From a phage, in sequence record PZ583739.1: a stretch of DNA of 64,000 bases, one strand, 5' to 3'. Shown here piece by piece: positions 1-64,000 of the stretch. Under the pieces are notes generated by a model. It worked only from the letters and a program-made list of their open reading frames with translations. It had not been told where the DNA came from and searched no databases. The number at the start of each line of letters is the position of its first letter. Positions within the stretch are counted from its first letter, which is position 1. The position numbers and the translations under genes are program-made.

Positions 1-1325
1 GTAGGGCCTTGTTTAGGAGCCGAATCATCATCAACCTCATACCAGCGCTGATTACCTTTCTTAACACCCATCTTGAATTTATTATAGTAGTTCTTATCAC
101 CATAACGAGACTTAAGCTGTTTGATTAACTGCAGCCCCATTTGAGCGAATTCTTCGGTCTCAACAACACCCAACATAAAGTCAGCTGTATGAGCAATACC
201 AAAGGATTCTGCGATGTCAGCCATATCAATCTCAGCTGCAACGTTCGCGCCCCTGGTTGTCTGCGCTGCAGTCCACAGGACCACATTTTTCTCGACTGCC
301 AGACCACGAAGTTCTTCTGCAACCATCTTAATCAGACCGTAACTATTTTCGGTAAACGTTTTCAGTCTTGAGCTTGCACAGATTGCCAGGTAGTCAACAA
401 TAATCACATCTGGTACAAACCCTTGCTTCAGCTTGTACTCGTTCAGTAATGCACGGAAGGTGTCCGCATGAGCACCGCCAGTTGGATATTGTTTTATCTT
501 CAGAGTCCCAAGAGTCCCGGAAGCACGCCATTTTTCCATCTTAGCTTTATATTCCGCCCATGACACATGACCTTCATCAATATCATCCAGAGATACATCC
601 AGCAAGTTGGCATCAATACGTTTGGCACATACTTCTTCAGCCATTTCCATGCTTATATAAAGCACATTATGACCAGTCTGAAGATAGTCAGCGGCTAACG
701 AACAAAGTCCAAGGGATTTGCCGACGTTCGTCCCGGCCAGTAAAACGTTCTCTGTACCGTACTCAACCCCACCCTTTGTGATTTTATTCAGGATGTTAAT
801 ACGGAACGGAACCTTCTTCGATTTGTTCAGATAAGTCTGGAATCGAGCTTCGTAATCGTTTAACCAGTCATGGCCCAGAGCGGAGTCAAAACAGATAGAC
901 AATGCATCGCGCATGATGTCGGGGATAGCACCAATATCCGGGATTCGTTTATCACGTTTATCTTTAGGAAGTTCGGCATTACTCTGGATTTCGATAATCC
1001 TGGATGTGGCATTGAACATCGCAGACTTCTGTACATACTTCTCGGTTTCTTTAACCAACCAGTCCTGGTCTTCTGGAGTATCGGCCAGGACTCCTAAGAG
1101 TTTCTTTGTGCCTTCATATTCGACTTCAGAAAGGTCAGAACTGTCGAGCGCGATATCAAGTGCAGTCTTAGTTGGTACCGCTTGATATTCTTTTACGTGT
1201 TCGTTAATCGTATTAAAAAGGGTCTTTGCAGGACCCTTTTCAAAATATGTGTTATTCAGATATGGCCAGACTTTAACAAAATATTCCTTGTTAAAGAGTA
1301 GCTGGGATAAAATAGTTTCTACCAC
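1..1325 (-). CDS. 41: Replicative DNA helicase gp41 (DnaB-like), N-terminal ~441 codons; 3' end lies beyond the window
   Basis: Hand translation of minus strand from GTG at 1325: MVETILSQLLFNKEYFVKVWPYLNNTYFEKGPAK...MFNATSRIIEIQSNAELP...IPDIGAIPDIMRDALSI, collinear with T4 gp41 N-terminus. Absent from ORF track because it runs off the edge and starts with GTG. Start overlaps stop of gene 40. Confidence 0.85.
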   Translation of the reverse strand, partial: MVETILSQLLFNKEYFVKVWPYLNNTYFEKGPAKTLFNTINEHVKEYQAVPTKTALDIALDSSDLSEVEYEGTKKLLGVLADTPEDQDWLVKETEKYVQKSAMFNATSRIIEIQSNAELPKDKRDKRIPDIGAIPDIMRDALSICFDSALGHDWLNDYEARFQTYLNKSKKVPFRINILNKITKGGVEYGTENVLLAGTNVGKSLGLCSLAADYLQTGHNVLYISMEMAEEVCAKRIDANLLDVSLDDIDEGHVSWAEYKAKMEKWRASGTLGTLKIKQYPTGGAHADTFRALLNEYKLKQGFVPDVIIVDYLAICASSRLKTFTENSYGLIKMVAEELRGLAVEKNVVLWTAAQTTRGANVAAEIDMADIAESFGIAHTADFMLGVVETEEFAQMGLQLIKQLKSRYGDKNYYNKFKMGVKKGNQRWYEVDDDSAPKQGP

Positions 1326-1663
1326 TTCCACCACCTCTTTTTCATTTTAATCTTATCAATTTCATCTTGTATTTGCATTGTAACACACTTTTCTACATGC
1401 ACAGCAAGCTCCGCTTTGCGGTCTTCGGAAGGGGTGCCGAAATCAACTGAAACTTTTCCAGATGGTTCAATTTTAATTCCGGTTACGTACACAATGTGAC
1501 TGGACCCATCAGGGAGTGATAACAGAATTTCCTGTCGTACAGTTCCCATGGATTGCCGGATAATCTCCAAACTTTTTTCGTAGTAAGGTACAGAAGGAGC
1601 CTTAGCTCCCTCCGCATCTTTCTCGAAATTATCTAAATCAGATAAATCGATATCATTCATCAA
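1319..1663 (-). CDS. 40: gp40-like small protein (head vertex assembly factor in T4), 114 aa
   Basis: Position between uvsX and 41 as in T4; size matches; sequence identity not verified. Confidence 0.5.
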   Translation of the reverse strand: MMNDIDLSDLDNFEKDAEGAKAPSVPYYEKSLEIIRQSMGTVRQEILLSLPDGSSHIVYVTGIKIEPSGKVSVDFGTPSEDRKAELAVHVEKCVTMQIQDEIDKIKMKKRWWKW

Positions 1664-2831
1664 GGTCTTCCATCATATCTAAATCGTTTTCGATATCTGC
1701 AGCGGACGGTTTTGTCTTACCTTCAGGAGCAGAGTATTTTTCAACCTTGGAGGCAATAAGCGCATCAACTTCGGCATCAACAACAGCATTGCTATCGATT
1801 GCACCCAGTTGGTAATGGCGTTTGATTGCATCACGGAAAGGTTCGTGTTTAAACAGCGGCCCCCAGAATTCGGTGCAGTTAGTATCTTTTGCGCGCCATG
1901 ATTTTTCTTCGCGGACCATTTCCCCGGTCTCAACATCAAGATATTCACGGTTATACCAACCAACTTTTGGTTTAACCACAAATCCGATTTCTATTGCCAT
2001 ATCAAGCAGGCCAGAATACGGGTCAATACCGCCATCGAATTTTACATCAATGAAGAATTTACTTTTCTCTTTGACCATACGAGATTTTTCGGCGTTCAGA
2101 ACAAATTGGAAGCCTTCAAGTTCTTTACCAGTTTCTTTAATCTGACGTTTACCGATAATGAATACAGTGTCCGCGGAATACATAACACCTGTGCCACCGG
2201 TCATAACGGTTTTACTGTACATCTCAATCGTCTCGATTGTATGGTTAACCGCGACACAAGGAATATCCTTGATACTAAAATAAGGGGTAACAATACGGAA
2301 CAGAGATTTCAGGGATTTAGCACGAGTCATATCGCCAACGACTTTTTCGTTCATCGCATCTTCTGTTTCTTTTTTCGACGCCATGTTACCGATTGAGTCA
2401 ATAAAGATAATGACTTTTTCACCACGCTCAATTGCTTCAAGCTGGTTAACCATATCAACTTTCAATTGTTCAACCGACTGGATTGGTGTATGGATAACAC
2501 GCTCCGGGTCTACTTTCATTGCACGAAGATATGCTTCTGTGATACCAAATTCTGAATCATAGAACAAACAGATTGCGTCGGGGTATTTGTTCATATATGC
2601 AGAGACCATCGTTAAACCCATATTGGATTTAAAGTGTTTTGACGGACCAGCAAAAATAGTCAAACCTGACTGCATACCACCATCTAGTGCACCGCTGATT
2701 GCAATGTTCAGCATCGGGATTTTTGTACGAACTACATCTTTATCATTAAAGAACTTGGACTTGGTAAGAGTCGCAGTCATTTTGGATGTAGAAGCTTTAA
2801 TCAAACGGGATTTCAAATCTGCAATAGACAT
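1653..2831 (-). CDS. uvsX: UvsX recombinase (RecA/Rad51-like)
   Basis: 392 aa; MSIADLKSRLIKASTSKMTA...GLTIFAGPSKHFKSN (Walker A)...near-collinear with T4 UvsX over full length. Confidence 0.96.
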   Translation of the reverse strand: MSIADLKSRLIKASTSKMTATLTKSKFFNDKDVVRTKIPMLNIAISGALDGGMQSGLTIFAGPSKHFKSNMGLTMVSAYMNKYPDAICLFYDSEFGITEAYLRAMKVDPERVIHTPIQSVEQLKVDMVNQLEAIERGEKVIIFIDSIGNMASKKETEDAMNEKVVGDMTRAKSLKSLFRIVTPYFSIKDIPCVAVNHTIETIEMYSKTVMTGGTGVMYSADTVFIIGKRQIKETGKELEGFQFVLNAEKSRMVKEKSKFFIDVKFDGGIDPYSGLLDMAIEIGFVVKPKVGWYNREYLDVETGEMVREEKSWRAKDTNCTEFWGPLFKHEPFRDAIKRHYQLGAIDSNAVVDAEVDALIASKVEKYSAPEGKTKPSAADIENDLDMMEDLDE

Positions 2832-2884
2832 TCATTTTTTCCATAGGCACCATTATATTTTTCTCACAGGTTTAAGATAGGATA

Positions 2885-2911
2885 ATTATATCACTGTATT
2901 TTCAGAGCAAT
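2885..2911 (-). promoter_or_regulatory. Candidate MotA-dependent middle promoter upstream of uvsX
   Basis: Minus strand reads TTGCTCTGA (MotA-box-like) then 11 nt then TATAAT. Confidence 0.3.
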
Positions 2912-3173
2912 TAACGATTGAATCCACGATTAATTGCACGTTCAACAATCTTCCGGGTCTGACGTTTGTCCCACCAGTACATAAAACCAATACCAAATGC
3001 AGACAACAGCCATAGGCTAATCAATAACATACCAATCATAATATTCTTCTCGCAGTTCAGAGCAATTTAGTAAACGTTACCACGTTTCCAGTTTTCTTCA
3101 TTCAAATGCTTATTACGCTTTTCTAATAGCAACAAACCAATTACTGTTACAACAATCAGAAGTAATAATAACA

Positions 3174-3677
3174 TCAGTTAATACCTTGGCGTGCTTTCTC
3201 TTTAGCCACACATTTATTAATATAGCTCAGACGGTTTTGAGCAGAACGCTGATACATATCGCGGTACTCATTAGCTTTTGGAGAACCCGTCTCCGCTGCC
3301 TGATAAGCTTCTGCGCGCATGATGTTTATCTGCATATTGATATATGACATGCAGACCTGTGAAATCTGGTTAACAGTATCCAGGTCATTTTGTCGCTTAG
3401 TTTCTGCTTCCAGCTTGGCAATGATTTCGTCATGCTTCGCAGCTTGCTCGCGTTTGTACTCAATTTCTTGTTGAGCATATTTCGCGCAGTTGTTTCCACA
3501 TTGATTGTTGTCGCGTTTGTAGATAAGTCCAGTACCGCCTTTGAAATCAAAGGAACCATTATGCACCTGACGGTCTGCAGCAATTCGCGCTTTACCAATC
3601 TCGTTGGCATTAACAACATCACCCTGGTAAGCACAACCAGATAGCAGCATAACAGCTGCGATAGCTAACTTTTTCAT
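3174..3677 (-). CDS. Predicted lipoprotein, 167 aa
   Basis: N-terminus MKKLAIAAVMLLSGC (signal peptide + lipobox); RBS GAGGAAA upstream of ATG at 3677; ORF-track start at 3704 is a longer extension. Confidence 0.55.
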   Translation of the reverse strand: MKKLAIAAVMLLSGCAYQGDVVNANEIGKARIAADRQVHNGSFDFKGGTGLIYKRDNNQCGNNCAKYAQQEIEYKREQAAKHDEIIAKLEAETKRQNDLDTVNQISQVCMSYINMQINIMRAEAYQAAETGSPKANEYRDMYQRSAQNRLSYINKCVAKEKARQGIN

Positions 3678-3827
3678 TGTATTTTCCTCAATTAAAACAT
3701 TCATAGCGGGCTTGGAGCCCCAAAAATACCCAACCCAAAATTAAAGTTGGAATCATATGCGGAGTCATTATTGCCCAATAGATTGACATACTAAAAAATG
3801 CAATCAGTACAATAATTGTAATTATCT

Positions 3828-4070
3828 TCATTTTGCTTCCTTGATGATAATTACTTGTGCGTTTGATTTACGTTCAGCAACGAGTGCCCAGATAAATGCA
3901 ATAAACCATCCGACCATTGTCCAACCTAACAGGAGGTTAACAAAGAAGATTCCACAATTACTTTTGGTACCACGCAGCAGCGCGATAATCCACGGCAGAA
4001 AATATGCCAGTGCAGCCAGGAAGAAAGAACCCGCACCAAGAACAACAGTACCCGCAATTAATGTTTCCAT
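3828..4070 (-). CDS. imm: Small two-TM membrane protein, Imm-like by position (superinfection immunity)
   Basis: 80 aa, two hydrophobic helices, lies immediately upstream of gene 43 where T4 imm lies; homology not verified. Confidence 0.45.
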   Translation of the reverse strand: METLIAGTVVLGAGSFFLAALAYFLPWIIALLRGTKSNCGIFFVNLLLGWTMVGWFIAFIWALVAERKSNAQVIIIKEAK

Positions 4071-4139
4071 TTTAATATCCTTAAGTTATTCATCAGTTGA
4101 TGAGGTAATCATACGGCAATCCATTGCCGTTGTAAACAC

Positions 4140-6854
4140 TTAAAAGTCAAACATATCAAAAAGAGTTGCTTTCTTTTCGTAATCAACCTTTGCAGCTTCA
4201 GAGAAACCTGTTAATGGCTTAACAAAAGTCTTCTGGAACAGTATGTTGTAGTCCATCCACTGCAGAACCTGGTCACGGATTTCAATCGGGAGTTCAATCC
4301 CAGATGGCCATGCAATCACGGTTTCACCAAACGGGTTACCGACTTTAAGAGGAAGTACATACACCTTTTCCCCTTCCATGATTTGTGGAACAGTCTTCAG
4401 ACCTTTAGTTGCACGCATATATGCAAGCACACCTTTGATATGAGCCGGGCACTTAAATCCAGGGAAACCGCCTTCATTATATTTCTGGATGTTGTTAACC
4501 GATGATACACCTGCGATGGTCATGTAGTTAAGCTCATTAAATTCCTTATTGAATTCCTTGAAGTATGTCTGCAGAGATTCTTCACCTTCTTGCAGCATAC
4601 GGCGGATACATTCTTTCAGAGCTTTCTGACATGCCTTTGGAGTACTCGACTTTTGAGTTTCCAGACCCATGATTTTCAATTTCGGAACAGCATATCGTGT
4701 GCCTTCCATATCGTACACGTTCAGTGCATAACGCTTCTTCGCCGTCCAGAATCCACCCACACCCTTAGAACCCAGCGGAGGACATGCAATCGCTTCACGG
4801 TCCATAAACATAAGGTGCTGTTTGTTGTTCATGTATTCAGCCAGCTCACGGAAAGCTTTATCGATTGCCGGTTCCAGACGGTCTTTCGCAAACTTGTCCA
4901 TGAAGTCAACCAGGTGGTTTGTATCACGGAATTTAGATTCGCCACCAACCTTTTTAATCAGGTTATCGCACTGGATATAAATGGAGTCAGTATCGCCATA
5001 GAACACATAAGTTTCGCCGCTTGTCCCACAGACACTATCGAAGTATTCGTTAACTTTACGCTCAATCCACTGCAATGCAAGTTGTCCGAAAGATGTAATC
5101 GCGGTTGCATTTCGCAGGTCAAAGTAACGGAACCAGATATTGCCCAGAGCGCCATAACAACTGTTGATAAGCAGTTTACGGTTAATCTGTGCGGTCATGC
5201 CTGCAACTTCTTCCATCTGCGCTTTGTACAACATACCATTCAGGACTGTTTGATTCAGACCATGCAGGGCCGTTTTCATATTGTCATCAAAGTCATGACG
5301 ATAATCAACTTCTGGTTCGGTTGTGCCAGTTCCTGGATTACGCAGAGCTTCCTTAATCAGTTCACCATTACGTTGAGCCGCAAGCATATAGCCTTTGTGC
5401 TCTTTACGCTGATTAAACACCTTGGTGACTTCTGTCGGAATAATACCCGCAACATCTTTAAAATACATCATACCATTTGGAGCACAACTAAATGTATCAG
5501 ATGGACGGTCAGCAGTTCCTGCGATGTATTCATACATCGGCGCTGGGGCAAATGAACCGGCAATCGTTTCTGGACTGATATTAATCTGTCGGATGATGCT
5601 TGGATACAGAGATGTTAAGTCACAGCTCATCACATATTTGTACGCGTTCGGAATAGGTTCCTTAACAAATGCACCAGGGAACGATTGACGAACATGCGAT
5701 TTGGTTTCCGGAATGACTTTGTTTTGAGTCTTCAGGCTGTTAAAGATAATCGCATCCCAAGTTTTGATTGGGCTGAATACAGACTGAATCTGCATTTTTG
5801 CGTAATAACCCATTGACTGACTCAGGTTAATAAACTGCCGCTTACGGTCAATCTGCACAACACGATAAACGTCGATGATGTTATAAGAAATATACCGCTG
5901 GTGATTTGATTCACGCAGTTTAGAAATCGGACCATCATACGGGAGTTTACCAACACCCAGTTCAGATTCCGCAACATAATCCAACGAATAAGACGGTTGG
6001 TTTGTGAAGCTGAACTTTTTATACAGGTCCAGATAATCCAGAACAGAGATACCCAGAATCTGAATGATTTCTTGTTCTTCACCAAAGCCGTTGTTAATGA
6101 CCTTAACTTTTGTACGACGATGTGGGCTCAGACGTTTTGCCGTAGCTTCACCAAATACATTTTTAAGACGGTTGTAGATATATGGAATATCAAACTTCTC
6201 GATGTTCCAACCGGTTAACATAACCGGAGTTTTCTCGTTCCAGAATACCAAATACTGCTGGAGCATTTCTTCTTCTGAATCGAAAGCCATATAAACAATT
6301 TTTTCCAGGATTTCTTCAGGGACTTCATCACCACCGTCTTCCTGCAGCTTAGCAGCAATATCAATAGACCATTGCTCCACAGTGGCGTATGGTGAGCCCA
6401 AAAGGTCAAAGACATAGAATTTATCGTCTACCGAATCATAGTGCGTCAGGGCATCAATAGGGTGACGTGCTTCAGACGGTTCAGGGAACCCATCAGGAGA
6501 TGTCACCTCGATATCGAAGTTAGCAACACGGATTTTACTTGAATCATATTTGATTTCGTGTGGGTAACGGTCGGACAAGTATGCGAGTTTAAAGTCATCC
6601 ATACCCATAACTTCGAGGCCCATGTCATTCATTCGCTTCATCCACTGGGATGCATCACGCATGGAATCGAATTCTTTTTTCACACAACCTTTATTATAGA
6701 TGTCTGTATACTTTGCAGCCTGGCCTTCCCGGGCGTGCATAAACAAGCATGGGGCATAAGGGATTTCACGAACACGTTCATGACCATTCTTGTCAATATA
6801 TCGTTCGAGTAGGTTGTCACCGATTTGTTCGATAGTTAAATAAAATTCTTGCAT
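4140..6854 (-). CDS. 43: DNA polymerase gp43 (family B, with 3'-5' exonuclease)
   Basis: 904 aa; exo motifs FDIEV, Pol motifs DLTSLYPSII, KLLINSCYG, YGDTDS; C-terminal ...KKATLFDMFDF as in RB69/T4 gp43. Confidence 0.98.
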   Translation of the reverse strand: MQEFYLTIEQIGDNLLERYIDKNGHERVREIPYAPCLFMHAREGQAAKYTDIYNKGCVKKEFDSMRDASQWMKRMNDMGLEVMGMDDFKLAYLSDRYPHEIKYDSSKIRVANFDIEVTSPDGFPEPSEARHPIDALTHYDSVDDKFYVFDLLGSPYATVEQWSIDIAAKLQEDGGDEVPEEILEKIVYMAFDSEEEMLQQYLVFWNEKTPVMLTGWNIEKFDIPYIYNRLKNVFGEATAKRLSPHRRTKVKVINNGFGEEQEIIQILGISVLDYLDLYKKFSFTNQPSYSLDYVAESELGVGKLPYDGPISKLRESNHQRYISYNIIDVYRVVQIDRKRQFINLSQSMGYYAKMQIQSVFSPIKTWDAIIFNSLKTQNKVIPETKSHVRQSFPGAFVKEPIPNAYKYVMSCDLTSLYPSIIRQINISPETIAGSFAPAPMYEYIAGTADRPSDTFSCAPNGMMYFKDVAGIIPTEVTKVFNQRKEHKGYMLAAQRNGELIKEALRNPGTGTTEPEVDYRHDFDDNMKTALHGLNQTVLNGMLYKAQMEEVAGMTAQINRKLLINSCYGALGNIWFRYFDLRNATAITSFGQLALQWIERKVNEYFDSVCGTSGETYVFYGDTDSIYIQCDNLIKKVGGESKFRDTNHLVDFMDKFAKDRLEPAIDKAFRELAEYMNNKQHLMFMDREAIACPPLGSKGVGGFWTAKKRYALNVYDMEGTRYAVPKLKIMGLETQKSSTPKACQKALKECIRRMLQEGEESLQTYFKEFNKEFNELNYMTIAGVSSVNNIQKYNEGGFPGFKCPAHIKGVLAYMRATKGLKTVPQIMEGEKVYVLPLKVGNPFGETVIAWPSGIELPIEIRDQVLQWMDYNILFQKTFVKPLTGFSEAAKVDYEKKATLFDMFDF

Positions 6855-6939
6855 TTGATTTCCTTTATAGTCGAGTGATTGACTTTTGTTTTATGACTTG
6901 ACGCTATTATACTACAAAAGGGACCGAAGTCCCTTTGCT

Positions 6940-7167
6940 TTAAATTTCTATTGTACGACGTTCGATAGTCGGATTACCATTTTCATCTTTAGTTCTAACC
7001 ATAGCCTGGAAGACTCTCTGACCAGGATGCAATAATTTATTGAGTTCCTTTTGAAATTCTATTTGAAGTTCTTCGGAAAGGTCAAAAATAGTTTGAGTTG
7101 GGGAAAGTCCGTATACTTCTTTAAGGCGTTCACATGTTTCAATTTCATGCTTCATATCAATTACCAA
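6940..7167 (-). CDS. Hypothetical protein, 75 aa
   Basis: ORF between gene 43 and regA, co-directional; no recognisable motif. Confidence 0.4.
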   Translation of the reverse strand: MVIDMKHEIETCERLKEVYGLSPTQTIFDLSEELQIEFQKELNKLLHPGQRVFQAMVRTKDENGNPTIERRTIEI

Positions 7168-7525
7168 TTGTATATTTGGCTACGAGCTTCCAGTCGTCTT
7201 TTTGTTTGAATGAGATAACACGGAAGTTGTTTGTTACTGCGAACAATTCATTATGCTCTTCTTCTTTGATAGCAATTAAGCCCCAGTCTTCGAGCAGTTG
7301 AGCAATGGAATCACGGCGCTGATAGTCTTCGCCGTCAATATCCACCTGACGACCATCCATGCGCAGCATTTCTTTGAAGTGAACAATATAGTAACGACCT
7401 TGCTTTTGGAGGATGTGGCAGCTCTGGTACAGTACACGGTCTTTATTATTTGCGATGCCCATACGGGTCAGAGTTTCTTTAACTTTCAGGAAGTCTTCAG
7501 GTTGCTTTAATGTAATTTCAATCAT
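7157..7525 (-). CDS. regA: RegA translational repressor
   Basis: 122 aa; MIEITLKQPEDFLKVKETLTRMGIANNKD...NNFRVISFKQK, near-identical to T4 RegA. Confidence 0.96.
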   Translation of the reverse strand: MIEITLKQPEDFLKVKETLTRMGIANNKDRVLYQSCHILQKQGRYYIVHFKEMLRMDGRQVDIDGEDYQRRDSIAQLLEDWGLIAIKEEEHNELFAVTNNFRVISFKQKDDWKLVAKYTIGN

Positions 7526-7526
7526 T

Positions 7527-8105
7527 TTACCATTCCAATATTTGTTTTTTAATTTCTTTTTGTTCTTTCACATTACTGGTAACGGTCTTTAAGAATTCAT
7601 CCGTTACCAGACCTTTTGTCTTTTTCAAAACATCTTTAAGACTACCTTTGACTTTCAATGTTTCCATATACATCAAAGCATCATCTGCATTAATTGTATA
7701 ATATTTCATCAAAAGCTTTAACACAAGCTGGACGTTGACTACATCCGGTTCAGCCTTGGCCCATTTGCCATAACGCTTGCCTTGTGGAACTGCATGCAAC
7801 AAATAATTATAATGCTGCTGGTCTGTTAACCCGGAACCGATTAAGTTCATCACGTTCACCTGCATGATGCAATCAACATGTTGACTCAATGCGTTATCCA
7901 GCCAGAATTTATTGTAGTTTTCTGATTGAATAAGGTTCCGTGGTTTTTTGCTAACGGTTATGTCGTTAAGAATCGCGAACAATTCATTTTCTGCTTTCTC
8001 TTTGTATGAATCGGACAATTCCTGAATTTTGTTAAAGTCGCGTGATTTCCACGCAACCTCATGTTCGTTTAATTGAACGTCATCATCAAAGAGACTTACA
8101 GCCAT
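7527..8105 (-). CDS. 62: Clamp-loader small subunit gp62
   Basis: 192 aa; MAVSLFDDDVQLNEHEVAW...GKRYGKWAK...; collinear with T4 gp62; ATGA-type overlap with gene 44 stop. Confidence 0.93.
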   Translation of the reverse strand: MAVSLFDDDVQLNEHEVAWKSRDFNKIQELSDSYKEKAENELFAILNDITVSKKPRNLIQSENYNKFWLDNALSQHVDCIMQVNVMNLIGSGLTDQQHYNYLLHAVPQGKRYGKWAKAEPDVVNVQLVLKLLMKYYTINADDALMYMETLKVKGSLKDVLKKTKGLVTDEFLKTVTSNVKEQKEIKKQILEW

Positions 8106-9073
8106 TTCATTTCCCCAGCCAGTTGAGCAAACAGATAAGTCAAGTGTACTTCGGTATTGGCCGCAATGCCATGATACTGATTATTCTCACCTACAATCTC
8201 ATACATGCGGATGATACTTGCACCAGTCAGTTTGCCATACATTTCATCAGCCAGCTTTGCAATGAAGCTTGAATAATCATTTGCATGCTTAGGAGCCAAG
8301 CCACGGAGAACTTTAAAGTTACGGTCCTTAAGGGCATCAATCACATCATCAATTGGTGTGCGATTGTTTGTCACGATACTCAGAATACCAGAATCGATAA
8401 CACCCTTTGCAGAGTAACGGTCAAGCTCGTTAATTGTCTTACGCAGGTCCGGGAAGTTATGCTTAACCAGAGCAGCAACAACTTTCAGGTCTTCGATTTC
8501 AACGCCTTCGTTTTTACATACCGCGACTGCACGATGAATCATCTCTTTCATCATGGTAGTCTGGTCAGCCGGAGTTGCTTCACCGAATTTAATGACGCGA
8601 CAACGAGACTGCAACGGAGTGATGATACCATCGATATTGTTCGCGGTCATAATGATTGAACAGTTACTCGAATAAGCTTCCATAAAGCTACGGAGGTGCC
8701 GTTGTGATTCAGCCAGACCTGCACGGTCGAACTCATCGATAACGATTACCTTGCGGCGACCTTCGATTGATTTGGATGATGCAAAGCGAGTCAATTCATT
8801 ACGCACAAAGTCAATTCGGCAATCGGAGCCGTTAACAAACAGCATATCAGAATTCGTATCTGCACACATAGCTTTTGCAACTGTTGTCTTACCAGTACCA
8901 GGGGAACTACTGACCAGAATCAAGTTAGGAATCAAACCTTTTTTAACAATCGCCTCTAATGTTTCTTTATCATGGGCCGGGAGAATACACTCTGATAATG
9001 TACCTGGGCGATATTTTTGTTCCCACATGAAGTCGGATTCATTGACTGTCAAACCGTTAATTACTGTTGCCAT
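8096..9073 (-). CDS. 44: Clamp-loader ATPase gp44 (AAA+)
   Basis: Start trimmed to ATG at 9073 (MATVINGLTV...) with RBS GAGGA; Walker A SPGTGKTT, IVIDEFD, SRC motif; collinear with T4 gp44. Confidence 0.93.
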   Translation of the reverse strand: MATVINGLTVNESDFMWEQKYRPGTLSECILPAHDKETLEAIVKKGLIPNLILVSSSPGTGKTTVAKAMCADTNSDMLFVNGSDCRIDFVRNELTRFASSKSIEGRRKVIVIDEFDRAGLAESQRHLRSFMEAYSSNCSIIMTANNIDGIITPLQSRCRVIKFGEATPADQTTMMKEMIHRAVAVCKNEGVEIEDLKVVAALVKHNFPDLRKTINELDRYSAKGVIDSGILSIVTNNRTPIDDVIDALKDRNFKVLRGLAPKHANDYSSFIAKLADEMYGKLTGASIIRMYEIVGENNQYHGIAANTEVHLTYLFAQLAGEMKWL

Positions 9074-9110
9074 TATTATTTTCCTCATATTAGTTTCTAC
9101 TTTGTACTCC

Positions 9111-9128
9111 ATGGGGCCGAAGCCCCAT
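9111..9128 (-). promoter_or_regulatory. Intercistronic C(UUCG)G tetraloop hairpin between genes 45 and 44
   Basis: Minus-strand RNA AUGGGGC-UUCG-GCCCCAU; 7-bp stem, UUCG loop. Confidence 0.5.
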
Positions 9129-9131
9129 TTA

Positions 9132-9827
9132 TTAATCTTGGAATTCGTGGCTAGAGCCTTGTTCCATTGCAATCACATAGCTTGCTTGTGTGCCTTCAAA
9201 CTTCGTAGCAAATTTATCATCTTTCGCCCAAAGCATAACACGGTAATCAGCCGGAATCATTTTCATATTCAGTTTGTTAATGATAAATTTAAACGCTGCA
9301 TCGCCTTCGTAATCGCCACACACCAGGGAATACAATGGACGCGCTAATTCTTTATCTTCGAGCTGGTTATAACCATGGATAACAATCTTACCGTCTTTGT
9401 TGGTGATTGCAAAAGTGTCCAGAGACAAACCACCAGCCACACGCAGAAGCTGCTGCAGGTCACTGCCTTTCAGGTCGAAGATAACCTTAGCTACCGGGAA
9501 AGGAATCTTCTTAGCAGGGAACACGATAGTGCTCGGGTCAGCTGCAGGCCAGTGAATCGTTGAACGTTGGTCTTTGATAATGATATTCGATGCATCTTCA
9601 GACAGAGATACTTCAGCTTGGTCAGTTACCAGGCCCAGGATACTTAAGAAGCCGTTCAGGTCATAAATTGCCGCTTCAAAGTCGATTGTATCATTGATTT
9701 CAGATTCACCATATGACGCTCCAGTTACAGAACGAGTTAGGATGGTATTGCCTGGTTTAAGCATAATGCCAGAGTAGATGGAGGTGAAGTTTTTCAAAAC
9801 TGCGATGGTGTCACGACTAAATTTCAT
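9132..9827 (-). CDS. 45: Sliding clamp gp45
   Basis: 231 aa; MKFSRDTIAVLKNFTSIYSGIMLKPG...FWPAADPST...LQQLLRV; collinear with T4 gp45. Confidence 0.95.
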   Translation of the reverse strand: MKFSRDTIAVLKNFTSIYSGIMLKPGNTILTRSVTGASYGESEINDTIDFEAAIYDLNGFLSILGLVTDQAEVSLSEDASNIIIKDQRSTIHWPAADPSTIVFPAKKIPFPVAKVIFDLKGSDLQQLLRVAGGLSLDTFAITNKDGKIVIHGYNQLEDKELARPLYSLVCGDYEGDAAFKFIINKLNMKMIPADYRVMLWAKDDKFATKFEGTQASYVIAMEQGSSHEFQD

Positions 9828-10711
9828 TTCATTTTCCTATTAACATAATAATTTGACCAGGACCGGATTGCACCCTGATAGTTTTCATCATTAAACCCAT
9901 GTTCAATGGCGTGTTTTCTAAACTTAATATACCCTGGTTGGCCTAAAGCATTCCACAATGCTTTAAGTTCATCTTCATACTGTAACCAGGTTCCTCTTGC
10001 TTTAGATTTCCTAAATTTTTCTTTAAATTCAGGGTTGGCATTTCGTTCGGTTGCTCGTTTTGAAGCCTTTATTCTATTATCTGAATTATTCCAATATTCA
10101 GTAATTGATTTTAAATATTTTTCATATACTTCAGATGTATTCATTATAGCTTTGAATTTTAAAGCATACTCAACATCTTTATAACGATTTTTGACTTCAA
10201 CAGACCTTGCTTGTCGAGCTTCGTCAGTCCAATATTCTTTTTGGAAGTCTTTAATTGCTTGAATGTGCTTATCTGAAATTGAACAATCTTTACGAACACC
10301 AACATAATCAGATGTAAGTTCAGATGGATGTAATTTAACAACTTTACCCGTTTTCAAGTTTCGGTATGGAGCATATCCAGGAGCATCATAGCGGCTTTTG
10401 TCGTGTGCATACGTTTTATTAAAGTATTTCTCATTGGTTACAGCTTTAACTGACATTTGAAAAATATTTTCTATTTTCCTTGGGTCCTGTTTTGTTTCCC
10501 CAATGATAGTAACAATATAGTCACCGCTATCAATTAATTCATTATACAGCGTAGTATATTTTGAATTCGGAGAACCTGTATAAATTTTATTATTTTTATC
10601 GAGAATATTTTGGCCATTAAATGTCGTATCAACCTTTGAACCAATATAATAACAAGGGAATTCATTATTTTGTTCCCTTGTTATAAAGGTTATTTTATAA
10701 ATCAAATTCAC
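9824..10711 (-). CDS. GIY-YIG family homing endonuclease (Seg-like), free-standing
   Basis: N-terminus LIYKITFITREQNNEFPCYYIGSK fits the GIY-(10-11 aa)-YIG motif; inserted between 45 and rpbA; basic C-terminal half. Confidence 0.7.
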   Translation of the reverse strand: MNLIYKITFITREQNNEFPCYYIGSKVDTTFNGQNILDKNNKIYTGSPNSKYTTLYNELIDSGDYIVTIIGETKQDPRKIENIFQMSVKAVTNEKYFNKTYAHDKSRYDAPGYAPYRNLKTGKVVKLHPSELTSDYVGVRKDCSISDKHIQAIKDFQKEYWTDEARQARSVEVKNRYKDVEYALKFKAIMNTSEVYEKYLKSITEYWNNSDNRIKASKRATERNANPEFKEKFRKSKARGTWLQYEDELKALWNALGQPGYIKFRKHAIEHGFNDENYQGAIRSWSNYYVNRKMK

Positions 10712-11139
10712 GCAACAACTGCCATTTGTTTGCGGATAGCTTCCGGAAGAGATTCAATATACTCTGGAAGTTGCGCAGCAATAATAGAACCAGCTTGGAC
10801 CAGGTGGTCGTCGAAGTCAACACAGTAATCATCTTCGAGACGTTCGGAACCGTCACGGTCGATAACCAGTTTAGCACCAGCAGCCAGTGAATCGTTGTAG
10901 TGATTACGCATCAGTTCAATCCACTTATCAGATACATCAGTATCAATCACACCGTACAGCATGAATTTAATTTCTTGCGGCAGAGACTGCAGACGGGCAG
11001 CAGATGCTTCATCACATGCCAGGACCCAGGATTTGCGGATGCGGTTTTGGTTGTGTGGGTTAGCGTCGGTGCGGATGGTTTTAACTTGGATATCTTTAGC
11101 AGTTACGTTGTTCATAATATTCTCTCTATTCATTATCAA
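10708..11139 (-). CDS. rpbA: RpbA-like RNA polymerase-binding protein
   Basis: Position between 45 and 46; segment TIRTDANPHNQNRIRKSWVLACD...LQSLPQEIKFMLYGVIDTDVSDKWIELMRNHYNDS recalled from T4 RpbA; true start uncertain. Confidence 0.65.
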   Translation of the reverse strand: MIMNRENIMNNVTAKDIQVKTIRTDANPHNQNRIRKSWVLACDEASAARLQSLPQEIKFMLYGVIDTDVSDKWIELMRNHYNDSLAAGAKLVIDRDGSERLEDDYCVDFDDHLVQAGSIIAAQLPEYIESLPEAIRKQMAVVA

Positions 11140-11331
11140 TTAATCAAAGTATTCATATGCAAACCAGGCATTGTGTCTGTTCGCGATTATTTTAACATAT
11201 TCTTCACCGAAAGCGTTTTGTAAGTCACGTTCAGTAACAAGGTGTTCATCTTTCGAAAAGGTATTAACTAACACATACCGTTTAATTTCAGGGACAGCCA
11301 GTAAATGCTGCCCGGTTAAGAAGTCAGCCAT
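11140..11331 (-). CDS. Hypothetical protein, 63 aa
   Basis: Trimmed to ATG at 11331 with RBS AGAGG; the ORF-track extension overlaps gene 46. Confidence 0.4.
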   Translation of the reverse strand: MADFLTGQHLLAVPEIKRYVLVNTFSKDEHLVTERDLQNAFGEEYVKIIANRHNAWFAYEYFD

Positions 11332-11365
11332 AATAGCCTCTATTATAACATCCTTGTTTAAAGCA

Positions 11366-13048
11366 TTATTCCATAACAGTGAATCGACCAACTTTTTTCA
11401 TCTGGAGATGTTGCCCGTATGCTTCCGGGTCATGGTCTCGGTGACTGATAATAAAGATGTTGGTGTCTTCCAATTTGTTCAGGATGGTAGCAATTGCTTT
11501 AACACCCTCTACATCAGTGGCCGAGTCAAAAACTTCATCCAGAATTAAGGTGTTAATATTAACACCAGATACTTTCGCAGCAATATCACGCCATGTAAAC
11601 AGCAATGCAATATCGATACGAGCTTTTTCACCCTGGCTAAATGATGCATAGCTGAAGTCTTCACGTCCACGAGATTTAATCGTTTCGTTGAACTCTTCGT
11701 CTAACGTAAAACTATAATCAGCTTCCATAACTTTAAGGTAAGCGTTTATCTGCTTATTAAAGATAGGAATATATTTCTTAATAATCGCACCTTTGATACC
11801 GGAATCTTTCAACATATCCGTTAGGATACCACGTTGATATTTTTCCATCACAAGGTCAGATTTCTGTTTGACTATTTTATCAAGCTGGTCTTGAAGCATT
11901 TTAATGTCTGCTGCATGGTCGATGAATTCTGACTTAGCTTGCTCGATTAATGCTTTAACCTTTTTAGCTTTTTCGACAGTCTGGACTAAGGTTTGTTTCT
12001 TAGTTTGAATGTCTTGAGCTATTGTACGTTGTTTTTGTCTTGCAGCAGAATACACATCAAATTGCTCCTGAACAGCATTCTGACGAGCTTTATGCTTATC
12101 AGCTGATGCATTACATTCTTCAATCTTTGACTCAATCCTGGCGACAATAGGGTCTCCTGGATGCAACTGACTGGCACAAGTCTGACAACAACCACCTTTC
12201 TCGTACAGACCAACAACCTTTCGGTAATCGTCTATCTTCGACTTAATCAGAAATGATTCCTGCTTTAACTTCGTGAGTTCATGCTCAGGGTCTTCTCCCA
12301 AGATTATCTCGGTCAGTCTTGTTGTTGCTTCTTCGATAGTTGTCTTGATTCCACGTGCTTCTGTGGCAAGTTCATCATACATCGTTTGCAGCCGCAACAG
12401 ATTATCACCTGATAATTTTCTTTGACGGTCTTCGTTGTCCTGATAGATTTTAATCTGTTGAACAATCCCGTCATGCTGCACATCCATCACCTGGATTTGA
12501 CTATTGACTTCGCGGATAAGAGATTTGTTCAGCTTATCCATATCGGCCAGTACAGAAACCTCTAAAAGGTCTTCGACAAGTTTTCTTCTTGCAGGAGTGG
12601 ATAGGCCCATAAAAGGGGTATATCCAGCTGTGCCGAGTACGACAATCTGTTTGAAGCTTGCATAGGACATTCCGATGAGCTGTTCAAATTCCGCTTGGAA
12701 GTCTTTACTGCTGGCAGATTCATCAAGACGTTTACCGCCACAAGAGATTTCAAAAACATTGGGTTTTTGCCCGCGTTTGATATAGTATTCTTTTCCATCA
12801 TATTCCATCCACAATTCAACGAGCATATCTTTTTTGTTGCTCGAGTTAATCAACTGGCCTTTCTTTACATCACGGAAAGGCTTACCGAACATAGCAAAGG
12901 TAACCGCTTCAAGGAACGTAGATTTACCCGCACCATTCTTGCCGGTGACCAGAGTTTTTTGGACTTTATCCAGTTCAACAGTAATCGGTTGAGCACCAAC
13001 CGACATAATATTTTTATAGATAACTTTCTTAAGCTTAAAAGTCTTCAC
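11366..13048 (-). CDS. 46: Recombination endonuclease subunit gp46 (Rad50/SbcC-like ATPase)
   Basis: 560 aa; Walker A GKNGAGKST, central coiled coil with CxxC zinc hook, signature/Walker B near C-terminus. Confidence 0.95.
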   Translation of the reverse strand: MKTFKLKKVIYKNIMSVGAQPITVELDKVQKTLVTGKNGAGKSTFLEAVTFAMFGKPFRDVKKGQLINSSNKKDMLVELWMEYDGKEYYIKRGQKPNVFEISCGGKRLDESASSKDFQAEFEQLIGMSYASFKQIVVLGTAGYTPFMGLSTPARRKLVEDLLEVSVLADMDKLNKSLIREVNSQIQVMDVQHDGIVQQIKIYQDNEDRQRKLSGDNLLRLQTMYDELATEARGIKTTIEEATTRLTEIILGEDPEHELTKLKQESFLIKSKIDDYRKVVGLYEKGGCCQTCASQLHPGDPIVARIESKIEECNASADKHKARQNAVQEQFDVYSAARQKQRTIAQDIQTKKQTLVQTVEKAKKVKALIEQAKSEFIDHAADIKMLQDQLDKIVKQKSDLVMEKYQRGILTDMLKDSGIKGAIIKKYIPIFNKQINAYLKVMEADYSFTLDEEFNETIKSRGREDFSYASFSQGEKARIDIALLFTWRDIAAKVSGVNINTLILDEVFDSATDVEGVKAIATILNKLEDTNIFIISHRDHDPEAYGQHLQMKKVGRFTVME

Positions 13049-13254
13049 AAAAGATTCCTTTTAATGTATCTTTTAGACCATTCTATCATATCATCATAAT
13101 CTAAAAAGCATTCATCAAATTCAGCCATGCAAACCACTCCCTGCGCCGTTTTTGATGTGATATAAATTATTCCGACATATCTAGAATCTTCTTCGGTATA
13201 ATCAATATTTGCTACAAATTCATCATCAAGATTAAATTCAAAAGTCTTCATCAT
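13045..13254 (-). CDS. Hypothetical protein, ~69 aa
   Basis: Small ORF between 47 and 46, overlapping stops/starts typical of T4 operons. Confidence 0.4.
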   Translation of the reverse strand: MMKTFEFNLDDEFVANIDYTEEDSRYVGIIYITSKTAQGVVCMAEFDECFLDYDDMIEWSKRYIKRNLL

Positions 13255-13501
13255 AATAAGCATCCTTGATGCATGATTCAGCCATATGAATTAATGTCTC
13301 TGGAGTATCATCTTCCATTACATTAAAGCTAAATTCCACGGCCCAATCGGTGACTACATAGACTTTGATAAGTTGACCAGTTTCCCGGTCAGTGATAGCT
13401 TCAAACCAATACTTAATAGTATTCGGTTGATTATCGTCGTCAACCACAGCACATTCGCGGATATGTTCAAGACCCGCTTCATTAAAATCATAAAGTCTCA
13501 C
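13238..13501 (-). CDS. Hypothetical protein, 87 aa
   Basis: Small acidic ORF between 47 and 46. Confidence 0.4.
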   Translation of the reverse strand: MRLYDFNEAGLEHIRECAVVDDDNQPNTIKYWFEAITDRETGQLIKVYVVTDWAVEFSFNVMEDDTPETLIHMAESCIKDAYYDEDF

Positions 13502-14517
13502 GGTTGCACCTCAAGGTATAATTTGTTGGCCAATGCTTTGAGAGCTTTTGATTCTTTCTCATTGGCGTCAGGTAATGCATCGATATATTCTGCCATCATA
13601 TCTGTTAAGCGTTTTATGTCTAACTCTTCATCAGAGTCTGATGTGTCAACACTGTTATCAACCTTATTGACAACACGCAATTCATGCACACGCTTTTCTA
13701 ATTCAGATTCGAACTTGGTCAGGTCTTTATCGACTTTTTCTACAATAACACGGACTGATAAGTCTTTGAAGTCGTCGTAGTTAATAGTTTCGTTTGGATA
13801 GAAAATCTTCCGATGCCAGGTGGTTTCATTCGGAATAAATTTCATCTCTTTGGTTTCGGTATCAAATTCCCAGAACCCGCGTGGGTCGTTCTCGTCACCT
13901 GCTGTTAATGTCCATGGTGTCCCGATGTACTTAACGTTTGCAGCTTCTGAAATTGTGTGGAAGTGACCAGACCAAACTTGCTTGTACTTCTTAAGGAAAT
14001 CAGGCTCAAGTCCGTGGGATTTCAATCCTTTATAGAAATAAAACCCGGTTAATTCCCAGTGACCGATGCAATATTCAGCCCCAGAAGTTTTGATATGTTG
14101 GTGAATGTCAGTTGCGTTCTCGTCACACATCCATGGAATCATATCAATCTGACAACCGTCAAAATCAACAGTCGTTGGCTTATCGTAGATTTTAACATGG
14201 TCATACTTATTCAGGAGTTCAGTGATAGCATTAGGATGAATCTTATTCTTCAGATTCATGTCATGGTTCCCGACTATCGTGTGCATAGTAATTCCTGCTT
14301 CACGAAGGAGTTCCATAATCTCACGGCTGAATTCCATCGTCTTATGCGTTACGGCCTTACGGACGTCAAAAATATCCCCATATTGAATCCAGACTTTAAT
14401 CCCATTCGCTTTGGAATATGCAATCGCCTGTAAAATACCATCGCGTTGAATGTTTTGAGCCCATGGGTCGTCAGCTTTGACACCTAAGTGCCAATCACCT
14501 AAATTTAAAATTTTCAT
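13498..14517 (-). CDS. 47: Recombination nuclease gp47 (Mre11/SbcD-like phosphoesterase)
   Basis: Start trimmed to MKILNLGDWHLG; motifs GDWH, GDIFD, GNHD, GHFH; collinear with T4 gp47. Confidence 0.94.
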   Translation of the reverse strand: MKILNLGDWHLGVKADDPWAQNIQRDGILQAIAYSKANGIKVWIQYGDIFDVRKAVTHKTMEFSREIMELLREAGITMHTIVGNHDMNLKNKIHPNAITELLNKYDHVKIYDKPTTVDFDGCQIDMIPWMCDENATDIHQHIKTSGAEYCIGHWELTGFYFYKGLKSHGLEPDFLKKYKQVWSGHFHTISEAANVKYIGTPWTLTAGDENDPRGFWEFDTETKEMKFIPNETTWHRKIFYPNETINYDDFKDLSVRVIVEKVDKDLTKFESELEKRVHELRVVNKVDNSVDTSDSDEELDIKRLTDMMAEYIDALPDANEKESKALKALANKLYLEVQP

Positions 14518-14657
14518 AAGCCAAGCACCGTTATCGCAATGCAAAATAAAATTACTGAAATGAACCCGTCAGGAGTAGAAAAGAATCCTATCCAACAAGC
14601 TCTTGTGAATGTGTAGAATGCCATGAATAACACGACATATCCTAAAAATAATTCCAT
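14514..14657 (-). CDS. Small hydrophobic protein, 47 aa
   Basis: Hand translation MELFLGYVVLFMAFYTFTRACWIGFFSTPDGFISVILFCIAITVLGL; RBS GGAGAG; stop overlaps gene 47 start; below ORF-track size cutoff. Confidence 0.3.
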   Translation of the reverse strand: MELFLGYVVLFMAFYTFTRACWIGFFSTPDGFISVILFCIAITVLGL

Positions 14658-14700
14658 ATACTCTCCTCAGTTGGTTCATTTTATCATCCCGAATATAAAG

Positions 14701-14724
14701 CAAAAAAGGAAGCGCTAGGCTTCC
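14701..14724 (-). terminator. Rho-independent terminator
   Basis: Minus-strand hairpin GGAAGCcuagcGCUUCC followed by UUUUUU. Confidence 0.55.
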
Positions 14725-14946
14725 TTTCCAATTAATACACCATACAGAGGTTCATGAGAAGACCTGAACTTGATAGGCTTATAGGTAATAGTACCTTCAT
14801 TTTCTGCTTTAATGCGAGCGGCTTCAAATTGAAGTATCATCTCATTTTTGTCAGATTTAATCTTATCAAAATCCGTCGAATTCGTCATTCATATAGCCTC
14901 TTAAAAATCCGGGTGTTCGTCTTTCATTAGCCACCTGTCCATGTTA

Positions 14947-15147
14947 TCATCGTTGCCACCATTTCTTAAGTTGATGAGAATCGACCCAAACCTTGGCTAC
15001 AGGCTCAATCTTAAAAATACCATCAGAATATTGGCCCATCATTTTGTATTCGGTTTCGGTCTGCTTGATACAGATATTACCATATGAGCGAAGTCTGAAA
15101 GCGGCTCCAACAAGAAGCCGTTTAAAAGGTTTATTTACTAATGCCAT
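14947..15147 (-). CDS. Hypothetical protein, 66 aa
   Basis: ORF in 47-55 interval (where T4 carries alpha-gt). Confidence 0.35.
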   Translation of the reverse strand: MALVNKPFKRLLVGAAFRLRSYGNICIKQTETEYKMMGQYSDGIFKIEPVAKVWVDSHQLKKWWQR

Positions 15148-15442
15148 TTACGATTTCCCAAATTTGTTTGCGAGTAGAATCCCACATCAACTTAATCAGG
15201 TCTTCCGTAACGGGTTGGCGGTAAATCCCACGCAGTTTAACTAAAGCGTATTTGTATGCTTCAAAATTGTTTTCCAGCACTGCGCCTTGAGCATGCTTAT
15301 TCAGTCGTGCAATTTCACGAGCATTCTTTTTCAGAATCTTTGCCGCTTGACTCTGTGCTTCGAGTGCGTTCGCTTCTTCGAGACGTTCCTGTGCTTCTTC
15401 AATCTGCTTATCGGTCAGTTGAGAAATATCTGGAGCTTGCAT
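15131..15442 (-). CDS. Hypothetical protein, 103 aa
   Basis: ORF in 47-55 interval; helical, no motif recognised. Confidence 0.4.
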   Translation of the reverse strand: MQAPDISQLTDKQIEEAQERLEEANALEAQSQAAKILKKNAREIARLNKHAQGAVLENNFEAYKYALVKLRGIYRQPVTEDLIKLMWDSTRKQIWEIVNGISK

Positions 15443-15443
15443 A

Positions 15444-15677
15444 TTAATCCTTGGGAGTTAACTCAATTGTAAAATATAGATTAGCATTATCCACATGATA
15501 ACGGTAATCAACGTTATTATCCGGCGAAGTAAATTCCAGATTCCGGACGTTTAAAGGGTCGATATCAATTGGAAGACCTTTTATGTCTCGCAGATAAAGT
15601 TTAATGAAATATGGGAGCGCAGTAAAGTCTTCCTCGATTTTATCTAAAAAATCGGTAATATCAAATTGATGTTCCAT
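15444..15677 (-). CDS. Hypothetical protein, ~77 aa
   Basis: ORF immediately upstream of gene 55; start trimmed to first ATG. Confidence 0.35.
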
Positions 15678-16218
15678 ATAAAAAATCCAAATCACCTTCT
15701 TTATCTTTGGCGCTCTTATCAGACCCTGGCGCTTTAACTAAAGAGGATTCGTACTGTGTCATTTTGTCATAGATGTCCTGGATAAATGTTTCATCAGCCA
15801 GAGCCACCATATCGTCGTCACGTGAATCATACACGTTATGAACGAAGTAGCTATATTTCTTTGCCATTTCTTTACGTTCTTTTTTGATACGCTGAACGAA
15901 AGCATTGAAGCAAGCCATTGTTATGTAAGCATGTGGATTATCGTATTTTGTTTCGTCGAAGTTATGAAGACCTTTTATTGCGGCCTCAATTCCGTCTGCA
16001 ATCATTTCTTGCTTCCAGGATTGGGTATATCCGGAGAAGTTGAAACGTTTGCTAAGACCTTCGGCTATAAGCATAATTGCCAGACCAATAACATCGTTCT
16101 GGCGAATAATTTTATTCGGGTCGGTGTTCGCATTCAGCTTCTGTTTCCACTCCGAAATAGCTTTCAGAAGCTCTTTATTATTTACATAGTTATTCTTGGT
16201 TAATTTAATTTCGTTCAT
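15661..16218 (-). CDS. 55: Late-transcription sigma factor gp55
   Basis: 185 aa; [16 protein letters not shown]...[35 protein letters not shown]..., near-identical to T4 gp55. Confidence 0.96.
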
Positions 16219-16241
16219 ATCGCCTCGCTTAGTATATGAAT

Positions 16242-16270
16242 ATTATATCATCCTTAATACAAAGCATTAG
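16242..16270 (-). promoter_or_regulatory. Candidate middle promoter upstream of gene 55
   Basis: Minus strand: TGCTTTGTA (MotA-box-like), 13 nt, TGaTATAAT. Confidence 0.3.
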
Positions 16271-16533
16271 CGAAGTAAACAGTAAGCCTGAAAGACCTTC
16301 TCCATAATTGCCTTAAATTCATGAATGTCAATATAAGGGATAACCTCGGCATCACTAATGAATTCCATCAGACGGTCATGCTCGTTGCGGTATTGTCCTT
16401 CATTCAACATGCCGATATGGGACTCCCAAGAGCCATACCCTTCTGCGTGTGGGAAGAATGTTATTTTCATGAATTCATCCACCCAAAACGTTCCCAGGTC
16501 CTGGATGGATATCATTGTATGATTGATGTGCAT
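16267..16533 (-). CDS. Hypothetical protein, 88 aa
   Basis: ORF in 55-nrdG interval. Confidence 0.35.
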   Translation of the reverse strand: MHINHTMISIQDLGTFWVDEFMKITFFPHAEGYGSWESHIGMLNEGQYRNEHDRLMEFISDAEVIPYIDIHEFKAIMEKVFQAYCLLR

Positions 16534-16799
16534 CAGTACACCAATTGAGCAGCTTCTAAAACATCATCAAGCTTATCAAACTGGTCAATATAATCAATCC
16601 CACCAACTTCATCTTTAGCATACAACCAATATTGGTGAAATTCGTATTCAATAATAAAGTGGTCACCCTCAATCTGGAGAACCCCATCACCATTAAATTG
16701 AACTGCATAACCCGTAAAGCGAACATCATTCAGGAGTTCTTCTTTCATAGTAATCATTTCCAAGTTTTTATCGTAATTAGAGAGTTTTATTTTAATCAT
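16533..16799 (-). CDS. Hypothetical protein, 88 aa
   Basis: ORF in 55-nrdG interval. Confidence 0.35.
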   Translation of the reverse strand: MIKIKLSNYDKNLEMITMKEELLNDVRFTGYAVQFNGDGVLQIEGDHFIIEYEFHQYWLYAKDEVGGIDYIDQFDKLDDVLEAAQLVY

Positions 16800-17055
16800 T
16801 TAAGTAGTCCAGGAATTCGTCTAATGTCATGCCTTCCGCCCAAGCTTCCCAAGCATCGATTTTAGTGTACTTGGTTTTAGTACACATAGGATAGATTCTG
16901 AATTCATATCCCATTGAAATGAAATAATTTAAAGTCCTTTGTAAATAGTAACCTTGACTAATTTTATGAGCGCGGCGAATTCCATTAGCATACGTATGTT
17001 TGTATGATACTATTACCGCAACACCTTCAGGTAATTCAATAGCAGGACACATCAT
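16792..17055 (-). CDS. Hypothetical protein, 87 aa
   Basis: ORF in 55-nrdG interval. Confidence 0.35.
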   Translation of the reverse strand: MMCPAIELPEGVAVIVSYKHTYANGIRRAHKISQGYYLQRTLNYFISMGYEFRIYPMCTKTKYTKIDAWEAWAEGMTLDEFLDYLND

Positions 17056-17402
17056 TTCGCGCCCTTAATAATTTTCAGGTCAACAAAACCTTTCTTACGT
17101 TGGGAGTTCATGCGCTTGATGGCTTTGTCAGAAACTTCTTTGTTTTCGCGTGGAAGCGGCAGACCAAACGCTACTACATCAAATTCATTCAGGATATACT
17201 GAACAAGGCTTTCACGAATACGCGCTTTACCCATTGTCTGACCTTCTGCAATAATCAACTTCTGTACATCGCCTTCCCACTGGTCCAGAATCTCAGGGGT
17301 AACGAAACCAGATTTCATCAGAGTGTTAACTTTAGCAAATGCGAAATTAGCGATGGTGTTAGTGATAGATGCAGTCATGATATATTCCTCAGTCTCATTC
17401 AA
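17052..17402 (-). CDS. Hypothetical protein, 116 aa
   Basis: ORF in 55-nrdG interval. Confidence 0.4.
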   Translation of the reverse strand: MNETEEYIMTASITNTIANFAFAKVNTLMKSGFVTPEILDQWEGDVQKLIIAEGQTMGKARIRESLVQYILNEFDVVAFGLPLPRENKEVSDKAIKRMNSQRKKGFVDLKIIKGAK

Positions 17403-17450
17403 TTAAAATTTTATTATCCTGGGGTCATTATACCATGACCCCGCTGGTTT

Positions 17451-17648
17451 TTACTGCGCTTTTGCGCCTTTCCAACCTTCATACATCATCGCGGCGGAAA
17501 TTAATATTGCTCCTGCACATTTTGAATAATAGAGATTCCAAAACCAGTTCAGAAAAACTTCATCATCAATACCTTGAGCTATCATATTTTCAAAGAACTG
17601 ACGACGAGATTCAGCAATTCGCTGTGATAATTTAGATTCAGGATTCAT
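17451..17648 (-). CDS. Hypothetical protein, 65 aa
   Basis: ORF in 55-nrdG interval. Confidence 0.3.
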   Translation of the reverse strand: MNPESKLSQRIAESRRQFFENMIAQGIDDEVFLNWFWNLYYSKCAGAILISAAMMYEGWKGAKAQ

Positions 17649-17780
17649 TTAAATTTTCCAGTTACCGTTTTCATCAATAAATTCAATCCAGTCATTTACT
17701 GACCACTTAGTTGTATCGCCTTTTGGAGCAGAATTTAAAGTGTATAATCCTTGTTTAAAAAGCATTCGTTTGATATTCAT
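17649..17780 (-). CDS. Hypothetical protein, 43 aa
   Basis: ATG at 17780 preceded by RBS GAGGAAAAC; the longer ORF-track version overlaps the upstream gene. Confidence 0.3.
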   Translation of the reverse strand: MNIKRMLFKQGLYTLNSAPKGDTTKWSVNDWIEFIDENGNWKI

Positions 17781-17787
17781 GTTTTCC

Positions 17788-18081
17788 TCAGCTGTAACGA
17801 TAACACTCGTTTGATTTACGTTTTGCAACACGATGAGAAGTATTATAATCCAAATCATCCTCAACGTATACATCTTTTTTCAACTGACGAACTTCTTTAC
17901 GCAGTTGACGATTCATCTCATTCTTGACTTCTGAATCAACGCCACGCATACGCTTCCATTTGTCTGAACGGAAGATATTTTCTTCAACTTGTTCCTGACT
18001 TACACCATCAGGCGCCTGACGACGCCCTGAATAATAAAAATCTTTTACAGACAATTCTTTGCGACGAATAGTTTTACCCAT
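17788..18081 (-). CDS. Hypothetical basic protein, 97 aa
   Basis: Lys/Arg-rich ORF in 55-nrdG interval. Confidence 0.4.
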   Translation of the reverse strand: MGKTIRRKELSVKDFYYSGRRQAPDGVSQEQVEENIFRSDKWKRMRGVDSEVKNEMNRQLRKEVRQLKKDVYVEDDLDYNTSHRVAKRKSNECYRYS

Positions 18082-18083
18082 AG

Positions 18084-18338
18084 TTACCTCAGCAGTTTGT
18101 ATCCAATAAGATTTTTAATGTACTGGATATCTTTGACATCCAAATCCAACTTAAGGTCTTTCAGACGGTCACCCAGGGTCAAAAAGGTTACATGTTTCCA
18201 ATTCTTCACTGGGCAACAATAAGTCTTAGGACCATTTGCAATTTCAATATTCTTATCAGTGACGGTGAGAAAAATCAGGCGCTCATCATCCAGATTAAGG
18301 GTAATGATATTTTTCATTGAGTGTAATTTCAGGCTCAT
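18084..18338 (-). CDS. Hypothetical protein, 84 aa
   Basis: ORF in 55-nrdG interval. Confidence 0.35.
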   Translation of the reverse strand: MSLKLHSMKNIITLNLDDERLIFLTVTDKNIEIANGPKTYCCPVKNWKHVTFLTLGDRLKDLKLDLDVKDIQYIKNLIGYKLLR

Positions 18339-18517
18339 TTTTTACCTTCCTTTGCCACTGCACAAAATACACCACGGTCACATACCATCAAGGGTGCATC
18401 AGGCCAACCCAAAATGCGATACCATACATCCAGACTTGATAATTGAGTTACTTGGACCACATGGCCATTTACCGAATAATACTGGTTAACTTTAATTTCT
18501 TTACCGTTAATAGTCAT
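18335..18517 (-). CDS. Hypothetical protein, 60 aa
   Basis: ORF directly downstream of early promoter at 18549-18577. Confidence 0.35.
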   Translation of the reverse strand: MTINGKEIKVNQYYSVNGHVVQVTQLSSLDVWYRILGWPDAPLMVCDRGVFCAVAKEGKK

Positions 18518-18548
18518 TATGTTTTCCTCATCAGTGGTTGATGGGATA

Positions 18549-18577
18549 ATGATACATCATTCAAAGGAGCTTGTACA
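18549..18577 (-). promoter_or_regulatory. T4-type early promoter
   Basis: Minus strand: GTGTACA, 17 nt, TATCAT, followed by TATCCC; A-tract upstream of -35. Confidence 0.45.
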
Positions 18578-18585
18578 CCCCTTTT

Positions 18586-18903
18586 TTAATCTTCAATTAA
18601 GTCCTGGTCATACCCCAGGGATATCAGTTTTGTTTTAAAGGCAGGAATATTGGTCATTTTTTCATCATTGACAAAAATCACCGGGTAACGAATGTTAAGG
18701 GTAGGATATCCAGCACGCTTAGCAAGAGACACGATTAAAGGCCTGTCATAAGCGATTTCAGAGCCTTGTTTGTTAAGGACTGAATAGAATGTATAAGGAA
18801 GGTTTAAGGAGCCCAGAAGGCTCCTGACGTGCATACAACCGGGGCATCGACCGACTTCTTCGGGGATACCATAGATTTCAATCTTAGTCGAGTTTTGGCC
18901 CAC
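18586..18903 (-). CDS. Glutaredoxin/thioredoxin-like protein (NrdH-like)
   Basis: 105 aa; CPGC redox motif near N-terminus; position upstream of nrdG/nrdD. Confidence 0.5.
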   Translation of the reverse strand: MGQNSTKIEIYGIPEEVGRCPGCMHVRSLLGSLNLPYTFYSVLNKQGSEIAYDRPLIVSLAKRAGYPTLNIRYPVIFVNDEKMTNIPAFKTKLISLGYDQDLIED

Positions 18904-19183
18904 AGGAAATCACTCCTTGGTAGTTCCAGGTTTTAATAACTTCTTCATCGCTGGCAGTTGCGTACGGGACATAAACCTGTACCAGGAAACCCGTGTCATC
19001 GAAAGAGAAATAAACCGTCGGTTTGATTCCATGAATCTCTGATAGAGCATAGATGTCTTTAAGGTCTTCTTCCTTACCGACAAAGAATTCCGGGTTCAGG
19101 TCGCAGTCATGGAAGTACCATTCATCACCGAACTTGTCCCATGCGGTCCAATTAGTAGTTACATATTCTTCAAAACGTTTCAT
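18884..19183 (-). CDS. Hypothetical protein, 99 aa
   Basis: ORF upstream of nrdG. Confidence 0.4.
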   Translation of the reverse strand: MKRFEEYVTTNWTAWDKFGDEWYFHDCDLNPEFFVGKEEDLKDIYALSEIHGIKPTVYFSFDDTGFLVQVYVPYATASDEEVIKTWNYQGVISCGPKLD

Positions 19184-19419
19184 TCTTTCACCTTCATCAT
19201 TTTTGCAATGGTACTATGGATAGCCTGGATTCGTTTGTTGAATTCAGAGCTTTCGAGGCCAGGATTGGTGCTTAACCAACCGATGATAACAAACAGCAAA
19301 CCAAACGGGATAGCCAGAATAAGCAGACAAACGATGAACAACACAAGCGTTATGTTTGCCAGAATATCTGCTGCAGCATTTCTAAATTTATCCATATTTA
19401 CCCTTAATTGATTAACCAA
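19180..19419 (-). CDS. Small membrane protein, 79 aa
   Basis: One long hydrophobic helix (LVLFIVCLLILAIPFGLLFVIIGWL). Confidence 0.4.
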   Translation of the reverse strand: MVNQLRVNMDKFRNAAADILANITLVLFIVCLLILAIPFGLLFVIIGWLSTNPGLESSEFNKRIQAIHSTIAKMMKVKE

Positions 19420-19509
19420 GCATTGATAAGCACTAAACTATACTGCGAATAAAATTCTGGACCAAAATGAAAAATCATATCATTTATAGTACCCATAATG
19501 TAATTCAAT

Positions 19510-19980
19510 TTAATCATGTTTCCACACCCCATCGGTATTTGACCAAAGTCGCTGATTATCTGACCCTCGCCACAGTTTTTTGGTCGGAAGATTTTTCTCA
19601 TACTTCCCATCAATAATAACATCAACATATTTAAGCATTTCTAGTTGTTTAATATCTTCAAACTTATATCCTGTCCACATCCAAATGCTTTTATTGGGAT
19701 AAAGATTTTTAATAGTTTGAACCACAGAGTGAATAACATCTCGGTTATCAGGATAGAGAGGGTCTCCTCCAGTTATAGTTAATCCTTCTATATAATCATT
19801 ATTCAAACATTCAATTAATTGTTCTAGTGTTTCACCAGTGAATGGAACGCCATTTCTAGCATTCCATGTTGATTTATTATAACACCCTTCGCATTTATGC
19901 AAACAACCTGTAACGAAAAGAACGACCCTACAACCAGGGCCATTCACAAAATCGCAAGGATAAATTCTATCATAATTCAT
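19510..19980 (-). CDS. nrdG: Anaerobic ribonucleotide reductase activating protein NrdG (radical SAM)
   Basis: 156 aa; CDFVNGPGCRVVLFVTGCLHKCEGCYN radical-SAM cluster motif. Confidence 0.92.
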   Translation of the reverse strand: MNYDRIYPCDFVNGPGCRVVLFVTGCLHKCEGCYNKSTWNARNGVPFTGETLEQLIECLNNDYIEGLTITGGDPLYPDNRDVIHSVVQTIKNLYPNKSIWMWTGYKFEDIKQLEMLKYVDVIIDGKYEKNLPTKKLWRGSDNQRLWSNTDGVWKHD

Positions 19981-21794
19981 TGATGTTTAACCCTATGCAT
20001 GATTTCTTTATTTTTGCCAAGATTAAACCCGCGTTCGTTCGGATTTCCCAAATAGCCACATGTTCTTCTTATTGTGTTCATCTTTTTAGGGTCAGTTTCT
20101 CCACAAATGGAACAAACAAATCCGTTTTCAGTAGGAGTCATTTCATGAGTACTTCCACACGTAAAACATTTATCTACTGGCATATTAACACCAAAATAAT
20201 CTAAATGTTGTGCAGCATAATCCCATGCAGCCTCAAGACCTTTTAGGTTATTTTTCATATCAGGAAGTTCAACATAAGAAATGTGACCACCTGTCGCAAT
20301 GAAATGATATGGGGCTTCACGAGAAATCTTTTCAAACGGGGTAATATTTTCTTCTACTGAAACGTGGAAACTGTTAGTGTACCAGCCTTTATCGGTAACA
20401 TCTTTTACACTTCCATATTTTTCGGCATCGAGTTTACAGAAGCGATAACACAGGTTTTCAGCAGGAGTAGAATACAAGCTAAAAGCAAATCCGGTTCTTT
20501 CGGTCCACTGCTTAAGACGAGCATTCATTTTAGTCAAAATTTCCTGTCCAATATCACGACCGACAAGAATATTCAATTCGTGAATACCGATGTATCCTAA
20601 AGACACTGAACTTCTGCCATTTTTAAATAACTCAATTATATCGTCATCAGGTTTAAGACGAACCCCAAATGCACCTTCTTGGTAAAGAATAGGAGCAACA
20701 GTCGCTTTAACTCCTTTTAAGGAACTAATTCTACACATCAAAGCTTCAAAACATAAATCCATTCGCTCATTGAATAATTCATCAAATTTCTGTTCATTGA
20801 ATTGTGTTCCAATATAAGAATCTAATGCAATGCGAGGAAGATTCAGTGTTACAACACCAAGATTATTACGTCCATCAAGAATTTCATTACCAGTCGAATC
20901 TTTCCATACGCTCAAGAAACTACGGCAACCCATTGGAGAAACAGGAATAGATGAACCGGTGATAGCTTTATTGTTCTTAGCCGAAATGATGTCAGGATAC
21001 ATTCTTTTGCTTGCACACTCTAAAGCAAGCTGCTTAATATCATAGTTCGGGTCGTCTTTATAAAGATTAACACCTTCTTCAACAAACATAACAAGTTTAG
21101 GGAAAATAGGAGTTATCCCATCGCGACCAAGACCTTTGATACGATTTTTCAGAATTGCTTTCTGAATCATTCGTTCAGTCCAGTCAGTTCCCGTGCCAAA
21201 CGTAATTGTCACAAAAGGCGTTTGCCCATTTGAACTAAAGAGCGTATTTACTTCATATTCATAAGCTTGGAATGCATCATATACGTCTTTTTCTGTTTTA
21301 GATTGAGCATAATTCAATGCATCAGTGATTTGCCATTTTTCTGCATCTTCAATATGTTTTGCGTATGTACGTTTAACATAAGGAGAAAATACTTTGTCTA
21401 CATTAGCAAAAGTCGTTCCACCATATTGGTGAGAAGCAACCTGTGCAGTAATTTGTGCCATAATTGCAGTAGCAACACCAATTGATTTAGGAGTTTCAAT
21501 CTGCGCATTACCGAGCTTAAACCCGTTCTCAAGCATTCCTTTTAAATCTACTAAACAGCAATTAGTAAATGGAAGAGCGGGGGAATAATCAATATCATGG
21601 AAATGAATAATTCCACTTTCATGTGCTTTCATAATAAAAGACGCGACCATATTTTTGGCAATGTGTTTAGATACAATACCAGCCATAAGGTCCCGTTGAG
21701 TTGGAAAAACACGAGAATCTTTATTAGCATTCTCGTTTAAAAGGTCTTTATTAGTTTTATGAATCAATCCTTCAATTTCGTTTTCAATTGTCAT
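19977..21794 (-). CDS. nrdD: Anaerobic ribonucleoside-triphosphate reductase NrdD
   Basis: 605 aa; C-terminal glycyl-radical motif RRTCGYLG and Zn-ribbon CxxC...CxxC. Confidence 0.95.
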   Translation of the reverse strand: MTIENEIEGLIHKTNKDLLNENANKDSRVFPTQRDLMAGIVSKHIAKNMVASFIMKAHESGIIHFHDIDYSPALPFTNCCLVDLKGMLENGFKLGNAQIETPKSIGVATAIMAQITAQVASHQYGGTTFANVDKVFSPYVKRTYAKHIEDAEKWQITDALNYAQSKTEKDVYDAFQAYEYEVNTLFSSNGQTPFVTITFGTGTDWTERMIQKAILKNRIKGLGRDGITPIFPKLVMFVEEGVNLYKDDPNYDIKQLALECASKRMYPDIISAKNNKAITGSSIPVSPMGCRSFLSVWKDSTGNEILDGRNNLGVVTLNLPRIALDSYIGTQFNEQKFDELFNERMDLCFEALMCRISSLKGVKATVAPILYQEGAFGVRLKPDDDIIELFKNGRSSVSLGYIGIHELNILVGRDIGQEILTKMNARLKQWTERTGFAFSLYSTPAENLCYRFCKLDAEKYGSVKDVTDKGWYTNSFHVSVEENITPFEKISREAPYHFIATGGHISYVELPDMKNNLKGLEAAWDYAAQHLDYFGVNMPVDKCFTCGSTHEMTPTENGFVCSICGETDPKKMNTIRRTCGYLGNPNERGFNLGKNKEIMHRVKHQ

Positions 21795-22264
21795 TTTAAA
21801 CTCTTTCTAAGCTGCTTCTTAAATGAAGCCATTAATTGTGTTTTGGTGTCAGATTCATTATAAGTCATACCATTCAAAAGCATTTCCCGAATCATTTCTT
21901 CTTTCCCCAGACGACCGAACTCTTTGGCTTTGTCTGCCACAAAATTAGGGTGAATATTGTTTTCGGTATAATCAGATTTCAGATAGACAAGCAAACTCTC
22001 TAACCATTCCAGGTAGTCAACATCGCGACTTTTCAGACCCGAACGGCTGAACTTATGCTTCATTTGTCCTTCTGTCCCATTGCACAGATTGCATAGTAAC
22101 CCGCGAACCTTACCAGCTTTTGGCCCGTTCAATTCGTGGTCATGGTCAAGATGGTTGGCCTGAACATCGGAGTCCAAATCACGGTGGCAAATTGGACACT
22201 TACCAGCTTGTGCATCATAAAGTTTTTGTTTTTCTTCTTTGTATAATTTGCCAGTCAACAACAT
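21791..22264 (-). CDS. 49: Endonuclease VII (Holliday junction resolvase) gp49
   Basis: 157 aa; MLLTGKLYKEEKQK...HLDHDHELNGPKAGKVRGLLCNLCN...; near-identical to T4 endo VII. Confidence 0.95.
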   Translation of the reverse strand: MLLTGKLYKEEKQKLYDAQAGKCPICHRDLDSDVQANHLDHDHELNGPKAGKVRGLLCNLCNGTEGQMKHKFSRSGLKSRDVDYLEWLESLLVYLKSDYTENNIHPNFVADKAKEFGRLGKEEMIREMLLNGMTYNESDTKTQLMASFKKQLRKSLK

Positions 22265-22393
22265 AATAAACCCTTACCATTATTAGATAAGGGTATTTAT
22301 TAATATCCTAATAGTTTAGCAGTGCAACTTAGCACTAACAACAATCCGAATAAAACAACTCCGACCCAAAATACCGTAATAAGAGCATCCATA

Positions 22394-22570
22394 TCAGACC
22401 CCGTAGAACGAGCGATGTAACCGTTTAAATTGACGAATCATCTTTTTGGTAGGACGAGTATACAATCCCACACAGGTGGCCATAAACTGGTCAGTAGGAC
22501 TTCCTTTGATAAGGAGTTTCCAGACCTTGCCACCGTTTAACTTTTCGGTATAGACTAATGCAGTTTTCAT
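22394..22570 (-). CDS. Hypothetical protein, 58 aa
   Basis: Hand translation MKTALVYTEKLNGGKVWKLLIKG...; start ATG overlaps upstream stop (TAATG); below ORF-track cutoff. Confidence 0.3.
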   Translation of the reverse strand: MKTALVYTEKLNGGKVWKLLIKGSPTDQFMATCVGLYTRPTKKMIRQFKRLHRSFYGV

Positions 22571-22842
22571 TAAACAATCCTAAAACAAGGATAATGGCAG
22601 TCAACGTTACCATTATCAATTATCATATACTCAGTGATACAGGCCCATGACCCTTCAATTTCTATGGTATCAAAAAGGTATTCATCTGTTTCAACAACGT
22701 CCCAAACATTACATTCAACATCAGGGTCAAAACGTTGTCTTAACGCCTGGATAACATCGCCATTTTTAAATCCTGCGTCTTGAAGCTCTTTCATAAAACC
22801 TGATTGAGCAGCAGCATGAATATTAACAATTTCTAAAAACAT
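22570..22842 (-). CDS. Hypothetical protein, 90 aa
   Basis: ORF downstream of gene 49. Confidence 0.4.
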   Translation of the reverse strand: MFLEIVNIHAAAQSGFMKELQDAGFKNGDVIQALRQRFDPDVECNVWDVVETDEYLFDTIEIEGSWACITEYMIIDNGNVDCHYPCFRIV

Positions 22843-23015
22843 TAAAAGGCCTCATCAGAAAAGCGGAGTTGAGCTTCAAGCCAATGAATGTAGTCAGCTG
22901 CAGCAAAAATTAAAGCAGATTCTTCATCGGGTAACTTACGAGAATCCGACAATTCGTAAAGCGAATGCTCAATCAGACGGCCTTTATGACGGCCAACTTC
23001 AATTTTGGTACTCAT
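22842..23015 (-). CDS. Hypothetical protein, 57 aa
   Basis: Hand translation MSTKIEVGRHKGRLIEHSLYELSDS...; stop overlaps next start (TAATG). Confidence 0.3.
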   Translation of the reverse strand: MSTKIEVGRHKGRLIEHSLYELSDSRKLPDEESALIFAAADYIHWLEAQLRFSDEAF

Positions 23016-23131
23016 ATCCAAACTCCATATCGATTAAATCATTGTTTGAAGGTTCATTATACTCTATTTCGGAATCGTTGTAAACAGGTTCCTCTGGCTC
23101 GACAGTTTCAAATCTACATACAAACCAAGGT

Positions 23132-23812
23132 TTATTCATTATTCTTTTTCCTAGCATCAGAAGCAGCTTTTCTTCTAGCTCTGGTCCTTTCTAAATCAGC
23201 GGCAATCAAATTAGCTATATTAGTAACCGGATTACCAAATTCATCATAAGTAATATATTTCCAAGCATATCCAAATGTATGATTTCTCTCATTAAGAAGG
23301 CATCTTTTAATAGCACTGCCTGCTTTATAAATTGAAAGAAATTTAGCTGCATCTGGTAAATAATCAAAGGTTTCTACCAATTCACCTGAACTTAAATCAA
23401 ATGCGCCAAAAAGCTCAATGGTGTATTTACTCCTATCAAGACTGGCTTTAGCTTCATGCTTTAAGTGGTTTATTTCTTTTAGAATTTTAAGGTCTAATTG
23501 TCCTGGTATTTTATCTATCTGTACACCCATTCTAGATAAAGCATATCCCATTTTATAGTTTCCTGATTTGGCCAACCAATAGTGGGCCATAATATGGCTT
23601 TCTATACTTAGATTTACAAGATTCCATTTAGACGTTTTAAATTCAGGAAATAACGATTTAGGTAATATATGGTGAGACTCGGTTTTACCTTTTATTAAAG
23701 GTCCGGAAGACTCTATTAAAGAGAAATAGTTTTCAGCAAATTGCCTTATTGGCAATTTGCTTTTAAGAAGTTCTTTAATTTCGTCTAAGGTTTTAGTAGG
23801 CTTAACGGTCAC
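23132..23812 (-). CDS. HNH homing endonuclease (Mob-like), free-standing
   Basis: 226 aa; ESHHILPKSLFPEFKTSKWNLVNLSIESHIMAHYW matches the HNH motif of T4 Mob endonucleases. Confidence 0.65.
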   Translation of the reverse strand: MTVKPTKTLDEIKELLKSKLPIRQFAENYFSLIESSGPLIKGKTESHHILPKSLFPEFKTSKWNLVNLSIESHIMAHYWLAKSGNYKMGYALSRMGVQIDKIPGQLDLKILKEINHLKHEAKASLDRSKYTIELFGAFDLSSGELVETFDYLPDAAKFLSIYKAGSAIKRCLLNERNHTFGYAWKYITYDEFGNPVTNIANLIAADLERTRARRKAASDARKKNNE

Positions 23813-24110
23813 ACCAATAACAACTTACTTCAAAATCAGGCTCGCCGTCGTCCCAGTACCAAGGACCAACCGGATGCCAATCGCCATGCTTATCTTCTTC
23901 ATATACTTCAGATTCAAGGCCAACGTATTGCCATTGGACTTCATAAGCAGTGCCACCAATTACAACAGTGTTCTCACCATACGGGTTAGCCACAGCAAAG
24001 TCAATACCTTCTTCTTTCGCCAGGGCTACCATGTATTCATAGAGTTTATGTTCCAGGTCGTCTTCTTTACCGTCACCCAGATAAATTGTTTGTCCGTCTA
24101 ATTCACTCAT
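23802..24110 (-). CDS. Hypothetical acidic protein, 102 aa
   Basis: ORF upstream of HNH gene; C-terminal CYWC. Confidence 0.4.
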   Translation of the reverse strand: MSELDGQTIYLGDGKEDDLEHKLYEYMVALAKEEGIDFAVANPYGENTVVIGGTAYEVQWQYVGLESEVYEEDKHGDWHPVGPWYWDDGEPDFEVSCYWCDR

Positions 24111-24296
24111 AATTCCACCATAAATTCGTCAATCATTTAAAGTTCCAGAATGAAGCACCGACCAGAAATAAAGGCCAACAAATCATAGACGTCAGCCACC
24201 AACAAAAATCACCTGCACCGAAATCATCTAATTTAGCTAGGGTCTTAGCATAGCCAATACCGATGATAAGATACAAAACACCCAACATTAATTCAA

Positions 24297-24560
24297 TCAT
24301 TTGAAATATGCTCGCAGTTGGTCAAAGCCACCAATATGACTTCCATCAGGGGCAAATACTTGCGGCATGGTCAAACCAATTTGAGATTCGCGACCAAGCG
24401 CAACCAGGAGTTGAGCAATCTTCTCATCATCAAACACACCTTTTTCCGGCATAACATTGATGAACTCGTAAGGTTGTTTTTTAACGTCAAGTAGACGTTT
24501 TGCATTATCGCAGAAAACGCAACGATGGATGTTTGAATCATAGCCATATACTTTAAACAT
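24297..24560 (-). CDS. nrdC: Thioredoxin/glutaredoxin NrdC
   Basis: 87 aa; [24 protein letters not shown]...[26 protein letters not shown], near-identical to T4 NrdC. Confidence 0.93.
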
Positions 24561-24798
24561 CTTGAATTCCTAATACTTGTTTGAATACTTCAGAGCGGTC
24601 GAGCTCTGTTCCAGTTTCTTTAAGGTGTGCATTTCTGATATCATGCACTTCAGTAAGGATATTATTATACGAACGAGTTAAAGCAGATTTCAATACTGAA
24701 TAACTATCCGGAAATTTACCGTGTTCTTTATAATAGGCCAGAGTTAATTCACGGACCACTCTTTCGGCGGTCTCAACATATTCTTTACGCTTTGCCAT
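24553..24798 (-). CDS. Hypothetical protein, 81 aa
   Basis: ORF upstream of nrdC. Confidence 0.4.
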
Positions 24799-24964
24799 TT
24801 TCTTCTCGCGGACTGATTACAAGTGATTTACCATCAAGTGCTTCCAGGATGTCTGACACTAAATTATCTGGCATGGGCTGGACTTCACAAATTTGTTTTG
24901 CAAAGTCATCGATACCAAGAGCACACTTTTCTTTAAGCCTTTTTAATTCATCTAAATTAATCAT
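24785..24964 (-). CDS. Hypothetical protein, ~59 aa
   Basis: Trimmed to ATG at 24964 ([13 protein letters not shown]...), overlapping upstream stop ATGATTAA. Confidence 0.3.
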
Positions 24965-25295
24965 TTTCTTCTCGCTCAAATTTATGTTTACAATGTCTGC
25001 ATTTATAACGAAGATTACTAGTCTGCCAATGGACCAACTGGACCTGTTCAGTTCCACATTCTGGACAGTTAGGAACACGTTTAGAAGCACGTTCACGGCG
25101 ACGAACTATAGCCATTACCATATCCCAATCGGGAACCTGACTATAATCGTCACAACCATGAATCTTTCCTAACTGCACAAGGTCAACACCCTCAGCGTTT
25201 TCAATAAATTTTAAAAGACCTTTATTAACCCCCGCGGCGGGGGTCCATTCTGGAAATGCAGTTTCTGCAATATCTTCAGCTAAACGTTGTTTCAT
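24957..25295 (-). CDS. Hypothetical Cys-rich protein, 112 aa
   Basis: C-terminal CPECG...CRHCKHKF (zinc-ribbon-like). Confidence 0.4.
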   Translation of the reverse strand: MKQRLAEDIAETAFPEWTPAAGVNKGLLKFIENAEGVDLVQLGKIHGCDDYSQVPDWDMVMAIVRRRERASKRVPNCPECGTEQVQLVHWQTSNLRYKCRHCKHKFEREEND

Positions 25296-26281
25296 TTCAG
25301 CAGCTCCAGAGCCTGTTCCAGTTTATCCAGACGATTGGTTGATTCTTCCCAAAGTCGCTTGGCTTTAGTATAGTCTTCAGTTGCCTTTTTATTAACAGCA
25401 AGAGCTTTATTATACGCCGTTTCCAGAGCAACAATTTCAGGCGCTTTTTGTTCCACTGGCTCATTATTCAGATTATCAATCAGGTCTTCAAGGGTGGTTT
25501 CTTGCGGTGCATTCATAATTTCCTCACTTTTCTTTTTATAAATTTCTGCAACAGTTGGTTGTTTTGCGCATTTAACTTCACGCAATGTCACCACAATTTT
25601 CCAACCTTTCCAACCATGAGTACTGGTGATAGGGTCTACTTTAATTTTTTCAACAGTGCGCATATAGTTAAGGGCACACTGCATCTGTGAAGTAAGCGTG
25701 CTCGCAGCATCAAAATACTTTTTGACATTTTCTGGAGTAGCCGCTGGCGTAAAGAACGCATACTTAACTGTAATAATTACCTGATTTTCACCAGACTCTT
25801 TAACATTTATCATGTGCTCAGCCAAATGGGAGATAGTGCGATAATCGCTACCCATCAATTTTGTCGCTGATTTGATGATAGACATTTTGTTATCTCTGAA
25901 TTCACGAGCCCAGCAATTTGCGAATTCAGAAACAGTATAGCCTTGTTTATCAAGGTAGTATTTTTCAACATCACCAAACCAATGATATCCAATTGTACCT
26001 TTACCATGTCTGGATTCAACGCCAAACTTATTAAGAAGGTCTTTATTAACCAGGTATGCCAGGACTCGGGAACCTTTAAAAGTTTTCTTGATATCATCGT
26101 TACCAGCACGACTCGCAATAGTTGCAATGTCTTTCTTGAAGCGACCAGATGCAACAATCGTCGAGTCAATCTGATTTAACCAGAAATTGATAATTAAAAG
26201 GATAGCCGATTCACCTATTAATGGTTTTACTTTTGTGTCGATAGTGGTGTTAAAGGCCCGGATATATTCGTTACGTGTCAT
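25292..26281 (-). CDS. Hypothetical protein, 329 aa
   Basis: Large ORF; C-terminal coiled coil ...LDKLEQALELLK. Confidence 0.5.
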   Translation of the reverse strand: MTRNEYIRAFNTTIDTKVKPLIGESAILLIINFWLNQIDSTIVASGRFKKDIATIASRAGNDDIKKTFKGSRVLAYLVNKDLLNKFGVESRHGKGTIGYHWFGDVEKYYLDKQGYTVSEFANCWAREFRDNKMSIIKSATKLMGSDYRTISHLAEHMINVKESGENQVIITVKYAFFTPAATPENVKKYFDAASTLTSQMQCALNYMRTVEKIKVDPITSTHGWKGWKIVVTLREVKCAKQPTVAEIYKKKSEEIMNAPQETTLEDLIDNLNNEPVEQKAPEIVALETAYNKALAVNKKATEDYTKAKRLWEESTNRLDKLEQALELLK

Positions 26282-26339
26282 AGTGTTCTCCTCATAAAGT
26301 AGGAATTCATTATACTCCCTCCATCCCTGGAAGTAAACA

Positions 26340-27275
26340 TTATTTTAATGCTTTGATTGCCGCTTGCAATTTATTGCGTTGTTTTTCCATATTCTTGATG
26401 CGATTCAGAACATCCTGGATACCCTTTTTCTCATCTTCAATCAGACCATTTAAGCGGTTAACTGATTCCCGGATAGCATCAGCATGATAGCTCTCAATAG
26501 GCTTCATTGGTGGGTTAAAGATTTCAAGAGAGCTGTTTGGCTGGATTTTCCATTGATACATATTTTTAACTTCCAGTGGTGAAATTTTAGTCTGGTCGTA
26601 AGATTTAAACTGACCTGCAAATGCTGGGCCATATGATGCGGTAGGGATACGTTCCATTTCTGGTTCCTTTTTATCTTCTGGTTCATTTTTCTCTTGATAA
26701 GGAGCATAAGATAAAAGATATTCTTTAGTCAATTTAATATCAATGGCTATAGTTTTGAGGAATTTTTCCGTTTGGTGGATATAATTTGTATCTTCATCAA
26801 ACGTGTACGATTCAACAGCATGGCGCATATAAAACAGCGCAATACCCATAACCTCTTTAAAGTTATGACAAAGAGCAACATCGCCCTTGGTAGTTGGTTT
26901 GAACTTAATCTGTACACCATCATTCTTAATATTGATAATCAAGTTGTCAGAGTTAAAATTATAGTTCTTGATGTTAACCGGAGCTTTGCGAATACGAAAT
27001 CCGCCGGCCAGAATTTCCTTGATACTCTTACGAACCGTGGCACCAAACAAAAACGCTGGGCGACGGCAGTAATCATTCAGAGAGTTAATTCTTACAATAC
27101 GTTGACCATACCCCTGGGTAGCAGAACCTGATTTGATTTTGCCAAAGTTAACCAAAGAATTCATTGCGATAAGACGAGTCACACGACCGTCATGTGGTTC
27201 ATAACTACTAGCGTATTCTTTACGTGTTTTAATTTTCATATCATAGTCCAAATAATTTTTCATAGAATTTAGCAA
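26340..27275 (-). CDS. Hypothetical protein, 311 aa
   Basis: Large ORF; C-terminal coiled coil ...QRNKLQAAIKALK. Confidence 0.5.
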   Translation of the reverse strand: MLNSMKNYLDYDMKIKTRKEYASSYEPHDGRVTRLIAMNSLVNFGKIKSGSATQGYGQRIVRINSLNDYCRRPAFLFGATVRKSIKEILAGGFRIRKAPVNIKNYNFNSDNLIINIKNDGVQIKFKPTTKGDVALCHNFKEVMGIALFYMRHAVESYTFDEDTNYIHQTEKFLKTIAIDIKLTKEYLLSYAPYQEKNEPEDKKEPEMERIPTASYGPAFAGQFKSYDQTKISPLEVKNMYQWKIQPNSSLEIFNPPMKPIESYHADAIRESVNRLNGLIEDEKKGIQDVLNRIKNMEKQRNKLQAAIKALK

Positions 27276-27456
27276 TAGGCCAACACACCATCATAATTGC
27301 CAAAACAAACCAAAGCAGAGGCCATACTAGTGTAATGAATACTGCATCATAGCTTGATTCAATTTCGATTGGATTCCAATCACCCGATTTATGAATGATA
27401 ATGGTCGTCATGAATCCTAGCACAAAGTAAAGGAGAATAAAACCTACAATTTCCAT
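27241..27456 (-). CDS. Small membrane protein, 71 aa
   Basis: Two hydrophobic helices. Confidence 0.35.
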   Translation of the reverse strand: MEIVGFILLYFVLGFMTTIIIHKSGDWNPIEIESSYDAVFITLVWPLLWFVLAIMMVCWPIAKFYEKLFGL

Positions 27457-27540
27457 ATTAACCTACAATATTTGAGAATATCAGCCACAGAATACCTGTG
27501 GCAACGATTGCATAACCAAGAACAGCAAGCCATTCCATAA

Positions 27541-28389
27541 TTAATCCTTAAGCAATTCAATAACGTTCATCAGTTTCTGACGTTCGGCTTTCGCTGCGCT
27601 ATTCAGTCCTGACAGACGGAAAATTTCATCATCTTGCTGCTGGATGGTGATGTTAAGCTCTTCAATCTGTTTAGTGAAAAGCTCAATTTGCTCTGAATAT
27701 TTTTCATTGCTTCGCACTGGAACAGGTTCCATTTTAGGAGCTTGTTCAATGGGGCTCTCGACTTCAACTTGGTCTTTAATTTGACATAGTTTAATACGCT
27801 GGACGCCTCCAGTTTTAACATCATAAAAGGTAAGAATGCCGTGACATTCCAGTACAGACAATGCCAAACGAAGATGGAATTTCCAATTATCATATTGACA
27901 TCCACTAAAAGAAGAAATACTGTATTCACCTTCTTTTTGACCTTTAATAACATTAAATAGTTTATAATCTAAAGAATTATTGGTTTTAAAGGTCATTTGT
28001 TTATCTTGACCGCTTGCTAAACGAGCGCCTAATGCCAATAAACGGCGCTGGTTTTTCCAAAGGTCTTTAACCACTTCATCAAACGTCATGGTGCTAATCG
28101 CACGACCATAAAGGTCATAGCCTTTATTATAATTTTTAAGTAGAATTTTGGCATTAGCACGAGACAACATACCTGAACGATGAAGAGATTTCATGACTCG
28201 GTCTTCTAATGTAAGAAGACCAGTGGTCTTTTCAAAGATTTTAGTGAATTCAGCGGAATTAGTACAAACATTGAACTTATTCCACATCATATATAAAACA
28301 TTTAAAACCACATCTTTAGTGCTTGGAATACTGTTAAATTTAACAACTTTTTTAACTTCAGAACGAATTTCATTAATTGCTTGTGACAT
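27541..28389 (-). CDS. Hypothetical protein, 282 aa
   Basis: Large ORF; C-terminal coiled coil ...RQKLMNVIELLKD. Confidence 0.5.
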   Translation of the reverse strand: MSQAINEIRSEVKKVVKFNSIPSTKDVVLNVLYMMWNKFNVCTNSAEFTKIFEKTTGLLTLEDRVMKSLHRSGMLSRANAKILLKNYNKGYDLYGRAISTMTFDEVVKDLWKNQRRLLALGARLASGQDKQMTFKTNNSLDYKLFNVIKGQKEGEYSISSFSGCQYDNWKFHLRLALSVLECHGILTFYDVKTGGVQRIKLCQIKDQVEVESPIEQAPKMEPVPVRSNEKYSEQIELFTKQIEELNITIQQQDDEIFRLSGLNSAAKAERQKLMNVIELLKD

Positions 28390-28452
28390 AATAATTTCCT
28401 CAATAGATTAATCAAAGGTCAGAACCATTATACCATCCTTGGTATAAAGCGT

Positions 28453-28977
28453 TTATGCGAGAACCGTCTTTAAACGCTCTTCAAACTTCTGAAGGAGTAC
28501 CTGGCGCTCTGCTCTTTGTTTGGTATAGGTTTCAATACGCTCTGAAGTGAGATTGTATTGTTCATTAACTGATTCCCGCATGAATTCAGGAATCTCTTTA
28601 CATGCTTTGATTTCATTGAACTTATCAAGCACCGCTTGTTGTTCAGCAATCAGACCATCATAATATTGGATATCTGATTTGATGTTTTGTACATCAGATT
28701 CAGTAGGCATATTTTTCTTTGCTCTTGTCGCCTGATACTCAGCATTAGTCTCTCTTGACCAGAACAAAGAGCGGTTTTTGTTGGTGTTTTTATACACATC
28801 AACAATACCAACTGAATCAACAGTCACAATCCAGTTCCAGGCGTTTTTATAAGTCTGACCACCTGATACTGTAATCTCACCTGCACGAGCAACATCATTA
28901 AAGAACTTACTTTGTGCTTCTGATTTAAAATTACCATTATTGTAATTAATCAGATTAAAGATTGATTTGGCTTCCAT
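28453..28977 (-). CDS. Hypothetical protein, 174 aa
   Basis: ORF directly downstream of early promoter at 29014-29042. Confidence 0.45.
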   Translation of the reverse strand: MEAKSIFNLINYNNGNFKSEAQSKFFNDVARAGEITVSGGQTYKNAWNWIVTVDSVGIVDVYKNTNKNRSLFWSRETNAEYQATRAKKNMPTESDVQNIKSDIQYYDGLIAEQQAVLDKFNEIKACKEIPEFMRESVNEQYNLTSERIETYTKQRAERQVLLQKFEERLKTVLA

Positions 28978-29013
28978 TTTATTCTCCAGTATTTGGTAAC
29001 TCAGTATGGGAAC

Positions 29014-29042
29014 ATTATACGTCTATCCCCATACTATGTACA
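29014..29042 (-). promoter_or_regulatory. T4-type early promoter cassette (PeSL-like)
   Basis: Minus strand: GTGTACA, 17 nt, TATAAT, then conserved leader GTTCCCATACTGAGTTACCAAATA. Confidence 0.5.
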
Positions 29043-29045
29043 CAT

Positions 29046-29348
29046 TTAATTAAAAGTTCTTTCAGTATTTTCACCGCTGAACCAGACGCTCTTAACGGCT
29101 TGCTGGGCGCGATGGAGCTGCTCTGCCATATAAACATCAAGGGCCTCAGCTTTACGTGTCCTGTGAGCTTCTGCGGCGACCATTTGCAGCTTATCCATCA
29201 TGATAAGAGCTTTACATTTCTCCTTCAGAGCATATCGCTTCTTCTCTTCTGGAGTTTTGACCATTCCTCTTAACTTGTGCATTTTCAACTTAAAATGGTC
29301 AGCAGATTTCAGACATGCCTCAATCATGTCAAGTTCATACTTTTTCAT
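29046..29348 (-). CDS. Hypothetical protein, 100 aa
   Basis: Helical basic ORF. Confidence 0.4.
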   Translation of the reverse strand: MKKYELDMIEACLKSADHFKLKMHKLRGMVKTPEEKKRYALKEKCKALIMMDKLQMVAAEAHRTRKAEALDVYMAEQLHRAQQAVKSVWFSGENTERTFN

Positions 29349-29354
29349 AATTCC

Positions 29355-29561
29355 TCACTTGCGACGACGTTTTGGTAATGGTTTAGGGAAGAACATTGCT
29401 TTACCTGCAGGGGTCAAAGTCACACGCAAAGCATTACCAATACCAAGGGATGCTTTAACCAGACCTTTGGCTTTTAACTCACCAAATGCTTGACGTTGTT
29501 CAGGGTCACGAGTGTTAACCATCAGACCTTTTTCACCAGCAGCTTTGATTAATTCTAACAT
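29355..29561 (-). CDS. Hypothetical protein, 68 aa
   Basis: ORF directly downstream of early promoter at 29603-29631. Confidence 0.4.
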   Translation of the reverse strand: MLELIKAAGEKGLMVNTRDPEQRQAFGELKAKGLVKASLGIGNALRVTLTPAGKAMFFPKPLPKRRRK

Positions 29562-29602
29562 TTTATTCTCCGTTTGTTTATTTGGTAACTCAGTATGGAA
29601 TC

Positions 29603-29631
29603 ATTATGTCCTAAGACAAGAGGCTTGTACA
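29603..29631 (-). promoter_or_regulatory. T4-type early promoter cassette (PeSL-like)
   Basis: Minus strand: GTGTACA, 17 nt, CATAAT, then GATTCCATACTGAGTTACCAAATAAAC. Confidence 0.5.
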
Positions 29632-29679
29632 CAATATACTAAATAAAAATACTTAATAAAACCATAAAGGAGAAAGTTT

Positions 29680-30426
29680 ATGATTTTGTCCGGAAGAACT
29701 ATTGATGAACTCAATGAAAAAGTCCAGGCCGCCTTGGCTGATAATTGGTATTTGTTTGGTTCTACTGTGGTGTTGCCAAATACACCTACGGATAGCAAAG
29801 AACGTTTTTTCCAAACTATGTCCAACTCGGAAACTCAGATACCGGGCCCGCCTGGACCAAAAGGAGAACCGGGTGTGTCCGGGCCCAAAGGAGACCCAGG
29901 CGGGGCTGGAAAATCTTCTTATCAGATATGGCTTGACTTGGGGAATACAGGAACTGTTGATGATTTTTTAACTGATACAGCGGGAAAGAGGGAAAAATCC
30001 GAGGTGTTTTGGAGTGGTATAAACGTTCTATTAACTAATGGTGCGACTTCAAACATAATTAGTATTTTAAAGGGGATTCCGCCGACAGCAGGGACTCTAT
30101 CTCCGTTTTTTAGAACCGCTGATGATAAGTTGTGGCCATATAACCAAGACAGAAGCCTAATGTTTAAACTCAACCTTATTGGTAATTTTACAGGAGCCTC
30201 GCAAGCTCGAAGTATAACATTAAATTTCGTTGGAACCAACGGAAACACTTATATACAGAATCGTCCGGAAAATGCTACAGATATTTTGTCTTTTACGACG
30301 TTCTTTAGCATTGATAAAGATGGGGCAATGGCAACCAATGGTACAGCTATAACTGTTACGCCAAATGGCGGCAACTTTACAATAACCTCTGCATTGTTAG
30401 TAGCCGAACAAACAGTGACTTCGTAA
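29680..30426 (+). CDS. Collagen-repeat fibre-like protein, 248 aa, on the opposite strand to its neighbours
   Basis: Strong RBS AAAGGAGAAAG 7 nt before ATG; seven Gly-X-Y triplets (GPPGPKGEPGVSGPKGDPGGAG) followed by KSSYQIWLDLGNTGTVDDFL, a motif I associate with phage tail-fibre proteins; Asn/Thr/Gly-rich C-terminus. Confidence 0.6.
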   Translation: MILSGRTIDELNEKVQAALADNWYLFGSTVVLPNTPTDSKERFFQTMSNSETQIPGPPGPKGEPGVSGPKGDPGGAGKSSYQIWLDLGNTGTVDDFLTDTAGKREKSEVFWSGINVLLTNGATSNIISILKGIPPTAGTLSPFFRTADDKLWPYNQDRSLMFKLNLIGNFTGASQARSITLNFVGTNGNTYIQNRPENATDILSFTTFFSIDKDGAMATNGTAITVTPNGGNFTITSALLVAEQTVTS

Positions 30427-30448
30427 ACAAAAAAGGGCCAGATGGCCC
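30427..30448 (-). terminator. Rho-independent terminator (hairpin may also stop the plus-strand gene)
   Basis: GGGCCagauGGCCC hairpin with U6 on minus strand; lies between converging genes 29680-30426 (+) and 30449-30688 (-). Confidence 0.5.
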
Positions 30449-30688
30449 TTAGATTGCACTCCAAAAATTATGGAATCTTATAGTATTGATAGCCCAGTTA
30501 GCAAACCTGCGAGTTTGCTTGGAAGTTGGTTTGCATGTGTACTTGATATTGACCCGACGACCAGTTTCACGACAGACTGCTTCGAGATACCAGCGGCGAC
30601 CTTTATGAGGTCTTCCATATGATAAGAAGACCTTGATTTCCTGGTTATCGATAATAAGAGTTGTGGTTGTCAAGATATACCTCTTCAA
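30449..30688 (-). CDS. Hypothetical basic protein, 79 aa
   Basis: ORF downstream of nucleotidyltransferase gene. Confidence 0.35.
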   Translation of the reverse strand: MKRYILTTTTLIIDNQEIKVFLSYGRPHKGRRWYLEAVCRETGRRVNIKYTCKPTSKQTRRFANWAINTIRFHNFWSAI

Positions 30689-31655
30689 CGAACTTGTTCC
30701 AGAACTTCATGTCCACCTTCTCAGGCATACCGTTCTTATGAGCCTGGATGGCCAGGACTTCGACTTCATCGACAGTATTTTCCAACAGGCCTTGGACGAC
30801 TTTGAAAGGCATATCGCCAGCTTTGATTGCTTTAATAATAGAAGCGTTTTTGAGCGGATAAACCAGGTCACCAGTTTGATAGATTTCCTTCAACTGGTAT
30901 CCAGCACGATAAGCATGGCTCAGAGCTTTCCAGTCAATACCTTCATTGGCTTCAGCCTTACGAGCACGTTCACCATATTCTGCATCGAGCTTATTCAGAG
31001 ATTGCTTAAGCTCAATTAAAGACAGGGTGGTTTGGTACTTACGTCCAAGAACAGTATAGAACGTTTGAGGGCCTGTTTTCTCATGATTATGGAATACCCA
31101 TTCACAGAACTCATTTTCAGGGAGTCTGTGTTTGATATCTTCTACCTTAGTTCGACGTTGCTTAGTTGAACCGTCTTCTTGATAATCAACCCACTGTTCA
31201 GGAATCTGGTTAACGATTGCCAGTACACCACGTAGAGCGGCCAATCGAGAACCTTTAACACCATATTTGGAAGCTTGCTTACGGACATAACCCAAATAGG
31301 CTTTCATGTTAGTTGTATAGAACCGTGAACGGTTATCCTGGATAAACTTCCATACATCTGGTAAATCGGATTTGACAACCAGGTCAGCCGGGGTGTGAAT
31401 CATATCCAGAGCAACGGTTTCGCCTTCGGCCGCCAGTTTAAAGAAATATTTCAGACTATAAAGTTCATGGTCAACATCATCTTTTGTATTTTTGGTGGCC
31501 GTGTTATTCGTGTTCAGGTTGGTATGGTTCATCGCCGTCCCAAGTAGAATATCACGAGGATGTGGAACAAAGATTTCTTTAAAATCGACATCAGATTCTG
31601 AGGTACTTGTTCCATAAAGGTGGCTACCGAAGTAGCCTTTCATAACTGTTCTCAT
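30645..31655 (-). CDS. Predicted Pol-beta-superfamily nucleotidyltransferase, 336 aa
   Basis: Start trimmed to ATG at 31655 with RBS GAGGA; N-terminal GSHLYGTSTSESDVDF fits the GS-x(9-13)-DxD NTase signature. Confidence 0.55.
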   Translation of the reverse strand: MRTVMKGYFGSHLYGTSTSESDVDFKEIFVPHPRDILLGTAMNHTNLNTNNTATKNTKDDVDHELYSLKYFFKLAAEGETVALDMIHTPADLVVKSDLPDVWKFIQDNRSRFYTTNMKAYLGYVRKQASKYGVKGSRLAALRGVLAIVNQIPEQWVDYQEDGSTKQRRTKVEDIKHRLPENEFCEWVFHNHEKTGPQTFYTVLGRKYQTTLSLIELKQSLNKLDAEYGERARKAEANEGIDWKALSHAYRAGYQLKEIYQTGDLVYPLKNASIIKAIKAGDMPFKVVQGLLENTVDEVEVLAIQAHKNGMPEKVDMKFWNKFVEEVYLDNHNSYYR

Positions 31656-32104
31656 TTTTTGTCCTCGAAGTGGATTACAGGACACATCTTAGATTTACGA
31701 GCTTTAATGTATTGAATAACGATGTTTTCTTTAGTTTCCTTTCCTTCACGTTTGGCTAGAATACGTTGCCATTCCTTTTCTTCTTTATGTAAATCATACC
31801 AGGACCATAAATTCATTAGACCATACATTAAACCAAATGCTACCGCCAGAATAAGAGCCAGTGTAGCTAGTCCTAAAATAAACCCTAAGCCTAAACCGAC
31901 CGGGGTGCTTAATACAAAGAAATGCTCTAATACACCAGCCCCAGCGACAGTTAATCCAAAACCCATACTACCTGCAGCAACAGCACAAACAAAACAGGCC
32001 CAAACCATTTTCCAGAAATAAGCACACAATGAGTGTGGGCGAGAATTGCGGTCATAAAATTTATCGTGGAAACGAGCATGCCAAGAGTTTGTATTGATAA
32101 TCAT
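31652..32104 (-). CDS. Multi-pass membrane protein, 150 aa
   Basis: Three or four hydrophobic helices (Gly/Ala/Leu-rich), charged C-terminal tail; stop overlaps NTase start. Confidence 0.45.
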   Translation of the reverse strand: MIINTNSWHARFHDKFYDRNSRPHSLCAYFWKMVWACFVCAVAAGSMGFGLTVAGAGVLEHFFVLSTPVGLGLGFILGLATLALILAVAFGLMYGLMNLWSWYDLHKEEKEWQRILAKREGKETKENIVIQYIKARKSKMCPVIHFEDKK

Positions 32105-32114
32105 AATATTTTCC

Positions 32115-32675
32115 TTAAGAGTTCATAGTTGGGATAACAGAGTTCAGATAAGAGACTAAAACTTTTAGCTCGTCTTTAGTAAATACCACTTCATTAAAAC
32201 CGTCGTGGGTCTGGGTCAGGGATAGCAAATCACGACCCTCGTGTTGATACACGGTTAATTCAGTATCATAATTCAGTTCTTCTTCATCACCTTCAAATGT
32301 TTCACTAGAACGAATCACCGCATCTTGACCAGGGACTTTCCATTCAACTTCTGGCTTGCATTCTTCCTGGAACAGTTTAAAAATACATTTAAAGAATTTA
32401 TCAGAATCGCTAATGCTCAGACATTTTTCATCTGTTTCAATATTAAACCCGCCATCGTGCTTATAAATGCGAGCGCATACATCATCGTTAATATCAAATA
32501 CACCACTAAAACTACCGTTAAGATATTCATCTTTATCCAAAACCTTTAAATCATAAAGCGGCTTGATATCTTGGATAGTCAGTACGATTTTATCGTCTTC
32601 TTGACAAAGCTCAATTGCGTTATTAACTACTTCAGCGGTCAGTTCGCCAAACAATTCAGTTGTTTCAATAATCAT
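32115..32675 (-). CDS. Hypothetical acidic protein, 186 aa
   Basis: ORF upstream of the membrane protein/NTase pair. Confidence 0.45.
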   Translation of the reverse strand: MIIETTELFGELTAEVVNNAIELCQEDDKIVLTIQDIKPLYDLKVLDKDEYLNGSFSGVFDINDDVCARIYKHDGGFNIETDEKCLSISDSDKFFKCIFKLFQEECKPEVEWKVPGQDAVIRSSETFEGDEEELNYDTELTVYQHEGRDLLSLTQTHDGFNEVVFTKDELKVLVSYLNSVIPTMNS

Positions 32676-32685
32676 TTTCTGTTCC

Positions 32686-32922
32686 TCAACGGTTATGTTT
32701 TAAAATACTATAAAGCGCTTCTACTTGGCTTGCATCCAGGTAAATAACATCATCATCTTGCTCAATGGAAATCCCACCAGTATTACCTTTAACAAAATTA
32801 CATTCGCACACTTCAACTGGGCGGTATACGTCACCAACTGGATGCTCAGGCTCCAGAACAATCACACCATTTTCAGAATTACCACTTGGGTCATATAAAC
32901 TCATCTCATGCTCCTGTGCCAA
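32686..32922 (-). CDS. Hypothetical protein, 78 aa
   Basis: Small ORF. Confidence 0.35.
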   Translation of the reverse strand: MAQEHEMSLYDPSGNSENGVIVLEPEHPVGDVYRPVEVCECNFVKGNTGGISIEQDDDVIYLDASQVEALYSILKHNR

Positions 32923-33158
32923 CAGTTTCGTGGCTCACGTTTAAAAATTTCATCATGCATTGATTGACAACCAACACAATATATCACACCTTTAATCGCT
33001 TGTCTCCGCGCTTCAGGAATTTTTTCGTCGCAGTCAAAACAGAATTCAGCAGACTCCCTTTCAACTGCAACTTGTGCTCTCGCATGGGTGATAGCGGCTT
33101 GGACAACCGCTTCCATCTCTAACTGTTCAGCACCATCTTTTGCAAATCCAACAGCCAT
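32901..33158 (-). CDS. Hypothetical zinc-ribbon protein, 85 aa
   Basis: CFDCD...CVGC motif pair. Confidence 0.4.
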   Translation of the reverse strand: MAVGFAKDGAEQLEMEAVVQAAITHARAQVAVERESAEFCFDCDEKIPEARRQAIKGVIYCVGCQSMHDEIFKREPRNCWHRSMR

Positions 33159-33340
33159 TATGCTTTCAACCCATTCAGATACTCAACCAATGCTGCTTTA
33201 GAATTCGCTAAATCTCGTTTACACTGCTCTATTCCGGAATATGAATAGCCTTCACAATGTTCTACTGCACTATCATAAGAATCGCGTTCAATAGTAGTAG
33301 CGAGTTTAAGGATTTGTTCAATCTGTTCAGTAGTTAACAT
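33158..33340 (-). CDS. Hypothetical protein, 60 aa
   Basis: Small ORF. Confidence 0.3.
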   Translation of the reverse strand: MLTTEQIEQILKLATTIERDSYDSAVEHCEGYSYSGIEQCKRDLANSKAALVEYLNGLKA

Positions 33341-33344
33341 AATA

Positions 33345-33581
33345 TCACCAGTATTTTTTGATGGTAGAAATTAATTCTTGGACTTGAGTAGTTTTCAGTT
33401 TACACCCGCAACCCTTTAGGGTGTCTTTAAGGAGCCATGGTTCCTTGAGCTCATCCTTTTCCAGGCGGATTCTATATCCGCGGTAATCAGCAAATATGCT
33501 TCTGTCATCAAATATCTTAATTTCAAGAATATGATTATTGGTTTCATATTCCAATGAAACCATGGTATTTGTAAGTTTCAT
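33345..33581 (-). CDS. Hypothetical protein, 78 aa
   Basis: Small ORF. Confidence 0.35.
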   Translation of the reverse strand: MKLTNTMVSLEYETNNHILEIKIFDDRSIFADYRGYRIRLEKDELKEPWLLKDTLKGCGCKLKTTQVQELISTIKKYW

Positions 33582-33784
33582 TATTCCACCACATATGATA
33601 ATGAGAAAATTGCTGATGAAAGATGGGTAGCATCTTCTTCACACAGTTCAAATGGAGCTTTCTGTAAGAGTTCAACCACTTCTTCATCAGTGGCACTGTC
33701 CATAAAGATTGCATAATCATTAAGATAGATAACAACCTCATCACCAGTATTAACTGCATCAATCTTGATATTTTTAATTCTCAT
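33581..33784 (-). CDS. Hypothetical protein, 67 aa
   Basis: ORF directly downstream of early promoter at 33813-33842. Confidence 0.35.
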   Translation of the reverse strand: MRIKNIKIDAVNTGDEVVIYLNDYAIFMDSATDEEVVELLQKAPFELCEEDATHLSSAIFSLSYVVE

Positions 33785-33812
33785 TGTGTTCTCCTCAGTA
33801 GTTGATGGGATA

Positions 33813-33842
33813 ATAGTACACCCTTTTTATGAGGATGTAAAC
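33813..33842 (-). promoter_or_regulatory. T4-type early promoter
   Basis: Minus strand: GTTTACA, ~17-18 nt, TACTAT, then TATCCC. Confidence 0.4.
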
Positions 33843-33851
33843 ACCCTAAAT

Positions 33852-33885
33852 GAAAAAAAAAGGTCCACCCGAAGGCAGACCTTTT
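33852..33885 (-). terminator. Rho-independent terminator with UUCG tetraloop
   Basis: Minus-strand RNA GGUCUGCC-UUCG-GGUGGACC followed by U9. Confidence 0.65.
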
Positions 33886-33888
33886 GAA

Positions 33889-34272
33889 TTACTCTAGTGT
33901 TAACAGATACTTAGTCTGAAAGAAAACTCCAACGATATCGTCCAGAGTCGATTGAATAGCCTTGGGTACAACTTTATAGACTCTTTCCGAGCTTTTAATC
34001 ATTTCATCTAAAAACAAAATTGTATCTTTCGGCAAGTCCGAGGCGGACGGTAATGCAGCTTTGTATTGTTTCCCGCTGTAACCTAACCATTGCTCACTGA
34101 ACTGGTCGAGTGGACCTTGGATTTCTGTGAAGTAGAAATCATAAGCTTTATGGCGGGCGTAACTTTTGGTTTCAAGATGGGCGGACTTAAAATAAGCCAA
34201 AGAGACTAACAACCACCCAATATATGAATCCACCTCAGACCCACGACCCGTTACGAAATCATCAAATTTCAT
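33889..34272 (-). CDS. Hypothetical protein, 127 aa
   Basis: ORF downstream of rI. Confidence 0.4.
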   Translation of the reverse strand: MKFDDFVTGRGSEVDSYIGWLLVSLAYFKSAHLETKSYARHKAYDFYFTEIQGPLDQFSEQWLGYSGKQYKAALPSASDLPKDTILFLDEMIKSSERVYKVVPKAIQSTLDDIVGVFFQTKYLLTLE

Positions 34273-34555
34273 CTTCCAATTTTACCTTCATTAATTTAGC
34301 GTACTCTCTCGCCGCAGCTTTACCATCGCTTTTGCAGGTAATTTCAGTTTCGCATTGGCTTTTGTTGTTCCATTCAGTCTTGATAAACGCCCAGAACTGT
34401 TCGGATTGGTGCACGCTTGGTTCTTTGAATTGCGAATAAATCTTCATCGCACTATCTGCATATTGGGTAAACTTCCCATCTGTTGCAGAGGACAGATTTG
34501 GACCTAAACAGCCCAGGATTATTAGACTTAATGAAAGTCCTCGAATAAGGTCCAT
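34262..34555 (-). CDS. rI: RI lysis-inhibition antiholin-like periplasmic protein
   Basis: 97 aa; N-terminal signal/anchor, then SEQFWAFIKTEW...C...C...YAKLMKVKLEDEI resembling T4 RI; adjacent to tk as in T4. Confidence 0.6.
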   Translation of the reverse strand: MDLIRGLSLSLIILGCLGPNLSSATDGKFTQYADSAMKIYSQFKEPSVHQSEQFWAFIKTEWNNKSQCETEITCKSDGKAAAREYAKLMKVKLEDEI

Positions 34556-34627
34556 AAGGACTCCTATTGTTGGTCATGATTACGCTTTGCAGCCTTAACA
34601 TAGCGGAATACTAGTTAGTAACTGTAT

Positions 34628-34903
34628 TTATAGACGTTTAAAATTAAAGCAGTACTCTGAAAATAAACCTGCAAAATTACGTTCAACCCAGACCCGTTGT
34701 TTTGGACTGGTAATCGTTGACAAATAGTATGCTTGTTGCAGGCTTATTCCGTTTTTATTAGGGCACTCTTTGTTGAACGAGTGATAGGTACTTGCAACGA
34801 TTTCGACTTCGCGCTCATACCTTTCCTGGTCCTGTTGCATAGGAACAAAAACCAAAACCAGGAATATCAAAATAGAGATATACGTCCAAACCTTGTATAC
34901 CAT
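34628..34903 (-). CDS. Hypothetical membrane-anchored protein, 91 aa
   Basis: N-terminal hydrophobic helix; between tk and rI. Confidence 0.4.
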   Translation of the reverse strand: MVYKVWTYISILIFLVLVFVPMQQDQERYEREVEIVASTYHSFNKECPNKNGISLQQAYYLSTITSPKQRVWVERNFAGLFSEYCFNFKRL

Positions 34904-34910
34904 GTGAACC

Positions 34911-35483
34911 TCAGCTTGTTAATTCGAGCCAATGTTTTCTGCACAAAGATACGTACGATTCATTCCCACCGACCAATACTTGCTCGCCGTCCTTTACAGC
35001 AGCACCGTCGATTACTCGAGCGGTCATGGTTGCTTTCCGGCCGCAATGACAGACGCCCTTTAATTCAACCAGTTTATCCGAAATAGCCAGAAGTCTGGCC
35101 GAACCGGGAAATAATTGACCCCGAAAATCTGTTCTTAGCCCGTAACACATAACGGGGATATTGTAATTATCAACCACTTGAGCTAACTGGTCAATTTGCT
35201 CTGGTAACAAAAATTGAGCTTCATCGACCAGGACACAATGGATATCCTTTTGAGACTCGGCCCATTTATAGAATTCAAACAGGTTCATGTCGGCCGTTAC
35301 CAGGTTTGCTTCCTGGCTAATACCGATGCGTGATTTAATTTCGCCTTCCGAGTCCCGATTATCAATAACAGGTTTTAGCAAAAGCACACTCATTCCACGC
35401 TCTTTATAGGAATAAGCTGCAGTCAGCAATGAAGCTGTTTTGCCTGCATTCATTGCTGCGTAATGATAAATTAAACTCGCCAT
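34911..35483 (-). CDS. tk: Thymidine kinase
   Basis: 190 aa; P-loop MNAGKT, ...VDEAQF..., C-terminal zinc-binding CHCGRKA...C. Confidence 0.95.
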   Translation of the reverse strand: MASLIYHYAAMNAGKTASLLTAAYSYKERGMSVLLLKPVIDNRDSEGEIKSRIGISQEANLVTADMNLFEFYKWAESQKDIHCVLVDEAQFLLPEQIDQLAQVVDNYNIPVMCYGLRTDFRGQLFPGSARLLAISDKLVELKGVCHCGRKATMTARVIDGAAVKDGEQVLVGGNESYVSLCRKHWLELTS

Positions 35484-35492
35484 ATCACCTTC

Positions 35493-35678
35493 TTAAAGCG
35501 TATTCACATAAGCTATTAATTCGTTTTCTTTCGCATCAAATCGATTGGCAAATTCTTCCTGATGGTCGGCATCTATCGGGCCATATTCATCATAAAAAGC
35601 ATTTGCTTCCGTATGCTCATCCAAAAGCTCATGGATAAGCTCAAATAATCTACTTTTCTGACTAATGCTTAAACTCAT
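35493..35678 (-). CDS. Hypothetical acidic protein, 61 aa
   Basis: Small ORF upstream of tk. Confidence 0.35.
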   Translation of the reverse strand: MSLSISQKSRLFELIHELLDEHTEANAFYDEYGPIDADHQEEFANRFDAKENELIAYVNTL

Positions 35679-35881
35679 TTCGGTTCCCCATATCGCACAA
35701 ATTTAGGATGTTCGCAATAACCAGAATGAAAACCTTCACCCTTATGATTAGAACATCCTTTATTAGAACAGTACCACCAGTAATCATATTCGCAATTCAT
35801 TTCATCATTGCATAAAGCTGCGATTACTGGCCATTCACATTTTTCACATTTGGCCGTTTTAAGAATTCGGGCTTGGCTCAT
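35675..35881 (-). CDS. Hypothetical Cys-rich protein, 68 aa
   Basis: CEKCEW...CNDEMNCEYDYWWYCSNKGC (zinc-binding-like). Confidence 0.4.
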   Translation of the reverse strand: MSQARILKTAKCEKCEWPVIAALCNDEMNCEYDYWWYCSNKGCSNHKGEGFHSGYCEHPKFVRYGEPK

Positions 35882-36332
35882 AATCCACCACTATTAAATC
35901 AATATCAGGAGTAAACATGTCGATTAATTTAGAAACCTTATCCCAATCGCCGCCAGCAATACCACAACCAATACGAGGAATATAAATTACCGGTTTAAAC
36001 AAAAGGGTTTCTGCCTGTAGATTTAATTCTATCATACAATTTACTAAAGCGCCATAATCAAGATTAGGGCCCGGTTCATATTGGGTGTACAAATTATAGC
36101 ACATACCAAACCCAGTAGGTTTATGTTTAAAAACAATAGACATATCACCGAGTTTTCCTCTGTAACCATAGTCGGTTGAGGTTTTATCTATTTCTAAAAC
36201 TTTTGGATAAGCCTTCGCCAACTGTCCAGCTACGCCAGAACCCATTGTGTGAAAGCAGTTGCAACCATGTGCAATAATATTGCCTTGAAGAAAGAGGGCG
36301 ACGATATCGCCCTTAATATACTGGGTAATCAT
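35859..36332 (-). CDS. Macro-domain protein (predicted ADP-ribose binding/hydrolase)
   Basis: 157 aa; GDIVALFLQGNIIAHGCNCFHTMGSGVAGQL resembles the macro-domain N-terminal core; Gly-rich loop GCGIAGGDW later. Confidence 0.6.
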   Translation of the reverse strand: MITQYIKGDIVALFLQGNIIAHGCNCFHTMGSGVAGQLAKAYPKVLEIDKTSTDYGYRGKLGDMSIVFKHKPTGFGMCYNLYTQYEPGPNLDYGALVNCMIELNLQAETLLFKPVIYIPRIGCGIAGGDWDKVSKLIDMFTPDIDLIVVDYEPSPNS

Positions 36333-36688
36333 TTAGAGTTCAATCCTCTATTATATGAATCCACTAACCTGTCAACCATACTGGTGCAGGCCGCCTTATA
36401 TTTTGCACTTGACAGAATGCAATCCATTTCAAATAGTTTCTTTTCATATTTGTTGGATAATACATTCTTTTTCAAAAGCGTATGTTCAACATCATTTTGG
36501 CCATCTTTATAGGCTGCGGTGAGCTTGGCACTGAACCGGATTACACAATCCACATTGCTTGATGCGCAATAATCTTTAGCCGTCCTCGTTGCATATTCTA
36601 CGATGCTGTTGTTGTCGTCGCTCTGTACTGAAGCTATTCCTCCCATGCTGAATACTAACCCTATGGCTAAAGTGATAACTCTTACCAT
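36329..36688 (-). CDS. Secreted hypothetical protein, 119 aa
   Basis: N-terminal signal peptide MVRVITLAIGLVFSMGGIASVQS. Confidence 0.45.
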   Translation of the reverse strand: MVRVITLAIGLVFSMGGIASVQSDDNNSIVEYATRTAKDYCASSNVDCVIRFSAKLTAAYKDGQNDVEHTLLKKNVLSNKYEKKLFEMDCILSSAKYKAACTSMVDRLVDSYNRGLNSK

Positions 36689-36690
36689 TT

Positions 36691-37233
36691 TTAATCCACC
36701 GTTTTTAATAGGCCTCGTGATTTTAAGTAGTTAGCTTTTTCTAGGACCTGTGAAGCATACGTATTACCAGCTTTCACATTCCATCCTGCGTTATATGATG
36801 ATAGTGTTTTTCTTATATCCCCCTTATGAATATTCAACCAGTATGAAAGCTCAATATAAGCCCAGCGCGCACTGTTCTCTCTCTTGCTTATCATCTTGAT
36901 TATTTCTTTATCTGTCATTGTCCACCCAACCTGTTTCACGCGTTCGCGCACGGTTGGAAGATAATTTTGGAATATACCATATGCATGATGCTTATCTTTA
37001 TTTAATCCAGTATTAACCCCAGCAGAACTTTCCTGCCAGGTTAAACCAGCCATGATATATCCCAAACCATTACGTTGGTGTGGATTTTCTTTGTACTTGC
37101 CATTTTTCTGGAACTGCTCTCCAAACGCATAAGCATATTGGAGGTTCCCCATTTGTTCATTACTGAAAGTAGGCTCTACGCTATGGGCAGACATACTAAC
37201 TGTCAATAGTAAGGTGGCGATTACTTTTTTCAT
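36691..37233 (-). CDS. Secreted lytic-transglycosylase-like protein (SLT fold), 180 aa
   Basis: Signal peptide MKKVIATLLLTVSMSAHS; GLTWQESS...AYGIFQ matches the family-1 SLT E-S...G-hydrophobic-x-Q pattern. Confidence 0.5.
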   Translation of the reverse strand: MKKVIATLLLTVSMSAHSVEPTFSNEQMGNLQYAYAFGEQFQKNGKYKENPHQRNGLGYIMAGLTWQESSAGVNTGLNKDKHHAYGIFQNYLPTVRERVKQVGWTMTDKEIIKMISKRENSARWAYIELSYWLNIHKGDIRKTLSSYNAGWNVKAGNTYASQVLEKANYLKSRGLLKTVD

Positions 37234-37243
37234 GAATTCCCCA

Positions 37244-37702
37244 TTAGATATAAATCACTTTTGTGCTAATTTTTCCTTCCAGACGATTAGAGTTAACAAA
37301 CGCCATACGACAACACATGGTCGGAGACTTCCCAGGAAGAGCTGGGTTAACTGTCATTCCTAACCATAGGTTCTTGTCTGTGATTTCCAGACGAAGTGGA
37401 CGGTAGTTCACATTCGGGTCAATTTGTGCTTCAACTTCCGGGAGCGGTTTCATCTCCAGGAATTCAACGATTTCTTTTACATGTGGTGTGATTTTTCCAA
37501 ACAAGTCAAAAACATATTGTTCATCAATTTCACGTTGGATTGCACGGTCCAACAGGTGCGGACTGTACTTAATGAAGAATGCCTCAAGGCCTGCTTCTTT
37601 ACAAGCCTTGTTGATAGCATTATTAATTTTGAGGAACTCCGTTTCAAAAATGCGACGAAGTTTATTGCGGCGAATGTAAACACTTGAATCGATAGTAGTC
37701 AT
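37244..37702 (-). CDS. regB: RegB endoribonuclease
   Basis: Trimmed to ATG at 37702 with RBS GGAG; MTTIDSSVYIRRNKLRRIFETEF...YSPHLLDRAIQREIDEQYVFDLF...CRMAFVNSNRL, collinear with T4 RegB (152 aa). Confidence 0.9.
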   Translation of the reverse strand: MTTIDSSVYIRRNKLRRIFETEFLKINNAINKACKEAGLEAFFIKYSPHLLDRAIQREIDEQYVFDLFGKITPHVKEIVEFLEMKPLPEVEAQIDPNVNYRPLRLEITDKNLWLGMTVNPALPGKSPTMCCRMAFVNSNRLEGKISTKVIYI

Positions 37703-37729
37703 GATTATCTCCTTTTGTTTGATGGGATA

Positions 37730-37758
37730 ATCATAACTCATTTCAACCTGCTTGTACA
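37730..37758 (-). promoter_or_regulatory. T4-type early promoter driving regB
   Basis: Minus strand: GTGTACA, 17 nt, TATGAT, then TATCCC. Confidence 0.5.
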
Positions 37759-38338
<580 letters not shown>

Positions 38339-38342
<4 letters not shown>

Positions 38343-38572
38343 TTCACTTCCTCGCCAGTTGCGATATCATATTCTACCAAACGAAGGCCTTCAGTCCAAC
38401 CTTGCACGGAGATATAGGTAGTCGGGTAAATCATTTCTTTACCATTCCACCGACCGCCATCCCAGACTTCCAGAAAGTCTTGTTCACCTGGCCCATTAAA
38501 CCATTCAACAAATCTTTTCAGAGCTTCATCAGAGCCTTCAATTGTCAATTTAGACATATTTTTTCCAGTCAC
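38339..38572 (-). CDS. Hypothetical protein, 77 aa
   Basis: Small ORF. Confidence 0.35.
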
Positions 38573-38849
38573 TAATTAATCGCACATCCTGGTCATAGGT
38601 CAGGAGGCTACGAGTGATAATACCCTTACACGGTCCAGAAATAAATTCCAGAGTAAAGTAAGGAACCAACTTCATCAAGCGAATACTCGGAGCAGTGCAA
38701 CGAAATCTGGACCCAATAAAAGGCCCAGACAAAAACACATACTCAAAGAAATTTGCTTTATTAAAGATTTCAAAATTCTTTACGAAATCTTCTGACCTAA
38801 CCTTTGGAATAAAATAGATTTGGTCAAAAAGCTCTTCATGGGTCATCAT
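38550..38849 (-). CDS. Hypothetical protein, 99 aa
   Basis: Small ORF. Confidence 0.35.
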   Translation of the reverse strand: MMTHEELFDQIYFIPKVRSEDFVKNFEIFNKANFFEYVFLSGPFIGSRFRCTAPSIRLMKLVPYFTLEFISGPCKGIITRSLLTYDQDVRLISDWKKYV

Positions 38850-39442
38850 TGCATTCCTATCACAAAGAACAGAGGACGTGTGGTTTGATTGGTTTCTTCA
38901 CATGATGCACGACAGCAATAATGCACAACCTTTATGTGGGCATCGTAAATCTTATCCATATCAGGTGTTTTAACAGGCTCATCAATTATATACAGAACCC
39001 GTGAAAGTGATAATCCACGGAATTTGCATGCAGTGTTACCAATAAAACTACGAACAGAATCAGTGTACAAACGGTGCTTAATACTTTCTGTATGGTTATT
39101 AAAATATTCCTTTCGGATTGCAGTAGCCGAAACATTAGCATATGCCGTGTTATTAGACAAAATAACAATAGAGCCGCCATCAGCTAACCATTCCGTAGCA
39201 AAAATGGATACTGCTTTAGTTTTACCAGATTGACGCCCACCATCAAGTTTTAAGGTGCAGCATTCTTTAAACAAGGTTTGTGAATCGGGTACATAAAACC
39301 CACTATTACAAATGTGTTCTACTCTAGCATCAGAATGGTTTGCAAAAGCATTCATCAGGGATAGATAACTACCGGTTAAAAACGTTTTCATAATTGTCTC
39401 TTTTAAGTGGTGGGGCCATTCCTTGGCACATAATTCGTCCAT
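38846..39442 (-). CDS. Predicted P-loop NTPase, ~198 aa
   Basis: Walker A GGRQSGKT and Walker-B-like LYIIDEP; start uncertain. Confidence 0.45.
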   Translation of the reverse strand: MDELCAKEWPHHLKETIMKTFLTGSYLSLMNAFANHSDARVEHICNSGFYVPDSQTLFKECCTLKLDGGRQSGKTKAVSIFATEWLADGGSIVILSNNTAYANVSATAIRKEYFNNHTESIKHRLYTDSVRSFIGNTACKFRGLSLSRVLYIIDEPVKTPDMDKIYDAHIKVVHYCCRASCEETNQTTRPLFFVIGMQ

Positions 39443-39554
39443 GTATCCGTATGTAAACCCTTTACCGCACTTGGGCTCGACCTTATTACAGGTAGGGAAA
39501 GGTCCATCACTCAGAGGACGCGACGTTCATGAGGAGAGGGTCGGCTTGCCTTTA

Positions 39555-39854
39555 TTAGAAAGAACCAGAACCTTTAATTGTGTTCTGGCGACCTTTATTT
39601 TCTAATTCAGAATGGTCAATTTCATATGCTTGTGCTACGCCAAAGGCCTTTTTAACTTTAGCTAAAGAACCTTTAGATGTAACAATATTAAAAGTATTGC
39701 CTTTAGTAAAATCAACCGAATCCACTTGCACGCCCTGTTTACCGAGGCTTGCTACAATAGCATCAACATATTGTTGGTCTAAATTACCTTGGACTCCGAT
39801 TTGAAATGCTTTAGGAGCTTTAGCTTCTGTGATAAATTCTTTATAAGTTAACAT
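39555..39854 (-). CDS. Internal-protein-like small protein with CTS-like N-terminus
   Basis: First ATG gives MLTYKEFITEAKAPK..., resembling the T4 internal-protein capsid targeting sequence MKTYQEFIAEA. Confidence 0.45.
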   Translation of the reverse strand: MLTYKEFITEAKAPKAFQIGVQGNLDQQYVDAIVASLGKQGVQVDSVDFTKGNTFNIVTSKGSLAKVKKAFGVAQAYEIDHSELENKGRQNTIKGSGSF

Positions 39855-39902
39855 TTTATATTCTATTGTTTGGTTGATAAAATCAGTATACAACCTTTTT
39901 AG

Positions 39903-40319
39903 TTAAGCGTACACTGCTTTCCCATAGTATTTGTACCAGGTAGGCTTTTGAGAAATTTTCTCATTCAGTCTGGCTTGACTGATTTCAATTGACCAGATTG
40001 ATGGTTGATAATCATTCTTCCATTCATCAGGAATATCATTTAAATCTTGGGTAGAAATATCTTTTATGTTAAACCCTCGCTTTAAACATTCCGCAATAAG
40101 TTCTTGATGGCGGTTTTTAAGGAACAAAAGTTTATCATAAAAGAAGGTGACATGACCAGTCCCTAAAAGAAAAGATGATGGGATTTTAAAGTCAGAAACC
40201 TTTTTACCATTTTGTACATGTTTGCGAACCGCACCAAACACGCGAGGAAGCTCACGATATTCAGCCATAAGGTGTTGGTCAGCAAGTTCAGATACCAGGG
40301 TTAAGTTAATACGTGTCAT
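39903..40319 (-). CDS. denV: Endonuclease V (pyrimidine-dimer DNA glycosylase) DenV
   Basis: 138 aa; [35 protein letters not shown]...[13 protein letters not shown], near-identical to T4 DenV. Confidence 0.96.
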
Positions 40320-40345
40320 GTTTGTTCTCCGTAGTTGATAGGGTC

Positions 40346-40374
40346 ATTATAACCCTATCATTTGGAGATGTACA
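40346..40374 (-). promoter_or_regulatory. T4-type early promoter upstream of denV
   Basis: Minus strand: TGTACA, 17 nt, TATAAT, then GACCCT. Confidence 0.45.
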
Positions 40375-40644
40375 TCATTTCTTAGAGTATTGACCCATAA
40401 GTTTAGCGATATCACCCAATTTCTGATTAAACAAATAATCCACTTCTTTACCAGATTTATCTACAATTTGCCACTGGCCACTTCCTTTGTTACCAAAGGT
40501 CCAATCACCAACTTTAAATGAAGTTCCATTAACTTTTTTAATAGAAGTAAACTCAAAGCCTTCTTTCTTAGCTAAAAATGCCATGCGGCTTTCATCTGAT
40601 TCATTTAATACAGATTCAGCCAAAAATTCTTGATACGTTTTCAT
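40375..40644 (-). CDS. Capsid internal protein (IPII/IPIII-like) with capsid targeting sequence
   Basis: 89 aa; N-terminus MKTYQEFLAES matches T4 CTS; located between denV and e as ipII/ipIII are in T4. Confidence 0.7.
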   Translation of the reverse strand: MKTYQEFLAESVLNESDESRMAFLAKKEGFEFTSIKKVNGTSFKVGDWTFGNKGSGQWQIVDKSGKEVDYLFNQKLGDIAKLMGQYSKK

Positions 40645-40647
40645 ATT

Positions 40648-41142
40648 TTACCTTTTGTATGCGTCAAAAGTTCCAGTACGGAAAGTTTCGATAACTCGTT
40701 TTGCCCTATTCGGAGTCTGGACTTTATACCATCTTGAGTCAGCTAGTTCCTTAGCAGCAGCTTCCCATGATTTAGCCTTCAGAAGTCGCATACCCTTAGG
40801 AAAACCAGCTACCCCAGCAACACCCATCTGGAATACCATATTAATGAGTGCACAGCGACGAACTTCATCCAGTACATCATAAACAGGTTTTAAGACAGGA
40901 TGTCTCAAGATTCCAGCTTTAGCTTTTTCGACCGAACGATTAAACAATGTTTCAGCTTCGTGTTGGGTTATGCGACCATTGCAGACGCGACCCATGAGCT
41001 TGTCGAGCTCAGCACGAGCAACATCTTTTGATGGGTTCTTAGTTATCAGTTGCCCGATACCAATGGTCCAATAGCCTTCAGTATCTTTATACAAATCCAA
41101 CTTACAACCTTCATCTATACGTAACATTTCGAATATATTCAT
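40648..41142 (-). CDS. e: Lysozyme (endolysin, T4 gene e)
   Basis: 164 aa; [32 protein letters not shown]...[12 protein letters not shown]...[16 protein letters not shown], near-identical to T4 lysozyme. Confidence 0.98.
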
Positions 41143-41168
41143 AATACCCCCTTATATAGGAGTATTTA

Positions 41169-41630
41169 TTATCCGAAAATTTGAGTCATTACCTTGTACA
41201 TCGATTTGCCCATCACGTACTGCCATTGGCTCGGTTTAATCAGAGCAAATGCATCAAACTCTGGGACCGAACTGCCATCCGGGAAGGTATGATAGGCAGA
41301 GCATTTACTGTGTCTGAATTGCTCATGCTCGACAGGAACCGTATACAAAAACAGGTGAAGGTTTTTGTTATCTGAATAACGGAACTCACCGAGGTCTTTT
41401 AAGAATGCCGGGTCGTATTGGGTAAACCCAGTTTCTTCTTCGGTTTCACGAATAGCCGCTTCAATCGGGGATTCACCAGCTTCCACATGACCCTTAGGGA
41501 TGTCCCATTTGTGTGCTGGCATACCTGGTTTACGAGAACCGGTCACACGACCCATGAATAACTCTTTATCTTCAGTCATGAAAATAATGCCAGCAGATAA
41601 TTCTTTCACCTTGTTTTTCTTACTCATCAT
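41169..41630 (-). CDS. nudE: Nudix hydrolase NudE
   Basis: Nudix box GHVEAGESPIEAAIRETEEETG; start trimmed to ATG at 41630. Confidence 0.9.
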   Translation of the reverse strand: MMSKKNKVKELSAGIIFMTEDKELFMGRVTGSRKPGMPAHKWDIPKGHVEAGESPIEAAIRETEEETGFTQYDPAFLKDLGEFRYSDNKNLHLFLYTVPVEHEQFRHSKCSAYHTFPDGSSVPEFDAFALIKPSQWQYVMGKSMYKVMTQIFG

Positions 41631-41856
41631 CACGTTCCCAAGATTTTTTAAAGATTTCGCCCATAATAATTTCAATACGTGTTTCTGTTGAAGGCGATTC
41701 ACTATCAGAAGTTTGAACTTTATATTCAGAAATAGGGCGGAACATATCTAAGTCAGTTTCTAAATCATCTTTGATTTTCTCTTCTGATGTACCTGTGTCA
41801 TAGGAATACAGATAAGAATCACATGACTCAGATTTAATATAAATCGCAATACTCAT
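41620..41856 (-). CDS. Hypothetical acidic protein, 78 aa
   Basis: Start overlaps upstream stop (AAATGA). Confidence 0.4.
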   Translation of the reverse strand: MSIAIYIKSESCDSYLYSYDTGTSEEKIKDDLETDLDMFRPISEYKVQTSDSESPSTETRIEIIMGEIFKKSWERDDE

Positions 41857-42440
41857 TTACGGCATTCCTCAATAAAAGAGTTCAATGTATTTTTCTTATT
41901 GATATCGTCATATAGCTTTTTAACTTTAGAAATACGAAAAGGTACTTCAATAGCCATAGTCCATAAAAATGATGCAATAAGTCCAACAGCAGCAGAAGAA
42001 AGGCACGCGCCCATTACAGCTACAGGTGCTTCATTTTTACCTGTCAAGAAAAACAACAGGATTGGTAAAAATAAGATTCCAGTCCACGCATAAAACCTGG
42101 AACAAATTAACTTATCAAATTCATCTTTCCAGGTACGAAATCCATATTTCTTGCTATAAGAAATTAATGGGTCGGGTGTCTGTTCTTTGAGTGGTTCTGG
42201 TTGATACCCATTAATGATGTATCCCATTTTATATTCCTTAATTAAAAGCTCTTTAACATGACGATTGCATCGCGACCAATCAACATTTTCCACCTTGATT
42301 CCTTCATCACCATCATCAAGGTTCGCCCAATATTTTTTGGTAATCATAAATTCATCTCTTGATACAATTATACCTGTATTTTCTGCCCGGCGGATGAAGT
42401 TTACATCAACACCCATACAACCGGGTTCATAAAGGGCCAT
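41853..42440 (-). CDS. Membrane protein with soluble N-domain, two TM helices and C-terminal ...FIEECRK tail
   Basis: 195 aa; hydrophobic helices ILFLPILLFFL and VAVMGACLSSAAVGLIASFLW; tail motif shared with 45448-46676 proteins. Confidence 0.45.
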   Translation of the reverse strand: MALYEPGCMGVDVNFIRRAENTGIIVSRDEFMITKKYWANLDDGDEGIKVENVDWSRCNRHVKELLIKEYKMGYIINGYQPEPLKEQTPDPLISYSKKYGFRTWKDEFDKLICSRFYAWTGILFLPILLFFLTGKNEAPVAVMGACLSSAAVGLIASFLWTMAIEVPFRISKVKKLYDDINKKNTLNSFIEECRK

Positions 42441-43126
42441 TACCAGCCCTCCATAGGGAATTCCAGATATACTTGAGCATTAACGCGGATTTCATTTGTA
42501 ATCTTTTTAACACGGTCGGTATTACGAGACACACGACCAAACCAGCGCCAACCGTTACTTACTGCACGAGAACCTGTATGCCATGTCTGCCAATCAAACT
42601 GGAGCAACGTGCGGTCAGGAGCATCCCACTTGGTTAATTCATTGGACTCAATTTTTTCCAGAACTTCTTTATGCCACTGGCGATAGATAAGTTCGCCTTC
42701 AGGAATCTGACTAAATTGGGCAGTTCCGGTCGCAAAATAAGTAGGACACACATCAGCGTTAACAAGACCAAGAATATGTTCAGAATGGTAACGAGGATTA
42801 TCATAATCAGGTTGCCCTGCAGTAATAAAGTGTTGACCAACCGGAATATCCTGGCGCGGTACATCATCATGGTGATAACCTGGGATAGCAGGATACCAAC
42901 CAGGCATTAACATATGTACACGAGAATCGAATACGACATTTTCATTAGTCCAATCAATCGGAAGATTGGCAATAAAACTACGAGTGATTGGGCCGCCTTT
43001 ATCCCAAGCAAAACTCAAATCGCAGTTAAAGAACATTGGTTCATTTTTGATTTGATCGTTTTGAACATCGTGAGCAAAACCACTTACGGCACGAGCTCGG
43101 CTATTAAACACTTTAGAACTATTCAT
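42440..43126 (-). CDS. Hypothetical protein, 228 aa
   Basis: Trp/His-rich ORF; TIR AATGAGGAAAATATT-ATG. Confidence 0.5.
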   Translation of the reverse strand: MNSSKVFNSRARAVSGFAHDVQNDQIKNEPMFFNCDLSFAWDKGGPITRSFIANLPIDWTNENVVFDSRVHMLMPGWYPAIPGYHHDDVPRQDIPVGQHFITAGQPDYDNPRYHSEHILGLVNADVCPTYFATGTAQFSQIPEGELIYRQWHKEVLEKIESNELTKWDAPDRTLLQFDWQTWHTGSRAVSNGWRWFGRVSRNTDRVKKITNEIRVNAQVYLEFPMEGW

Positions 43127-43153
43127 AATATTTTCCTCATTGATTGTGGGACC

Positions 43154-43182
43154 ATTGTGTCATAGTCCCACTTGGATGTACA
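43154..43182 (-). promoter_or_regulatory. T4-type early promoter
   Basis: Minus strand: GTGTACA, 17 nt, CACAAT, then GGTCCC. Confidence 0.4.
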
Positions 43183-43185
43183 CAC

Positions 43186-44145
43186 TTATTTTGCGAAAGG
43201 ACGAATTAAATGTTGGTTAGCTTTAAAACGTTTAACATAGTCTTCGTGCCCCAGGGTGTTGTACATATTAACCACTTCCTGGTAATGTTCCCAGGCATAC
43301 TCACGGAACCATCCAGAAGTAATGGAGGTGCAGACTTTTTCCAGCGCAATATGGAAGCTCACGGATGGAGAGATATTGAACTCATTAGGAACCTGCGAAC
43401 GCTCCAGAGCGAGCACACATGCTTCTTCATAAACCCCTGCCAGTTTAATAACATCAGGGAGTGCTTCAAATTTTTCACGCGAGGTCATGACTTCTGAATC
43501 ATCCTTCATATAGAACTTATATGCAGGCTTATCAGCAAGCGCCACGGCCTCGTGGATGGAGTCATGGTCAAGGGTATAGATTGTATCATTAAAGAAAGTT
43601 TTCTTGCCCACGTCTAGTTTAGGGTGACTGTATGACAGTGTCTCTGCCTGACGCTGCAGCATGATTTTCTGCAGTTCATCATTAAGAACAATACCCTTAT
43701 TGCGAAGGTAATTAATATGACTCATGGTCTTCAGGAAGAATGGATTGTTCTTCAGGTAACGATGAGATAATTTAATTGCCAGACAAATATCAGGAGTTGC
43801 CCAGTAAAAACCTGTAAGACGATCTTTTTTAATATGATTTTCAGCATATTTCAGGAGACGATAACTTGAGGTGAAATCTTCGTCTTGAAGCTCACCAGTA
43901 ATTTCTCGTACGTTGGTCAGGGCACGGACAATATAAGCTTCAAAATAGGTTTCTTTGCCATTGTACATACATTTAAAAGCTTGGACGTTAGGGTTATCCA
44001 CAGGAACATGAGCACCGAACATACGTGCTTTAAAGTGGTTCCAGGAGCCTTGGTCAGCGATAAAGTCCCAATCAGAGTTTTCAATTTTCTGACTTTCAAT
44101 CAGACCAGCGTTATGTAATGCACGAGAACCAATAACTAACATCAT
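43186..44145 (-). CDS. Hypothetical protein, 319 aa, possible nucleotidyltransferase fold
   Basis: N-terminal IGSRALHNAGLIESQKIENSDWDF loosely fits GS...DxD; TIR AATGAGGAAAATATT-ATG. Confidence 0.45.
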   Translation of the reverse strand: MMLVIGSRALHNAGLIESQKIENSDWDFIADQGSWNHFKARMFGAHVPVDNPNVQAFKCMYNGKETYFEAYIVRALTNVREITGELQDEDFTSSYRLLKYAENHIKKDRLTGFYWATPDICLAIKLSHRYLKNNPFFLKTMSHINYLRNKGIVLNDELQKIMLQRQAETLSYSHPKLDVGKKTFFNDTIYTLDHDSIHEAVALADKPAYKFYMKDDSEVMTSREKFEALPDVIKLAGVYEEACVLALERSQVPNEFNISPSVSFHIALEKVCTSITSGWFREYAWEHYQEVVNMYNTLGHEDYVKRFKANQHLIRPFAK

Positions 44146-44159
44146 AATATTTTCCTCAT

Positions 44160-44326
44160 TAGTAAAGACGAGTTACTTCATATTTTCCAAGTGCCGATTT
44201 TTTCGCTTCAATTCGTGAGGCAGCAAGATTGGCGGCCTCTAGTGAAGAAAATTGAACCACTTGAGAAGTATTCTGTCTTACTCCACCTTGCGGGTGAGTG
44301 ACAAAAACAATAAGAACATTATACAT
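44160..44326 (-). CDS. Hypothetical protein, 55 aa
   Basis: Hand translation MYNVLIVFVTHPQGGVRQNTSQVV...; same TIR AATGAGGAAAATATT-ATG; directly downstream of promoter 44355-44383. Confidence 0.3.
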
Positions 44327-44354
44327 AATATTTTCCTCATTAGTTGACGAGATA

Positions 44355-44383
44355 ATGATACTACGTTTCTTTAGGCTTGTACA
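44355..44383 (-). promoter_or_regulatory. T4-type early promoter
   Basis: Minus strand: GTGTACA, 17 nt, TATCAT, then TATCTC. Confidence 0.45.
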
Positions 44384-44429
44384 CTAAATTTCTGCACATA
44401 AGTCCTCCTATCACATCCTTGTGATAATT

Positions 44430-44654
44430 TTAGCAGCTACTCGGGTGCCAGATTTTACCGTCAGGTTGAGCAACAAAGGTGCGACCAGCGTCTTCGCCAT
44501 AGCAAGAGCTGTACAACCAGTCTTCGAGACGAACCTCACCATCATATTCGTCAAGCTCAATACCGAAATCTTGAGCGTTAGCCATATCTTTTACTTTCTT
44601 ATACAATGCAGCCAGTTCAAGTGCTGCTTTTTCTAATTCATTAATATCAGACAT
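44430..44654 (-). CDS. Small protein, 74 aa, C-terminal ...KIWHPSSC (divergent member of the WVSSSxxC family)
   Basis: N-terminal helix plus C-terminal W-x-x-S-S-C tail; first of four tandem paralogues. Confidence 0.45.
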   Translation of the reverse strand: MSDINELEKAALELAALYKKVKDMANAQDFGIELDEYDGEVRLEDWLYSSCYGEDAGRTFVAQPDGKIWHPSSC

Positions 44655-44663
44655 TTTTATTCC

Positions 44664-44861
44664 TTAGCATTCGTAAGAGGAGGACACCCAAGAGGTACCA
44701 CTAATTGTAATACAACCATTATAAAGCGTGATATGTCGTTCTAGGTCACGAACACCATCGATATAGATATCAGCTTCTTCGCGTTCTTCTTTGCAAATCT
44801 GGATAACGTTTTCAATAGCTGCCGCAGCAGTACGGATTGCACAATCTAATTCACGAGACAT
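44664..44861 (-). CDS. Small protein, ~65 aa, C-terminal ...SWVSSSYEC
   Basis: Trimmed to ATG at 44861 with RBS AAGGAA; tandem paralogue. Confidence 0.45.
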   Translation of the reverse strand: MSRELDCAIRTAAAAIENVIQICKEEREEADIYIDGVRDLERHITLYNGCITISGTSWVSSSYEC

Positions 44862-44869
44862 AACATTCC

Positions 44870-45151
44870 TTAACATTCAGAAGAGGAGGACACCCAACCG
44901 CCTTTTTCCAGGTCAGTTGTATAGTCATGAGTATTAACAATAGCCCATTCAGGATGGCCATGTTCTTCCCAATGAGCAAGGTCGGCTTTCAGGGCGCCAG
45001 GAGAATAATAGTCACCGCCCATACCGCGAGCAGGGTATATATTAAAATGAGTCTCATATTTGTTTGCAATTTCCTCGGCACGACGAATAGCTTTATGGAT
45101 GTCATTTACTGCGTTAGCCAGTTCTTTATTTTTACGGTAATCATTCATCAT
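44870..45151 (-). CDS. Small protein, 93 aa, C-terminal ...GGWVSSSSEC
   Basis: Tandem paralogue; helical N-terminus. Confidence 0.45.
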   Translation of the reverse strand: MMNDYRKNKELANAVNDIHKAIRRAEEIANKYETHFNIYPARGMGGDYYSPGALKADLAHWEEHGHPEWAIVNTHDYTTDLEKGGWVSSSSEC

Positions 45152-45160
45152 AGAGTTTCC

Positions 45161-45451
45161 TTAGCACATTGCCGAAGAGGAGACCCAAGCACCAACTGTA
45201 ACGACACCGTTTTCAACTTCGCCGCCGTTGTTTTCAATTTCATCTTTAAACCACTTGGAGCATTCATAACCGACAGGATAATATGTACGGCCTGAACCAT
45301 AATCACCGGTACCGAATTGGATACCGTATTCATCTGCGATTTCTTCGCAGTGTTTTTCAATTTCAGAGGTCTTATTTAGAAGAGAATAGATAGCTTTTTC
45401 TGCAGATTTTTCATCATAATACTTGGGGATAGCAATTTCAATTTTATTCAT
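45161..45451 (-). CDS. Small protein, 96 aa, C-terminal ...GAWVSSSAMC
   Basis: Tandem paralogue. Confidence 0.45.
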   Translation of the reverse strand: MNKIEIAIPKYYDEKSAEKAIYSLLNKTSEIEKHCEEIADEYGIQFGTGDYGSGRTYYPVGYECSKWFKDEIENNGGEVENGVVTVGAWVSSSAMC

Positions 45452-45801
45452 GATTTACATTCCTTAATAAAGGTTTCAAGGTCATTACGTTTTGTTTTGT
45501 CTAGGAACTTATTATACTCAGCCATTGCTGAAGCATATCTCTTCCGACTAGGAGCATTCAAGGCGTTTGTGTGACAGATATCATACACAACAGGGATAAA
45601 ATAAGCCACAACAGCCGGAGCAATTATCATAAAGAAGCCCATATCAATAGGCATGACTCCCTCGATTGCAGCCATAACCGTGGTCATTACCAGACCAACC
45701 AAACCGCCAAGCATGGCGGTGACAATCCCTAATAATAAACTGGCACCAATATCATATTCAGCCAATTGATAAACATGTGATGCAAGACTAGGCCGTTCCA
45801 T
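45448..45801 (-). CDS. Two-TM membrane protein with C-terminal ...FIKECKS tail, 117 aa
   Basis: ATG at 45801 with strong RBS AAGGAGG; hydrophobic helices; tail motif shared with neighbours. Confidence 0.45.
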   Translation of the reverse strand: MERPSLASHVYQLAEYDIGASLLLGIVTAMLGGLVGLVMTTVMAAIEGVMPIDMGFFMIIAPAVVAYFIPVVYDICHTNALNAPSRKRYASAMAEYNKFLDKTKRNDLETFIKECKS

Positions 45802-46147
45802 TACGAACCTCCTTAATAAATTCTTCGGCACATTTAATTTTGTGCTCTTCTTGCAGGGAAACACATTTTTGTTCCCACTCTTTAACTCGCCCACGATATC
45901 CTTTATTCATATGATTTTGATGCCACACGTTTATCAATATCATGCTCAGGACTGTAATAAAAGGTGCTGCAATTATTAGTGACCAGGCGACTCCAACACT
46001 AATGATATTCATATCCCCACAAAGCACCATCATTATAACCCCAACGATGCACATGGACAAAGCTCCAAATGGAGGCATAAGGTCTTTATCAATCTTGTCT
46101 GCGTACACAAATTTTTCTGGTTTACTTGGCAGATATAGCGTTCGCAT
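45788..46147 (-). CDS. Two-TM membrane protein with C-terminal ...EEFIKEVRN tail, 119 aa
   Basis: ATG at 46147 with RBS AAAGGGG; two hydrophobic helices. Confidence 0.45.
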   Translation of the reverse strand: MRTLYLPSKPEKFVYADKIDKDLMPPFGALSMCIVGVIMMVLCGDMNIISVGVAWSLIIAAPFITVLSMILINVWHQNHMNKGYRGRVKEWEQKCVSLQEEHKIKCAEEFIKEVRNGTA

Positions 46148-46676
46148 TTTGAACCCCTTTAGCATATTCACGACATTCAGCAATAAAACGATTAAGCTTA
46201 CGTTTCCGTTTACGACTCTCTAATGTGTACTCAGCCGCCAAATCAAGAAGCTCATCTTTATCATAATTTTTAATATCAGTATAAGTTGGTCGGCGGTCAA
46301 CCATTCCAAAGTGGTCACCATTTTCCAACATCAAATAACACACCAAATGGTCACCATCGTCCGCATTAATAAGTTGCCTATAATCATCTGGGTCATTTAA
46401 CGCATATACTGAATAACGTAGTCCACCGAATTCCACTCGTTGAATACCCAGATTTACATCAATAATTTCCAAGGCATCTGCGAAAGAAAGGTCTTCAGCT
46501 AAAGCAAAAATAAAAGGCAATTTGGTAGTATCGCCGCGACTTGTCGTTCTTCTTAAGAAATCATTGGAATAACCCAGGTCTTGGCGAATTCTGTAAAGAA
46601 CCGTGTTAGTTTCAGTGGCAAGACCACTACCACTAAACCAGTCTACATTTGATATAAGGTCAGTATATAAGCTCAT
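46122..46676 (-). CDS. Hypothetical soluble protein, 184 aa, C-terminal region ...NRFIAECREY...
   Basis: ATG at 46676 with RBS GGGAGAGGAG; preceded by hairpin 46697-46713. Confidence 0.45.
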   Translation of the reverse strand: MSLYTDLISNVDWFSGSGLATETNTVLYRIRQDLGYSNDFLRRTTSRGDTTKLPFIFALAEDLSFADALEIIDVNLGIQRVEFGGLRYSVYALNDPDDYRQLINADDGDHLVCYLMLENGDHFGMVDRRPTYTDIKNYDKDELLDLAAEYTLESRKRKRKLNRFIAECREYAKGVQNANAISAK

Positions 46677-46719
46677 AATATTCTCCTCTCCCAATTAGGG
46701 GGCAAAGCCCCCTTTTATC

Positions 46720-47313
46720 TTACTTAAGTGAATTGATGTATTCTTCAATGTCAGCGGACGTGGTATCCACACCAACCTGTGGGCCTTTGAAGGTTTCAAC
46801 ACGCATCAGGGTGTCTTCAATATCAATCTTAGTCAATGCAGCGATTTCAACAACATCATCTGCGGTTGCAATACCCAGTGCAGACACCTTACGGGTTTCG
46901 CGGATGTATTCCAGTTTAACAGCTAGTTCCTGACGAGAGTCATCCAGCTCTTTAACTTTCAATTTAATTTCATTACGCATTTCAACATAATCATCTGCCT
47001 TCTTACGAAGTTGTTTAGCAGTGCGACGATACAGGAGACCCAGTTTAGCATGGACCTGGACATCAGCACCATCAGCAATCAGTTTACGAATTTCACGCTC
47101 TTTTGAAGCGGCGAGCTGGTCTTTTTCATTCGCTAACTCGCGGATGCGTTTTTCTTCATTAACAGACTTAACGTGGGCAGTCTGGAGCTCAGTAATCTTA
47201 TCAATCAGGGTAGAAGCAGCTTTAGTATACTGGTCTTCAATAGACAGGTTTTGCGCCATTGCAGTACCCAGTTTGGAGCGGATGAATTCAACAATTTTCT
47301 TTAAAGTATTCAT
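46720..47313 (-). CDS. Hypothetical coiled-coil protein, 197 aa
   Basis: Long charged heptad-like helical sequence; no motif recognised. Confidence 0.45.
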
Positions 47314-47385
47314 GGTATTTCCTTCAGATGGTTAAAGTTTTATTATCCAGGGAACATACTATCATGTTCCCATTAAAGCACTAAT

Positions 47386-47691
47386 TTAGATTTTGTTTTC
47401 CTGCACACCATAATAAAGTTCATCAGACACGATATCCAGGATGCGGCGAACATATTCATCATGGTATTGGCAGTCAAAATCAAATGCAACAGTAGTTTCC
47501 GCTTCACGAGTGAATTTAACTTGCACATTCAGGTGATTAACAACGTTAGTTAATTTATCAGTAAAGAACTCTTTTGCTACCGCCTGTTGGACTTGCACTT
47601 TGAACTTGGTGTTACGAATCATATTTTCAGCAGATGCGAAATTACCAGTTTTATCAAAGTCAACAAGCGCCAGGTTGATGATGAATTTCAT
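47386..47691 (-). CDS. Hypothetical protein, 101 aa
   Basis: RBS GGAG; directly downstream of promoter 47733-47761. Confidence 0.45.
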   Translation of the reverse strand: MKFIINLALVDFDKTGNFASAENMIRNTKFKVQVQQAVAKEFFTDKLTNVVNHLNVQVKFTREAETTVAFDFDCQYHDEYVRRILDIVSDELYYGVQENKI

Positions 47692-47732
47692 TTTATTCTC
47701 CAGTGTTTTATTTGGTAACTCAGTATGGAATC

Positions 47733-47761
47733 ATTATGCCTTAAAGCAGGGGGCTTGTATA
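47733..47761 (-). promoter_or_regulatory. T4-type early promoter cassette (PeSL-like)
   Basis: Minus strand: GTATACA, 17 nt, CATAAT, then GATTCCATACTGAGTTACCAAATAAA; -35 sits inside the GGGGGcuuguauaCCCCC hairpin. Confidence 0.5.
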
Positions 47762-47773
47762 CCCCCTTTTTAA

Positions 47774-48205
47774 TTAAATTTCAAATTCTTTTCGGAAGTT
47801 GGAAGCATAAGACTGAACTGATGCTTTGTTGAATCCAAACTCACGCACAATCATATCAATAACAGCTCTGCGAGCAGCACCATTAGACATATTAACAGTT
47901 TTGAACATATCATAGCATAAATCTTTGTTGCTCATACCGGAGCGTTTAGGTGCTTTTGGTTCAGCTTTAGGAGTAGGTTTAACTTCTGGTTTAACCTGTC
48001 CATCATTCAGACCTTTAAAAATTTTACCTGCCAGAGTTGCCAGTTTAGCAGCTTCGCCACGAGTGATACCAAATACTGCCGGGTTAAATGAAATACCTTC
48101 AGCTGTCAGACGTTTGAAGAACATACGTGCTGCGGATTGTGCTTCAGCTTCAGAAGAGTTGTTTAATGCCAGTTTAACATACTTAACCAGTTTTGAAGTT
48201 TTCAT
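47774..48205 (-). CDS. Hypothetical protein, 143 aa, paralogue of 48289-48714
   Basis: Trimmed to ATG at 48205 (MKTSKLVKY...); C-terminal ...AARRAVIDMIV...VQSYASNFRKEFEI. Confidence 0.45.
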   Translation of the reverse strand: MKTSKLVKYVKLALNNSSEAEAQSAARMFFKRLTAEGISFNPAVFGITRGEAAKLATLAGKIFKGLNDGQVKPEVKPTPKAEPKAPKRSGMSNKDLCYDMFKTVNMSNGAARRAVIDMIVREFGFNKASVQSYASNFRKEFEI

Positions 48206-48247
48206 TTTATTATCCCGTTTGTTTATTTGGTAACTCAGTATGGGATA

Positions 48248-48276
48248 ATTATACACTATCCCACCTGGAAGTAAAA
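48248..48276 (-). promoter_or_regulatory. T4-type early promoter cassette (PeSL-like)
   Basis: Minus strand: GTTTTAC, 17 nt, TATAAT, then TATCCCATACTGAGTTACCAAATAAA. Confidence 0.5.
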
Positions 48277-48288
48277 CACTTTTCTCAA

Positions 48289-48714
48289 TTATTTTTGAGC
48301 TTTGCGGAAGTTGGAAGCATATGACTGAACAACAGTCTTTTTGATATCATGGGTGGTAACCAGAACATCAATCAGAGCACGACGAGCTGCATTATCATTC
48401 ATATCAATTTCTGCAAATGCCTGGAAGCAAATGTCACGAGCGTTACCAGATTTGGACTGGATTTTTTCTTCTTTAACTTCTTCAATTGGGAATTCAATCA
48501 TTTCAGCTTGGATTAATTCAATAATAGATTCTTTTGACTGTTTGGTGTTTACCTTCAGTTCAGAATTAAGGGACTTGGCGATGGCAACAATCTGGGTTGA
48601 AGTCAGATGGATAAGTGCATCTTCACGAATGCAGATTTCACATACTTCGTCGGCAACCATTTTGTTAGTGATGCGGGTAACAGAGAATGCAGAGGTCAGG
48701 GTCAGAAAGTTCAT
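48289..48714 (-). CDS. Hypothetical protein, 141 aa, paralogue of 47774-48205
   Basis: Trimmed to ATG at 48714 (MNFLTLTSAF...); C-terminal ...AARRALIDVLV...VQSYASNFRKAQK. Confidence 0.45.
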   Translation of the reverse strand: MNFLTLTSAFSVTRITNKMVADEVCEICIREDALIHLTSTQIVAIAKSLNSELKVNTKQSKESIIELIQAEMIEFPIEEVKEEKIQSKSGNARDICFQAFAEIDMNDNAARRALIDVLVTTHDIKKTVVQSYASNFRKAQK

Positions 48715-48765
48715 TTTATTTCTCCAAAGTTTTGTTTGATTCAGTGTGTAACTCAATATGGAATC

Positions 48766-48794
48766 ATTATGCACCCGGTCAATTCGGATGTACA
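48766..48794 (-). promoter_or_regulatory. T4-type early promoter cassette (PeSL-like)
   Basis: Minus strand: GTGTACA, 17 nt, CATAAT, then GATTCCATATTGAGTTACACACTG. Confidence 0.5.
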
Positions 48795-48830
48795 CTACTT
48801 TTTGAAGAAAATTTCAAATTTATTCAGGGT

Positions 48831-48854
48831 ATAAAAAAGCCCGCATTGCGGGCT
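48831..48854 (-). terminator. Rho-independent terminator
   Basis: Minus-strand hairpin AGCCCGCaaugGCGGGCU followed by U6. Confidence 0.6.
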
Positions 48855-48855
48855 G

Positions 48856-49410
48856 TTAGTTCTTATAAAAACGGAACGGATTTATATGAAAGGCGAGCAT
48901 AGCCTTAGGGATGGGTCGGGACAGAAGGCTCTTGAGCTTCCAGCCACAATAAACACGCAGATAAAAGGTGATTCCACCGACCTTAAGATAAGGAACAGAA
49001 GCAAAAACACCCCAGGCATTGTCCGTCCACATAAAGAGCCATCCATGATGAGCTTTATCCGGGGAACCAGATTCGACATCAGGATTACCTTTATAATGGA
49101 ATTCTGAATTGCAATCACGACCGAGCTTGTGGTAAGCAAAATTGTATGCTTTGTTTCGCCAGAGCCAGGCTACTCGTTGAAAGTAAACACCTAATGGCCA
49201 TTTTCGGATTTTTGACCAACGTTTGACATGACCTCGGTCACCATCAATCGGATTATCATAAGTCATCATCCAATCAAATCCGAACGGAAGTTTACCAGTC
49301 TTTTTATTATGGAACGGAACTACAAATGGAGCCAGGATAACGGCCAGAATCATGGAGATAAAATCCAGCGGAACTAACAGAATCCAACTCAAATATTTTA
49401 ACAGTTTCAT
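48856..49410 (-). CDS. Membrane protein, ~184 aa
   Basis: Trimmed to MKLLKYLSWILLVPLDFISMILAVILAPFVVPF (N-terminal TM); Trp/His-rich; TATAAATC (late-promoter-like, 7/8) lies 20 nt upstream. Confidence 0.45.
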   Translation of the reverse strand: MKLLKYLSWILLVPLDFISMILAVILAPFVVPFHNKKTGKLPFGFDWMMTYDNPIDGDRGHVKRWSKIRKWPLGVYFQRVAWLWRNKAYNFAYHKLGRDCNSEFHYKGNPDVESGSPDKAHHGWLFMWTDNAWGVFASVPYLKVGGITFYLRVYCGWKLKSLLSRPIPKAMLAFHINPFRFYKN

Positions 49411-49432
49411 ACGTTTCTCTTTAGTTGATTTA

Positions 49433-49461
49433 TAAAAAAGCCCCAACCTTTCGGAAGGGGC
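49433..49461 (-). terminator. Rho-independent terminator
   Basis: Minus-strand hairpin AGCCCCuuccgaaagguuGGGGCU followed by U6. Confidence 0.55.
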
Positions 49462-49499
49462 TATACCTTGTCGGGGTTCCACCTGCAAGGCAAGTGTTC

Positions 49500-49883
49500 T
49501 TATCCGCGAGCGAATGCCATTGCAGCGCGTTCGTTGGCACGGTCGGTGATGTTCAAGAATTTATCACGAGCGATTTCGATTGGAGCGCCAACCCAGTCAG
49601 CGGCACCATTACCTGGAGACTGTTTAGGACGAACCATATAAGTTGAAACTTTGGAACCGGCTAGTTTAGCACCTGGTGCTGCTGCGTTTTTAACGTCTTT
49701 GGCTTTGATACCAAACCCAGTTACGATACCCCAAGAAACACCATTAACTGGTTTCTTGAACATAACACGGTCACCAATTGAAACACCGGCTTTTTCTGGA
49801 GCCACTAAAGAAAATTTGCCAGCTTCAGTCAGTACGGATTCGGTGATGGTATTGCGATTTAAAAATTCTGCATATGTAAGCAT
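49500..49883 (-). CDS. Small protein with CTS-like N-terminus (internal-protein candidate), 127 aa
   Basis: MLTYAEFLNRNTITESVLTEA...; late promoter TATAAATA 32 nt upstream. Confidence 0.5.
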   Translation of the reverse strand: MLTYAEFLNRNTITESVLTEAGKFSLVAPEKAGVSIGDRVMFKKPVNGVSWGIVTGFGIKAKDVKNAAAPGAKLAGSKVSTYMVRPKQSPGNGAADWVGAPIEIARDKFLNITDRANERAAMAFARG

Positions 49884-49914
49884 TTTGTTTTTCCATTATT
49901 AGGGTTGTTGTTAA

Positions 49915-49922
49915 TATTTATA
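49915..49922 (-). promoter_or_regulatory. T4 late promoter TATAAATA
   Basis: Exact TATAAATA on minus strand 32 nt upstream of ATG at 49883. Confidence 0.55.
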
Positions 49923-50120
49923 TTCCATAGTACCGGATGCACCATCCGCTCGGATTTCTCATACTACCGGGCGCACCGCCCGCTCTGGAAAAACTCCGTA
50001 AAAGGGTGCGCCGTTTCTGCTGTGATATAAGGGGACATCAACAAATCGTAAAGATTTATTAATGTCAGTCCTTAAACAGGGAACATCAGTCCGACGACTT
50101 ACCGGTAGCGACCCGGTTTC

Positions 50121-50360
50121 TCATTCAATTGTAATAGCTAATTTGACTTTAACAACCTTATAATTGGAATCAAGGTCATTGAATTCCATAAAATTTGTTG
50201 CTAATCTGCGAGTCGGGAAACTTAGATATTTATTATGAGCCGGAGGAGCGGTTAATGCAAACCATGGGACTTGTTTATCATTTGCATCAAACTCGTCAAA
50301 GCTATAAACCAGCTCGTTGTTGGTTATATCCATAACCGCGTAGGATTCGTTAATAACCAT
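50121..50360 (-). CDS. Hypothetical protein, 79 aa
   Basis: Trimmed to ATG at 50360 with RBS GAGGA; the ORF-track N-terminal extension runs into tRNA-Arg. Confidence 0.4.
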   Translation of the reverse strand: MVINESYAVMDITNNELVYSFDEFDANDKQVPWFALTAPPAHNKYLSFPTRRLATNFMEFNDLDSNYKVVKVKLAITIE

Positions 50361-50375
50361 AATATCCTCAGTAAT

Positions 50376-50452
50376 TGGTCGGGGTGGTGGGATTCTAACC
50401 CACAACCTACGGTTTAGAAGACCGTTGCTCTATACAATTGAGCTACACCCCG
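50376..50452 (-). tRNA. tRNA-Arg (anticodon UCU), CCA encoded
   Basis: Hand-folded cloverleaf: acceptor CGGGGTG/CACCCCG, anticodon stem ACGGT/ACCGT, loop CTTCTAA, T-arm GTGGG-TTAGAAT-CCCAC, discriminator A + CCA. Confidence 0.8.
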
Positions 50453-50454
50453 GG

Positions 50455-50528
50455 TGGCCCCATCCGGACTTGAACCGGAAACCTGCCAGTTATGAGCCGG
50501 ATGCTCTAACCAATTGAGCTACAGGGCC
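50455..50528 (-). tRNA. tRNA with CAU anticodon (Met, or Ile if lysidine-modified)
   Basis: Hand-folded: acceptor GGCCCTG/TGGGGCC, D-arm GCTC-AATTGGTTA-GAGC, anticodon loop CTCATAA, T-arm TCCGG-TTCAAGT-CCGGA. Confidence 0.8.
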
Positions 50529-50533
50529 TAAAA

Positions 50534-50800
50534 TTAAATTACAAATCCAGCGGGAGCATTATCATCTTTTGCCATGTGCTGAATTGTATGATAAGTCATT
50601 TCTTCCGGAGCAACCAGATAAGCCGCAACGTTAACTAGTGGAATTATTTTTGGTTTAGCGAATGTGCTATCGGCAATTGCCATAAAGGACTCGCCGTCGG
50701 TCTCAACTTCGCCAAATTGACATTCATATGAAATAGAACAACGTTTGGTAGTTGTTGTCTTGGTTTCCGGGTCATAAAAAGCTAATTTTAATACTAACAT
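50534..50800 (-). CDS. Hypothetical protein, 88 aa
   Basis: ATG at 50800 with RBS GAGGTG; immediately upstream of the tRNA pair. Confidence 0.4.
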   Translation of the reverse strand: MLVLKLAFYDPETKTTTTKRCSISYECQFGEVETDGESFMAIADSTFAKPKIIPLVNVAAYLVAPEEMTYHTIQHMAKDDNAPAGFVI

Positions 50801-50921
50801 AAGCACCTCAAGTAAAATTAAGTAAAGTAAGTTTGATTAATAGCACATGCTATTATGAAAGGTTCTTTGAGGGAAGAACCTTTGGTAATAGAGGGTACTT
50901 ATTAATAATAACGCGTTTTTG

Positions 50922-51398
50922 TTAAAGCATATCAAGCCCTTTAACAGATGGGATTCGGATTTCTTCTTCGATTATATATAGCTTAACATAAGAAATTACA
51001 CGCATGAAATCGCCATCATATTCGCAAGCCATACCAAGGAGCTCAGTAAGGGCTTCATTCAAATAGTATGCTTCTTCATCATCATTCAACAAGGCTTCTA
51101 AGTCTTGGATACCAAGAACTTTATCCAAAAATTCATAAGTCAACTGGCCAGATTTTACGCCAGATGCAATGTGGGCGATAACCAAGTGCTTAACCACATC
51201 CCATTCTGAATTACCACATTTGTTGCGGTTGTTACAATGCGAACCATGGAAAAGTTCCAGGATATATTTGTACTGCTGGATTTCTTGTTCTTCTACGCCA
51301 AATACCGTTTGGGTTTTATAGTTGTCACCATCATTTTCCCAGGTTTCAATTTCAATCACATAACCTTTAGGGATGGTCTGACCAAATTTGATATTCAT
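50922..51398 (-). CDS. Hypothetical protein, 158 aa
   Basis: ATG at 51398 overlaps upstream stop (ATGA). Confidence 0.45.
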   Translation of the reverse strand: MNIKFGQTIPKGYVIEIETWENDGDNYKTQTVFGVEEQEIQQYKYILELFHGSHCNNRNKCGNSEWDVVKHLVIAHIASGVKSGQLTYEFLDKVLGIQDLEALLNDDEEAYYLNEALTELLGMACEYDGDFMRVISYVKLYIIEEEIRIPSVKGLDML

Positions 51399-51784
51399 TC
51401 GCATGTTCCTTCATCAACAATAGTATGCGTATTGGCATTAACAATCTGCCACCAGTCAAAACGGTTGGAACCATAACAAGGCTTCTTCTCGTTTTCTTTA
51501 ATGATATCACGCAGTTCATCTTCAGTCGCAGCCTTTGCGATTAAGTCAGCATAACCGCCACGAGGATAATAGCTATCACCAGCAAAGAGCAAAAAGTTTG
51601 TTTTGATATTCTTGAATTCTTCAAGAGTAATAACTGTTCCATTTGGTTGAACAATATCTACATAACTATACCCTAATTTTTGAGCTTCATCTACTGCTTC
51701 AAGCAGGGTGTCATGCGCCCACCCAATTTGGCAATCTGGTTTTTCAGATGGATTTGCCTGATAATCCGCGTACACTTTATACAT
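51395..51784 (-). CDS. Hypothetical protein, 129 aa
   Basis: ATG at 51784 with RBS AAGGTG. Confidence 0.45.
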   Translation of the reverse strand: MYKVYADYQANPSEKPDCQIGWAHDTLLEAVDEAQKLGYSYVDIVQPNGTVITLEEFKNIKTNFLLFAGDSYYPRGGYADLIAKAATEDELRDIIKENEKKPCYGSNRFDWWQIVNANTHTIVDEGTCE

Positions 51785-51785
51785 T

Positions 51786-51971
51786 TTACTCACCTTTGGA
51801 GATTTTATCCATAACGAAAGAGATTGAACCAATTAAAAATGCAACTACTAAAGAGATTATATTCTCAGAAGTTGAAAGCATATTCAACATAAAGCCAGCA
51901 AACATGCTAAAACCAAAAGCGGTAACAGCAACAAGGGCAGTAACATTTCTAATTAATTCGCAACGTTTCAT
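51786..51971 (-). CDS. Small membrane protein, 61 aa
   Basis: Two hydrophobic helices. Confidence 0.4.
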   Translation of the reverse strand: MKRCELIRNVTALVAVTAFGFSMFAGFMLNMLSTSENIISLVVAFLIGSISFVMDKISKGE

Positions 51972-52032
51972 TTTATTCTCCTCATATTTTGATAGGGTTA
52001 TAGTATCTCAACTAGAACCCGTTGTAAACAAT

Positions 52033-52257
52033 TTATTCCACACCAGCAGCTTTCAAAAGTTTTTTAAGATTGGCAGTACCTTGAGCGGAAAATGTGACTT
52101 TGCCACCTTTTTCACCGATGCTACCGGTCAATTTAGCAAGTTTATCACTTGGAATTTTTTTAAAATCAGCCAGTGTACCATCAAAGGTTTTTGTAACAAC
52201 TGGCAGTTCATCTTCGTGTCTTTTAGCTTCGGTAATAAATTCTTGATAAGTTTTCAT
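52033..52257 (-). CDS. CTS-tagged capsid internal protein candidate, 74 aa
   Basis: N-terminus MKTYQEFITEA; own early promoter. Confidence 0.65.
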   Translation of the reverse strand: MKTYQEFITEAKRHEDELPVVTKTFDGTLADFKKIPSDKLAKLTGSIGEKGGKVTFSAQGTANLKKLLKAAGVE

Positions 52258-52287
52258 TTTGATTCCTATTGTTTATTTGATGAGATA

Positions 52288-52316
52288 ATTATACAATATC
52301 CCATTCAAAAGTACAC
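52288..52316 (-). promoter_or_regulatory. T4-type early promoter
   Basis: Minus strand: GTGTAC, 17 nt, TATAAT, then TATCTC. Confidence 0.45.
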
Positions 52317-52571
52317 TTATTTTTTAGGGATACGGTAGTAACGCATCTCAACATCTTTCTGCTTGTACCACTTTTTGATAAGGTCTTCAGAACCTTTAAT
52401 AGTAACGATGTCATAGCGACCATCATGCGATACTTCAGCACTTAACTGCATGAAGTTGTCTAGTGAACGACGCAATTCCTCATTAGAAAAACTACCACGC
52501 GGGGAACCAACATAAGCAAACTCAACTTTTGCATCTGCGGCTTCGTTAATAAATTCTTGATAAGTTTTCAT
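52317..52571 (-). CDS. CTS-tagged capsid internal protein candidate, 84 aa
   Basis: N-terminus MKTYQEFINEA; own early promoter. Confidence 0.65.
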   Translation of the reverse strand: MKTYQEFINEAADAKVEFAYVGSPRGSFSNEELRRSLDNFMQLSAEVSHDGRYDIVTIKGSEDLIKKWYKQKDVEMRYYRIPKK

Positions 52572-52596
52572 GTTGTCTCCAGTAGTTGATGAGATA

Positions 52597-52626
52597 ATTA
52601 TACTGCAGTTATCCCATCGCGTATAC
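52597..52626 (-). promoter_or_regulatory. T4-type early promoter
   Basis: Minus strand: GTATAC, 18 nt, TATAAT, then TATCTC. Confidence 0.4.
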
Positions 52627-52627
52627 T

Positions 52628-52870
52628 TTATTTTAAGTCTTCCAGACGTTTTTTCATCTTGGTGCCGTTCTTAGCAATCTCGCCTGCATCAGAACAAAGA
52701 GCAAGGAGAGCTTTAACTTTACCCTGGTCGCCTTTAAAAGATGATGCATCTACTGAATCAGCAAGTTCTTTGATACGTGCAAACAGGCGCTCTGCTTCAG
52801 CAAGGGCTTGACCAAGTTTAACTTCCATACCATGGGAAGATTCTGTTATAAATGTTTGATAAGTTTTCAT
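52628..52870 (-). CDS. CTS-tagged capsid internal protein candidate, 80 aa
   Basis: N-terminus MKTYQTFITES. Confidence 0.65.
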   Translation of the reverse strand: MKTYQTFITESSHGMEVKLGQALAEAERLFARIKELADSVDASSFKGDQGKVKALLALCSDAGEIAKNGTKMKKRLEDLK

Positions 52871-52878
52871 TTGAAATC

Positions 52879-53151
52879 CTATTTTAGATAAATTGCATAT
52901 TTTTTATAACCAGCCGTCTCATGGCGAAGACCCTTGTCATTGGCAAAACGCTCAATGTTATTAATTTGGTTCTGGTCAAGTTCTGAAATGTCAAACGCGA
53001 AAAAGTTGCGTTTGTTGCCAATTGTTATATGGTCAGTTAAGTCAATGCTATACAGGTGATTGATATTGTCAATCATAGCTTTGACCGCTTTACTAATTTT
53101 TACTTCTTCATTCAGTTGTGACTCGTTGAAAAATTCATTGAAAGTTTTCAT
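52879..53151 (-). CDS. CTS-tagged capsid internal protein candidate, 90 aa
   Basis: N-terminus MKTFNEFFNES; late promoter TATAAATA 10 nt upstream of the ATG. Confidence 0.6.
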   Translation of the reverse strand: MKTFNEFFNESQLNEEVKISKAVKAMIDNINHLYSIDLTDHITIGNKRNFFAFDISELDQNQINNIERFANDKGLRHETAGYKKYAIYLK

Positions 53152-53159
53152 AAGAAACC

Positions 53160-53492
53160 TTATTTATAAAGTTTTGCCAGTTCTTTACGTCCGCGAGCAG
53201 ACATAATAAATTGTTCATCGCCAATTTTAAAATAAGCCATACCACCGTCAACAGCGATACCAATTTCTTTAGTACCTTCTTTGCCTTTCCACTTGCCACC
53301 AGATTTCAGGACAGCTTCAACTGCAGCTTTGGAATATTTGGACGTTTGAAAACGTTCATTACCAATCTGAAAGAAAACACCATCTGCATTTTTGGATAAA
53401 CCAAATTTCAGAGAGCCTTCACTATCATCAATTGATTTGGTCTCATTGATGGCGGATTCGGCTAAAAACTCGTTGTAAGTCTTTATGTTCAT
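53160..53492 (-). CDS. CTS-tagged capsid internal protein candidate, 110 aa
   Basis: N-terminus MNIKTYNEFLAES; own early promoter. Confidence 0.6.
   Translation of the reverse strand: MNIKTYNEFLAESAINETKSIDDSEGSLKFGLSKNADGVFFQIGNERFQTSKYSKAAVEAVLKSGGKWKGKEGTKEIGIAVDGGMAYFKIGDEQFIMSARGRKELAKLYK
53161..53168 (-). promoter_or_regulatory. T4 late promoter TATAAATA
   Basis: Exact TATAAATA on minus strand overlapping the stop of the upstream gene. Confidence 0.5.
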
Positions 53493-53523
53493 TTTAACTC
53501 CGTTTGTTCATTGGTGTAGGAAC

Positions 53524-53552
53524 ATAATACTGCACCTACACTCATTTGTACA
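53524..53552 (-). promoter_or_regulatory. T4-type early promoter
   Basis: Minus strand: GTGTACA, 17 nt, TATTAT, then GTTCCT. Confidence 0.45.
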
Positions 53553-54243
<691 letters not shown>

Positions 54244-54244
<1 letters not shown>

Positions 54245-54921
54245 TATATTACCTTATTAATTTTATCAAAAAGTTCTTCGAGTGTGCCATCGTTTTTAAT
54301 AACAATGTCACTAGCTAGTGGTGGAAGTCCAGCTTCCGTAATGTGTGTATCAGTAGAATGATTTGCTTCATCGCGTTCTACAAAGATTATTGTAGCACCC
54401 ATCGCCCGAAGCGAATCAAGTTCGTTCTTTTGGCGAACATCTGGGACAACGTAATATTTATATCCAGAATAGAGGTTGTCAAGATAGTCGCAGGCAAAAG
54501 TTTTAATCCAAAACATGCTGTCGAACTCTGTACAAACAATATCAGTTCCAAGGGTCTGCATGAAACGTCTAACTGTCCAGGGCTCAACATTATTTAGTGT
54601 GTGAAATTCAATAATTTTACGAACCATATCCGGATTCGGAAGGTCAAGATTGTATTGTTGTTTCAACCATTCAAGAGCATCAACCAGAAGAATATAAGCT
54701 TCGGTGTTGTTCATTATCAAGGTTTTTTCACGGTCATAACCTTGCCCATCAAAATTTTCCAGGGTCAAATTGTGTGGCAGGTCTTGACGAATCCACGCTT
54801 TATAAAGCGCTTCTTTAATCGGACCAGCAAGCTGCCACTTTGTTCCGTTTTGACTAATAACATAATCAGCAGTCGTATCTTTACCACTGCGTTTTTTACC
54901 CACAATCGCAATTAATTTCAT
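54244..54921 (-). CDS. 1: Deoxynucleoside monophosphate kinase gp1
   Basis: 225 aa; P-loop GKKRSGKDTTADYV; ...RAMGATIIFVERDEANHSTDTHITEAGLP as in T4 gp1. Confidence 0.92.
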
Positions 54922-55517
54922 ACGTTTCTCATAGATGGATGCATTGACTTAGACCTGATTTCCTGTTGCATTGCTGCATTACTATCAATCTGTGGTCTAC
55001 CTTCTATTATTATACCATCAATTTCTACAGCAAAAGACTTAAAGTTAAAAGTTGCTGTTGCATTGATAGCCGGGTCAGAATCTTCTTTATATGAGTACTG
55101 AATCTCTGACAGGTCGGACGGCCATGCTCCATAGTAATGGATTGACATGACAATTTTGTCCTTGTTGTTATCTAAGATATGAAGCGTGACCGCTTCGGGA
55201 CGACCCTTCGGATGCCATGCTTTTGATTCGTGTGTGATGTAGTTATTGAGCGAGAGCATCCATTTATAAATGTCAAGCCATGCTCTTAGGTCTTTGTCAC
55301 ACAGAAAGTTAACAATCAGCGGGTCGAATTCTATTGTACTACCAGGAAGACTGGAGCGATTTATACCTTGTGTTCCGCCCGGAACATCCGTCACAGGAAT
55401 GTGAACTCCAGGGAGGGTAACATCTTGAACATTGAGTTTAAAGGTCTGTGTGAGGTTTGAATCGCTTACCTCTAATATAAAGTTAGTCGTGTTAGTTTGA
55501 TTATATAAACCTGACAT
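54918..55517 (-). CDS. 3: gp3-like tail completion / sheath stabiliser protein
   Basis: Assigned by position between genes 1 and 2 (T4 order 1-3-2-4); start trimmed to first ATG (MSGLYNQ...); homology not verified. Confidence 0.5.
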   Translation of the reverse strand: MSGLYNQTNTTNFILEVSDSNLTQTFKLNVQDVTLPGVHIPVTDVPGGTQGINRSSLPGSTIEFDPLIVNFLCDKDLRAWLDIYKWMLSLNNYITHESKAWHPKGRPEAVTLHILDNNKDKIVMSIHYYGAWPSDLSEIQYSYKEDSDPAINATATFNFKSFAVEIDGIIIEGRPQIDSNAAMQQEIRSKSMHPSMRNV

Positions 55518-55602
55518 AGTGCACCTTGTTTGCTTTAAAACAATCAGTGTTATAATGGTTCTAGACCTTTTGTCCTTACCAATAACACTGACCGACAATA
55601 GA

Positions 55603-56277
55603 TTATTTTATTAATGTGTTAAGTCTTAGCTTAGTCATAAACGGATAACGTTCCAACATTGGCTTTACCCAGTATCGAGGATGCAATTCCTTTTTATATG
55701 CTAGGACCAACTCTCGAGCTTGCTCGATGGTATCAACTCCGAAGTTTTTGCACATTTCTTGCCTATCTTTTTCCCACCGGCGCTTTCTCAATTCATCCTG
55801 AATCTCTTTATTTTTAAAATGTCCATTATTGCGAGAATGTTTTGTACCCTTGGTTGGACTGTAATGTCTTCCTTTGACAAACCCATCCGGAACATCTTCC
55901 CATGGAAATAGTTTTATCGATTTTACACCATTATTAAAGTAAACTTTACCGGTTTGGCTTTTAGAAATATTGTCAGCGTGTCTGCGTCTTAACCAGCCAA
56001 ATAATTTATTATTGCGTTTCAAATACTTGCTTGACTGGCTCATAGATGTGGCAGCAAAACTTAAACCTGGATTTGTAGGATATATTTTAACCAATAGTTG
56101 ATGGGCTACATAATGTTCTTCGGGAGTCAAATCGACTAAGTTATCCGGAGCATTTGAACCACCCATACATTTCGGAATGATGTGATGAGATTCTTTATAT
56201 GAAATCAGGACCCTGTTACGGGCCCTTTCAATTAACGATGAATATATAAACTGATAATTCAAAGTGAATTTCTCCAT
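55603..56277 (-). CDS. HNH homing endonuclease, free-standing, inserted between genes 3 and 2
   Basis: 224 aa; [31 protein letters not shown] is a canonical HNH motif; basic C-terminal DNA-binding-like region. Confidence 0.75.
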
Positions 56278-57086
56278 ACTTTCTGTGAAGAAAATCTTTT
56301 GCCTTTTGAAAAAAACTGCTGAAGGGGGAGTAATACCACATTTGCCCAGTCGCTGGGCTTGATTTCAGTAATAGTACCTTTTATATTGCCAGGTATATAT
56401 GCTTTAATCATCTGGTCAGCCCCTTTAAATCCCTTCACTTTTGACCAATCAATCTTCAGATGAGTCTTGTTCGTAATCGTAGGAGTATTAGCATATTGCT
56501 TAAGAAGTTCCTCAAGGAACTCTTGACGTGCCTTCGGTGGAATATAGTGCAAGTTCAAACCATACATCAAATTGTGCTTACCTAGCCCAAGATAAATGAT
56601 TAACGGATATTTGTCCCAGTACGGAAGAGTATCCTTATGCTTTGCATCATAGATATAAGCATAAATCTTACCCGGTTGAGGTTTAGCCGTTACGTGGCCC
56701 CGAACTGATTTCTTAATTGTCTCTGCGAACCATCTGGCAGATTTGGTGTTGCTTGCGGCGCCTTCGTTAGCAATCTTATCTCTTATGCTCTTTCTAAAGC
56801 TATTCACCATTATCAGCTGACGTTCAGCCTTCGTAAGTTTACCGGCAGGTTTCTTTTTGAGCTTGGATACTTTATAAGCAGTCTGAATTCTCGAATGATA
56901 TCTTGACATGCTTTTGGTAAAGGTCGAATAGTTGATTCCTTTCTCTTCAGCAAACTTCTTCGAGGTCATTCCCTTTTCTTTTGCTGTATAAAATTCAACC
57001 CCTATCTCAACCCATTGTTGTTCGGATTTACTGGGTTTCGGACCTGGTTTATCTGCAGATTCATTGATAAATGTAAAAATACTCAT
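56259..57086 (-). CDS. 2: DNA end-protector protein gp2
   Basis: 275 aa from ATG at 57086 (ATGA overlap with upstream stop); size and position match T4 gp2. Confidence 0.75.
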
Positions 57087-57811
57087 CCTTTCCATCCTTC
57101 TATAAAATTAATCAAATCATTTTTTAAATAGTATGGTAAGGTTTCTGTATAGCCATCGACCATAATATCTTTATTCAAATAACCTCTGTCTTTTATATAT
57201 AATACAGATATTGCGGATTCTAACATTTTGGCTTGTGCACCCAGTTCAAATTCTCGATAATATAATTTGGAACTAATGCATTTGGAAAAATGATTTTGCT
57301 GCCACAATCTAAAATCATGATTGGAAGTTATACCATACTTTAAAGCAGTTCCGCCTGGATATTCTATTTTATTAACATAAACAATAGCAGGTTTCTTTGC
57401 GTTAAATCCTTTGTGACAACAGTTTGGACATCCTTTGTTTTTTGTTGTAAAGTTGTTTAGATTTGTAATCCAACTGGTTGAACACGTAGAACACTTTATA
57501 TAGGCTTTTGATTTTGTAAAAGTTGAATATGTGGTATCCCATTTATCAAAACTATACAATGGATTCACGGAATTTATTCTTGTGATTGCATCTAATTCAG
57601 ATATTAATTTGCTTTCACCATAAGAACGTTTTAAATTACAATTAGAACACCAACTTTTTGTTTTTAACTTATGCTTTAAAACAGTTGCTTTGTATTTGCA
57701 TGTTTCTTCACATATAAAGCACTTTACAAATATCAAAGTTTTTGATTTATTAAAATCGCCTTGTCCCACTATCTCGCCATTTGTGATGTTAAAATCTGAA
57801 CAATCGTACAT
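57083..57811 (-). CDS. Cys-rich putative endonuclease, inserted between genes 2 and 4
   Basis: 242 aa; N-terminal CxxC pairs ([13 protein letters not shown]) and second cluster CSTCS...CPNCCH; C-terminal [21 protein letters not shown] is GIY-YIG-like; genes 2 and 4 are adjacent in T4. Confidence 0.4.
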
Positions 57812-58263
57812 TATAAACCCTTATATCCCATTTTTCTAAGTGCATCTTCAGTAATCAATCTAAACTGGATGCCCATTTTATCGGCTACGGCCTGCGCTGC
57901 TTTCCACTTATCCTTGTTAACGGCCCAAGTGTACATTTCGTTCATAAACCTCTTCTTACTTGCAGCGGTCGTATTGACTGGTTTTGCCGGCGGCCTTGTT
58001 TCCTTTTTGGGTTTGACCTCAAAGAAAAACTGTTGTCCATTTGAGAATTTCACCCACATATCCATGTAATATCTGCGTTTTTTACCATCCGCATTACTGA
58101 AATATGGAATAATTACGGTCTCAGAGCCCCATTGTATCACATCTGGATGATTATCTAACCAATTAAATACAAATTTTTCCCAATTTGACCTGTATGTGAT
58201 TTTCTTCCAGTCTCCTTTGTACTTGGCAACGTTTTTTGGCTGCCACTTCCCGGAGTATGCCAT
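57811..58263 (-). CDS. 4: Head completion protein gp4
   Basis: 150 aa; position and size as T4 gp4; late promoter TATAAATA 29 nt upstream. Confidence 0.8.
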   Translation of the reverse strand: MAYSGKWQPKNVAKYKGDWKKITYRSNWEKFVFNWLDNHPDVIQWGSETVIIPYFSNADGKKRRYYMDMWVKFSNGQQFFFEVKPKKETRPPAKPVNTTAASKKRFMNEMYTWAVNKDKWKAAQAVADKMGIQFRLITEDALRKMGYKGL

Positions 58264-58291
58264 ATAGCCTCCTAATAAATATTGATATACT

Positions 58292-58299
58292 TATTTATA
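58292..58299 (-). promoter_or_regulatory. T4 late promoter TATAAATA for gene 4
   Basis: Exact TATAAATA on minus strand. Confidence 0.55.
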
Positions 58300-58303
58300 A
58301 ATG
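58296..58303 (+). promoter_or_regulatory. Late-promoter-like TATAAATG for gene 53 (divergent from gene 4 promoter)
   Basis: 7/8 match to TATAAATA on plus strand, overlapping the minus-strand promoter in a near-palindrome; 8 nt before the ATG. Confidence 0.35.
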
Positions 58304-58311
58304 GAGGCTTT

Positions 58312-58914
58312 ATGCTTTTTTCATTTTTTAACCCAATTGATTATGATGCTAAAACAATCAGAAAAAACTCGGCATCATTAACGAAAGAAGACGTCTTAAG
58401 CATCCCGATGACTGACATCTTCAGAAACTATCGTGCCTATTTTGATAAGGTTGCGGTTAATTATACACCGAAAACATATTACATCGCTGGAGCTCCAAGA
58501 CCTGAAGAACTTGCATATCAGCTCTATGGTAATACTCAACTCTATTGGGTTCTCCTTATGCTTAATGATATCTATGACCCGTATTATGGTTGGATATGTT
58601 CACAAGAATCATCGTATCAGGCATCAGTTCAACGCTATTCGAATATAGGTGGTAATCAGGTTCTTTATCATGTAAATGAAGATGGTGAAAAATTCTGGAA
58701 TCTTGTTTCTTATCCTGATAATCCGTACACCTGGTATGATAAAGGTGATAAGAATAAATTGTACCCACAATATGAAGGTCCATTAGCTGCAGTAGATATC
58801 TATGAAGATGCTATTCGTAAAAATGAATATAAACGAGAAATAAAGATAATCGACCCTAATGATATCGAATCATTTATTTCGGCATTAATCCGTGAGATGG
58901 AGAAGTCATTATGA
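58312..58914 (+). CDS. 53: Baseplate wedge protein gp53
   Basis: ATG at 58312 with RBS GGAGG; MLFSFFNPIDYDAKTIRKN...PMTDIFRNYRAYF...YHVNEDGEKFWNLVSYPDNPYTWYDKGDK, collinear with T4 gp53. Confidence 0.9.
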   Translation: MLFSFFNPIDYDAKTIRKNSASLTKEDVLSIPMTDIFRNYRAYFDKVAVNYTPKTYYIAGAPRPEELAYQLYGNTQLYWVLLMLNDIYDPYYGWICSQESSYQASVQRYSNIGGNQVLYHVNEDGEKFWNLVSYPDNPYTWYDKGDKNKLYPQYEGPLAAVDIYEDAIRKNEYKREIKIIDPNDIESFISALIREMEKSL

Positions 58915-60653
58915 TTAATATGTCAGATAATGTAAGTTGGTTCGTCGGTGTTGTCGAAGACCGAATGGACCCACTTCAACAAGGCCGAGTCCGTGTCCGT
59001 GTATGGGGTATGCATCCATATGAGAAATCACAAGGGCCTGTAAAAGGTATCAGAACTGAAGACCTGCCATGGATGTCTGTACTGATGCCAACATCATCTG
59101 CATCAGTTTCTGGTATTCAAACTGCAATGACCGGTATGGTGCCAGGGACTCAGGTATATGGTCACTTTTTAGACAAGTGGAAACTCAACGGGCTTGTTAT
59201 TGGTACGTATGGTTCAGCCTCAAGACAAAAAGCAAATCCCAACGAAGGCTTCTCTGACCCCACAGGACAATATCCACTTTATGTAGGTAATGATGCTGCT
59301 GCGCTCAACCGTGGCGGTGAGGTTGGTTATGATGCAACTTCGAACGTAATTCAGGATGCAAACACCGATGTAGGTATTAACCCTGATGGCCTTGATTTGA
59401 GTCAAGTTAAGCCAGATGATAATCCTAATTTCACAATTGAAAATATGCTTCACCGTGATGAAGGTCTTCGTTTGAAAGTATATTGGGACACCGAAGGTTA
59501 TCCTACTATAGGTATAGGACACTTAATTGCACCACAACCTATTAGAGATATGAATCAGATAAACAAAATATTATCTAATCAAATAGGCCGTGAAGTTAAA
59601 GGTAACCCTGGTGCAATATCAATGGACGAGGCTTCTAAGTTATTCCAGGAAGACCTTAAAAAAGTTCAAAACGATATAGGCCGGCATAGTGTTGTAGGCC
59701 CGGTTTACAATAAAGAAAACCGTTCGAGACAAATGGCTCTTGAAAACATGGCTTTCCAAATGGGATTGGGTGGGCTTGCTAAATTTAAAACGATGCTCGC
59801 TGCAATGTTAGCCGGAGATTATAAGAAAGCATTTGATGCCGCCCGTGATTCTGTATGGTTTAACCAAACTAAAGGCCGTGCATCAAGGGTATCAATGATT
59901 ATCCTCACAGGTAATATGGAATCATATGGTATTATGGCCCCTAAAGAAAGGTCATTTAAAGGGCGTTCATATAGGATGATTCAAACCTTTGCAGCCCCTG
60001 CAAATTCTGACCCAGCCGACCCGTGGACTCCAGAAGATACGAGGATTTTGTTTAAAGAGCCAGAATCCAGTTACAAGGGCGAATATCCTTACGTGCAGAC
60101 AATGCAAACTGAAGGCGGTCATATTCAGGAATTCGATAACACCCCTGGACAAGAACGTTATCGACTGATTCACCCGACCGGTTCCTATGAGGAAGTTGCA
60201 CCAGATGGTCGTAAGACTTCGAAGACAGTGGCTGATGGATATTATATGACCCAGGGCGATTCGAGTACTTACGTTGGCGGTAATAATAAAGTCAACGTTG
60301 GTGGTGATGAAACCTATTATAATATGGCTAACGTTCGTCGTCAGACCGATGGAAACGAAAGCATTCATATTCGTGGGAATGAAACCAAAACCATTGAAGG
60401 TGACGGTACAATTATCGTCAAAGGTAATGTAAGTATTCTGGTCGAAGGTAATGCTGAAATAACTGTTAAAGGTGACGCAAAAACTCTTGTCGAAGGTAAC
60501 CATGATTATACGGTAAATGGTAATGTCAAATGGTCCGTTAATGGAAACGTTGATATGACCGTGGCTGGCAATTGGTCCGAAACAATGTCAACAATGAGTT
60601 CTATTGCATCTGGTCAATATACTATTGATGGTTCGAGGATTGACATTGGCTAA
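58911..60653 (+). CDS. 5: Baseplate hub / tail lysozyme gp5
   Basis: 580 aa; OB-fold N-domain, central lysozyme domain (LRLKVYWDTEGYPTIGIGHL) and C-terminal beta-helix VxGxxxxx repeats. Confidence 0.96.
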   Translation: MINMSDNVSWFVGVVEDRMDPLQQGRVRVRVWGMHPYEKSQGPVKGIRTEDLPWMSVLMPTSSASVSGIQTAMTGMVPGTQVYGHFLDKWKLNGLVIGTYGSASRQKANPNEGFSDPTGQYPLYVGNDAAALNRGGEVGYDATSNVIQDANTDVGINPDGLDLSQVKPDDNPNFTIENMLHRDEGLRLKVYWDTEGYPTIGIGHLIAPQPIRDMNQINKILSNQIGREVKGNPGAISMDEASKLFQEDLKKVQNDIGRHSVVGPVYNKENRSRQMALENMAFQMGLGGLAKFKTMLAAMLAGDYKKAFDAARDSVWFNQTKGRASRVSMIILTGNMESYGIMAPKERSFKGRSYRMIQTFAAPANSDPADPWTPEDTRILFKEPESSYKGEYPYVQTMQTEGGHIQEFDNTPGQERYRLIHPTGSYEEVAPDGRKTSKTVADGYYMTQGDSSTYVGGNNKVNVGGDETYYNMANVRRQTDGNESIHIRGNETKTIEGDGTIIVKGNVSILVEGNAEITVKGDAKTLVEGNHDYTVNGNVKWSVNGNVDMTVAGNWSETMSTMSSIASGQYTIDGSRIDIG

Positions 60654-60663
60654 TATACTTCCA

Positions 60664-61185
60664 ATGAGCACTGACCTAGGAGACTCCATGGAAGGAGCCT
60701 CAATCGATGTTACGTTTACAGCTCAATTAGAAACAAACGAAACATTAGTCGAAATAAATATAACTGAATATGAGGCCACCCCTGGCGTTAATGTTGAGGG
60801 TAATCATCTTTATGGTGTTTATGAATCCGTGTTCGGATTTGCAGATGATGCGCTTAAATACCGACTTAACGATGAATTCAAAACTGCCGGTTCATGGGAA
60901 GACCTTCCTACCGATAAGAGTACTCAATTGTATCTCTGGAGGGCCCCAGCGAGCCTCCAGAAGGTCTTTTCATACACGGTAACCCTAACCTATGACTTTC
61001 AAGAAGAGAGCTCTGGTGGAGACACAGGGAGCTCTGGTGGCAGTAATAGCCGTGCAGGTAATGAGACCGACCCACCTCCTGCTCCAGTAAGAAAAACAAT
61101 GACAAAAGTTTACACAAAAACTATCGTTGGCAACTGGTCAAGATGGGCAGATAAACTGCGTTCATACGTATACGCGAGGGATTAA
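60664..61185 (+). CDS. 5.1: gp5.1-like hypothetical protein
   Basis: ORF between 5 and 5.4; start trimmed to ATG at 60664; Gly/Ser-rich segment. Confidence 0.45.
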
Positions 61186-61478
61186 TGGCTGGATTAAGTT
61201 TCAATCAATGTGTTACAGCAGGCCACGAAGCATGGCCACCGACTGTAATTAATGCAACTCAAGGTAAAGTATTCACCGGGGGAATTCCGGTGTTAGTTGC
61301 CGGAGACCCTATTACCGAGCATACCGAAATTAAAAAACCATATGAAACTCACGGTGGAGTAACACAACCGCGCACATCAAAAGTATTTGTTACCGGTAAG
61401 AAAGCTGTTCAAATGGCAGACCCGATTTCATGTGGTGATACTGTCGCACAAGCTTCAGGGAAGGTGTTCATAAAATGA
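61185..61478 (+). CDS. 5.4: PAAR-repeat spike-tip protein gp5.4
   Basis: 97 aa; PAAR-like motifs ([20 protein letters not shown]); position after gene 5. Confidence 0.85.
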
Positions 61479-62152
61479 ACAAAGAATTTAATTTTGTATA
61501 TGTAACTACAAACCTAGAAAATGGTAAAAAGTATATAGGCAAACATTCTACTGACGATATGTTTGATGGATATTACGGCACAGGGGAGCTTATCAAAAAG
61601 GCTTATAAAAAATATGGAAAGGATTCGTTTGAGACAAAAATAATAAAATTTTTTGATACTGAAGATGAAGCTTACGACTACGAAGAATTTTTAGTAGACG
61701 AATCTATAATTTATGATGATAGATATTATAATATAGATTTGGGTGGCAAAGGAAGTATGCGAGGAAGAAAGCATAAGGAATCTTCAAAAAAGCAAACATC
61801 AGACAAAATGAAGGGTAGGCCAAAGCCACCTAGAAGTAAAGAACATATTGAAAATTTTGAAAAAGCTATGGCCAAAAGGAGAAAACCTAAGCTACCTCCA
61901 AAACCGAGGGTTTTTGTTAGAGGAGAAGAGCATCCTTTATATAAAAGACCAAGACCTCAATCTGTTATTGACCTATGCAAACTTAATAATAGAAAACACC
62001 CCATTTGGCAATCATATGATATTTTATTCAAATTATGGAAAGAAAATGATAAGCCAGGTTGGAGAAAAATGACACGATTGGCCATTGAAAACGGATTTCC
62101 AAATACGGCTTATGACAAAATGATAAAACAATTTAAACAGGATTCAGAATAA
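61475..62152 (+). CDS. GIY-YIG homing endonuclease (Seg-like), inserted between 5.4 and 6
   Basis: 225 aa; [19 protein letters not shown] fits GIY-x10-YIG; basic Lys/Arg/Pro-rich C-terminal half; AT-rich relative to neighbours. Confidence 0.8.
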
Positions 62153-64000
62153 TGGCTACTCCTACGAATTACCAATTAACAAGAACCGTTAACGCTATCC
62201 CAAAAGTATTTGTGGGAGCTACGTTTGAAGAAATTAAAAAGAACATCATCGACTGGTTATCAAGCCAGGATGAATTTAAGGATTATGATTTCGTCGGTTC
62301 GCGAATGAATATCCTGATTGATATGCTTGCATACAATACATTGTATATGCAACAGTTTGCTAACACGGCAGTTTACGAATCATTTATCGGAACTGCAAAC
62401 TTAAGGTCTTCGGTTGTTCAGGCGGCACAGGATAATGGATATCTTCCATCTTCACGTTCGGCCGCAAAGACTTCGGTTATGCTGACATGTTCTCATGCTC
62501 TGCAACCATCGAATATCGAAATCCCACGAGGAACTAAATTCCTGGCCTATGCTCGTGATACATCAGCTGACCCTTATGTTTTTGTTACCACGGAAAACGT
62601 TATTGCGGTTAAAGATATTAACAACCAATACCTTCCGATTGTATCTCTAGCCCAGGGTCGTATTATTCGTACAGAACTTTTATATGACCCGAAACAACCT
62701 ATTCTTATTCGCGACCCGGATATCGACCGCAAAGAAGTTAAGTTATATGTGAACGGTGTTGAGTGGGTTGACTGGACGAACAAATCAATGGTCCATGCTG
62801 GTTCGACTTCCACCATATTTTATATGCGTGAAACAATCGATGGCTATACTGAATTTTTCTTCGGTGAAGGTGAATCCACCAAATCCGTAGCCGGCGGCGT
62901 TATGGAAGCCAACTATATTGGCGGTCTCAAACCTGTGCAAGATTCGACAATTGTTATTGAATATCTTCGCACCTCAGGGGCAGATGCAAACGGTGCTGTT
63001 GATTTCAGTTATGCCGATACTTTGTCTTATATCACAGTGGATAAAATTACTGAAAACTACAATGACGACCCTGATTATGTCGGTGCTGATGGTGGTGGTG
63101 ACCCAGAAGATATCGAACGTATCCGTGAACTGGCTGTTGTTAAACGTGAAGCGCAGATGCGTGCTGTCACCGGAACAGATTATGATACCTTCGTATCTGA
63201 AAGATTTGGTTCAATCGTGCAAGCCGTACAGACGTTTACAGACGCAAATAAGCCTGGGTATGCGTTTATATCAGTTAAGCCTAAATCGGGCTTGTATCTC
63301 ACTGCAGTGCAGCGTGAGGACATCCAGAACTACCTTAGTGAGTTCAACGTATCAACAATTACACCATCGGTAATTTCTCCGGATTATTTGTTCCTTAAAC
63401 ATAATATCAAAGTATCTTATGCGCTGAACAAATTACAAGAATCTGAACAATGGTTGCAAGCACAAATCATTAATCAGATTGACCGTTATTATATCGATGA
63501 AGTTGAAATCTTTAACAGAAGTTTTGCTAAGTCAAAAATGCTTACGTATGTGGATAATACTGACCATAGTATTCTTGGTTCGTCTGCAACCATTTCGATG
63601 GTGCGTGAAGTCCTGAACTTCTTTAAGACTCCAGAATCCGGCATTAAATACTATAACCAGTATGGCAACCGTTCAGTCGAATCAAGTGAATTTGAATTTG
63701 TTCCGACCACGGGTGAAGCCTATAACGTTCGCATTGTTGCAACTGATAAAGATTCTCGTGGTGATGGTAAAATGGTAATTGGTCCATTCCGCCCGGGTGA
63801 TGTTATTGAAAACGTAAACATCCACCCTTACCTACAAGATGACTTTAATAAAATGGAAGCTCCGGCTGACCAAACAGTTTATTACGCAATTGGCGAAATT
63901 GACTATTACTCTGATTATATTTTTTGGGATATCGCCGCGATTGGATTGACCTCCGAACGCTTTGAAGTTCAATCAATCGAACTTTATGCAAGTCCTAACC
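62152..64000 (+). CDS. 6: Baseplate wedge protein gp6, N-terminal ~616 codons; 3' end beyond window
   Basis: Hand translation from ATG at 62152: [36 protein letters not shown]...ANLRSSVVQAAQDNGYLPSS...GADGGGDPEDIERIRELAVVKRE..., collinear with T4 gp6; absent from ORF track because there is no stop in the window. Confidence 0.9.
   Translation, partial: MATPTNYQLTRTVNAIPKVFVGATFEEIKKNIIDWLSSQDEFKDYDFVGSRMNILIDMLAYNTLYMQQFANTAVYESFIGTANLRSSVVQAAQDNGYLPSSRSAAKTSVMLTCSHALQPSNIEIPRGTKFLAYARDTSADPYVFVTTENVIAVKDINNQYLPIVSLAQGRIIRTELLYDPKQPILIRDPDIDRKEVKLYVNGVEWVDWTNKSMVHAGSTSTIFYMRETIDGYTEFFFGEGESTKSVAGGVMEANYIGGLKPVQDSTIVIEYLRTSGADANGAVDFSYADTLSYITVDKITENYNDDPDYVGADGGGDPEDIERIRELAVVKREAQMRAVTGTDYDTFVSERFGSIVQAVQTFTDANKPGYAFISVKPKSGLYLTAVQREDIQNYLSEFNVSTITPSVISPDYLFLKHNIKVSYALNKLQESEQWLQAQIINQIDRYYIDEVEIFNRSFAKSKMLTYVDNTDHSILGSSATISMVREVLNFFKTPESGIKYYNQYGNRSVESSEFEFVPTTGEAYNVRIVATDKDSRGDGKMVIGPFRPGDVIENVNIHPYLQDDFNKMEAPADQTVYYAIGEIDYYSDYIFWDIAAIGLTSERFEVQSIELYASPN

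Follow-up and report, generated by a model that had tools for sequence, protein, structure and literature searches.

Five tandem genes with internal-protein leaders at the ipI locus of a T4-like phage: candidate cassettes for injected anti-defence proteins

RESULTS

Five adjacent leader-bearing genes occupy the ipI locus

Five adjacent genes of a T4-like phage (A to E; 52033-53492, all on the minus strand in the ORF list of the window) begin with the capsid targeting sequence (CTS) of internal proteins, and we judge, with a probability of about 0.78, that they form a set of internal-protein (ip) cassettes in the hypervariable ipI slot, whose products would be packaged, injected, and probably directed against host defences. 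The window is the whole stretch of DNA analysed, 64,000 nucleotides of sequence record PZ583739.1, and the phage belongs to the Tevenvirinae, with Gaprivervirus-type coliphages as its closest relatives. The first-pass annotation had read the array as a diversified group of candidate effectors that are injected against host defences, and position, leader, size, charge, and family assignments support that proposal. It is not new. A description of this polymorphic locus dates from 1994 (Repoila et al. 1994, cited in PMC12373910), and Ip1, Ip2, and Ip3 of T4, all non-essential, have been shown to inhibit one GmrSD type IV restriction enzyme each, a different one in every case (PMC12373910); the annotation, too, had remarked that T4 IPI* blocks GmrSD. 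Diversified, injected anti-defence effectors are the published view of the locus, as relayed for Repoila et al. 1994 in PMC12373910 and as given in PMC3012670.

All five tandem genes named by that annotation were found as ORFs (Table 1). The motif KT[YF]..F..E occurred 6 times in the six-frame translation of the window versus 0.06 expected, and 200 triplet shuffles gave a mean of 0.04, placing the real count approximately 100-fold above chance. Each of the six matches lies at residues 2 to 4 of a minus-strand ORF of 74 to 110 aa.

Table 1. Genes, promoters, and motifs of the array and of the further CTS loci. Slashes follow candidate gp21 sites.
Feature	Coordinates	Strand	Product, leader, or elements	Matches and context
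ip gene A	52033-52257	-	74 aa, MKTYQEFITE/A	phrog_8765 'internal virion protein', 3.7e-27
ip gene B	52317-52571	-	84 aa, MKTYQEFINE/A	phrog_8111 'internal virion protein', 2.2e-15
ip gene C	52628-52870	-	80 aa, MKTYQTFITE/S	phrog_3499, 2.4e-41
ip gene D	52879-53151	-	90 aa, MKTFNEFFNE/SQLNE/E	phrog_7673 'internal head protein', 1.7e-56
ip gene E	53160-53492	-	110 aa, MNIKTYNEFLAE/SAINE/T	phrog_3966 'unknown function'
Early-type promoter and hairpin 5' of E	53493-53553	-	-35 GTGTAC 53553-53548, -10 TATTAT 53529-53524, SD GGAG	
Early-type promoter and hairpin 5' of B	52572-52627	-	-35 GTATAC 52626-52621, -10 TATAAT 52602-52597	
Early-type promoter and hairpin 5' of A	52258-52316	-	-35 GTGTAC 52316-52311, -10 TATAAT 52293-52288	hairpin z = -2.0
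TATAAATA motif	53161-53168	-	E terminal codons TAT-AAA-TAA (Tyr-Lys-stop)	9 nt 5' of D ATG
57B	53553-54008	-	Acb1 anti-CBASS phosphodiesterase family	Pfam Acb1 1.7e-59; T4 synteny
trna.4	51786-51971	-	own promoter GTTTAC-N18-TACTAT at 52029-52000	phrog_1692
ip gene F	40375-40644	-	89 aa, MKTYQEFLAE/SVLNE/S	phrog_8765, 2.6e-37; between lysozyme e and denV
ip gene G	39555-39854	-	99 aa, MLTYKEFITE/A	phrog_2667 'internal head protein', 1.5e-41
ip candidate H	49500-49883	-	127 aa, MLTYAEFLNRNTITE/SVLTE/A	long IPI-type leader
Late-promoter motif TATAAATA, exact	49915-49922	-	followed by SD GGA	31 nt before H ATG

The gene order 57B(Acb1)-array-trna.4 is that of T4, 57B-ipI-trna.4, and in 27 of 28 related viral loci the gap between 57B and trna.4 (268 to 1666 bp) held only CTS ORFs, one to five of them. 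The 71 CTS ORFs fell into 20 body families; the same bodies recurred with other leaders and in other orders in other phages, and the presence or absence of each body family differed between near-identical phages. The neighbour 57B, as a member of the Acb1 anti-CBASS family, was counted toward the anti-defence analogy. The window stops approximately 10 kb past 57B, short of the head genes, and the head machinery was read in YenM_P8, a close relative in which the five-gene array is also present, where matches to Peptidase_S77 (gp21; 4.9e-102), T4_CASP (gp22), and GP67 (gp67) were present.

The array diversifies by cassette exchange

Comparison with YenM_P8 gave a nucleotide identity of 75.6% for gene A and 94 to 99% for its flanks, with the drop confined to cassette A and the two intergenic regions on either side of it. 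The closest A alleles (85 to 90%) directly adjoin 57B in other phage lineages, and on this identity profile gene A is a swapped cassette. For the array at full length, the best match in the phage collection was 93.5%, and no entry of that collection had exactly this gene combination including the divergent A allele. Repeats within the array comprise a 29-nt CTS-coding repeat (four copies), a 56-nt repeat (three copies), and a 21-nt promoter repeat (two copies). Since promoter and hairpin, SD, and CTS codons start every cassette, they would offer short homologies for recombination. Judged by these patterns, the array diversifies by cassette exchange and not by point mutation.

The bodies show no detectable mutual homology, and several are under purifying selection

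The bodies behind the leaders had been called unrelated to each other, and two methods agreed on this: for A to H, BLASTP on the bodies gave best E values of approximately 0.024 to 0.026 in an 11-sequence database, and hhalign gave a probability of at most 2% for every pair. The best pair, E and F (BLASTP E = 0.024, hhalign 2%), is a hint only. Neither was homology of the A to H bodies to the GmrSD inhibitors Ip1, Ip2, and Ip3 detected, with BLASTP E values of at least 0.33 and hhalign probabilities of at most 1.2% for every window family. Pfam returned only sub-threshold noise for all eight CTS proteins, and a PDB sequence search with A to E and H gave no match at E < 0.01. Body kinship between A and F (phrog_8765) and between B and G (phrog_2667) was considered and rejected, as the shared PHROG matches vanished once the leaders were removed; they are probably due to heterogeneous PHROG clusters joined by the CTS.

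Several bodies belong to families with a name. D shares 79% identity with RB15 Ip9 (P0026), a homologue of C is annotated Ip5 in VR26, where Ip6 and Ip9 annotations are also found, and the body of B clusters with the Ip6-type proteins of VR26 in a family drawn from 13 sources (fam0; 12 related loci and the window). On these matches, D is of the Ip9 family, C of the Ip5 family, and B a member of the Ip6 family; the corresponding polymorphic cassettes of other T-even phages are Ip5 of RB51, Ip6 of T6, and Ip9 of RB15 (Repoila et al. 1994, cited through PMC12373910 and PMC4122927). The PHROG families matched by A to D, C included, have labels of internal head or virion protein. While A to D, F, and G thus match families already named or annotated as internal proteins, E (phrog_3966) and H (no PHROG) had no Ip name or internal-protein annotation among the records examined, and it is solely through leader and locus that they qualify as internal-protein candidates. 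The exchange of leaders is illustrated by locus L007, in which the C body is joined to a long IPI-type leader, MKTFKEFAAKTTITE/S.

Substitutions relative to relatives were synonymous in 6 of 6 and 11 of 12 cases for D, and across C, D, E, and H there were 0 to 1 non-synonymous changes among 4 to 20 substitutions. By this measure, C, D, E, and H are real genes under strong purifying selection. The predicted mature bodies of A to E have a pI of 8.8 to 9.6, except D with 6.8, and are thus, D excepted, basic like the T4 internal proteins (PMC9026906). For E (predicted mature body approximately 10.7 kDa, pI 9.3), the predicted fold consists of two beta-beta-beta-beta-alpha repeats packed in a Whirly/PUR-like architecture; a BFVD fold search with E returned its own family and weak, uncharacterised matches only. 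With such a predicted fold and its basic charge, a DNA-binding structural role would fit E as well as an inhibitor role.

This bears on whether the packaged proteins are mainly structural, providing charge, DNA organisation, or help in ejection rather than inhibiting defences, so that their diversity would reflect weak constraint. The mature bodies are indeed small and basic, T4 internal proteins bind DNA at low salt with lysines touching the DNA phosphates (PMC9026906, PMC3012670), and a model of H is like SH3/KOW/Tudor barrels, a resemblance that at low confidence (pLDDT 61) is suggestive. Nevertheless, we consider a mainly structural role unlikely, given that strong purifying selection on C, D, E, and H is unexpected for generic polycations, that D is not basic, that family presence varies among near-identical phages as host-specific accessory functions would, and that all three T4 internal proteins are specific GmrSD inhibitors which the phage can do without (PMC12373910).

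The leaders keep the targeting and processing residues

A CTS of 10 residues is sufficient for head targeting, with residues 4 and 7 serving targeting and residues 8 and 10 processing, and the gp21 cut follows L/I-x-E (PMC9026906). The leaders had been likened to those of T4 IPI, IPII, and IPIII; this held for IPII and IPIII, which start MKTYQEFIAEA, but IPI has a 19-residue leader, MKTFKEFTSTTTPVSTITE/A. Tyr-4 and Phe-7 are found in A, B, C, F, G, and H, and Phe-4 and Phe-7 in D, while E (N-terminus MNIKTYNEFLAES) has Tyr and Phe at equivalent positions after a two-residue N-terminal extension. Candidate gp21 sites were located at leader positions 8 to 10 in A (ITE), B (INE), C (ITE), and G (ITE); E has LAE plus INE, F has LAE plus LNE, and the ITE of H lies at 13 to 15, that of T4 IPI at 17 to 19.

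Two leaders deviate, D by Phe in place of Ile/Leu at position 8 and E by its two extra residues. The leader of D (MKTFNEFFNESQLNE) has FNE at 8 to 10, with the non-canonical Phe8 at P3, and a canonical LNE at residues 13 to 15; VR-type alleles of D have Leu at CTS position 7. In E, the ancestral start codon is mutated, and an in-frame ATG compensates so that the leader is preserved. The CTS is kept at the protein level across 20 mutually unrelated families of bodies, and also in homologues with no more than 42 to 63% identity, an argument that selection acts on the peptide, not just on the DNA. Virion proteomics of close relatives (VR7/JS98-type phages) was looked for in the literature, with nothing relevant returned.

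Early-type promoters precede three cassettes

Three of the array genes had been credited with an early promoter of their own, and sigma-70-like elements were found before E (GTGTAC-N18-TATTAT), B (GTATAC-N18-TATAAT), and A (GTGTAC-N17-TATAAT). At the E promoter, the -10 element lies inside an inverted repeat, GTGTAGG/CCTACAC, with a hairpin of -16.3 kcal/mol (z = -2.5). The B and A promoters have TATAATTATCTCATCAA in common (repeat D9, 21 nt, 95%), and the A promoter is homologous in layout to that of T4 ipI (GTTTAC..TACTAT, TACCTCATCAA); the promoter-hairpin layout of the three array modules recurs at denV, trna.4, and T4 ipI.

An exact late motif had also been reported before D. The motif TATAAATA is there, but probably does not form a dedicated late promoter: it occurs 5 times in the window versus 5.66 expected, with no excess over chance, it consists of the terminal codons of E, and it is found before D only in loci where E precedes D, being gone with any other upstream neighbour. 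At this distance from the D ATG, a transcript starting from it would be without an SD. Head assembly needs late expression, and with no convincing late promoter within the array, late expression of these genes must use read-through or signals that went unrecognised.

Given these promoters, some or all of the five proteins might be made de novo as early products and do their work in the cytoplasm, the CTS being a hitch-hiking remnant and packaging incidental, or absent for D and E. Besides the early promoters before E, B, and A and the lack of a credible late one in the array, this reading can draw on Phe at position 8 of D, on Leu at position 7 of its VR-type alleles, on the mutated ancestral start codon of E, and on the CTS codons lying within the repeated module through which cassettes are exchanged. 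We nevertheless regard it as very unlikely: the CTS is conserved as a protein across the body families with its targeting and processing residues included (PMC9026906), T4 ipI shares the promoter-hairpin layout although IPI has been proven to be packaged and injected (PMC3012670), and the start mutation in E is compensated with its leader kept. That these small ORFs cluster by chance or stem from misannotation, with the true coding on the plus strand, where a 231-aa ORF (TTG start, 51643-52338) runs across trna.4 and A, has a negligible probability, as the CTS motif is far over chance and always at the ORF start, the minus-strand proteins match PHROG at 1e-15 to 1e-56, and substitutions are synonymous in the minus-strand frames; the plus-strand ORF, without a PHROG match, was rejected as spurious.

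Further CTS genes lie at two other loci

Three additional CTS-like genes had been noted outside the array, and all three are real ORFs (F, G, and H). F is absent at the corresponding position of YenM_P8, where endonuclease V directly follows lysozyme. G, whose ATG start lies inside a longer ORF beginning with TTG, adjoins denV, and its location is the second ip locus of T4 (denV/e region).

H (N-terminus MLTYAEFLNRNTITES) lies in a third CTS-gene slot, between an rnaD homologue and a phrog_2143 gene; in other phages, the rnaD-proximal slot holds phrog_2280-type CTS proteins. Searches of Pfam, PHROG, and PDB gave no match for H. Only 16 phage records contained it, with identities of 99% or more throughout, and it formed one cluster among 5.8 billion proteins; two remote homologues, 42 to 47% identical, both have CTS-like leaders. 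By its distribution, H represents a near-orphan family, and its substitutions were synonymous in 13 of 13 and 20 of 20 cases. The exact TATAAATA before H was also present in locus L004, and the near-matches GATAAATA and AATAAATA were found upstream of the two remote homologues. An Rfam search of 49400-50700 returned two tRNAs only.

Defences other than GmrSD as possible targets

Gaprivervirus genomes are reported to have no gene for dCMP hydroxymethylase (hmC synthase) but to keep denA, denB, alc, and dCTPase (PMC8056088, PMC12115623). With hmC synthase reportedly lacking, the paradigm of a GmrSD specific for glucosyl-hmC may not transfer to these phages. In the window, the interval between DNA polymerase and uvsX contains a 176-aa ORF with no Pfam match that falls in phrog_1754 (unknown). 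In T4, gene 42 and beta-gt map between imm and uvsX. The annotation of YenM_P8 was rejected as a source on DNA-modification genes, being too noisy.

For a genus apparently without hmC synthesis, some CTS proteins may target defences beyond glucosyl-hmC-directed GmrSD. We tentatively raise the possibility, which we hold to be rather doubtful, that the phage injects at least eight different CTS-tagged proteins encoded at three loci, the third a previously unremarked late-promoter slot, and that some of them act against non-GmrSD defences. E, which in its predicted Whirly/PUR fold might bind nucleic acid, may be one candidate for such a role. If true, the internal-protein paradigm would extend beyond type IV restriction.

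DISCUSSION

From leaders, locus, and the T4 precedent, we infer that the array proteins are packaged, cleaved, injected, and active against host defences. In the proposed sequence of events, the approximately 10-residue CTS, through its aromatic residue 4 and Phe 7, would dock each protein into the gp22 scaffold core of the prohead, and the gp21 prohead protease would cut after the Glu of L/I-x-E. The freed body, small (6.8 to 10.7 kDa) and mostly basic, would remain beside the DNA inside the head, where it probably numbers tens to hundreds of copies, and would enter the host together with the genome, thus being present ahead of any phage gene expression. There it would most likely bind and block a host nuclease or another first-line defence, the unrelated bodies being directed at different variants, as are Ip1 to Ip3 at GmrSD.

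Injected internal proteins act ahead of phage gene expression and thus decide whether a T4-like phage lives through its first seconds inside a particular host strain; this makes them relevant to host-range prediction and to the choice of therapeutic phages. As the concept and most of the families are already published, the array adds catalogue entries and no new principle. New are the families E and H, which can now be labelled candidate internal proteins, and a third CTS-gene slot beside the two ip loci usually considered; diversification proceeds through the replacement of cassettes, with strong purifying selection. With eight CTS proteins and an uncharacterised DNA modification, this phage group would be a good place to seek non-GmrSD targets.

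Comparison with known systems

The Dar proteins of phage P1 are unrelated to the array proteins, are large, do not follow the CTS/gp21 logic, and act on type I R-M systems. What they share with the role proposed here is head-packaged, co-injected protection: DarA, DarB, and Hdf, among others, are packaged in the head and injected with the DNA against restriction (PMC12810830). The ejection proteins of phiKZ/SPN3US-like giant phages have an N-terminal propeptide cut after Glu by a gp21-like prohead protease (PMC9026906, PMC5694885), but are large, belong to the inner body, and lack both a short transferable 10-residue leader and cassette arrays.

At the DNA level, the array resembles the promoter-early stem-loop (PeSL) cassettes of T4-like hyperplastic regions (Arbiol 2010; Comeau 2014, PMC4122927), in which a sigma-70-like promoter, a stem-loop, and an SD are repeated before variable ORFs and recombination break-points coincide with the repeated element. 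The three promoter-hairpin modules share these features apart from the position of the stem, which here encloses the -10 element whereas the published stem lies just upstream of the promoter (PMC4122927), and the array repeat extends approximately 30 nt into the coding region, over the CTS codons.

T4 IPI (IPI*), IPII, and IPIII resemble the array proteins in their slots, in the CTS logic of Tyr/Phe-4, Phe-7, and L/I-x-E, in being small and mostly basic, and, for ipI, in the promoter within a hairpin. They differ in that their bodies show no detectable homology to those described here, that the T4 ipI slot holds one gene versus five, and that T4 has the hmC synthase that makes its DNA a GmrSD substrate, which Gaprivervirus reportedly lacks (PMC8056088, PMC12115623). 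As for the polymorphic Ip4 to Ip10 cassettes of T-even phages, E and H have no counterpart by name and the combination with the divergent A was not seen in the phage collection, but B, C, and D are direct members of these families, at the same locus and subject to the same shuffling.

A fivefold array of genes for putative capsid-targeted proteins at the ipI locus

The window derives from a T4-like myovirus. The first-pass annotation had placed five adjacent genes starting with a capsid targeting sequence (CTS) at 52033-53492, and exactly these coordinates held five minus-strand open reading frames (ORFs) lying head to tail, here called A to E. All six frames of the 64-kb window together gave six matches to the pattern KT[YF]..F..E, where 0.06 were expected, and each match lay at residues 2-4 of a minus-strand ORF 74-110 aa long. 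Region 51800-53700 had matches in 94 phage records; the best full-length ones (~93% identity) were Escherichia phages MN01, vB_EcoM_RZ, and DK-13 and Yersinia phage vB_YenM_P8 (YenM_P8), and partial matches to VR20/25/26-type Gapriverviruses reached ~97%. The array is flanked by 57B, 57A, and gene 1 on one side and by trna.4 and a trna.3-like gene on the other. Since 57B and trna.4 also flank the single gene ipI of T4, the array occupies T4's ipI locus. The product of 57B is itself a full-length member of the Acb1 family of anti-CBASS cyclic-nucleotide phosphodiesterases (Pfam Acb1, 1.7e-59), so that the array abuts a gene of a known anti-defence family.

Three further CTS-like genes proposed outside the array were located as F, G, and H, each with a CTS-type leader. 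The position of F and G corresponds to the ipII/ipIII neighbourhood of T4. In YenM_P8, F is absent between lysozyme and endonuclease V, which are 55 bp apart, so that polymorphism among close relatives extends to this second ip locus.

Features of the window and of one further locus (L003, carrying T4 ipI); IR, promoter inverted repeat, to which the coordinates refer; motifs in the rows for E, B, and A are those of the whole promoter, early-type, of the T4 kind
Feature	Coordinates	Strand	Length	N-terminus or motif	Assignment or position
E	53160-53492	minus	110 aa	MNIKTYNEFLAES	phrog_3966, 'unknown function'; 'hypothetical protein' in every record seen
D	52879-53151	minus	90 aa	MKTFNEFFNES	phrog_7673, internal head protein; 79% identity to RB15 Ip9
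C	52628-52870	minus	80 aa	MKTYQTFITES	phrog_3499, internal head protein; Ip5 in VR26
B	52317-52571	minus	84 aa	MKTYQEFINEA	phrog_8111, internal virion protein; clusters with proteins annotated Ip6
A	52033-52257	minus	74 aa	MKTYQEFITEA	phrog_8765, internal virion protein
F	40375-40644	minus		MKTYQEFLAES	between lysozyme e and denV
G	39555-39854			MLTYKEFITEA	other side of denV from F
H	49500-49883	minus		MLTYAEFLNRNTITES	just beyond tRNA-Met, tRNA-Arg, and rnaD-like region
IR, E	53504-53531	minus		GTGTAC-N18-TATTAT	before E
IR, B	52580-52616	minus		GTATAC-N18-TATAAT	before B
IR, A	52279-52306	minus		GTGTAC-N17-TATAAT	before A
IR, denV	40332-40352	minus		ATAGGGT-TATAATG-ACCCTAT (repeat)	z = -6.4
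IR, trna.4	51990-52020	minus
IR, T4 ipI	L003 11890-11930
57B	53553-54008	minus
tRNA-Met	50453-50528
tRNA-Arg	50376-50452
TTG ORF	50121-50405	minus	94 aa		overlaps tRNA-Arg
rnaD homologue	50005-50124	minus			downstream of both tRNAs
H slot	49500-49922	minus
DNA polymerase	4140-6854
176-aa ORF	3174-3704	minus	176 aa		phrog_1754 (unknown function)
uvsX	1653-2831

Leaders and processing sites

The leaders had been likened to MKTYQEFIAEA of T4 IPI, IPII, and IPIII. This stands for IPII and IPIII, which both begin MKTYQEFIAE/A, but not for IPI, which begins MKTFKEFTSTTTPVSTITE/A. Mutagenesis of the IPIII leader has placed targeting information at residues 4 and 7 and processing at residues 8 and 10, and cleavage by the prohead protease gp21 follows L/I-x-E (PMC9026906). 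In all eight window proteins position 4 is Tyr or Phe and position 7 is Phe (in E, after a two-residue extension). A, B, C, E, F, and G carry I/L-x-E at positions 8-10. In D these positions read F-N-E, but L-N-E stands at 13-15, and H, like T4 IPI, is without Glu-10 and has I-T-E at 13-15, then L-T-E at 18-20. MKTY is the start of every relative of E in other phages. Within this clade the ancestral start codon has mutated from ATG to ATA, and its role has passed to another ATG, in frame and two codons further upstream (53484-53492, minus), with a well-placed GGAG before it. The protein begins MNIKTY instead of MKTY, and this shift is a natural test of whether an N-terminal extension is tolerated by the CTS. 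YenM_P8, with the same five-gene array, encodes gp21 (Peptidase_S77, 4.9e-102), gp22, and gp67; the window stops short of the head genes.

Bodies of the eight proteins

That the array bodies are mutually unrelated was borne out. With leaders removed, BLASTP gave nothing significant between them, and profile-profile comparison of A-H and T4 Ip1-3 gave at most 2% probability for every pair. There was no significant Pfam match for any of the proteins, and no PDB relative by sequence for A-E or H. Among 28 related loci, T4, and the window, 71 CTS ORFs fell into 20 body families; the eight window proteins represent eight of these, all distinct from the families of T4. An AF2 model of E from a 12-sequence alignment (pLDDT 76) had two beta-beta-beta-beta-alpha repeats, in agreement with an internal sequence repeat, and E is a candidate for an unrecognised Ip family, with a predicted Whirly/PUR-like fold.

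Expression signals of the array

Early promoter motifs are present before E, B, and A, as the first-pass annotation had it for three array genes. D and C have their own Shine-Dalgarno sequence (SD) each and, because they begin only 8 nt after their upstream genes, E-D-C is probably one transcription unit. In six early-type promoters (E, B, A, denV, trna.4, and T4 ipI) the -10 hexamer sits in the loop of an inverted repeat (z-scores -1.2 to -6.4). With promoter and stem-loop together, the array promoters resemble the PeSL cassettes implicated in modular shuffling, although the stem here encloses the -10, whereas that of PeSL precedes the promoter (PMC4122927). The repeats could be recombination sites, processing sites, or a means of promoter control.

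An exact late motif had also been noted before one array gene. The octamer TATAAATA does exist at 53161-53168, before D, but is in our view no dedicated late promoter: it consists of the last three codons of E (TAT AAA TAA), it is found before D only in loci where E precedes D, and octamers of this type are no commoner in the window than chance. It also lies 9 nt from the ATG of D, and a late transcript would therefore lack an SD. The late expression route that head assembly would need was not evident from the array sequence.

H and a third slot for CTS genes

H is a near-orphan and had no Pfam or PHROG match. It was found in 16 phage records only, all at least 99% identical and annotated hypothetical or unannotated, and formed a single cluster among 5.8 billion proteins. 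An exhaustive HMMER search gave an N-terminal fragment of 53 aa that was nearly identical, together with two remote homologues sharing 47% and 42% identity over the body. The leaders of both homologues are CTS-like (MYTFKEFLVESELDLITE/A and MKSFKEFMLSE), and one of the two lies on a T4-like contig. The AF2 model of H was of low confidence (pLDDT 61), its core resembling SH3/KOW/Tudor barrels. An exact TATAAATA lies 31 nt upstream of the ATG of H, followed by an SD, and the homologues have one-mismatch versions.

The gap between the rnaD homologue and a phrog_2143 gene holds different CTS proteins of 153-205 aa in at least eight other loci (L007-L011, L014, L029, and L030, at ~8800-11030). These match phrog_2280 ('unknown function'), most have exact late-promoter motifs, and no slot CTS protein, H included, is annotated as an internal protein. 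The gap is a third polymorphic CTS-gene slot, besides the 'two Ip loci' of PMC12373910, putatively driven by TATAAATA late-promoter motifs.

In the same region, a 121-nt alignment is 88% identical to T4 rnaD (stable 'species 2' RNA); Rfam had no family for it, and no rnaC homologue was found. There are two tRNAs here versus eight in T4. The listed TTG ORF matches phrog_33509 (1.4e-56) over residues 16-94 only, and its real start is therefore probably the ATG near 50360, just after the tRNA.

Diversity by cassette replacement

Between 57B and trna.4 (268-1666 bp), 27 of 28 related loci hold only CTS genes, one to five each, the maximum being reached in the window and one VR20-like contig. Gene order and composition vary among phages; the A-type gene adjoins 57B in several lineages and trna.4 in the window. 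Leaders vary as well: D-type bodies carry MKTYQEFIAES or MKTFNE(F/L)FNES, and the C-type body in L007 has a long IPI-type leader. Cassette starts in the window are DNA repeats (29 nt of CTS codons four times, 56 nt three times), and A and B have in common a 21-nt promoter segment, 95% identical. Compared with YenM_P8, identity is 65-76% in gene A and in the intergenic regions on either side of it, and 91-99% in all else, while the nearest alleles of A (85-90% identical) are in other lineages, as is the mark of a cassette swap. C, D, E, and H, on the other hand, are real genes under strong purifying selection; nearly all their substitutions relative to relatives are synonymous (7/7, 6/6, 11/11, 13/13, and 20/20 in the cleanest comparisons). 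Replacement, and not rapid point mutation, is the source of diversity.

Putative function and relation to T-even internal proteins

The standard internal-protein account is the best supported, its final defence step by analogy. The CTS would direct each protein to the scaffold core, gp21 would remove the leader, and the body would be kept with the DNA, injected along with it, and, as for T4 Ip1-3, neutralise a strain-specific first-line defence. The type IV restriction enzyme GmrSD of strain CT596 is blocked by IPI*, and two further variants of GmrSD are blocked by Ip2 and Ip3, without cross-protection (PMC12373910, PMC3012670); the window bodies are unrelated to all three. When ten other ip genes were set against five more active GmrSD systems, no new inhibition was seen (PMC12373910).

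The hmC synthase gene is reported to be missing from the genomes of Gaprivervirus, whereas denA, denB, alc, and dCTPase are retained (PMC8056088, PMC12115623), and an uncharacterised DNA modification is thereby implied. The 176-aa ORF, which is without a Pfam match and lies between DNA polymerase and uvsX, is an obvious candidate to look at in this regard. In T4 this region holds dCMP hydroxymethylase (gene 42) and beta-glucosyltransferase (beta-gt). Given this ORF and the reported lack of an hmC synthase, the targets may be modification-dependent nucleases with a different specificity, or quite different systems. The question raised is what eight putative injected proteins target in a phage of uncharacterised DNA modification.

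The first-pass finding was correct and well interpreted, and it agrees with published ip biology. For T-even phages the phenomenon is textbook knowledge: Repoila et al. 1994 described it, as related in PMC12373910 and PMC4122927, and reviews cover it (PMC3012670, PMC9026906). GenBank already contains near-identical arrays of five genes, and in that of YenM_P8 four genes carry annotations as internal head or virion proteins. To this known system, the present analysis adds E as a candidate unrecognised Ip family, H with the third slot, and the pattern of cassette swap with purifying selection.

Follow-up and report, generated by a model that had tools for sequence, protein, structure and literature searches.

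Gene order and putative expression signals between genes 4 and 3

The stretch of DNA analysed in this work, referred to below as the window, comprises 64,000 nucleotides of sequence record PZ583739.1 and originates from a Gaprivervirus, a T4-like coliphage whose closest relative is phage RZ. Its minus strand carries, in this order, gene 1, gene 3, an open reading frame (ORF) at 55603-56277, gene 2, a second ORF at 57083-57811 and gene 4 (Table 1). A preliminary description, made from the sequence alone, had interpreted the two ORFs as endonuclease genes inserted between structural genes that are directly adjacent in T4. Both ORFs exist as described, coding for proteins of 224 and 242 amino acids on the minus strand, and the proposed placement agrees with the gene order of other phages: in T4 an empty spacer of 106 nt lies between genes 3 and 2 and a 1-nt overlap joins genes 2 and 4, and the flanking genes are likewise adjacent in relatives lacking the corresponding insert (both pairs in VR20, genes 3 and 2 in RZ, genes 2 and 4 in VR25). 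Gene 2 is bracketed by the two endonuclease genes, the second of which, hereafter ORF242, adjoins genes for head completion (gene 4) and DNA end protection (gene 2).

Table 1. Features of the gene 4-gene 1 locus and further homing-endonuclease-like genes of the window
Feature	Position	Strand	Basis or remarks
Gene 1, gp1 dNMP kinase	54244-54921	-	Pfam and PHROGs
Gene 3, tail completion / sheath stabilizer	54918..55517	-	phrog_45, 3.7e-48; Pfam Phage_T4_gp19
85-nt spacer upstream of gene 3	55518..55602	-	Alignment and annotations of relatives
Mob-type free-standing HNH homing endonuclease gene	55603..56277	-	224 aa, ATG; phrog_655 (homing endonuclease), E=2.4e-56
Gene 2, DNA end protector	56259..57086	-	phrog_429, 1.8e-78; VR20 gp2 99.3% aa identity
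ORF242, free-standing T5orf172-family (GIY-YIG superfamily) homing endonuclease gene	57083..57811	-	242 aa, ATG; phrog_681 (endonuclease), E=2.5e-29
Retained copy of ancestral gene 4 end, GGATGGAAAGGATGA	57083..57097	-	Encodes ...GWKG then stop, ATGA overlap onto gene 2
C-terminal T5orf172-type GIY-YIG nuclease domain	57086..57406	-	ORF242 residues 136-242
Two tandem zinc-finger (treble-clef / CapR-like) modules, predicted to bind DNA	57407..57778	-	ORF242 residues 12-135
Gene 4, head completion protein, TnsA-like fold	57811..58263	-	Pfam and PHROGs
Late promoter consensus, T4-type, TATAAATA	58292..58299	-	Upstream of gene 4
Seg-like GIY-YIG homing endonuclease gene between 5.4 (PAAR) and 6	61475..62152	+	Pfam GIY-YIG and SegE_GIY-YIG; phrog_314, 1.9e-42
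HNH gene	23132-23812		phrog_655, 3.5e-28
Plausible fifth homing endonuclease gene	9824-10711		phrog_7504, 3.9e-14; upstream of gene 45

Direct reading of the sequence places the true ATG of gene 3 at 55517, the mechanically called ORF running on to a TTG at 55598, and gene 3 is annotated at 600 nt in relatives. The native ATG of gene 2 lies at 57086, with the listed ORF beginning at an in-frame upstream ATG at 57095. The HNH cassette occupies the interval between the end of gene 2 and the 85-nt spacer, in which alignment reveals a single substitution relative to phages without the insert. Annotations of VR25, P479 and ESh30 place the start of the HNH gene at the codon corresponding to TTG 56262, which overlaps the stop codon of gene 2 as TTGA, and this may be the true start instead of ATG 56277.

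The match to the late promoter consensus upstream of gene 4 is the sole exact one in the stretch spanning gene 4, ORF242, gene 2, the HNH gene and gene 3, neither endonuclease gene having an exact TATAAATA of its own within it, and the next downstream falls inside gene 1 (54455-54462). Over the whole window such matches are no more frequent than chance predicts, so we infer the use of this promoter from its position. Scans for sigma-70-like promoters and for terminator-like signals yielded matches at chance level. Consecutive genes are connected by stop/start overlaps, consisting of TAATG between gene 4 and ORF242, ATGA between ORF242 and gene 2, and TTGA or the nearby ATG between gene 2 and the HNH gene. 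Transcription of both endonuclease genes probably starts at the late promoter of gene 4, and their translation probably proceeds through these overlaps with their neighbours.

Identity and domain architecture of the inserted genes

The ORF at 55603-56277 is, judged by its sequence, a Mob-type HNH endonuclease, and its initial reading as an HNH endonuclease is borne out by the PHROGs match and by an intact N-terminal HNH motif (HH...N...H, residues 27-59) that aligns with the HNH domain of McrA. The Pfam HNH and HNH_5 models match weakly, with E about 0.01 (0.011 for HNH, below the cut-off). By tblastn the protein is ~47% identical to the N-terminal part of genes annotated as mobE (e.g. in RB10), and annotators of related phages have labelled the gene as similar to T4 MobB. 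It resembles T4 MobB and MobE in its N-terminal HNH motif and its free-standing location between conserved genes, but the site between genes 2 and 3 is empty in T4, and no DNA-binding domain is recognised by Pfam in the C-terminal half of the protein. A search of NCBIfam returned nothing useful for this protein or for ORF242.

Both ORFs have orthologues at the same sites in other genera. The Tequatrovirus ESh30 carries a 60% identical HNH orthologue between genes 2 and 3, and the Yersinia phage MHG19 a 69% identical orthologue of ORF242 between genes 2 and 4. Measured against such distant same-site orthologues, at a dS of about 1.5, omega lies at 0.15-0.23, showing purifying selection on both ORFs: the HNH gene has a value of 0.227 and ORF242 one of 0.155 overall, with 0.11 to 0.19 over each of the three ORF242 domains and 0.19 in the nuclease domain. 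Values below 0.25, together with the existence of homologues, rule out that either is a chance ORF or a pseudogene.

ORF242 is annotated as hypothetical in RZ, DK-13, fPSFA and MHG19; DK-13, fPSFA and metagenomic contigs encode a protein 100% identical to that of the window. Its GC content is 0.298, against 0.39-0.41 in the flanking genes. The family to which it belongs is visible only by exhaustive search: a word-indexed protein search returned two hits, the cluster of identical proteins and the MHG19 orthologue, and an exhaustive HMMER search retrieved 1097 cluster representatives.

The predicted zinc ligands of the two N-terminal modules are C31, C34, C55 and C58, and C107, C110, C128 and C131; an alignment of 40 full-length homologues shows no variation at C128 and C131 and conservation of 90% or more at C55 and C58. 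An AlphaFold2 model of the protein (mean pLDDT 91.6) shows a beta-beta-beta-alpha unit twice in this region, followed by a C-terminal domain with beta-beta-alpha-beta-alpha-alpha topology. Pfam DUF4379 matches residues 100-133 at E=4.6e-4, under the curated cut-off, and the MHG19 orthologue clears the cut-offs of both CapR (30.6 bits vs 24.2) and DUF4379 (27.2 vs 24.5). The cysteine spacing of ORF242, CxxC-20/17-CxxC, differs from the CxxC-24/26-CxC of CapR.

Eight residues of the C-terminal domain (Y145, K158, G160, R168, G191, E198, G220 and E223) are invariant over the 40 homologues and all present in ORF242, which retains the complete GIY-YIG-type core of a strand 1 Tyr, K-Y-G-I-T in strand 2, a helix 1 Arg and a Glu, with E198 and E223 as the two candidate counterparts of I-TevI E75 and Odn E180. 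The assignment of this domain to T5orf172/MUG113 is indicated by homology and not directly, as ORF242 itself reaches no Pfam nuclease model with hmmscan (no T5orf172 match even at E<=10, and none to PF01541). The MHG19 orthologue scores 19.5 bits for T5orf172 against a cut-off of 20, and the phmmer relatives P0004 (E=4.2e-34) and P0005 (E=1.4e-29) pass the T5orf172 (PF10544) cut-off in the aligned C-terminal domain; P0005 also passes MUG113 (PF13455), and two others, P0059 and P0094, pass PF01541 GIY-YIG. Pfam recognises CapR in 30 of the 40 aligned homologues, DUF4379 in 32, MUG113 in 20, T5orf172 in 14 and GIY-YIG in five. Profile searches of ORF242 matched a nuclease family (Table 1) and produced no assignment to a non-nuclease family. 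Foldseek comparison of the whole model and of the isolated C-terminal domain with the PDB returned nothing significant, I-TevI ranking 30th with E=6.2, and a PDB sequence search with the family profile detected zinc-ribbon (DUF4379) proteins of kinetoplastid mitoribosomes only and no nuclease.

In T4 Seg proteins and I-TevI the nuclease domain is N-terminal. ORF242 shares with them its superfamily and a beads-on-a-string arrangement of nuclease and DNA-binding modules, but the domain order is reversed and CapR-type fingers stand in place of NUMOD or helix-turn-helix modules. Classification of ORF242 as a Seg-type enzyme was rejected given its C-terminal nuclease domain, the lack of a PF01541 match and an hhalign probability of 0.4% between its C-terminal domain profile and an alignment of five Seg proteins, a weak negative given the shallow template (Neff about 2.3). 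The combination of N-terminal CxxC clusters with a C-terminal GIY-YIG-superfamily domain, pointed out in the preliminary description, is upheld by the conserved residues and by the Pfam matches of homologues. The description of this pairing as unusual, on the other hand, has to be abandoned: zinc-finger DNA-binding modules of the CapR, DUF723 or DUF4397 type occur in 87% of T5orf172-family homing endonucleases (Barth et al. 2023, PMC10448857), three quarters of the homologues aligned here match CapR, and the pairing is unusual only in comparison with T4's own Seg proteins.

The closest architectural parallels are found in vibriophage ICP1, whose gp165, gp174 and similar proteins (PMC10448857) likewise join repeated N-terminal zinc-finger modules to a C-terminal T5orf172 domain. 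The ICP1 genes also resemble ORF242 in lying beside essential structural genes, in being variably present and in marking the boundary between blocks of differing identity. ORF242 differs in its host genome, a T4-like coliphage (Tevenvirinae), and in being too divergent for a direct Pfam match to T5orf172 or CapR. T5orf172 genes were described as not found in T4, with other lineages named as enriched (Barth, Dunham and Seed 2023, PMC10448857). Direct sequence relatives of ORF242 are T5.141 (tblastn E=8e-17, 36% identity), which gives the same Pfam results as family member P0008, and an endonuclease of JSE/RB49 (RB49ORF239C-like); both carry CapR and DUF4379 fingers with the same C-terminal domain and lie between virion genes. 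Their insertion sites are different, between genes 2 and 3 in JSE and between the tail assembly chaperone and tape measure genes in T5, and the JSE protein, at 380 aa, exceeds ORF242 in length and in its number of finger modules. We found no biochemical characterisation of the T5.141 or JSE/RB49 proteins in the literature.

The only T5orf172 nuclease for which we found in vitro cleavage data is Odn (ICP1 gp88), whose T5orf172 domain cuts DNA and loses this activity upon mutation of the conserved Glu (E180A) (PMC8263062). Odn belongs to the same nuclease domain family as ORF242, with conserved catalytic Arg and Glu, and cuts double-stranded DNA in a sequence-directed manner (PMC8263062). It differs in possessing a RepA_N DNA-binding domain directed at a satellite origin of replication, and in being a defence nuclease instead of a homing element.

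Insertion sites, occupancy and the gene 4 allele

Comparison with close relatives delimits both inserts. VR20 carries neither ORF and aligns with clean gaps at 55606-56264 and 57094-57824, RZ carries ORF242 only and VR25 the HNH gene only. The HNH gene is also present in VR7, P479 and UPEC07; ORF242 is also present in DK-13 and fPSFA, and missing from VR26, SP18, VR7 and others. P479 and PSD2001 harbour an unrelated Seg-like homing endonuclease gene in the same site between genes 2 and 4. Genomes differing in the two inserts are 90-99% identical over the region, and mostly >90% identical apart from gene 4. Among close relatives, the occurrence of either insert is independent of that of the other.

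At the 2/4 junction, the retained gene 4 end GGATGGAAAGGATGA now constitutes the last codons of ORF242 and is identical to the gene 4/gene 2 junction of VR20 and VR25, which have no insert there. In MHG19 the same 17 nt, GGATGGAAAGGATAATG, lie on both sides of the cassette as a direct repeat. At the HNH insert, no flanking feature separates HNH-carrying from HNH-lacking genomes. A cluster of about 12 substitutions distinguishes VR20 from the window at 56307-56336, but it does not track the insert, because RZ, which has no HNH gene, shares the window sequence there and matches it in the adjoining end of gene 2.

The allele of gene 4 is linked to occupancy of the 2/4 junction. Compared with all 23 listed Gaprivervirus records in which this junction is empty, gene 4 of the window is 71.8-73.6% identical at the nucleotide level and 77-79% at the amino acid level; identities of at least 89.6% (nt) and 98-100% (aa) are confined to seven records, representing six phages, with an endonuclease gene between genes 2 and 4, which may be of either of two unrelated types. 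Beginning at the junction, the divergence continues as far as about 58247 and stops abruptly at the start of gene 4. On the other side, identity in genes 1, 3 and 2 mostly stays within 95-100% and falls briefly towards the 3' end of gene 2. This pattern looks like a co-conversion or immunity tract. The link between gene 4 divergence and occupancy suggests that the target of ORF242 lies in or near gene 4, probably in its 3' part or at the 4/2 junction. The association stems from few independent lineages, perhaps two or three, and could reflect a single imported block instead of nuclease-driven co-conversion. Divergence of gene 4 is, moreover, not required for coexistence with the endonuclease gene, since the 3' end of gene 4 beside it in MHG19 resembles empty-site sequence. 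UPEC07 carries a third gene 4 allele, with no homing endonuclease gene at the 2/4 junction and a Mob-like HNH gene between genes 4 and 53.

Proposed homing, its alternatives and the wider endonuclease set

Free-standing homing endonucleases shape the mosaic genomes of T4-like phages, and two more such genes in a phage of this type are to be expected. We interpret both ORFs as selfish, free-standing homing endonuclease genes lodged in the late operon formed by genes 4, 2 and 3, and assign this reading a probability of roughly 0.8. In a mixed infection with a relative lacking the gene, the enzyme would cleave the allele without the insert, at the junction or close to it, and recombinational repair would then copy the endonuclease gene and adjacent donor sequence into the recipient, resulting in co-conversion. 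For ORF242, recognition of a long DNA site is predicted to fall to the two zinc-finger modules and cutting to the GIY-YIG-type domain, and the co-converted, cleavage-resistant sequence would most likely be the linked divergent allele of gene 4. The model that we apply to gene 4 is that of T4 SegF and SegG, which cleave DNA at a distance and carry flanking genes along by co-conversion.

Three unrelated endonuclease families flank gene 4 in different isolates, with T5orf172 and Seg-like GIY-YIG genes at the 2/4 junction and Mob-like HNH at the 4/53 junction. Tentatively, and with considerable doubt, we put forward that gene 4 of Gapriverviruses may be a contested homing site, in which T5orf172 and Seg-like genes share a foreign, presumably cleavage-resistant allele, UPEC07 possesses an allele of its own, and one endonuclease gene may have sequentially replaced another on the shared immunity allele. 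If true, this E. coli phage group would be, to our knowledge, the first genetically tractable system for demonstrating homing, target choice and co-conversion by a T5orf172/CapR-finger endonuclease.

Several alternatives to homing merit consideration. ORF242 might be a domesticated derivative acting mainly as a DNA-binding regulator of late transcription around genes 4 and 2 and no longer mobile, a role reminiscent of CapR and of I-TevI autorepression. Its zinc fingers fall in the homology family of CapR, a satellite transcriptional repressor derived from such endonuclease genes (PMC8096241), and it is a selectively constrained gene inside a late operon without an exact late-promoter match of its own. 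Unlike CapR, however, which has no nuclease domain, ORF242 retains a complete one in which every family-invariant residue is present and omega is 0.19, and this led us to reject its identification as a CapR-like repressor devoid of that domain; ORF242 is in addition dispensable, being missing from most Gapriverviruses, gives way to an unrelated Seg-like gene at its site in P479 and PSD2001, and has a low GC content and a linked foreign gene 4 allele that point to mobility. We regard a regulatory role as very unlikely.

A function of one or both nucleases mainly as weapons, cutting foreign DNA in inter-phage exclusion or in defence against satellites and parasites instead of copying themselves, seems to us quite unlikely. 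Seg and Mob enzymes of T4 are known to cause marker exclusion as a side effect (SegG being one example), and exclusion and homing are compatible with each other. Odn is an example of a T5orf172 nuclease redirected against a parasite (PMC8263062), but it owes its specificity to the RepA_N domain and not to CapR-type fingers, and no satellite-related sequence was seen here; the location of the inserts at orthologous junctions across genera, with linked flank alleles, fits homing into an allelic site. It is highly improbable, finally, that the inserts are inactive relics that arrived by ordinary homologous recombination as part of a block (e.g. an endonuclease gene with gene 4) from an unsampled phage, their pattern then reflecting lineage sorting and deletions. 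Homing endonuclease genes often decay, UPEC07 demonstrates that the 2/4 junction is a recombination breakpoint even where no such gene resides, and the small number of lineages behind the gene 4 association would also be compatible with this scenario. Both ORFs are nevertheless intact, have remained under purifying selection over a dS of about 1.5 and retain catalytic-type residues, and the ORF242 protein is unchanged in DK-13, fPSFA and metagenomic contigs.

These results place a T5orf172/CapR-zinc-finger endonuclease in T-even-type coliphages, extending a family so far known mainly from ICP1 and T5-like phages. Homing of the ICP1 T5orf172 genes has not been experimentally verified (Barth et al. 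2023, PMC10448857), and our literature search found neither reports of homing for the T5orf172 family nor tests of it in crosses or cleavage assays. The phages compared here provide a natural set for such tests, comprising carriers (RZ, DK-13), non-carriers (VR20, VR25) and phages with another endonuclease gene at the site (P479, PSD2001), and junction occupancy combined with the divergent gene 4 allele yields a concrete prediction of where the ORF242 target would lie.

The window as a whole encodes about five free-standing homing-endonuclease-like genes, in keeping with the count originally proposed: besides the two inserts, these are the genes at 61475-62152 and 23132-23812 and the plausible candidate at 9824-10711. 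The protein encoded at 61475-62152, unlike ORF242, displays the N-terminal canonical GIY-YIG domain of Seg-type enzymes. This gene, located between genes 5.4 and 6, is variably present: among the relatives listed, VR26 and the two records of Dhakavirus CLB_P2 are the only ones to carry it. Just upstream of it, the window is 97% identical to VR26, which has the gene, and 88% identical to RZ, which does not.

Insertions bracketing gene 2

Sequence comparison indicates that the two genes bracketing gene 2 in this Gaprivervirus are best described as a putative Mob-type HNH homing endonuclease gene (HEG) and a putative HEG of the T5orf172/CapR-finger type. The window derives from a T4-like coliphage of the VR7/SP18 group of this genus. 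Its 52-64 kb portion is 96-100% identical to phage RZ, except for two insertions and short flanking stretches, and the stretch 54900-58300 matches phage fPSFA in a single piece (97.8%). The minus-strand gene order, derived from ORFs and profile matches, places the inserted ORFs exactly at the coordinates proposed in the preliminary description; the plus strand carries genes 53, 5, 5.1 and 5.4 (PAAR), followed by a 225-aa ORF (61475-62152) and gene 6.

Features of the gene 1 to gene 4 region
Feature	Position	Strand	Evidence
Gene 1, dNMP kinase	54244-54921	-	Pfam DNMK 4e-77
Gene 3	54918-55517	-	phrog_45 3.7e-48
85-nt spacer	55518-55602	-	sequence comparison with relatives
HNH gene, 224-aa ORF	55603-56277	-	phrog_655 2.4e-56
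Gene 2, DNA end protector	56259-57086	-	phrog_429 1.8e-78
ORF242, 242 aa	57083-57811	-	phrog_681 2.5e-29
Gene 4, head completion	57811-58263	-	phrog_218 3.2e-61

Within gp2 (ORF 56259-57095), the match to the DNA end protector family covers residues 81-277, and the N-terminal ~80 residues match a separate family (phrog_32288, 'HTH DNA binding protein', 1.8e-28). The gene 4 product matches Pfam Tn7_TnsA-like_N, an endonuclease fold (1.9e-22), and is annotated as 'head completion nuclease' in one relative.

Both ORFs had been described as insertions, which is borne out by T4 gene order and by presence and absence in related Gapriverviruses. In T4, an empty spacer of 106 nt lies between genes 3 and 2, and gene 2 shares one base with gene 4. 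The Gapriverviruses compared are mostly 93-100% identical to the window in the genes 1, 3 and 2 that they share with it.

Occupancy of the two junctions in the window and related Gapriverviruses
Phage	Genes 3/2	Genes 2/4
VR20	empty (gap 55606-56264)	empty (gap 57094-57824)
RZ, DK-13	empty	ORF242
VR25, VR7	HNH gene	empty
fPSFA, window	HNH gene	ORF242
P479	HNH gene	unrelated 215-aa gene (GIY-YIG plus NUMOD3)
PSD2001	empty	unrelated 215-aa gene, as in P479

Both insertions are codon-precise. The HNH cassette lies directly ahead of the resident gene 2 stop codon, providing gene 2 with a new TGA, and the old TAA now serves the HNH gene. ORF242 overlaps gene 4 through TAATG and gene 2 through ATGA, and its final 15 nt (GGATGGAAAGGATGA) are identical to the gene 4 terminus of VR20 and VR25, which lack the insert; the Seg-like gene of P479 ends likewise (GGAAAGGATGA). 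In Yersinia phage MHG19 (locus L005, 2499-3227), a 17-nt direct repeat of this gene 4 terminus (GGATGGAAAGGATAATG) lies on both sides of an ORF242-type cassette. These ends, the overlaps and the MHG19 repeat place the entry points of ORF242-type and Seg-like HEGs alike among the final few codons of gene 4, with translational coupling to gene 2 preserved.

Of the two copies of the MHG19 repeat, the window keeps the downstream one (57083-57097) intact, and the upstream one, in the final codons of gene 4, has diverged and is one codon longer. The ORF242 insert could be protected from deletion by this loss of the repeat, which could alternatively have removed a recognition site. The 3'-terminal part of gene 2 contains about 12 substitutions in 30 nt (56307-56336) that set VR20 apart from the window, RZ, VR25 and P479, a cluster that does not track with presence of the HNH insert in these phages.

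Across the gene 4 to gene 3 stretch, an exact match to the consensus of T4 late promoters (TATAAATA) occurs only once, upstream of gene 4 (58292-58299), leaving neither the HNH gene nor ORF242 with one of its own; further downstream, gene 1 contains the next (54455-54462). Both HEGs overlap the adjoining genes at stop or start codons, and the simplest reading would be read-through late transcription with coupled translation of both HEGs.

Domains and family assignment

The identification of the gene between genes 3 and 2 as a putative HNH endonuclease is supported by its phrog_655 ("homing endonuclease") match and by an intact catalytic HNH motif (residues 27-59) that can be aligned to the McrA HNH domain; Pfam HNH models match weakly (E about 0.01). 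The gene is annotated as MobB-like in VR25, and tblastn places its relatives in >1000 phage records, with the HNH part ~47% identical to mobE-annotated genes of T-even phages such as RB10. A 60% identical orthologue occupies the same junction in Tequatrovirus ESh30 (omega = 0.227). Translation may start at ATG 56277 (ORF list, UPEC07) or at TTG 56262 (annotated in VR25, P479 and ESh30), the latter preceded by GGAG at 9-nt spacing.

Direct profile matches of ORF242 are thin, comprising phrog_681 ("endonuclease") and, under the cut-off, the Pfam treble-clef zinc finger DUF4379 (E=4.6e-4), but its family is large, with 1097 related cluster representatives in an exhaustive search. An alignment of 40 full-length relatives reveals two zinc-finger modules (C31/C34/C55/C58 and C107/C110/C128/C131) followed by a C-terminal domain with the motif KPAxxY...KYGITN...R...G..A...E...PDGYTETL, in which Y145, K158, G160, R168, G191, E198, G220 and E223 are invariant. 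Scanned singly, these relatives match CapR (30/40), DUF4379 (32/40), MUG113 (20/40), T5orf172 (14/40) and GIY-YIG (5/40). In the equivalent C-terminal domain, two close full-length relatives pass Pfam's own cut-offs (P0005, T5orf172, 30.6 bits; P0059, GIY-YIG, 25.3 bits), and the MHG19 orthologue (69% identical) passes those of CapR and DUF4379, with T5orf172 at 19.5 bits against a cut-off of 20. Between ORF242 and this orthologue omega is 0.155, with 0.11-0.19 in each of three domains, which argues that the nuclease domain is maintained and not decaying. The GC content of ORF242 is 0.298, compared with about 0.40 in neighbouring genes, and DK-13, fPSFA and some metagenomic contigs encode the same protein at 100% identity.

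Alignment and relatives thus bear out the N-terminal CxxC clusters and C-terminal GIY-YIG-like segment noted in the preliminary description, and the profile search leads to an endonuclease family. The observation is confirmed and its interpretation right in substance; its single claim of oddity, that this pairing is unusual, is explained by a known family, of which the pairing is the norm. The architecture is already described in the literature. The CapR zinc-finger domain was named by Netter et al. (2021), who found its source in ICP1 proteins carrying T5orf172 domains at the C-terminus (PMC8096241), and Barth, Dunham and Seed (2023) treated such proteins as a HEG family, with CapR, DUF723 or DUF4397 finger modules, often repeated, in 87% of T5orf172 HEGs (PMC10448857). 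These HEGs adjoin essential genes and mark boundaries of genetic exchange; T4 has none, and homing of the ICP1 genes had no experimental verification as of 2023 (PMC10448857). For one T5orf172 protein, Odn, DNA cleavage has been shown in vitro, and it is lost when the conserved Glu is mutated (E180A; Barth et al. 2021, PMC8263062). Direct relatives of ORF242 in well-known phages are T5.141, encoded in T5 between the genes for the tail assembly chaperone and the tape measure, and a 380-aa protein encoded between genes 2 and 3 of JSE. The T4 Seg proteins, in contrast, have the opposite domain order, and profile comparison found no similarity between them and ORF242. For both HEGs bracketing gene 2, nuclease activity, target sites and homing are predicted properties.

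A gene 4 allele linked to the occupied junction

Genes 1, 3 and 2 of the window are mostly 95-100% identical to those of VR20 and VR25, apart from a brief drop in the 3'-terminal part of gene 2. Identity falls to 68-77% exactly at the 2/4 junction, remains low throughout gene 4 and returns to 100% at its start codon (about 58248). Across all phage records, gene 4 identity of at least 89.6% is found in only seven records, representing six phages that are not independent samples: DK-13, RZ and fPSFA carry ORF242, P479 and PSD2001 the Seg-like gene, as P8 probably does from its annotation and match pattern. Where the 2/4 junction is empty (23 Gaprivervirus records listed), gene 4 is 71.8-73.6% identical, no closer than in other genera. 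At the protein level, occupied-site alleles are 98-100% identical to each other and 77-80% to empty-site alleles; differences between ORF242-linked and Seg-linked gene 4 alleles are mostly synonymous (dS 0.75, omega 0.02).

SegF, SegG and MobE of T-even phages travel with an adjacent cleavage-resistant flank. The gene 4 pattern is that expected if a HEG moves with such a flank, and the linkage of allele to occupancy suggests gene 4 or the 4/2 junction as the place of the predicted ORF242 target, yielding, as a useful by-product, a testable prediction of a gene 4 target and immunity allele. Besides the non-independence of the six phages, two observations temper this reading. In MHG19, the gene 4 end beside the HEG resembles the empty-site sequence. 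UPEC07 has a third gene 4 allele and a further Mob-like HNH gene across gene 4, in the 4/53 spacer (L014:4111-4818), which shows the gene 4 neighbourhood to be a general hotspot.

At least three strongly diverged gene 4 alleles thus occur in one genus (window, loci L001, L003, L004, L006 and L014), and they sort by the state of the neighbouring junction: empty, HEG at 2/4, or Mob-like HNH gene in 4/53 (UPEC07). Their divergence is limited to the gene 4 coding sequence, with a sharp stop at its start codon.

Other homing endonuclease-like genes in the window

Three further ORFs make five a fair count of HEG-like genes for 64 kb, as had been proposed. ORF 23132-23812, described as an HNH gene, indeed matches phrog_655 (3.5e-28). 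The 295-aa ORF 9824-10711 (-) adjoins gene 45 (9132-9827) on its upstream side and has a match to phrog_7504 ("homing endonuclease", 3.9e-14) but to no Pfam family; its N-terminus is GIY-YIG-like (IYKITF...YYIGS), and a 44-aa motif in its C-terminus recurs, at 36% identity, in the protein encoded at 61475-62152. ORF 29680-30426 (+), located among minus-strand genes, was rejected as a HEG, matching phrog_1030 ('tail needle knob', 1.5e-66).

The gene between 5.4 and 6 (61475-62152) is, as suggested, a GIY-YIG gene, and is of the canonical Seg-like type (Pfam GIY-YIG and SegE_GIY-YIG; phrog_314 1.9e-42); T4 has segC nearby, between genes 5.1 and 5.3. Among the relatives listed, only VR26 (94.7% identity) and the two Dhakavirus CLB_P2 records (84.6%) carry the gene between 5.4 and 6. 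The last ~75 nt of gene 5.4 (61400-61475) are 88% identical to RZ, which has no insert, versus 97% to VR26, which does, and look like a small co-conversion-like tract.
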